Assembly (NCBI GenBank): GCA_030141605.1 | Contig: JAQGDQ010001652.1 | Location: 1 to 30,849, forward strand | DNA: 30,849 nt | Direction of reading: 5' to 3' | Source of the DNA: Tubiluchus corallicola | Lineage: Eukaryota > Animalia > Priapulida | Shown here: piece by piece, positions 1 through 30,849 of the stretch | Numbering within the stretch: position 1 is the first letter of the stretch | Layout: every line of letters starts with the position of its first letter | The notes under the pieces: generated by a model | The model's database searches: none | What the model saw: the letters and a program-made list of their open reading frames with translations, nothing else | What the model was told of the DNA's origin: nothing | Translations under genes and position numbers: made by a program

Positions 1-980
1 GAATCAGTGTAAAAATTAGTTAGATATTACAAGATTAAGAGATGGGGATAAAACCCTGTGAAAGAAAACATTAATTAGTCGGGTGAGATGGTAAAGAAAA
101 AACCTTACCAAGCAGCTCCAAGTGTTGCTGAACTTGCTGATCATTTAAGTAAACTATACTCATTACACACGAAGTAGACTCAGTGATTTGGCACAGAGCA
201 ACAATTTGCCATACTACCCATGCCGAAAAGAAAAAATGTGGAAAAAGTCGGGACTGTGCATGGATTTGAACTAGAAACCTTTGCGTGACAAGTCTTGACT
301 ACAATGAGAAAGGTCGATGGTTAGTTATCGTGGTGTTAAAATTGATTATTACATTACTATGTGTGTGTGTTTGCATAGCAAAATCGTCCATAAGTCGGCA
401 CTTAAGCTTTTCTAGTTATTCACATATCCTGAATCTCCATTTCACGAGGATCATTTTGATACCAAGTTCATCACTCTATGTTATTTCTAAGCTGAGGTAA
501 TCCACGTTGAAGTTGAGGTGCAGGCTACGCACTGTAAAACATAATTTTGAGAAAATCGCTGTTAAAGTCAGCCATTGTTTTTTGTTGCATTTCTACAAAA
601 CACTTAGCAACCACAGGAAAGTTGGTTGCTATGCATGTTGCACGAAAACATTGAAGTTATGCTTAAATCCAGTAGATGGCTCTTCTTGATGAAGATCTGG
701 GCTTGGCAACAGAAAAACCCGAAGCAAAATGACAGCTTCATTGAGCTGCTATTAGAGTTTGAAAATAAAAGATTTTCACAATTGCAATAATAGTTTCTAG
801 CCAGAAAAGTGGGTAAAGAGTTATAAAATTCGATTTTTAGTATTTTCATACACTTTCTTGATAAGTTGATGCTAGACTATAAAACTATATTTAGCGTTGT
901 TTTTTATAAAATATGAAAAATTGACATTTAACGAAATTTTTTGGTGCATTCTACTTTGAAGCATCATAACATAGTTTTAA

Positions 981-1425
981 CCCTTTCATACCCGTTGTAT
1001 CCCGTGGGATACGATAATATTTCCTGCCTTTAAAATTAATAAAGTTATTTGATCTGTTGAAAGTTATTTTGATTCAAGCCAATAACAATAGACTAAAAAT
1101 GGTGATAAAATGGCAAACTAGAAAATCTACATAGCATAAAAAACTGCGCAAGGTACAGTACTTTAGAGACGACTTTGTACAGATCAGCATAGCGTGCATA
1201 CTAAATGTCTTAAATACTTTAATAAATTATCAGCAGTTGCAAAATGAAGCACATTTTATGCTTCCATTGAATCCCAATGTATCCCGTAGGATACAGGCTA
1301 TATTTAGCACGCGGGCACAGGTAGAAAAAAAATAATTATTATGTGTAAACAAGATGGACATACTGAACAAAAGTACCAAGCCAAAAAATTGTTTCTTATT
1401 AAAAAATAATTTGGGACTGAAAGGG
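981..1425. mobile_element. piggyBac-type non-autonomous element (MITE), full length
   Basis: TTAA at 977-980 and 1426-1429 flank the terminal inverted repeats CCCTTTCA / TGAAAGGG. A TTAA TSD with CCC-starting TIRs is the piggyBac signature. No ORF. Confidence 0.85.
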
Positions 1426-1566
1426 TTAACCATGCCGACTTGTGGACGGTTTTGCTTCGCAAGCAACACGTGTAATATACTTTTTGTTGCTTTAACTTTA
1501 ACTAAATATTTTGTCAAAATGTTTTGAAAATTTTTCTCGTTAATTTCTGCGTTTTTTCAATTTCAG

Positions 1567-1639
1567 GAGGACAAAGACGTGGAGTTTCAGATCAGCTGCT
1601 CTAAGTTGGCACAAGTCAACATAACTTGGAAAGAAGATG
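1567..1639 (+). CDS. ATRN: Attractin-family exon (first in window; gene begins upstream): EDKDVEFQISCSKLAQVNITWKED
   Basis: tttcag acceptor and G|gtaaat donor (phase 1). Joins in frame to 4039. Resembles the recalled attractin segment DLDMFINASKNFNLNITW. Confidence 0.85.
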
Positions 1640-1757
1640 GTAAATACGCAAACCTGAATATCATTTTTTTTTAAATTTCCATAGCTATTGGTTAGCAATT
1701 CTTCTGTGTATCTAAAGTTATTCAAAAGGCTGTAAAGACAATAACGGCCATCCAATA

Positions 1758-2276
1758 TTGCCGAATTGTAACTGTGGATTTCGATTTGAGTCTGTTAAAC
1801 ACTTTTTGTTGCACTGCACATTGTATCAACAAACTAGGGTTGTTATGTTTGATAAATTAAATGAAATACTTCTGCCTGAAAACCTTAATATAACTGCCTT
1901 AGGAACTAATGATCTGTTGAAGTTGTTATTATTCGGAAAAGATGAATTTAACTATGTTACTAACTGTAAAATATTCCAATGTATACATGACTTTATATTA
2001 CGTACTAAACGCTTCCAGTAGTTTCTATCTGATATAAAATGCATCATTCTTAAATAATCGTACATTAATATTTACTAACCTTCATTTTCTACTAATGTCT
2101 AATGTATCACTGTAGTAAAACTTTAGTATACTAAAGGATACTAAAAACTAAGTATAGTCTATTCTTACTGTAAATGTTTTTGTAAATAGTGTATAAATTC
2201 TGTTGTGGTGAGGATCCTAAATCATGTTGTACAAACTGTCTGATCCAATCCTATAATAAATTATGTTTAAACTAAA
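1758..2276 (+). mobile_element. 5'-truncated CR1-group LINE 3' end (ORF2 C-terminal zinc knuckle plus 3' UTR)
   Basis: ORF 1758-2021 has CxC...ESVKHFLLHC and ends FILRTKRFQ*, typical of invertebrate CR1-group ORF2 termini. AATAAA at 2255-2260 is followed by ttatgtttaaactaaa. Confidence 0.75.
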
Positions 2277-2361
2277 GTCATTCAAACTGCTTAGCAAGCC
2301 CTCGTGATTTTCCAACTGCGTGTAAAAATACCCACTTTTTAACGGATCATATATTTGTTTT

Positions 2362-2480
2362 ACTACGGCCAAATCGCGTTGAAAACACCAGTTCTCGTCT
2401 GATCACCGAAGTTAAGCAATATAGAGTCTGGTTAGTGCTTGGATGGTTGACCACCTAGGAATACCAGGTGCTGCAGGTTT
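2362..2480 (+). pseudogene. 5S rRNA-derived head of the SINE (not a functional 5S gene)
   Basis: ctacggccaaatcgcgttgaaaacaccagttctcgtctgatcaccgaagttaagc...gttagtgcttggatggttgaccacctaggaataccaggtgctgcagg follows metazoan 5S along its length. Box A (about 2410-2424) and box C (about 2437-2455) are recognisable but substituted. It ends in only TTT. Confidence 0.85.
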
Positions 2481-2917
2481 GCGAGATGCCCACACTGTAT
2501 CTTGACACTAGGCGAAGGAGCTGCACAAGCAGCAGCCAACGGCTAGAGGGCGGAGGAGGTCAAGCAACCCAACGGCCATGTGTAGAGGAGTAAACCTTCC
2601 AAATCAGGAGTGGAGCCCCGAAGGCGGACCAGTGCAGCATGCTCACTGACTCCGGCAGCTCCTGCAGCCAACCCGGTGCCAAATGTATCACTCCGCTTTC
2701 CTTTGGATTACACCAGGGAGGAAAAGAGGGGGTTCCTGTTGTCTGGGCAACTCAGGATCTCCATACACCTTGCCCAGGCGTGCGTCCTGGAGACGTTCAA
2801 GGATCGGACTGCTCAGCCACAGTCGACGCTGCAGCTCCATCAATGTGATCAACAACTGACTCTCTTGGCGCACACTCCATTGTCTTCTGAGACGGAAGGA
2901 TGCCAACAAGACCAACA
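2362..2917 (+). mobile_element. 5S rRNA-derived SINE (SINE3) with an RTE-LINE-derived 3' end, full length with TSD
   Basis: 2362-2480 is a diverged 5S rRNA copy. 2797-2859 translates SRIGLLSHSRRCSSINVINN* (RTE ORF terminus). CAA-rich tail. Perfect 11-bp TSD ATATTTGTTTT at 2351-2361 and 2918-2928. Confidence 0.85.
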
Positions 2918-4038
2918 ATATTTGTTTTGGAAACGCAATAAACACACAAACTTTCTACCATTTTGTAGAACTTCTTTTCAAGTTTCACAAATTCCGCTAT
3001 AGTTTTGTTTATAATGGAAATTGCTACCAGGTGCACGGTAGTCTAAATTATAGGCAGAAAGTCAAATTTGCGAAAACTGACCCGTACACTTGTATCTCAG
3101 TTTGCCGGACAAAAGCGGGGAGATGTGGGTCCGAATGTGCCAATTGTCTGCATTCCACGTGAATCTGATCATCATCATCATTTTACTTTTCATTGTCATT
3201 TCTTTGCTTTTTCTATCACCGTTGTATTTCATTCTCCTTATATATTTTATTTCGCGCATTCTGCATTTTTTCTTTCCCTTCCGCCTTTACAAGTTCATCT
3301 GCAAGGCCTGAGCCGATTTCCGAATATCTTGGAAATTTTAAATTTTGTTTTGTTTCATTGTAGGAAATGTGTGTATTGTAATATATCATGTATGTGACAT
3401 TGTACATAATGTCACAGCATTTTGGAAAATAAACTAAACTAAATTGAACACATCTTGATAATCTTATTAGATATATTGTCGTTGAAAGGAAGAAAGGATG
3501 ATTTTTCATAAACCACCCCAAGTATTCACTTTAACACAATTAATACTGAAAAATCATTTCTGATAGTTAAACAAAGATTAAAAACTTAATTAATGGTGAA
3601 CGAGCCCAATTATTGATGACATCACAAACTAACATAATTTTCAACACAAACATATTCCACGAGCGTGTTCCAAGTGTTTGCGAAAGTGCAAATTGAAGGA
3701 CAGTGCTACTGTAAGATATTCAGTGTGTTGTACTAAAACTAGGCAAGTTTTAAGATAAAAATTCAAATTTCAAATTTACCGCTGTGCTTACGCATGAACA
3801 TGTGTAGTACGTCACAAACTAACACATCTGAATAGAGAGGTACTGCACCCACCTGTTTTTTGCGCAATGCATTTCTGAAATGCAGGCGCTATTGCACGTC
3901 TAACTAGCATATGGTGAATGCATGTAACAGTGAAGAACTAGTGGTGCAAATGCGAAATTGTGTTTAAGATTGGGTCCAGTTATGCTTTAATTTTACCTAT
4001 CATTAATAATCGAAATTAACAACCGATTTCTCCTACAG

Positions 4039-4184
4039 ATGGCTTTGAAGGAGAGACGCCCGTGTTCAGTATCGAATGTTCGGAGTTCAAGACGAAGTTC
4101 TCGCGACACATTTACACATTTGGAGAGAAGAATTTCACTTTTTACGTCTACGTTTCTAACTTTAAGACTCCGTTTTGGTTAAAG
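4039..4184 (+). CDS. ATRN: Attractin-family exon: (D)GFEGETPVFSIECSEFKTKFSRHIYTFGEKNFTFYVYVSNFKTPFWLK
   Basis: tcctacag acceptor, AAG|gtgcgt donor, 146 nt, phase 1 to 0. TFYVYVSNF matches attractin TFFVYVSNF. Confidence 0.93.
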
Positions 4185-4379
4185 GTGCGTAGTTTATGCG
4201 TAAATAAACCATTTTTTGATCAGTTCTTGCTGTCGTGTTGAGTGAAAGCTGTTCTTTGGGTAGTTTTAGCCCGTAGAATAATTTCGTCCTGTTAGATAAG
4301 TAATTAAGATCAACTGCCATTGGCTTCCCACCCTTCCCGGGTCGCCGGTTCAGTTCTTGACTGAGTCATATCAAACATT

Positions 4380-4636
4380 TTAAAGTATTTAACACATTTA
4401 GTATGCACGCCATGCTGATCTGTACAATGTCGTCTCTAAAGTACTGTACCTTGCACAGTTTTTTATGCTATGTAGATTTTCTAGTTTGCCATTTTATCAC
4501 CATTTTTAGTCTATTGTTATTGGCTTAAATCAAAATAACTATTAACAGATCAACTAACTGTCAGTTTTAAAATTTTACTAATTTTAAAGGCAGAAAATAT
4601 TCTCGTATCCCACGGGATACAACGGGTATGAAAGGG
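4380..4636. mobile_element. Partial copy of the 981-1425 piggyBac MITE in inverted orientation
   Basis: Reverse complement of about 981-1221 with scattered substitutions and a short indel. Ends ...gggtatgaaaggg|TTAA (4637-4640). Confidence 0.85.
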
Positions 4637-4720
4637 TTAACAGAGAAACTCAGTACAGTAAGGTACTTGAGGTTTACTCACATGTGCTGGAAATGCATTT
4701 AATGTTTTTCTATTTTGCAG

Positions 4721-4779
4721 ATTGCATTCTCTCAGAACAATCCTATAGATCTACTGCAATTTTTTGTAACATTTTTTGG
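4721..4779 (+). CDS. ATRN: Attractin-family exon, start of TM helix: IAFSQNNPIDLLQFFVTFF(G)
   Basis: ttttgcag acceptor, GG|gtgagt donor, phase 0 to 2. Matches attractin IAFSQ...DLVQFFVTFF. Confidence 0.95.
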
Positions 4780-5630
4780 GTGAGTAACAAAATTTCTTTC
4801 ACGAAAAGAAACAAACTGCGCTCATATCTCGGTTTGCTGTACAAACATGCGAGACGTCGGTCCAAATTTGCCGATTGTCCTAATTATACTAAGCTAATAC
4901 AGAAGGCTCTGTATATTACAGTAATGTAGAATCAGTTGCGTAATTGTTTCAAAAACATTTAGTACAGGCCTGACATACAAGCTACATACGTATCGTTACA
5001 CGCTGCTTGGTTGCACTGAGGTAATGATGTAATCAAAGTGGCGGCCCATCAACTAGCGGACAGCTTCCAAAATAACAGACCGTGTCCGTGGTATGCGGGA
5101 CTTTATATGATGTCCGATTCTTATGAAAGTTAGGTCCGGTGAATCAAGATATGAGCGTACATTCAAATTGGTTTAGTTCGGATCTGCATAATTCGGATTT
5201 TTCAACAATTATTTTATGTCACATGTTAGTCAGAGTTTACTGCGATCCTGTGATGTATGTTGTTTCCACTGGAAAAGTAAAACTCTTCTCATTAAAGGAA
5301 AGGAACGCAAAGATTTGAAGGAAAGGCCAAGCTGTCTAGGAAGCTAGACTTATTTCGATGTTCGCGAAAAATGTTAGAAACGTTTAGTAATAAGTGTGAT
5401 AAGCGACTCGTGTAATTAGTAAAACCAGTTTAAAATCATGATCATTTCACGCTTGGCTGCTCTCATTTTGAACGTCCATTCTTCCACCAGTGATGTCATT
5501 CATCAGCTGAAGGAAAGCAGCTCGACATCAATTTCTGTAAAACGTATAATAAGTTTTCTGCAGAAAATCAAATGGGTAATTTTGTATTATTTTTGCACGA
5601 ACATTTGGTAAGCTGCAGAAATTTGAAAAA

Positions 5631-6499
5631 CACGGAAAGCCGCACTGCGCACACAAAGTTTACCAGTCATCAGTGTGCGGTCACGGAAAGCCGCACTATG
5701 CGCACAAAGTTCACCAGTCATCAGTGTGCGGTCACGGAAAGCCGCACTGCGCGCACAAAGTTCACCAGTCATCAGTGTGCGGTCGCAGAAAGCCGCACTG
5801 CGCGCACAAAGTTCACCATTCATCAGTGTGCAGTCACGGAAAGCCGCACTGCGCGCACAAAGTTCACCATTCATCAGTGTGCAGTCACGGAAAGCCGCAC
5901 TGCGCGCACAAAGTTCACCAGTCATCAGTGTGCGGTCACGGAAAGCCGCACTACGCACACAAAGTTCACCAGTCATTAGTGTGCAGTCACGGAAAGCCGC
6001 ACTGCGTGCACAAAGTTCACCAGTCATCAGTGTGCGGTCACGGAAAGCCGCACTGCGCGCACAAAGTTCACCAGTCATCAGTGTGCGGTCACAGAAAGCC
6101 GTACTGCGCGCACAAAGTTCACCAGTCATCAGTGTGCGGTCACAGAAAGCCGCACTGCGCGCACAAAGTTCACCAGTCATCAGTGTGCGGTCACGGAAAG
6201 CCGCACTGCGCACACAAAGTTCACCAGTCATCAGTGTGCGGTCACGGAAAGCTGCACTGCGTGCTCAAAGTTCACCAGTCATCAGTGTGCGGTCACGGAA
6301 GGCCGCACTGCGCGCACAAAGTTCACCAGTCATCAGTGTGCAGTCACGGAAAGCCGTACTGCGCGCACAAAGTTCACCAGTCATCAGTGTGCGTTCACGG
6401 AAGGCCGCACTGCGCGCACAAAGTTCACCAGTCATCAGTGTGCGGTCACGGAAAGCCGCACTGCGCACACAAAGTTCACCAGTCATCAGTGTGCAGTCA
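5631..6499. repeat. 51-bp minisatellite, about 17 copies, intronic
   Basis: Unit cacggaaagccgcactgcgcgcacaaagttcaccagtcatcagtgtgcggt; period 51 (5631, 5682, ...). Confidence 0.97.
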
Positions 6500-6654
6500 T
6501 GTGCTAAATGCAATGTGCTAAATGACTTATCTTTTCCTTTAATAGCTTCCGTTTCACGGGGCGCAAGCAAAGTTTGTCTCGCAGATAGTAGACGCTCAAG
6601 CCGTGAATGTTTTTCATTCATTATTCATTATTCATTATTCATTTTTTCTTTCAG

Positions 6655-6733
6655 ATGTTTTTTGTCATTGCTTCTCATAGCTGCTATTATCTGGAAAATT
6701 AAGCAGAAATACGATGTCTACCGGAGGAGACAG
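6655..6733 (+). CDS. ATRN: Attractin-family exon, TM helix and stop-transfer: CFLSLLLIAAIIWKIKQKYDVYRRRQ
   Basis: ttttctttcag acceptor, CAG|gtaggg donor, phase 2 to 0. Matches attractin CFLSLLLVAAVVWKIKQ. Confidence 0.96.
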
Positions 6734-6742
6734 GTAGGGAAG

Positions 6743-7697
6743 ACCTGTTAGAAATGCACCTCTTTAGCTAGTGCTAACACTGGCGCTGCTAATTTGGTTA
6801 CCTGTTAGAAATGCACCTCTTTAGCTAGTGTTAACACTGGCACTGCTAATTTGGTTACCTGTTAAAAATGCACCTCTTTAGCTAGTGCTAACACTGGCAC
6901 TGCTAATTTGGTTACCTGTTAGAAATGCACCTCTTTAGCTAGTGCTAACACTGGCGCTGCTAATTTGGTTACCTGTTAGAAATGCACCTCTTTAGCTAGT
7001 GTTAACACCGCTGCTAATTTGGTTACCTGTTAAAAATGCACCTCTTTAGCTAGTGCTAACGCCGGCACTGCCAATTTGGTTACCTGTTAAAAATGCACCT
7101 CTTTAGCTAGTACTAACACTGGCACTGCTAATTTGGTTACCTGTTAAAAATGCACCTCTTTAGCTAGTACTAACACTGGCACTGCTAATTTGGTTACCTG
7201 TTAAAAATGCACCTCTTTAGCTAGAGCTAACACTGACGCTGCTAATTTGGTTACCTGTTAAAAATGCACCTCTTTAGCTAGTGCTAACGCCGGCACTGCC
7301 AATTTGGTTACCTGTTAAAAATGCACCTCTTTAGCTAGTACTAACACTGGCACTGCTAATTTGGTTACCTGTTAAAAATGCACCTCTTTAGCTAGTACTA
7401 ACACTGGCACTGCTAATTTGGTTACCTGTTAAAAATGCACCTCTTTAGCTAGAGCTAACACTGACGCTGCTAATTTGGTTACCTGTTAAAAATGCACCTC
7501 TTTAGCTAGTGCTAACGCCGGCACTGCCAATTTGGTTACCTGTTAAAAATGCACCTCTTTAGCTAGTACTAACACTGGCACTGCTAATTTGGTTACCTGT
7601 TAAAAATGCACCTCTTTAGCTAGTACTAACACTGGCACTGCTAATTTGGTTACCTGTTAAAAATGCACCTCTTTAGCTAGTGCTAACACTGGCGCTA
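6743..7697. repeat. 57-bp minisatellite, about 17 copies, with a 4-unit (228 bp) higher-order pattern
   Basis: Unit acctgttaRaaatgcacctctttagctagtRctaacactggcRctgctaatttggtt. The variant gccggc recurs at 7061, 7289 and 7517. Confidence 0.97.
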
Positions 7698-7768
7698 TTA
7701 CTTTTTTCACAAGCTAACAAATAATTTTGAGAGTTAAGCGGGGTGTATGATTTTTGACTGAACATGCT

Positions 7769-8095
7769 GTACACATAGCGTGCAAAAGTGTCGATCTTGA
7801 TTTTCTCAACAATTGTCGTAGTACTAAAAGTGTGTACACATAGAATGCAAAAGTGTCGATCTTGATTTTTCTCAACAATTGTCGTAGTACTAAAAGTGTG
7901 TACACATAGCATGCAAAAGTGTCGATCTTGATTTCTCTCAACAATTGTCGTAGCATTAAAAGTGTGTACACATAGCATGCAAAAGTGTCGATCTTGATTT
8001 TTCTCAACAATTGTCGTAGTACTAAAAGTCTGGACACACAGCATGCAAAAGTGTCGATCTTGATTTTCTCAACAATTGTCGCAGTACTAAAAGTG
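7769..8095. repeat. 65-66-bp minisatellite, 5 copies
   Basis: Unit gtacacatagcatgcaaaagtgtcgatcttgatttttctcaacaattgtcgtagtactaaaagtgt at 7769, 7834, 7900, ... Confidence 0.95.
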
Positions 8096-8114
8096 CGTTT
8101 AAAACTTTTCGCAG

Positions 8115-8270
8115 AGGCTGTTTGTGGAAATGGCACAGATGGCGTCACGTCCGTTCGCCATGGTGTCCGTCGAGTTCCAGAGCAAAGCGGGCAAGCAGTT
8201 CACCTGCTCCAATTCTTCCAGTCATCAGATAGTCAGCTATACCGATTCACTGCCACGGTCACGAGTGAAA
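8115..8270 (+). CDS. ATRN: Attractin-family cytoplasmic exon: RLFVEMAQMASRPFAMVSVEFQ...LPRSRVK
   Basis: ttttcgcag acceptor, AAA|gtaagt donor, 156 nt, phase 0 to 0. Contains the MASRPF motif conserved in attractin and MEGF8 tails (MGRN1-interacting). Confidence 0.96.
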
Positions 8271-8282
8271 GTAAGTAAGCAT

Positions 8283-8342
8283 GGCTGCCTGGGAAGCAGA
8301 GGGTTTGGGTTCGAATCCCAATGTAGGTGCAAAATTTTTTCC
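8283..8342 (+). mobile_element. Possible tRNA-derived SINE fragment
   Basis: Perfect Pol III B box GGTTCGAATCC at 8308-8318. No convincing A box or cloverleaf. Confidence 0.35.
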
Positions 8343-8553
8343 GTCTTTCATATTTGCTTTTGTGTGTTTTTTGTTTTAGATTTGCACTGCGCTTCTTGAA
8401 GTTTGTTTACTTAGACTTAAAGTTTGGTGTAATTTTAAGAACTTTTCATTTATTTGGTGAAAAAATATTTAATTTTAAGCGAACTATTGCCACTTGCAGT
8501 GATTCGAATTTGGTTTAGAGTTTTTGACAAGCCCTGTACATTTTGTTTTCCAG

Positions 8554-8718
8554 GAAAAAGCAATCCCTGTATCACTAGAACCGTGTTTTGACCACCGGGC
8601 CGCAGTGTTATCATTAATAGTCGAACTACCTAAGGGTAGTCAAGCATACACACCATATACTGCTACGGGTATTGCAATAGCATCATCGCTAGTACAATTA
8701 GGGGCACACCATAAACAG
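8554..8718 (+). CDS. ATRN: Attractin-family cytoplasmic exon: EKAIPVSLEPCFDHRAAVLSLIVELPKG...GIAIASSLVQLGAHHKQ
   Basis: ttttccag acceptor, CAG|gtgagt donor, 165 nt, phase 0 to 0. Matches attractin PIALEPCF...AAVLSVFVRLPRG...GLAVASALV. Confidence 0.96.
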
Positions 8719-9003
8719 GTGAGTTTTTCCTGCTTCTCTGTGGAATTCGATGTTCATACTTATCAGCATACACACCATATACTGCTACGGGTATTGCAAT
8801 AGCATCATCGCTAGTACAATTAGGGGCACACCATAAACAGGTGAGTTTTTCCTGCTTCTCTGTGGAATTCGATGTTCATACTTATCAGCATACACACCAT
8901 ATAATGCTACGGGTATAGCAGTAGCATCATCGCTAGTACAATTAGGGGCACACCATAAACAGGTGAGTTTTTCCTGCTTCTCTGTGGAATTCGATGTTCA
9001 TAC
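8643..9003 (+). repeat. 122-bp tandem triplication of the 3' part of exon 8554-8718 plus its splice donor
   Basis: Equivalent positions at 8644, 8766 and 8888. Donor gtgagt at 8719, 8841 and 8963. Confidence 0.96.
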
Positions 9004-9648
9004 AAGTGACAGCGCGACAAAACATACACCCCCCGTGACTGGCGGGGTGTACAGTTCTGGGATTATTCATGTTTTGAAATGGGTGACAGACAAGATGGCC
9101 GCCGCTGATACTAACTTTAACAATTTTGATGATGTAATTCGATGCCTCGTGTGAATATTAAAAAAATAAATCAACGCATATTTACACAAACAATCATCGA
9201 TTTGCATCCTTTACAGCAACTTATGATTGTTCAGCCTCACGATCCGATCACATCTTAATTAATTAACGACTCAAAACTAATTACAACTCAAATTTTCCTC
9301 CATTTTTTAACCAAATTAATATTAAATCGCTATGTGTGTTTTTCGACAAATTCATCCTTAGTGCGCATACATACACAACGTCTTACATTACCGCTTAAAC
9401 ATACTTGTATCTAAGTTATCTTAACGACCAATCGGAAGCGATTATGGTCATAAGTTGACGACTGTCTGACATACATATTAGGGGAAAAGGGGTGCTATGT
9501 TTGTACAGGGTCTGCTAACGAGCCGCTGCTGTAATTAAGTGCAATTTTTTTATGAGTCACCTGGTACGTTCTTAGCGAATAGTGTAAATTACTAACCATT
9601 TACTTCACTTACTTTCGCTAAACCATCACGTCATTTTCTTTTTTACAG

Positions 9649-9690
9649 CAAGTTGAAGTAAAAGAGAGCAAAACCAAGACGAAGAAATGA
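9649..9690 (+). CDS. ATRN: Attractin-family terminal coding exon: QVEVKESKTKTKK* (in-frame extension to TAG at 9730-9732 if TGA is read through)
   Basis: Strong acceptor ttttcttttttacag, phase 0. The other two frames stop within 4 codons. Basic tail as in attractins. Confidence 0.8.
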   Translation, partial: QVEVKESKTKTKK

Positions 9691-9907
9691 CGTCTGGGAC
9701 ACCTGGTGGTCACACGCGCAACTACTATATAGCATTATGTAAATCGAATATCGTGATATGTATTATAGGTGACTTGTACAGTTCATATCGGATGCACACT
9801 TTATGTATTGTCTATGTATTTAATGAATACCGATGCACAGCTTTTATATTATTTGTTTAACTTATTAATATGATAATTAAAGTGGAAATTGGAAAATTTC
9901 TGCTTGC

Positions 9908-10872
9908 GAACGTGTGCGTGATTGTAGCCGCCACGTGTCCGTCTTGTTAAACGTTTTACTCGCTCAGTGTGAAGATTCTGTGTAAATTTTTGCACGTAAG
10001 TTCTACGCAGAGGTAAAGAATCTCGTAAGAACGTGTGCGTGATTGTAGCCGCCACGTGTCCGTCTTGTTAAACGTTTTACTCGCTCAGTGTGAAGATTCT
10101 GTGTAAATTTTTGCACGTAAGTTCTACGCAGAGGTAAAGAATCTCGTAAGAACGTGTGCGTGATTGTAGCCGCCACGTGTCCGTCTTGTTAAACGTTTTA
10201 CTCGCTCAGTGTGAAGATTCTGTGTAAATTTTTGCACGTAAGTTCTACGCAGAGGTAAAGAATCTCGTAAGAACGTGTGCGTGATTGTAGCCGCCACGTG
10301 TCCGTCTTGTTAAACGTTTTACTCGCTCAGTGTGAAGATTCTGTGTAAATTTTTGCACGTAAGTTCTACGCAGAGGTAAAGAATCTCGTAAGAACGTGTG
10401 CGTGATTGTAGCCGCCACGTGTCCGTCTTGTTAAACGTTTTACTCGCTCAGTGTGAAGATTCTGTGTAAATTTTTGCACGTAAGTTCTACGCAGAGGTAA
10501 AGAATCTCGTAAGAACGTGTGCGTGATTGTAGCCGCCACGTGTCCATCTTGTTAAACGTTTTACTCGCTCAGTGTGAAGATTCTGTGTAAATTTTTGCAC
10601 GTAAGTTCTACGCAGAGGTAAAGAATCTCGTAAGAACGTGTGCGTGATTGTAGCCGCCACGTGTCCGTCTTGTTAAACGTTTTACTCGCTCAGTGTGAAG
10701 ATTCTGTGTAAATTTTTGCACGTAAGTTCTACGCAGAGGTAAAGAATCTCGTAAGAACGTGTGCGTGATTGTAGCCGCCACGTGTCCGTCTTGTTAAACG
10801 TTTTACTCGCTCAGTGTGAAGATTCTGTGTAAATTTTTGCACGTAAGTTCTACGCAGAGGTAAAGAATCTCG
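9908..10872. repeat. 121-bp tandem repeat, 8 near-identical copies, in or just after the attractin 3' UTR
   Basis: Period 121 (9908, 10029, 10150, ...). I saw only one variant base, near 10546. Confidence 0.97.
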
Positions 10873-11002
10873 GCGACGCAGCATAATATTTCTTACGGGA
10901 AGAAAATATTCTCGATCCTTGTAAAACGCAATAAGTTATGCACTTGCTTTTTCTCTTGTTATATGATGTAAGTAATCTCATTGGTTATAGATTTTGAATA
11001 TA

Positions 11003-11846
11003 CGGTAAATTACGTATAACTTGAACACCTCAAAACCGGAAAATTTGCTCGAGTTAGGCGAGGGTACAAGTTCGTGAAAAAAAACATGAGTAACAGTATA
11101 ACCTGTGAAAATGACAAACTGAGGCCTTAATCAAATACAGTCAACCCTCGTTAAACCGGACTAATTGGGGGGGGGGGGGAGGGGTCCGGTTTAGCCGATT
11201 GTCCGATTTATCCGATATGCCTATATATGGTAAATATTATACAGGAATAATCACCTTAATAAGGCCTATATACATTGCACTATATACTGTGCGCTATATA
11301 CTATACTGTATATTACTTTAAAATAGTTAACCTGTGAGGATAAAGAAATTATTGTACAGTTGGTAGCCCGTGTTGTGTTTAGCGCTCCGGCTCGGACGGA
11401 AATCGGTCAGTTTCCTTTACCACGGATGACGTCCGTCTTATCCGATATCCGGGCTAATGGGGTCCGGTTTAACGAGCGTCGACTGTATCAAACAACAGTT
11501 TTTATGAATAATCAAAAATAAAATTAGCAGTCCACCTATATAGCCTGAGTAGCATGGTTAATATAATTCCGCAATAATAATATTGTGATCTACATTAAAC
11601 CAAGTTCATTAAGACATCTTGTGTGCTGGGTGCTGCTAAGGCAATACAAGAAATCTTGGCATATTTCCTGAAACTAGCAGTTAAAATTGTAACGCGGTGC
11701 ACACTTTCTTGTAGGATTTCTCATTTCAGAGGTTGTTCGAGATAAGCGAGGTAATTTCAGTCAGATTCGTATAAATTGTGCTGGGAATTCCAACTGAATT
11801 ATGCAATAATTCACGTTACGGATTTCGAGTTATGCGATGATTGGTG
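11003..11846. mobile_element. Possible old pogo/Tigger-like element hosting the 11138-11485 insertion
   Basis: Degenerate ends cggtaaattacgtataacttgaac ... ttcgagttatgcga, with internal ttcgagttat-type motifs. Boundaries uncertain. Confidence 0.3.
11138..11485. mobile_element. Tc1/mariner-superfamily (pogo/Tigger-like) MITE
   Basis: TA|CAGTCAACCCTCGTTAAACCGGAC ... GTCCGGTTTAACGAGCGTCGACTG|TA: 24-bp TIR with 2 mismatches and a TA TSD. Confidence 0.9.
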
Positions 11847-12274
11847 AAGAGAAAAATGAAAGGAACAATCCGTTCCACGAGATCTGTTCGAGAATTTGAG
11901 TTATAACGGGTCGAGTTATACAGTGGAACAATGCTTGCTATTGTAACCTACTACTGCTACTACTTTTGCACTCTAATGGCCAACTCCAGTATATTTATTT
12001 TCATTCTCCTATGAAGAACCACTAAGAACAAGATATATAAAGGACAAGGACAGTAGTCATGTCAATATACCTGTCTGTAGCACATTTTGTATCTTTAGGA
12101 AGAAGTACCATACATTTAAGTTTGCAACAGGAAGCAACAACAAGGATCAACAATGAATCAGAATTTACACAAAAATGATGCTATAAAACTGACTAGAAAT
12201 TAAATAGCCAGCCAGAAAAAAATGAAATATAAATTTACAAATAAAGGTAAATTAGCTGAAGCTGGTCAAGTTAT

Positions 12275-13195
12275 TAGAGAGTTTCCGGTACAATCGTAGA
12301 ACGCTTTTTCAAGATCCCGGGAGCGGAACTGACGTCATCATACAGTCTGAAAGATGATAGAATGGAATAATCATTTCTGTGCTAGAACGTCTTCTTCAAT
12401 CTCATGCTGATTGTAAATTTTTTTATAGTGAAAAGTCGACAGTTTCCGCATAATTTTGAGCAAGTTGGCACCAACACGTGTATGTAGATTTGCCTTGTCT
12501 CTTTGTGTTTAAAGAATTTAAGTCATTTAAATACCTTAAAAATTACTCTGTTGAGTTCAGAACAATGGCGGCTCATAGCCAAAATTAGTGGGGGTGCTGC
12601 TTCAGAAACATTTTAGCAATTGTTCTGATACTGTGTAAAACATGACAAACATATAATTTTAATGTTGTAATTTGTAATTGTAACTTTTTACATATAAACA
12701 TACGAAAGTTTATACATAAACTTGATAAAACCTAAACAAAAAAGTATTTTTGCTTACTGATAGCCTAAATTGTCGCAGTTCAAGCTCGATCCATTCACGG
12801 TAAGCTCGTGACAACTGACAAAAAACTGTGTGAGCGACAGTACTTTCTCTACCTGCGCTCAGACATGTGCGCATGGCCGCATGCGTACAACAGCCAAACA
12901 CTGCATTGCTGGAAGCACACTGTGCTGGGCTGTGAAGCAAACAGTACTACCCACACGTGCTCTGGTTCCATACAAGTATAAAGAAAGAACTAAAGAAAAA
13001 GACTTATTATTATGAATATTATCGGTAGCATTGAGTGAGAATAGGGGGTGCTGCAGTTCCGCAGTACTGAGACACGAGCCGCCGCTGGTCCGGGAACTGC
13101 AATGAAACATATTGGGTTGAATTCTGACTTCAACTGTGGAAGCATCATTTCAGAATCAGAATTTTTCTCTGTTTGATTGTAACGGAAACTCTCTA
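12275..13195. mobile_element. TIR element of uncertain superfamily (outer element of a nest)
   Basis: tagagagtttccggtacaatc (12275) versus gattgtaacggaaactctcta (ends 13195): 21-bp inverted repeat with 1 mismatch. No clear TSD. Confidence 0.65.
12563..13087. mobile_element. hAT-type MITE nested in the 12275-13195 element
   Basis: Ends caatggcggctca / cgagccgccgctg. Flanking 8-mers gttcagaa and gtccggga differ by three transitions, consistent with a decayed 8-bp TSD. Subterminal gggggtgctgc motifs. Confidence 0.6.
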
Positions 13196-13636
13196 CTCTT
13201 GTCTCATATCAGCAGCACTTACGTTTTGTTGAACTTCTTTTGCTTAATGTAATTAAATGTAGGGGGGGGGCAAATGCTGTATTTGCTACTCCCAGTCTAG
13301 CGTTCACGAAAATTGTGTGCAATTTTCCTTAAACAGTATTGGACAGGCAGCTGAAATAAAAGTGCAACGTCTTTGCAACTGGTCTAGTAGATCCCCCCAG
13401 ATCCTTGAGATCATTGGGAATTAGTCAAATCCCACACACCCTGCTTCCTACTGTTTTCGTCTTCCTGTAATTCAGCGAGAAAACGAGTCAAAACTGTTTG
13501 AAGGGCACTGGTTCTTGCTAGTTCCTTGGCAATTGATGTCACTATACAGCGAATAATGTACTGTTGCAAGTGTCTCCATCTGTTAAATTTATTGTTGAAC
13601 TAACAAAGTCGGTGCACCTTTAACTTGTGACGTGGG

Positions 13637-14210
13637 AGTGAGTAGTGAGTACGTCAGTAAATATTTGAGTACTTGATAACCATGAGTACTCAACGAATAA
13701 CTGATTTTGCACTCGAGTATCGCAAACTCTTGAGTACTTAATTAACTGGAGTACTCAGTGAATACTTGATTTAGCACTTGAGTATGTGGGATATTTTGAG
13801 TACTTGATTAAATTGAGTGGTCAGTGAGTACCTAATTTGCACCTGAACATCGGTGGAATTTTTAAGTACTCGACTACCCAGACTACTCAGCTGAATTTGC
13901 ACTGGAGTATCGGGAAATTTTTGAGTACTTGATTAACTTGAGTAGTCAGCGAATACTTGATTTAGCACTTGAGTGTCTGGGATATTTTGAGTACTTGATT
14001 AACTTGAGTACTCAATGAATACTTGATTTAGCACTTGAGTATCTGGGATATTTTGAGTACTTGATTAACTTGAGTAGTCAGTGAGTAGCTGATTTTGCAC
14101 CCGAACATCGGTGGAATTTTTAAGTACTCGATTACCCAGACTACTCAGCTGAATTTGCACTGGAGTATTGGGAAATTTTTGAGTACTTGATTGACTCGAG
14201 TTACTCAGCC
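13637..14210. repeat. Complex GAGTAC-rich degenerate repeat with an internal duplication of about 250 bp
   Basis: Many gagtacttga / gagtactc motifs. The block ...aacatcggtggaatttttaagtactcg...actactcagctgaatttgcactggagtat occurs near 13845 and near 14103. Confidence 0.85.
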
Positions 14211-14543
14211 CAGCATCCAGTAGATTCGTCTTTTAGGGCAGCATAATTATGAGCATCATGATGTGAAAATAATATGAAATTCTGACGGAGACGTTTTCAA
14301 AACGTTCAAGTTCAAACATGTTTAGACGAACATTCTTGCAAACACTGTACAGTATTGTTTTATGAATAAAGTGGTACAACAGTTTTTTATATATAAACAT
14401 GTTGAAACGTGTTAGTTTATTTGTTGTTTTTTATATCGATACATATATGTGCTTCTGTTTGGAACACATAGCGTCCTTACTAACAGTCGTTTAGTTTTTT
14501 TGGTACAACTAGTCCAGAATGTGAAGCATTGGCTTACTCGCTG

Positions 14544-15352
14544 TAACACTTTCAGATAACCAAAAGCACATGAACAACAATAACAAAATCAACAACCACG
14601 GCAAAGCAGACCTCGTTATAAGTTACTTATAAAGGCGTAATATAGATTAGTCTAGTACATTTTGATATTGTACAGTTCTTCTTCTTCTTCAGACCAATGT
14701 AAAATGTGCAAACGTCAGCTACATGTTATGTTTGTGATGATGGTTCCTATAACACTTTCAGATAACCAAAAGCATATGAACAACAATAAAATCAACAACC
14801 ACGGCGAAGCAGACCTCGTTATAAGTTACTTATAAAGGCGTAATATAGATTGGTCTAGTACATTCTGATATTTGTACAGTTTATGTGCAGATCCATGTAA
14901 AATGTGCAAATGTCAGCTACATGTTATGTTTGTGATGATGGTTCCTATAACACTATCAAATAACCAAAAGCATATGAATAACAACAACAAAAGCAACAAC
15001 CACGGCAAAGCAGACCTCGTTATAAGTTACTTATATAGGCGTAATATAGATTGGTCTAGTACGTTCTGATATTTGTACAGTTTATGTGCAGATCCATGTA
15101 AAATGTGCAAATGTCAGCTACATGTTATGTTTGTGATGATGGTTCCTATAACACTTTCAAATAACCAAAAGCATATGAATAACAACAACAAAAGCAACAA
15201 CCACGGCGAAACAGACCTCGTTATAAGTTACGTATAAAGGCATAATATAGATTAGTCTAGTACATTCTGATATTTGTACAGTTCTTGTGCAGACCCAATG
15301 TAAAATGTGCAAATGTCAGCTACATGTTGGTTTGTGATGATGGTTCCTTTAA
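14544..15352. repeat. About 200-bp tandem repeat, 4 copies
   Basis: Unit taacactttcagataaccaaaagcatatgaacaacaa...gtttgtgatgatggttccta starting near 14544, 14750, 14948 and 15149. Confidence 0.93.
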
Positions 15353-15907
15353 CTCATTCTAGAACTTTTCTTCAACATTGCTTTATTGTGATGTCACACA
15401 CAATATTAAGAAACCATCATCATCATCTTGTCAAGCCACAAAGCAACATCAACAACGAAAACAACACCAGGTGAGAAACTGCATGAAAATAATGACAATT
15501 CCATCCACTCATGATCAATAATGCGTGAACGTTCTGCATAATTCTTGCTAACCAAATGTGGAAAATGATGACATTGATGCAGGAACGTTCTACCTAGTCT
15601 TTGCTTACTGCTACCAAAATGGATGGTAAGCTAGCTGTTGACAGATTTCAGATACCTGTTTGCAGTTGTCGTGGGATCCAAATTTGCAAAACTCTAATAT
15701 GCATTATTTGCCACACAATGACTAAATGGCAAATTTTTTTATTACCATGCCAAATTTTTGCTCGGAAGTGGTGCTGACAAGCCACTGACACAGCAGTATC
15801 TAGTTTTTTACTGGATTACTGCTGCGTTTACCTGTCTTGAGGGCAGATTTCTTATATTTTAGAATTTTGCCTGCCCAATGTCCACAATAGACGTAATTGG
15901 CATATGT

Positions 15908-15980
15908 TGATGATGATGACGAGGACGACGACGACGATGATTGATGATGATGATGATGACGATGATTGATGATGATGATA
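15908..15980. repeat. Imperfect (GAT/GAC)n trinucleotide microsatellite
   Basis: gatgatgatgacgaggacgacgacgacgatgattgatgatg... Confidence 0.85.
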
Positions 15981-16608
15981 ATGCATCATATGCATGAGAA
16001 TGAGAAAAACTACACAGCGAAATGAACGTCTTTATAGAGTTACTTGCAAGCGAATGTAACAAAAAACTATGGAAATAAAAGAGAAACGAAAATTAGAAAA
16101 AATATAATTTGACAAGTGAAAGACAACAACAGTGAAATAATAACATTTTAAAATGTAATAATTACTATAATGTCAGAATGAAATTTATAATATAAATGAC
16201 AAATTAATAATTCAATATTTGTCAATCATAGATATTCGTTTCAGTTTGATTTTTTCCTGAAGTTCAAACACGGGAACACTAAGCCTTGCTAAAGTAAATA
16301 CCAAGAAAGACCATCTACTACGTACAATTCATGGACGAAATATAACCTGTACATGTTACAAAAAGACCAAGCCTTAAGTAATAATGCTTTCTTCGCTTTT
16401 GTAAAAGATTGTTTATTAATTTATCAACTTGTTTAACATTGCGCAAAATTCAGGAAACGCCCAACTGTTTTGTACGACTTACACTGTTTTGCAAGCAATA
16501 ATTACTTAATAAAATTTTATTAAAATTTGTTAGGAAAAGCCAACGTTGTTACTGCTCGCTAGCAGTCTAGTTGTAAAATTACTAGTAGTGTGAAATGGAA
16601 ACGTAATA

Positions 16609-17195
16609 AGAGTAAGTAAGTAAGTAAGTACGTACATAAGTAAGTATGTAATAAATAAGTAAGTAAGCGAGCAAGTAAGTAAGTAATAAATAATTTATTT
16701 GTCTCTGAATGTTACACAATAAACATAAACGAAAGAAAAAACTAAAATAAAGATAAAAAAGAGACAGGGTGGCAAAAAGACCAAGGGTCACCAAGTCAAC
16801 CAAACTGAAGAGAATTTTAAAAGTGACCTGTCAAGTAAGGTTTGTACAAATGAATATAATCAGCAACTTAACAGAAAAATGAGGAACAAGTTCAAATGAG
16901 TAAATAAATTTGGCCATGAGAAGAGGCAAAATTTAAATTAGCAAACAAAACAGAAAATTTAAAATTAAAATCAAGAGACCAAATCCAACTCAACAAAACT
17001 AATAATTACATATAAATCAAGAAACTCAATTCAACATAAGAAGCAAAAAAATGAAGCAACGTGAAGCCATGAGTAAATCATCACCAGGTCAAGAACCTGA
17101 AGCAACGTGAAGCCATGAGTAAATCATCACAAGGTCAAGAACCTGAAGCAACGTGAAGCCATGAGTAAATCATCACCAGGTCAAGCACCTCTATT
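16609..17195 (-). mobile_element. Probable LINE 3' UTR remnant with a (TTAC)n tail
   Basis: On the minus strand, a T-rich UTR leads to AATAAA (plus-strand tttatt near 16694) and then (TTAC)n. This is the same tail type as the LINE at 24081-24557. No ORF seen. Confidence 0.45.
17052..17190. repeat. 46-bp tandem repeat, 3 copies
   Basis: tgaagcaacgtgaagccatgagtaaatcatcaccaggtcaagaacc at 17052, 17098 and 17144. Confidence 0.93.
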
Positions 17196-17342
17196 AAAAT
17201 AAATAAATGAAATTATATAATCTGACAAGTACAGACACGGAAATTTATAATAATCAACATTTAAGAATGAAAAGAAAAAATAAAGATGAGTAACTAGGCA
17301 AATATTAGTATATAAGAAATATCCTGTGTTTCCACTGCACAC

Positions 17343-17720
17343 TAGGGGTGAGCATCGAACGCTCGAATTCGATTTGAACGAGTTTTTTTAGTTCGAACTC
17401 GATTCGAATCCAAAATTATAGATTCGAATAATTCAGCATTTCAATCACATATGTTCTTTATGACTAAAACGATTGAAACATCACGCAATTAGCATAATTT
17501 AGCTGTGATTTCTGTACACAGTTTTAAAGAAATTACTAGTCGTTTTATTGCAGAACAAAATCTAGTGAGATGCATGATCTTTGTAAGACTAATTTTTGCT
17601 GGTGGTTCGAAAACTTGTTCGATAATCTTACTCACACCGAACTTCGGTTCGATTCGAATTCGAAAGTTGCCAATTCGGTTCGATTCGAATTCGCTTTCTG
17701 GTAGAGAATGCTCACCTCTA
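17343..17720. mobile_element. hAT-type MITE with a perfect 8-bp TSD
   Basis: TIR TAGGGGTGAGCA / TGCTCACCTCTA. TSD CTGCACAC at 17335-17342 and 17721-17728. Dense subterminal TTCGAA/TCGA motifs. Confidence 0.93.
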
Positions 17721-18424
17721 CTGCACACTAATAGTGCTAATTTTAATTACTGCTGGAGTTGAGTAAAAACATTGGATTTCCCTAATAAAAAATGGATAAA
17801 ATTATGGATTAAAAATGGATTTATTAGTGTGTTGTTTATGAAACGGATTTTTGTTCTCGTTGAGTACAATTCAGTTTTTATATTTTTTTAAATTTAATTT
17901 AAAGGAAAATTTTACATACTTTTAGGTAAAGCACGCGTGTGTAGATTTAGACGTATGGTGTAACTTAATCTGTGTTTCTCCTGTTCAAATAAACAGTTAT
18001 AGCCATCATCATCATCGTCGCCAGGTACAATTATTGTCTTGAATAATTCAATAATTGTGAGAGTTTTAAAAATGCAATGATAAAGATTAGACTACTCTTG
18101 TGGGTGTAGGTGCCCTTCAAATTGGCGAATGGTTTCACGGAGAAATAAAAAAAGAACGTTGCGTACCAAAGAGCACAGTAGTCTACATATAAACAATTTA
18201 CGTGTTGCCATAGCAACGATTAAATTTTAATGAAATTCCGAGATAGAAAACACGAAAGTGCAATTAAGTTTATGAGTTATGCTTTATCTATAGATAAACG
18301 TACATTATAAACATATCAGCTGTATGTGCTAATCAATAGGCAGAGATATTAAAGCTAATCATGACAACAGCATGACGACAGTTACGTCACATGTTTGAAA
18401 CATTTCGTTTCCGGTCTTAGAGGA

Positions 18425-18734
18425 TCTCGAAGAGTTCAGCATATGAAGAGCACCCGTATTGCTGTTTGCCAGGAGGCAATTTTTAACACTTTTAACAATA
18501 AGAACTCCATGCAGTGTCAAGCAGATGTTTAACATTTAGAACGGTGCATTATTCGAATTATACTAATTTAAGAATTGTTCCTTTAATCACAAAAGTATAA
18601 CTGCAAATAATATACCGTTCTAAATGTTAAACATCTGCTTGACACTGCATGAAGTTCTTACTGTTAAATGTGTTAAAAATTGCCTCCTGGCAAACAGCAA
18701 TACGGGTGCTCTTCATATGCTGAAATCTTCGAGA
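18425..18734. repeat. Fold-back inverted repeat: 121-bp arms, 68-bp spacer
   Basis: 18425-18545 is the reverse complement of 18614-18734, with about 4 mismatches by eye. Confidence 0.93.
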
Positions 18735-18873
18735 CCTTCTTTGTCTACTTATGATCCCAATATGGAAGTCACAAACTAAACTAAACACGATAGTTATGCT
18801 ACATATTATGGTCACGTGCTCATGTGCGTCATTTTGCTTTTCATGAGTTCGTGTCATGCAGTCATTTTTCCTG

Positions 18874-19372
18874 AGAGTAGTTACTCACATAAACAGTCAT
18901 TTTATTGAGTACGACTATTCACATATACACTCTTTTTTCTGGAATACAGTTACTCACAGATTTTTTATTGAGTACTGTTACTAACTAGTATATTTATTTT
19001 TCTTGAGTACTGTTACTAACTAGTACAGTTATTTTTCTTGTGTACTGTTACTAACTAGTATAGTTATCTTTCTTGAGTACTGTCACTAACTAGTATAGTT
19101 ATTTTCCTTGTGTACTGTTACTAACTAGTATAGTTACCTTTCTTGAGTACTGTTACTAACTAGTATAGTTATCTTGCTTGAGTACTGTTACTATCTAGTA
19201 TAGTTATTTTTCTTGAGTACTGCTACTAACTAGTATAGTTATTTTTCTTGAGTACTGTTGCTAACTAGTATAGTTATTTTTCTTGAGTACTGTTACTAGC
19301 TAGTATAGTTATTTTTCTTGAGTACTGTTACTAACTAGTATAGTTATTTTTCTTGAGTACTGTTACTAACTA
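18874..19372. repeat. 35-bp minisatellite, about 14 copies, degenerate at the left end
   Basis: Unit gagtactgttactaactagtatagttatttttctt. Confidence 0.95.
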
Positions 19373-19527
19373 CATGTAGCATGCTACATAAGTTACTTTA
19401 CATTTTATAGTCGAATTAGAAAAATCTAGAAAGAACTAATGTACAACTAAGATCTGTTGTTTTCACAACCTTTTTTGAGGACCTCAATAAATTTGGAGAC
19501 CCATTCAATGGCAAGGCGGGCATCTTA

Positions 19528-20021
19528 CAGTCATTTGCAAAAGTTTAAGACCAAGCTCGAGTTTTCGGGATTTTCATCATACTGTACCCTGATTGCATCA
19601 GGTTCTTTGTTGATTGCGTCAAACTGCTAGTGGTTTGAAACAGTACGTCTAGTGAGTATGAGTGAATCTCTGAGAGATACTGAAGGATAAGGTTGCAGAC
19701 AGGCAGCCATCAAGTGCTGAAGACTTGCGAAGAGTTATCAAGGACGTCTGGGTTAAAGAAATTACTTCCGAGTACTGCCAAAACCTAATTTCCAGTATGT
19801 CTCTTAGACTGAAGGCAGTGATTGACAACTTCGGCGATTATACAAAGTACTAAAATGTTGAAGGACTGTGACTATTTTTGGATAAAAACATACAAACTAT
19901 GCTGTAGTATATTTTTCTAGAAGAATAAATGAATAGTTTTTAGATGGAACCGTGTTAAACGAAGGTTTTGTAAATTTTCATGAAAAAAATCACTTTGATC
20001 TTAAACTTTTGCAAATGATTA
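19528..20021 (+). mobile_element. Internally deleted Tc1-family transposon retaining the transposase C-terminus
   Basis: TA|CAGTCATTTGCAAAAGTTTAAGACC ... GATCTTAAACTTTTGCAAATGATTA|TA. 19665-19853 translates NL*EILKDKVADRQPSSAEDLRRVIKDVWVKEITSEYCQNLISSMSLRLKAVIDNFGDYTKY*, a typical Tc1 C-terminus. Confidence 0.92.
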
Positions 20022-20779
20022 TATATTGAGAAAGTCTCTTACAGTCCGTGGGTTGTGAGAAAGGACTGAGCCTTGTCAGAAAACGTCACTGTTAAATGTG
20101 AGAGAAGTGTGGCCCATATGATGCTCTGAATTTCCACGGAACTTCAGTCGGTGATTGAAGGACCTTTTGTCAGTCTGATCTTGCATCTCATTCCTGACAT
20201 TACTGTCATCACCATAGCAACTGGGATCCAATCAATCAATAAATAGAAAGAATTGTCAATTGTAAATAGAAATTATAATCAATCAAAGGTCCCTTTTAAT
20301 TCATGTAAGAGTTTGTCGATATTGGAGAAAACCTTAAGAAAATAAAAATTAGTATTTGTTTTGAATGTGGTGATATGCATTATAATTTGTTAGAAAAGGA
20401 TCGGCTTCAATCAAAGTGCCACCAATAATCAATAATGCGCTATAATTACACTTTGTGAGTTAACGTGCACGAAATGGAATTGTCCAGATTTAATTTTCAT
20501 TCATTTCATAGTTGTGAATTATAATGTTTGTCTAACGTGACTTTTATATCATTGAAATAAAACTTTGGTTATCAATTTATTAGCTTCTGTTTGAACACAG
20601 CAAATGATAAAATGAAAAGCATGACGACGCATGAAAAATTTGTGCATTGCAGGCAATTTTATCAATCGAAAACAAATCTTGTTGTTGTTGTCGCTGTAGT
20701 CGTCATGTCATCATTTTAATTGTTTTGGTTGTTGTTGCTGTTGCTGATGTTGTTGTTGTTGTTCATGAAATTGTTGGAT

Positions 20780-22452
20780 GGAAGCTCACTAGCACATGAG
20801 GTCATCGGGCAGAAACTTATTTGCACAGGAATGCTTTGGACAGAAGCTCACTTGCACAGGAATTCTTTGCACAGAAGCTCACTTGCACAGGAGTTCATTG
20901 GACAGAAGCTCACATGCACAGGAATTCCTTGGACAGAAGCTCGCTTGCACAGGAATTCTTTGGACAGAAGCTCATTGGCCCAGGAATTTCTTGGACAGAA
21001 GCTCGCTTGCACAGGAATTCTTTGGACAGAAGCTCACTTGCACAGGAATTCTTTGGACAGAAGCTCACTTGCACAGGAATTTCTTGGACAGAAGCTCACA
21101 TGCACAGGAATTTCTTGGATAGAAGCTCACTGGCCCAGGAATTTCTTGGACAGAAGCTCATTGGCCCAGGAATTTCTTGGACAGAAGCTCACTGGCCCAG
21201 GAATTTCTTGGACAGAAGCTCATTGGCCCAGGAATTTCTTGGACAGAAGCTCACTGGCCCAGGAATTTCTTGGATAGAAGCTCACTGGCCCAGGAATTTC
21301 TTGGACAGAAGCTCACTGGCCCAGGAATTTCTTGGACAGAAGCTCACTTGCACAGGAATTTCTTGGTCAGAAGCTCACTGGCCCAGGAATTTCTTGGACA
21401 GAAGCTCACTGGCTCAGGAATTCCTCAGACAGAAGCTCACTGGCCCAGGAATTTCTTGGACAGAAGCTCACTTGCACAGGAATTTCTTGGCCAGAAGCTC
21501 ACTTGCTCAGGAATTCCTCGGACAGAAGCTCACTGGCCCAGGAATTTCTTGGACAGAAGTTCACTGGCTCAGGAATTCCTCGGACAGAAGCTCACTTGCT
21601 CAGGAATTCCTTGGACAGAAGCTCACTTGCACAGGAATTCTTTGGACAGAAGTTCACTTGCACAGGAATTCTTTGGACAGAAGCTCACTGGCTCAGGAAT
21701 GTCTTGGACAGAAGCTCACTGGCCCAGGAATTTCTTGGACAGAAGCTCACTGGCCCAGGAATTTCTTGGACAGAAGCTCACTGGCTCAGGAATTCCTCAG
21801 ACAGAAGCTCTCTGGCCCAGGAATTTCTTGGACAGAAGCTCACTGGCCCAGGAATTTCTTGGACAGAAGCTCACTGGCCCAGGAATTTCTTGGACAGAAG
21901 CTCACTGGCCCAGGAATTTCTTGGACAGAAGCTCACTGGCTCAGGAATTCCTCAGACAGAAGCTCACTGGCCCAGGAATTTCTTGGACAGAAGCTCACTG
22001 GCCCAGGAATTTCTTGGATAGAAGCTCACTGGCCCAGGAATTTCTTGGACAGAAGCTCACTGGCCCAGGAATTTCTTGGACAGAAGCTCACTGGCCCAGT
22101 AATTTCTTGGACAGAAGCTCACTGGCTCAGGAATTCCTCAGACAGAAGCTCACTGGCCCAGGTATTTCTTGGACAGAAGCTCACTTGCACAGGAATTTCT
22201 TGGTCAGAAGCTCACTGGCCCAGGAATTTCTTGGACAGAAGCTCACTGGCCCAGGAATTTCTTGGACAGAAGTTCACTGGCTCAGGAATTCCTCGGACAG
22301 AAGCTCACTTGCTCAGGAATTCCTTGGACAGAAGCTCACTTGCACAGGAATTCTTTGGACAGAAGTTCACTTGCACAGGAATTCTTTGGACAGAAGCTCA
22401 CTGGCTCAGGAATTCCACGGACAGAAGCTCACTTGCTAAGGAATTCCTTGGA
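20780..22452. repeat. 31-bp minisatellite, about 54 copies
   Basis: Unit ggacagaagctcactggcccaggaatttctt, with ttgcac and ggctc variants. Confidence 0.97.
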
Positions 22453-23255
22453 CCAGTGAGCTCTAGCCATGTGGATTCTAACCGGACGAACTCTATGTCA
22501 GTAAGTTCCTTCTTGGTGAGCCTTGGACCTGTGAGCTCTAGTCGTGTGGGTTCTAACCGGACGAACTCTTCATCAGTAAATTCATTCTTGGTGAGCCTTG
22601 GACCAGTGAGCTCTAGTCGTGTGGGTTCTAACCGGACAAACTCTACATCAGTAAGTTCCTTCTTGGTGAGCCTTGGACCAGTGAGCTCTAGTCGTGTGGG
22701 TTCTAACCGGAGGAACTCTACATTAGTAAGTTCCTTCTTGGTGAGCCTTGGACCAGTGAGATCTAGTCGAGTGGGTTCTAACCGGACGAACTCTACATTA
22801 GTAAGTTCCTTCTTGGTGACCTTGGACCAGTGAGCTCTAGTCGTGTGGGTTCTAACCAGACGAACTCTACGTCAGTAAGTTCCTTCTTGGTGAGCCTTGG
22901 ACCAGTGAGCTCTAGCTGTGTGGGTTCTAACTGGACGAACTCTATGTCAGTAAATTCCTACTTGGTGAGCGTTGGACCAGTGAGCTCTAGTCGTGTGGGT
23001 TCTAACCACACGAACTCTACGTCAGTAAGTTCCTACTTGGTGAGCCTTGGACCAGTGGGCTCTAGTCGTGTGGGTTCTAACCAGACGAACTCTACGTCAG
23101 TAAGTTCCTTTTTGGTGAGCCTTGGACCAGTGAGCTCTAGTCGTGTGGGTTCTAACTGGAAGAACTCTACGTCAGTAAGTTCCTTCTTGGTGAGCGTTGG
23201 ACCAGTGAGCTCCTCTCCAGTGAGTTCTAGTCCTGTGATCGAGCCCAGTGAGCTC
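22447..23255. repeat. 75-bp minisatellite, about 10 copies, abutting the 31-bp array
   Basis: Unit cttggaccagtgagctctagtcgtgtgggttctaaccggacgaactctacRtcagtaagttccttcttggtgagc; period 75 (22597, 22672). Confidence 0.96.
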
Positions 23256-23439
23256 TTTTCTGGCAAAACTTTGATCATTGAGCTCCAACTGAAAGACCTC
23301 TGCCCACCCTACTGGCTAAGTAGGTGGTTTCAGCAGACTTGAAACAATTCCTCACCTTTGTTGACCAATTTAACGCCTTCGCCTCTGTGAATCCCACGCA
23401 TTACAATTACGCGAGGCAAGAATGAAACCCGCTGTGTGC

Positions 23440-23658
23440 AACCCCGCCCCCAAGCAGCGATGACGTCATCAGTGTACACGTCTCTGGTGGGGCTTTTGCC
23501 GCGTGATTTATAACCCTGTGGGAAAACTAACCACTTTTACTATAATCGTCGGAATTGGCTCAGTTTAGTGTGTTTGGACGTTTGGAGCTACCGTAGAAAA
23601 GCATTCACACGTTTTCCTTTCAGACTTTTGCGGTTTTACTAGTTGTGTTTAGGTAAGC
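23440..23658 (+). promoter_or_regulatory. Candidate Pol II promoter and non-coding first exon of an unidentified downstream gene
   Basis: GC box ccccgcccc 23442-23450, CRE TGACGTCA 23461-23468, TGTGGGAA (CSL-type) 23517-23524, Inr-like TCAGTT 23560-23565, donor AG|GTAAGC at 23653. Locally CpG-retaining. Confidence 0.5.
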
Positions 23659-24080
23659 AAAACTTTCTTATACGATGTGTCACTCGTGCTTTATTTTTTC
23701 CGTATTTTTTTAAATTTCGTAATTTTCCTTTTGTTTTTGCATCTGCACTTATCTGAAATTTGGTAAAATAAAAATGCTTTCAGTTTTTTTAATTTGATTA
23801 AAACGTAATTACTCTTATACTGTCAAGTTAATTTTTAATTCAAATTTAAATTCTGTTCTAAAATGGCTTTTGTCTAATTTACCCGTAAGGTATGGGCCAT
23901 AATAAAAAAAAACCATGAAAATATGAGTAATGGTTCTGAAAAAGAACCATTTTAAACAATTTGTTGGCGATAGAAAGAGCCATGAATGCAATTTTCTGGT
24001 AAAGAATTCCACAGATAAGAAGTCCCGGGGAAAACTGGATTTATAAATTTGGTAGTTTTCTTGCATGGACCACGTAGGCA

Positions 24081-24523
24081 GATCGCAATGCTCTTGATCA
24101 AGTTGTTAAATCCGCGTCAAAATTGGTAGGAATTGAACAGCAATCTATGGCATATTTGGGTTGCAAAGAGAAGGCAAGTTATCATGTAAGATGAATTCCA
24201 TCCAGGTAATAAATATTTTGAAATTCTCCCCTCTGCTCGTAGATTCCACTCAATTAACGCTAAAACCACGAGAACTTTAAATTCTTTCTATCCGGTTGTA
24301 ATTCGCGGCATCAATAGTAAATTTCAGTAAATCTCCAATATTAATTCTCTATGTCACTGTACAACTGATTGAATTATTTGTGTTAATCTCCTTGTTGTTT
24401 CCATAAGTTACTGCAGTATGTATAACCTACAAAAATTTCATTGTATGTATTATGTTATAATGACAATAAATTGCTTACTTACTTACTTACTAACTTACTT
24501 ACTTACTTACTTACTTACCTACC

Positions 24524-24557
<34 letters not shown>
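24081..24557 (+). mobile_element. 5'-truncated Rex1/Babar-like LINE 3' end with a (CTTA)n tail
   Basis: Disrupted peptide DRNALDQVVKSASKLVG / DEFHPGNKYFEILPSARRFHSINAKTTRTLNSFYPVVIRGIN resembles the HP..F.LLPSGRR....T.R..NSF.P ORF2 end. AATAAA near 24465 is followed by (ctta)n. The tail is duplicated at about 24631-24690. Confidence 0.82.
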
Positions 24558-24839
24558 TAAGCTGAGATAATGCAACATCTGAAATAAAAGCTAGCACACC
24601 ACATACAGTTACAGATACGTAAAGCCACATAAATTTCGTTGTATGTATTATGCTATAATGACAATAAATTGCTTACTTACTTACCTCACTTAATGTTACC
24701 TCGGTGTGTTATTTTACTTTTAATATTTGTTTTTCCTTCTTCTGTATTTTTAACAACTGTGTGCTTAGAACACTATTTACGATTATTCGTCCATGCTGTA
24801 TAAATAGAGAATATAATTAAATATAAGGTAACATAATAA

Positions 24840-25333
24840 TTTATCGGTCAATTATCTACTGAAGCCCATATGGTGCACTGTAGAGACTGTCTGCATTCTC
24901 TAGCCTTTATGGAACCTTTCATTAGAGCATTTAGGCATAATTAATCAGTTCAATGGACAGGTAGATCATACAGGTGAAAGAGCAGAGGCCAACAGCCGTG
25001 AGAGAAACGAGACCAAAAGCTGTAGGTTTTAGAGTGAATATCTTGCTCATTGAAGGTGTGTGTCGCCTCTTTTGAAGCCTATATGAAGCCTCTTTTGTTG
25101 GTGCTTCAATGGAGAGTGCATTTAAGATGTCTGAACGCTTTCCTAACTGTCGACAGTTTCTAAAACTCGTTTTCCTGTCGCTTTTCTGTGGACATTCCCA
25201 AACGTAGAGGAGCTGCTTTAGATCCAGTTTTCCCCAGAGCCTCTTAGCTGTGGAATTCCTTTCGTAGAAAATAAGTTTTCCTGTTGACTGCAACCTTCCT
25301 AGCTTCAGCATGAACGTTAGCAGATTCATTTAA
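24840..25333 (+). mobile_element. Highly decayed CR1/Jockey-type LINE ORF2 C-terminal remnant
   Basis: Frame-shifted pieces SLFCWCFNGEC, PRAS*LWNSF and SFPVDCNLPSFSMNVSRFI* resemble recalled ORF2 endings SLFYRYF.G.C ... PRT..LWNSLP...FP..Y.L..FK..V.R.L. Confidence 0.5.
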
Positions 25334-25353
25334 TCAGTAGTAAATTTGCTATA

Positions 25354-25780
25354 CAGGGTGGTGCACGAAAAATGTACCGAAGTTTGGACTGCAATAGTAG
25401 GGGAAGCAAGTACTCAACAAAGTTGAAATTCCACAGCACGATACTGTGACATAATAGCTTTCGGCTTTGAAAGTTACAAGTTTATAGCTCAAGTGGTTTT
25501 TAAGTTATGAATAAAAAGTTTTGCATGTTAAAAATTTAAATACAGGAATAATGCTAATCATTAATTGAAATCAGCAAATTAATTTATGCGCATCGAATCT
25601 ACACCATAATTCATACATAACGACGAACGGTCACTACGGTCACAAGTGTTTTGTCCCCTGGATAGCTGTATCTGGAATTTCCTTGAATAGAAAGTGCAGG
25701 ACGGTCTCACAGAACCGTTTGATGCAGAGGAACTAAAGGCAAAAAATGTTGAGTTCTGGAACGAAACTCCAAACACCCTT
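25354..25780. mobile_element. Possible old Tc1/mariner MITE
   Basis: TA|CAGGGTG... left end and ...CACCCTT|TA right end. The TIR match is short and degenerate. Confidence 0.4.
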
Positions 25781-25787
25781 TATCGAA

Positions 25788-26769
25788 GTGAGAAACTGTA
25801 TCAGCTGTTAGGAAAAAGTCTCTCCGTCTAGGTGAGACACTGTATCAGCTGTTAGGAAAAAGTCTCTCCGTCTAGGTGAGACACTGTATCAGCTGTTAGG
25901 AAAAAGTCTCTCCGTCTAGGTGAGAAACTGTATCAGCTGTTAGGAAAAAGTCTCTCCGTCTAGGTGAGAAACTGTATCAGCTGTTAGGAAAAAGTCTCTC
26001 CGTCTAGGTGAGAAACTGTATCAGCTGTTAGGAAAAAGTCTCCGTCTAGGTCAGAAACTGTCAGCTGTTAGGAAAAAGTCTCCGTCTAGGTGAGAAACTG
26101 TATCAGCTGTTAGGAAAAAGTCTCCGTCTAGGTGAGAAACTGTATCAGCTGTTAGGAAAAAGTCTCTCCGTCTAGGTGAGAAACTGTATCAGCTGTTAGG
26201 AAAAAGTCTCTCCGTCTAGGTGAGAAACTGTATCAGCTGTTAGGAAAAAGTCTCCGTCTAGGTGAGAAACTGTATCAGCTGTTAGGAAAAAGTCTCTCCG
26301 TCTAGGTGAGAAACTGTATCAACTGTTGGGAAAAAGTCTCTCCGTCTAGGTGAGAAACTGTATCAGCTGTTAGGAAAAAGTCTCCGTCTAGGTGAGAAAC
26401 TGTATCAACTGTTAGGAAAAAGTCTCTCCGTCTAGGTGAGAAACTGTATCAGCTGTTAGGAAAAAGTCTCCGTCTAGGTGAGAAACTGTATCAGCTGTTA
26501 GGAAAAAGTCTCCGTCTAGGTGAGAAACTGTATCAGCTGTTAGGAAAAAGTCTCCGTCTAGGTGAGAAACTGTATCAGCTGTTAGGAAAAAGTCTCCGTC
26601 TAAGTGAAAAACTGTATCAGCTGTTAGGAAAAAGTCTCCGTCTAAGTGAGAAACTGTATCAGCTGTTAGGAAAAAGTCTCTCCGTCTAGGTGAGCAACTG
26701 TATCAGCTGTTAGGAAAACGTCTCCGTCTAGGTGAGAAACTGTATCAACTGTTAGGAAAACGTCTCCGT
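25788..26769. repeat. 42/44-bp minisatellite, about 23 copies
   Basis: Unit gtgagaaactgtatcagctgttaggaaaaagtc(tc)tccgtctag; period 44 (25788, 25832). Confidence 0.97.
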
Positions 26770-26973
26770 AATAACAAAATTCATTCACTGGGATTATTTA
26801 GATTTCACTATTAGGAAAGTATTAAAAATGACGAACTTTTCCACATGCACAATTTACTTACAAGTATATAAGAACAATGACTTTTGCTCCTCAAATTTGC
26901 GATTTATGACAAACTATAAGCAAACAAACCACGCTAAAAAATTTGCGATTAAAACTCCGGTGTAAAATTTATA

Positions 26974-27119
26974 AAAAGCGTAAGGCTATTTTCACACGGA
27001 ACAGAAGACGAACACATGAGAATTGTTGAATTGGACTTGTACACCAGTATTTGTTCTAATTCATGTGAACATTTCGTGTGATCACGATCTGTTCTATGTG
27101 AACGTAGCTTTACGCTTTT
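26974..27119. mobile_element. Short hairpin MITE, PIF/Harbinger-like
   Basis: aaaagcgTAAggctattttcacacggaacaga ... tctgttctatgtgaacgtagctTTAcgctttt: about 32-bp imperfect inverted repeat. The GGCTAcgTTCACA-type end with TWA flanks is Harbinger-like. Confidence 0.6.
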
Positions 27120-28367
27120 GATCGATGCATACTAAGATCAAATGGTCAAATTTACTCATAATGTTACGAGTAAGAGACAAATTGCTGACGGTTTATGGTG
27201 TTTTCGTGTAGTATTTGGTCTAGAGAAAATCATAGGCCGAAATTTGTGCACCAAGTGTGCCTAATTATGATATAAAACAGACGGACATCATTTGACCAAA
27301 ATGAAAGGGTCTTTAGTCTGCCAGAATGGCGAATAAATGCTGATTTTTACTGGAAAGCATGAAACTTTGGTTATACATAGTTGTGATACATTGTGCTAAT
27401 TTAAAGCACAAGAAAACCATGCATAAAGCTTAAAAATTTGTTTTGAAATTTTATATCACTTACGTACTGCCTCTTTGCGAAGGAGGACATCAATCGGCAG
27501 TCACGCTGTATAAAACACGTAAATTTAAACTCCCGCGATGACCGGTAGACGCAGCCATTTTCACAACAGGTCATTTGAAACAAGTTTACGTAACATTTTG
27601 AAAAATTTGAAAAAATAATCAGAGCATTCGTAGCGCACAAGTCACTAACTAAATAAAATTTAAAATTACTGTATGTTGTCAATAAGATTAAAAATACGTT
27701 TTTTGGTTAGTGAGTGGTGCACCCTGGAGGGTGAGTCAGCGACATTTTACCAATTGGTGAAAACATTTTAAATAATTAATAATTTTCTTTTTAGTCTTTC
27801 AAGCAGGTAAGCGAAAATCTAAGTAATATAATTTTGCATGGAAAGTCTTTTGAGACATAATTTAACATTGCCTTTTCTTCCCCTGATTTACGTTTGGTAC
27901 ATGACGTCATGTAATGGCGACTTCGGAACAGTATTGAGGGAGATTTAAAATGAAAACAAACTAAAATTCCTTTCAGCGCGAGTAAGATATACGCATAAAA
28001 TTGATGTAAAGTAATATAATTTTTTAAGGCAATTTTTCTGAAACCTACTTCAGGTTCCCCTTTTTTTGTCCTTTAAGCGCCGGATTGTTTGCTCTATGAC
28101 AAAAAGCCATAGATAGTTTTAACAAAAGCAATAAAGTTCAGTTAATAACAGTAGATGCTGTTTATGAGAGATGTTGCATTAGCTGTGCTTAATGACACGT
28201 TAATTAAATAGACTTTGTAGGTGGAGGGTTGATCAGCTTCCTCGGGGTTTTAATGTTTTTAAGTGAAATGTACAAATAATCGAAACCTTGTATGGTGACC
28301 TTGAAAGACAAATCTTTCTAGCAAGGTCAAGGTACACTCAGGATGTTCTCTATCTTGAGGTTGTTAC

Positions 28368-28642
28368 TTCCTCTTCCTCTCTTCCCCCTCTCTCTTTCTC
28401 TCTCTCTCCCCACTCCCTCCTCTCTCTCTCTACTCTTTCTTTTTCAATACGTCTTTCTCTCTCTGTTTTCCCTCTATCTCTCTCTCCCGTCTCTCTTTTT
28501 TCAGTCTCCTCTCCCTCTCTCTCCCCTTTTTTTCTTTCTTCCCCCTCTTCCCCTCTCTGCCTTTTTCTCTCTCCCTCCTCTCTCTCTGCTCTTTCTTTTT
28601 CAATATGTCTTTCTCTCTCTCTTTTTCTCTCTCTCTCTCTCT
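28368..28642. repeat. Degenerate polypyrimidine (CT-rich) tract
   Basis: CT-rich, with an internal duplicated ctctttctttttcaataYgtctttctctctct. Confidence 0.9.
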
Positions 28643-28777
28643 ATTATACTTGTAAATTATCAGTATTATTTATATATAGGCAAATCAGCGTTTAGTTAAT
28701 GTTTATAATTTAATGTAGGTTACACCGCCTTCTTACAGTGATGTAAAAATAGGAAATAAATGTCACTTCATTTAAAT

Positions 28778-29815
<1,038 letters not shown>

Positions 29816-30517
29816 TTCCGCCTACTCTCTATCTTTCTCCCCCTATTTTTCGTGATACCAAACAGATGTAGAAAAACAATCACCTTAAACGAATTCTGAA
29901 CAGACAGACACACGAACTTTTACCAGGCATTGAAATCTTCAATCAGATTGTCGCATTGTGATTGGAGTATCGATTGACAACATCTAATTAGCAAATTGTA
30001 CCAAACTCAGATAAACTTTTATGGCTTCATTCTTATAATTGAGCTTCAATTAACGGTGATAACTGACCATGACGGGGCGGCACTGTCGAGTGTTTAATGA
30101 CAGTAAATACAGTTTCATACTGACAGTGGAAATCTAAACAGCACTTAGTAGTCAATATTTTCTCCCTTTCGTTGAGTTTATTAGATCATTTGTAGAAAGT
30201 TGCATATAATTTTACACACGCTGCGAGTTTTCCGTGTTAAAAAACCTCTGTAATCAGTTAATTGCCAATGTCTAAATAGTTCTAAGTGTGTTCCAAGGTC
30301 TTTTGAAGGATTTCTTTTACCCAGGGCATATTTCAGCCTAAGCGAGGCCCGGTGAAGTGGGGCGAAAATTTTTGAACTGCTAGAACGCCGGAGAAGCATT
30401 TTCGAAGAGAAAATATGGAGTTATACAGTTGTTAAAGGAAAGAACAATTGAAAGAAAAACTGCTTTATTCTCAAGATCGGTCCTTAATACTTGTCAATAC
30501 TGGCAAACGCATGCGGC

Positions 30518-30849
<332 letters not shown>

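What the first reader, a model, noticed from the sequence alone, without database searches (positions are those of the whole stretch)
9649..9732. Attractin stop codon sits inside the apparent ancestral tail: candidate UGA-C readthrough that restores a PDZ-binding C-terminus
Seen: the last exon reads QVEVKESKTKTKK, then TGA (9688-9690), CGT, and stays open for RLGHLVVTRATTI before TAG (9730-9732). Known: UGA followed by C is the leakiest eukaryotic stop context, and T-x-I at the C-terminus is a class I PDZ-binding motif. From memory (needs checking), human ATRNL1 ends ...RNRKHLSTRQGTCV and ATRN ends ...QPGTCI. The post-stop peptide HLVVTRATTI shares HL, TR and the terminal T-x-[IV] at a similar distance from the conserved ASxL motif. 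Inference: programmed readthrough may toggle between a Lys-rich end (KTKTKK) and a PDZ-ligand end. Alternatively the TGA is a recent nonsense change (e.g. CGA to TGA) or a consensus error.
Basis: partly seen in the sequence, partly recalled or inferred. Interest (0 to 1): 0.85.

Follow-up and report, generated by a model that had tools for sequence, protein, structure and literature searches.

The report
Attractin tail cut by early stop
This invertebrate's attractin gene has a real stop codon 14 codons before a second in-frame stop, and the stretch between them is likely a decaying remnant of the protein's old tail rather than a working read-through extension, because a second sample keeps the stop but has lost the proposed binding motif.

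Summary
In detail: the last attractin exon has TGA-C at 9688, 13 open codons ending T-T-I, then TAG. The TGA is not a consensus error: contigs from runs X1 and X5 (another sample and study, 6% diverged) both carry it. It lies inside the family's usual tail (22 residues to TGA, 36 to TAG; 114 of 119 homologs have 29-41). The post-stop peptide matches one clam tail better than chance (about 1%) but not the family profile. In X5 all 4 listed exon substitutions fall between the two stops, all change residues, and a 3-base loss turns T-T-I into A-T-I, removing HL, TR and the class I PDZ motif; the 42 bases before and about 70 after show none. No stimulatory hairpin, CUAG motif or SECIS was found. 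Best reading (0.6): a nonsense change cut the tail and the remnant drifts. Programmed readthrough stays possible (0.17): X5 keeps the frame and both stops, and no RNA or ribosome data were available. The scan has noted readthrough candidates on other genes, two in this genome, but not this one.

The parts
1567..1639 (+). attractin exon (extracellular stem, GBD_ATRN part); the gene continues upstream of the window
   Evidence: AG/GT ends; Pfam GBD_ATRN E 6e-4, below the curated cut-off
4039..4184 (+). attractin exon (GBD_ATRN)
   Evidence: Pfam PF24972 E 3.2e-10, 41.1 bits against cut-off 27
4721..4779 (+). attractin exon leading into the transmembrane helix
   Evidence: splices in frame
6655..6733 (+). 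attractin exon, transmembrane helix and start of cytoplasmic helix
   Evidence: splices in frame
8115..8270 (+). exon with the MASRPF motif
   Evidence: translation; motif named in PMC8254101 listing
8554..8718 (+). exon with the conserved intracellular module (likely MGRN1-binding) and start of the tail
   Evidence: 84 homologs at E<=0.001; weak match to the MEGF8 chain of the MGRN1 complex, E 0.45
9649..9687 (+). last exon, 13 codons, Lys-rich end of the protein
   Evidence: best homolog match 32 against null mean 13.8, 0 of 300 nulls as good; top-scoring of 637 candidate terminal exons; no change in X5
9688..9690 (+). TGA stop, followed by C
   Evidence: present in window, X1 and X5
9691..9729 (+). 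13 open codons between the stops: likely remnant of the ancestral tail
   Evidence: GC 56%; match to clam tail P0130; 4 substitutions and a 3-base loss in X5
9730..9732 (+). TAG, likely the ancestral stop
   Evidence: gives a 36-residue tail, family median 34; kept in X1, X4, X5
9876..9881 (+). ATTAAA, candidate polyadenylation signal
   Evidence: only A(A/T)TAAA between the TAG and 11517; use not shown

Best explanation
A TGA stop ends this attractin 14 codons before an in-frame TAG, and the 39 bases between them are likely the remains of the ancestral tail, cut off by a nonsense change and now probably drifting as 3' UTR. Shown: the gene model, both stops, the TGA in two samples, and the X5 changes. 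Inferred: the TAG was the old stop; a sense codon (CGA by CpG decay is one candidate) became TGA before the window and X5 lineages split; the loss was tolerated because the module that likely binds the ligase MGRN1 ends upstream, about 22 residues before the new stop. Ribosomes may leak through UGA-C at a basal rate, but selection is probably not keeping the longer form.
For: (1) TGA kept in X1 and in X5, a contig of depth 9.9 with 13 other letters in 219. (2) Tail is 22 residues to TGA and 36 to TAG; 114 of 119 homologs have 29-41 and only 1 has 25 or fewer. (3) Last 13 residues match the clam Mactra tail (P0130) better than 99.2% of 910 null peptides; residue shuffles 0.5%, base shuffles 1.6%. 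(4) Coding-like GC between the stops, 56% against 27-28% after. (5) X5 has 4 substitutions in the 39 bases between the stops, changing 3 residues with none silent, plus a 3-base loss. It has 0 in the 42 bases before and 0 in about 70 after: Fisher p 0.004, or 0.016 if the double change is one event. The 10% rate is near the roughly 13% inferred for the contig's ends. (6) X5's version scores 1-4 against homolog tails, at null level, where the window's scores 17-24. (7) Lepidopteran attractins have 13-24-residue tails, so loss appears tolerable. (8) Jungreis et al. 2016 treat a stop seen only in close relatives as a likely recent nonsense change (passages).
Against: X5 keeps the reading frame (its only indel between the stops is 3 bases), UGA-C and the TAG, and its frameshifting indel lies after the TAG; these are features Jungreis et al. 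count for readthrough. The absence of silent changes is weak alone: probability 0.11-0.19 at the 43% silent rate of Anopheles readthrough regions against 0.21-0.31 if neutral. The likelihood ratio for neutral drift is 10-177 at omega 0.2 but only 1.3-15 at omega 0.4-0.6. X5 is one contig and could be a paralog or sister species. Most differences look derived in X5, which would also fit retention in the window's lineage only. The relic likeness depends largely on one homolog: without P0130 it falls to about 5%, and the family profile gives no support (18% of nulls score as well). X4 is identical to the window over 9700-9850.
Confidence: 0.6

Rival explanations
1. Programmed readthrough: a share of ribosomes insert a residue at UGA-C and make a family-length tail, so the gene makes a short Lys-rich form and a long form; the long form's end may bind a PDZ partner in the window's lineage.
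For: UGA-C context; family-like length and likeness to a clam tail; first stop, +4 C, frame and second stop all kept in X5; T-T-I-TAG identical in X4; 72 of 119 homologs end in a class I pattern. Unreviewed notes report two other readthrough candidates in this genome; these are leads only.
Against: X5 changes HL, TR and the -2 Thr. Change is denser between the stops than after (p 0.015-0.044), the reverse of the pattern described for readthrough genes. No stable structure: z +1.37, 187 of 200 shuffles fold as well. Not UGA-CUAG; no CAGCAGCA 8-mer. The family's penultimate Cys (88 of 119), HP (79) and Asp (102) are absent. The protein falls outside the pancrustacean clade, where abundant readthrough was not seen. 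None of 14 fully readable attractin ends among 37 metagenome loci has an internal stop.
Confidence: 0.17
2. The TGA is an old, ordinary stop and the 13 codons behind it are unrelated 3' UTR whose length and T-x-I end are chance.
For: Family profile score is unremarkable (18% of 910 nulls as good; 83 of 85 real tails score higher). Length match has a 20-36% chance. The best-match signal falls to about 5% without one clam protein. X5's version shows no likeness.
Against: Best-homolog match p about 0.005-0.016 at the pre-set length of 13; high GC (3.5%); T-x-V/I end (1.2%); TAG is the stop in 11 of 14 readable relatives (related arthropod loci, weak).
Confidence: 0.17
3. The TGA is bypassed some other way: sequencing or consensus error, alternative splicing, selenocysteine or RNA editing.
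For: No RNA run holding the stretch was available, so the mature mRNA was not seen.
Against: TGA present in X1 and X5 contigs. No AG lies between 9685 and the TAG, so no acceptor can skip the TGA within this exon. No better terminal exon among 637 downstream AG sites. Rfam scan of the window finds only a 5S rRNA, no SECIS. No duplex around the stop for editing.
Confidence: 0.06

Closest known systems
Stop-codon shifts that shorten C-termini ('subtractions', recent nonsense substitutions; PMC4494051 passages, PMC5100048 passages)
   Same: A new stop near the C-terminus of a working gene leaves former coding sequence in the 3' UTR with a fading coding signature and the old stop still in frame.
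   Different: Here the direction rests on distant homologs and one 6%-diverged sample, not on an outgroup with a sense codon.
Conserved stop-codon readthrough in Drosophila and Anopheles (Jungreis et al. 2016, PMC5100048)
   Same: UGA first stop, C at +4, frame-keeping indel, second stop kept.
   Different: No silent-change bias, no drop in conservation after the second stop, no RNA structure, stop not shown beyond close relatives, host outside Pancrustacea on my tree.
Attractin / ATRNL1 / Distracted / MEGF8 adapters of the E3 ligase MGRN1 (PMC12752501 passages; bioRxiv 10.1101/2025.09.11.675358 section 8)
   Same: GBD_ATRN stem, single transmembrane helix, MASRPF motif and the conserved intracellular module.
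   Different: Tail of 22 residues instead of about 34; lacks the H-P-D and penultimate Cys common in the family; resembles the short lepidopteran tails in length.

Membership tests
Attractin family | GBD_ATRN stem domain | tested here: met
   PF24972, E 3.2e-10, above cut-off
Attractin family | Transmembrane helix, MASRPF motif and conserved intracellular module | tested here: met
   45-52% identity over about 240 residues to the 40 best stored hits, among them named attractins
Attractin family | Upstream CUB, kelch, PSI and EGF domains | not testable with these tools
   lie upstream of the window; no genome held
Conserved programmed readthrough | First stop conserved beyond close relatives | tested here: inconclusive
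   kept in X5 only, 6% diverged; no closer relative found
Conserved programmed readthrough | Leaky context UGA-C | tested here: met
   window and X5
Conserved programmed readthrough | Silent-biased change between the stops | tested here: not met
   0 of 4 substitutions silent; small numbers
Conserved programmed readthrough | Frame and second stop kept | tested here: met
   one 3-base loss, TAG kept in X5
Conserved programmed readthrough | Conservation falls after the second stop | tested here: not met
   4 of 39 between the stops against 0 of about 70 after; one 10-base loss at 9799
Conserved programmed readthrough | Stimulatory element (CUAG motif or 3' RNA structure); present in only some cases | tested here: not met
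   z +1.37; context is UGA-CGU
Conserved programmed readthrough | Translation past the stop | not testable with these tools
   needs ribosome profiling, a reporter or mass spectrometry
Class I PDZ ligand (pattern recalled, not from a call) | S/T at -2 and V/I/L at the free C-terminus, kept among relatives | tested here: not met
   met in window and X4, but A-T-I in X5 wherever the 3-base loss is placed
Class I PDZ ligand (pattern recalled, not from a call) | Binding to a PDZ domain | not tested
   no paper showing attractin-PDZ binding in listings
Selenoprotein | SECIS element in the 3' UTR | tested here: not met
   Rfam scan at gathering thresholds found only 5S rRNA

The most novel reading that the evidence does not exclude
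Readthrough born from a nonsense mutation: a new UGA-C inside the attractin tail is leaky enough that the full ancestral tail is still made as a minor, possibly regulated isoform in an animal outside Pancrustacea. The window and X4 lineage keeps it while the X5 lineage is losing it, so gain and loss of readthrough could be watched within one species group.
Probability: 0.15. Interest if true: 0.62.

Novelty: new member of a known kind. Interest (0 to 1): 0.27.

Why it matters
If the best reading holds, this is an ordinary stop-codon shift: a tidy example of a coding tail turning into UTR, and a hint that the last dozen residues of attractin, kept in most invertebrates, can be lost. It also warns that UGA-C plus an open frame plus a T-x-I end can arise without function. 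If readthrough were real, it would show how readthrough can start from a nonsense mutation and would give a natural long/short pair for testing what the attractin C-terminus does, which the papers I read do not address.

Tried and rejected
No genome is held for the window. No RNA holder was listed among 6 runs, and the one guessed RNA run X6 laid nothing; this is no evidence on expression. The second read-laying, meant to calibrate X5's silent versus replacement changes in true coding exons, failed because X5 does not cover exons 8115-8270 or 8554-8718. Single-exon protein searches for a close relative found none, nor did a metagenome scan with one exon; these are weak negatives. The ESM Atlas gave only unrelated bacterial clusters. 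A PDB search with the MASRPF exon gave 0 hits. A search of Jungreis 2016 supplement file 2 for dsd, CG5634, attractin and distracted gave 0 (file 1 not searchable; Anopheles rows may carry only gene ids). The same search in the two small Dunn 2013 files gave 0, but at 8,584 characters they are probably not the gene tables. The main text of PMC13278127 does not name the gene; its supplements, which may list it, were not read. Rejected: alternative acceptors that skip the TGA, another last exon in the window, SECIS, hairpin, HL/TR as family features. The mini-exon line used a wrong start and is not used. No structure or complex was predicted.

Full report
Observation. The last exon begins at 9649 behind a pyrimidine-rich acceptor. 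It has 13 sense codons, TGA (9688-9690) followed by C, 13 further sense codons ending T-T-I, and TAG (9730-9732). Seven exons splice in frame with canonical ends and only these two stops. One exon passes the Pfam cut-off for GBD_ATRN, another holds MASRPF, and the model is 45-52% identical to the 40 best stored hits, among them named attractins. The 5' part of the gene is outside the window and no genome is held. Of 637 AG sites downstream of the previous donor, this exon scores best against a profile of family tails, though weakly (E 0.16). No AG lies between 9685 and the TAG, so splicing within the exon cannot skip the TGA.

Is the TGA real? Six runs were listed, none on record as RNA. I laid four of them on 9005-9905. 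X1, the best holder and possibly the window's source, covers 9113-9905 with one difference, in the intron. X5 carries the same species label but is another sample and study; one contig of depth 9.9 covers 9609-9840 with 13 other letters in 219 and shows no change at 9649-9690. The TGA and the C behind it are therefore shared. X4, a third sample, is identical over 9700-9850 but does not cover the TGA. A consensus error or private allele is unlikely.

Does the stop lie inside the ancestral tail? I took the 120 listed of 253 hits to the Octopus attractin C-terminal region (heavy in molluscs and insects, not independent). A strict anchor caught 105 and a looser one 119, dropping P0190. Tails from the V-x-L-G anchor have a median of 34 residues; 114 of 119 lie at 29-41 and one, a moth, at 25 or fewer. 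The window gives 22 to the TGA and 36 to the TAG. The 13 residues before the TGA are clearly homologous to family tails (0 of 300 nulls as good). The 13 after it give mixed results. Against a profile of 85 distinct tail ends they score no better than 18% of 910 null peptides, and 83 of 85 real tails score higher in leave-one-out. They lack the penultimate Cys (88 of 119), HP (79) and Asp (102); HL is in 3 and TR in 0 of 119. Yet their best single match, the clam Mactra antiquata (P0130), beats 99.2% of nulls over 13 residues and 99.9% over 10, the latter length chosen after I saw the match. Residue and base shuffles give 0.5% and 1.6% at 13 residues; without P0130 about 5%. GC between the stops is 56%, against 27-28% after, and is reached by 3.5% of non-coding windows. 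I read this as moderate support for a coding origin.

Is the extension under selection? X5 is the only diverged comparison. Its listed differences are 9640 (intron), 9692, 9701, 9715, 9716, a 3-base loss at 9721 and a 10-base loss at 9799. The four exon substitutions give R to H, H to R and R to A, none silent, and the loss makes the end A-T-I wherever it is placed. Four substitutions fall in 39 bases between the stops and none in the 42 before or about 70 after (Fisher p 0.004, or 0.016 counting the double change once). In favour of readthrough, X5 keeps the frame, UGA-C and the TAG. The lack of silent changes alone does not separate the models (0.11-0.19 against 0.21-0.31), and the likelihood ratio for drift is 10-177 at omega 0.2 but 1.3-15 at omega 0.4-0.6. 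A calibration on true coding exons failed for lack of X5 cover. X5 could be a sister species or a paralog.

Signals. The 153 bases from the TGA fold worse than shuffles (z +1.37). The context is UGA-CGU, not UGA-CUAG. An Rfam scan of the window found only a 5S rRNA. Among 37 metagenome loci, 14 can be read without a break to a family-type end (my count); none has an internal stop, 11 end in TAG and 3 in TAA. The other 23 are cut by introns or contig ends. Most appear to be arthropod and distant. Lepidopteran attractins have tails of 13-24 residues (9 proteins), so short tails exist elsewhere; their DNA could not be checked.

Host. On a 33-row tree the protein sits on a long branch (1.38) in a supported set with molluscs, an annelid, a nemertean and a brachiopod (96/89), outside the pancrustacean clade (99/98). 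No priapulid was in the tree, and unreviewed notes on this genome call it priapulid-like, so the placement is unsure. Either way it is not an insect or crustacean. Jungreis et al. 2016 found abundant readthrough only in Pancrustacea and excluded stops seen only in close relatives as likely recent nonsense changes (PMC5100048: passages, section 6, first part of section 7). Two unreviewed notes report readthrough candidates on other genes of this genome; I did not test them.

Mechanism. Most likely (0.6), a nonsense change cut the last 14 residues, the old TAG and 3' UTR stayed, and the freed 39 bases drift. Tolerance is inferred: in the MEGF8-MGRN1 structure the ligase binds a strand after the helix and a three-stranded sheet (bioRxiv 10.1101/2025.09.11.675358, passages, section 8), ATRN is modelled the same way (PMC12752501, passages), and the weak match of exon 8554-8718 to that MEGF8 chain ends at the L-V-x-L motif, upstream of the lost part. 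Basal leak at UGA-C is plausible from general knowledge but unmeasured. Rivals: programmed readthrough 0.17, chance UTR 0.17, error, splicing, selenocysteine or editing 0.06.

Literature. Seven searches listed no paper on attractin readthrough or attractin-PDZ binding; for most I saw only listings and abstract starts. C-terminal stop shifts are a known class (PMC4494051, passages). Gene-name searches in supplements and a recent Drosophila preprint were negative but incomplete; unread supplements may bear on whether fly dsd is read through. The class I PDZ pattern and the CpG route are recalled knowledge.

Verdict. Real feature, correctly seen, most likely an ordinary truncation with a visible remnant. 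New member of a known kind; interest 0.27.

Noticed in passing
window 8643-9003: Three tandem 122-base units copy the 3' half of exon 8554-8718 together with its donor, giving three identical donors (8719, 8841, 8963). Use of the later two meets a stop at codon 83. The repeat joint is seen in X2 and X4, with depth about 2.7-3.3 times the flank, so it is not an assembly artefact.
   Followed up: partly
window 2361-2479 (+): Full-length 5S rRNA match (84 bits) inside the attractin intron 1640-4038, on the gene's strand; gene, pseudogene or head of a 5S-derived SINE not resolved.
   Followed up: no
window 9733-9809: The AT-rich UTR just after the TAG shows no listed substitution in X5 although X5 differs by 6% overall; possibly a constrained regulatory stretch.
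   Followed up: no
P0057, P0072, P0085, P0107, P0238-P0244: Lepidopteran attractins end 13-24 residues after the anchor and lack the family's terminal motif; worth checking for a hidden in-frame tail behind their stops.
   Followed up: partly
window 8718/8719: The last intron lies about six codons further 3' than in many homologs, whose genomic fragments break right after V-x-L-G: a shifted or different intron position.
   Followed up: no
window 8284-8349: A short element in the intron after exon 8115-8270 is hit by many high-depth contigs in X2 and X4: a dispersed repeat, perhaps tRNA-derived (untested).
   Followed up: no
window 5631-8095, 9908-10872, 20836-26769: Introns and downstream DNA carry many high-identity minisatellites (periods 51, 57, 66, 121, 31, 75, 44); the 121-base array starts 27 bases after the candidate polyadenylation signal.
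   Followed up: no
window 9669-9860: An alternative AG at 9668 would open a 63-codon frame shifted by 2; X5's 10-base loss at 9799 would break it. Probably chance.
   Followed up: partly
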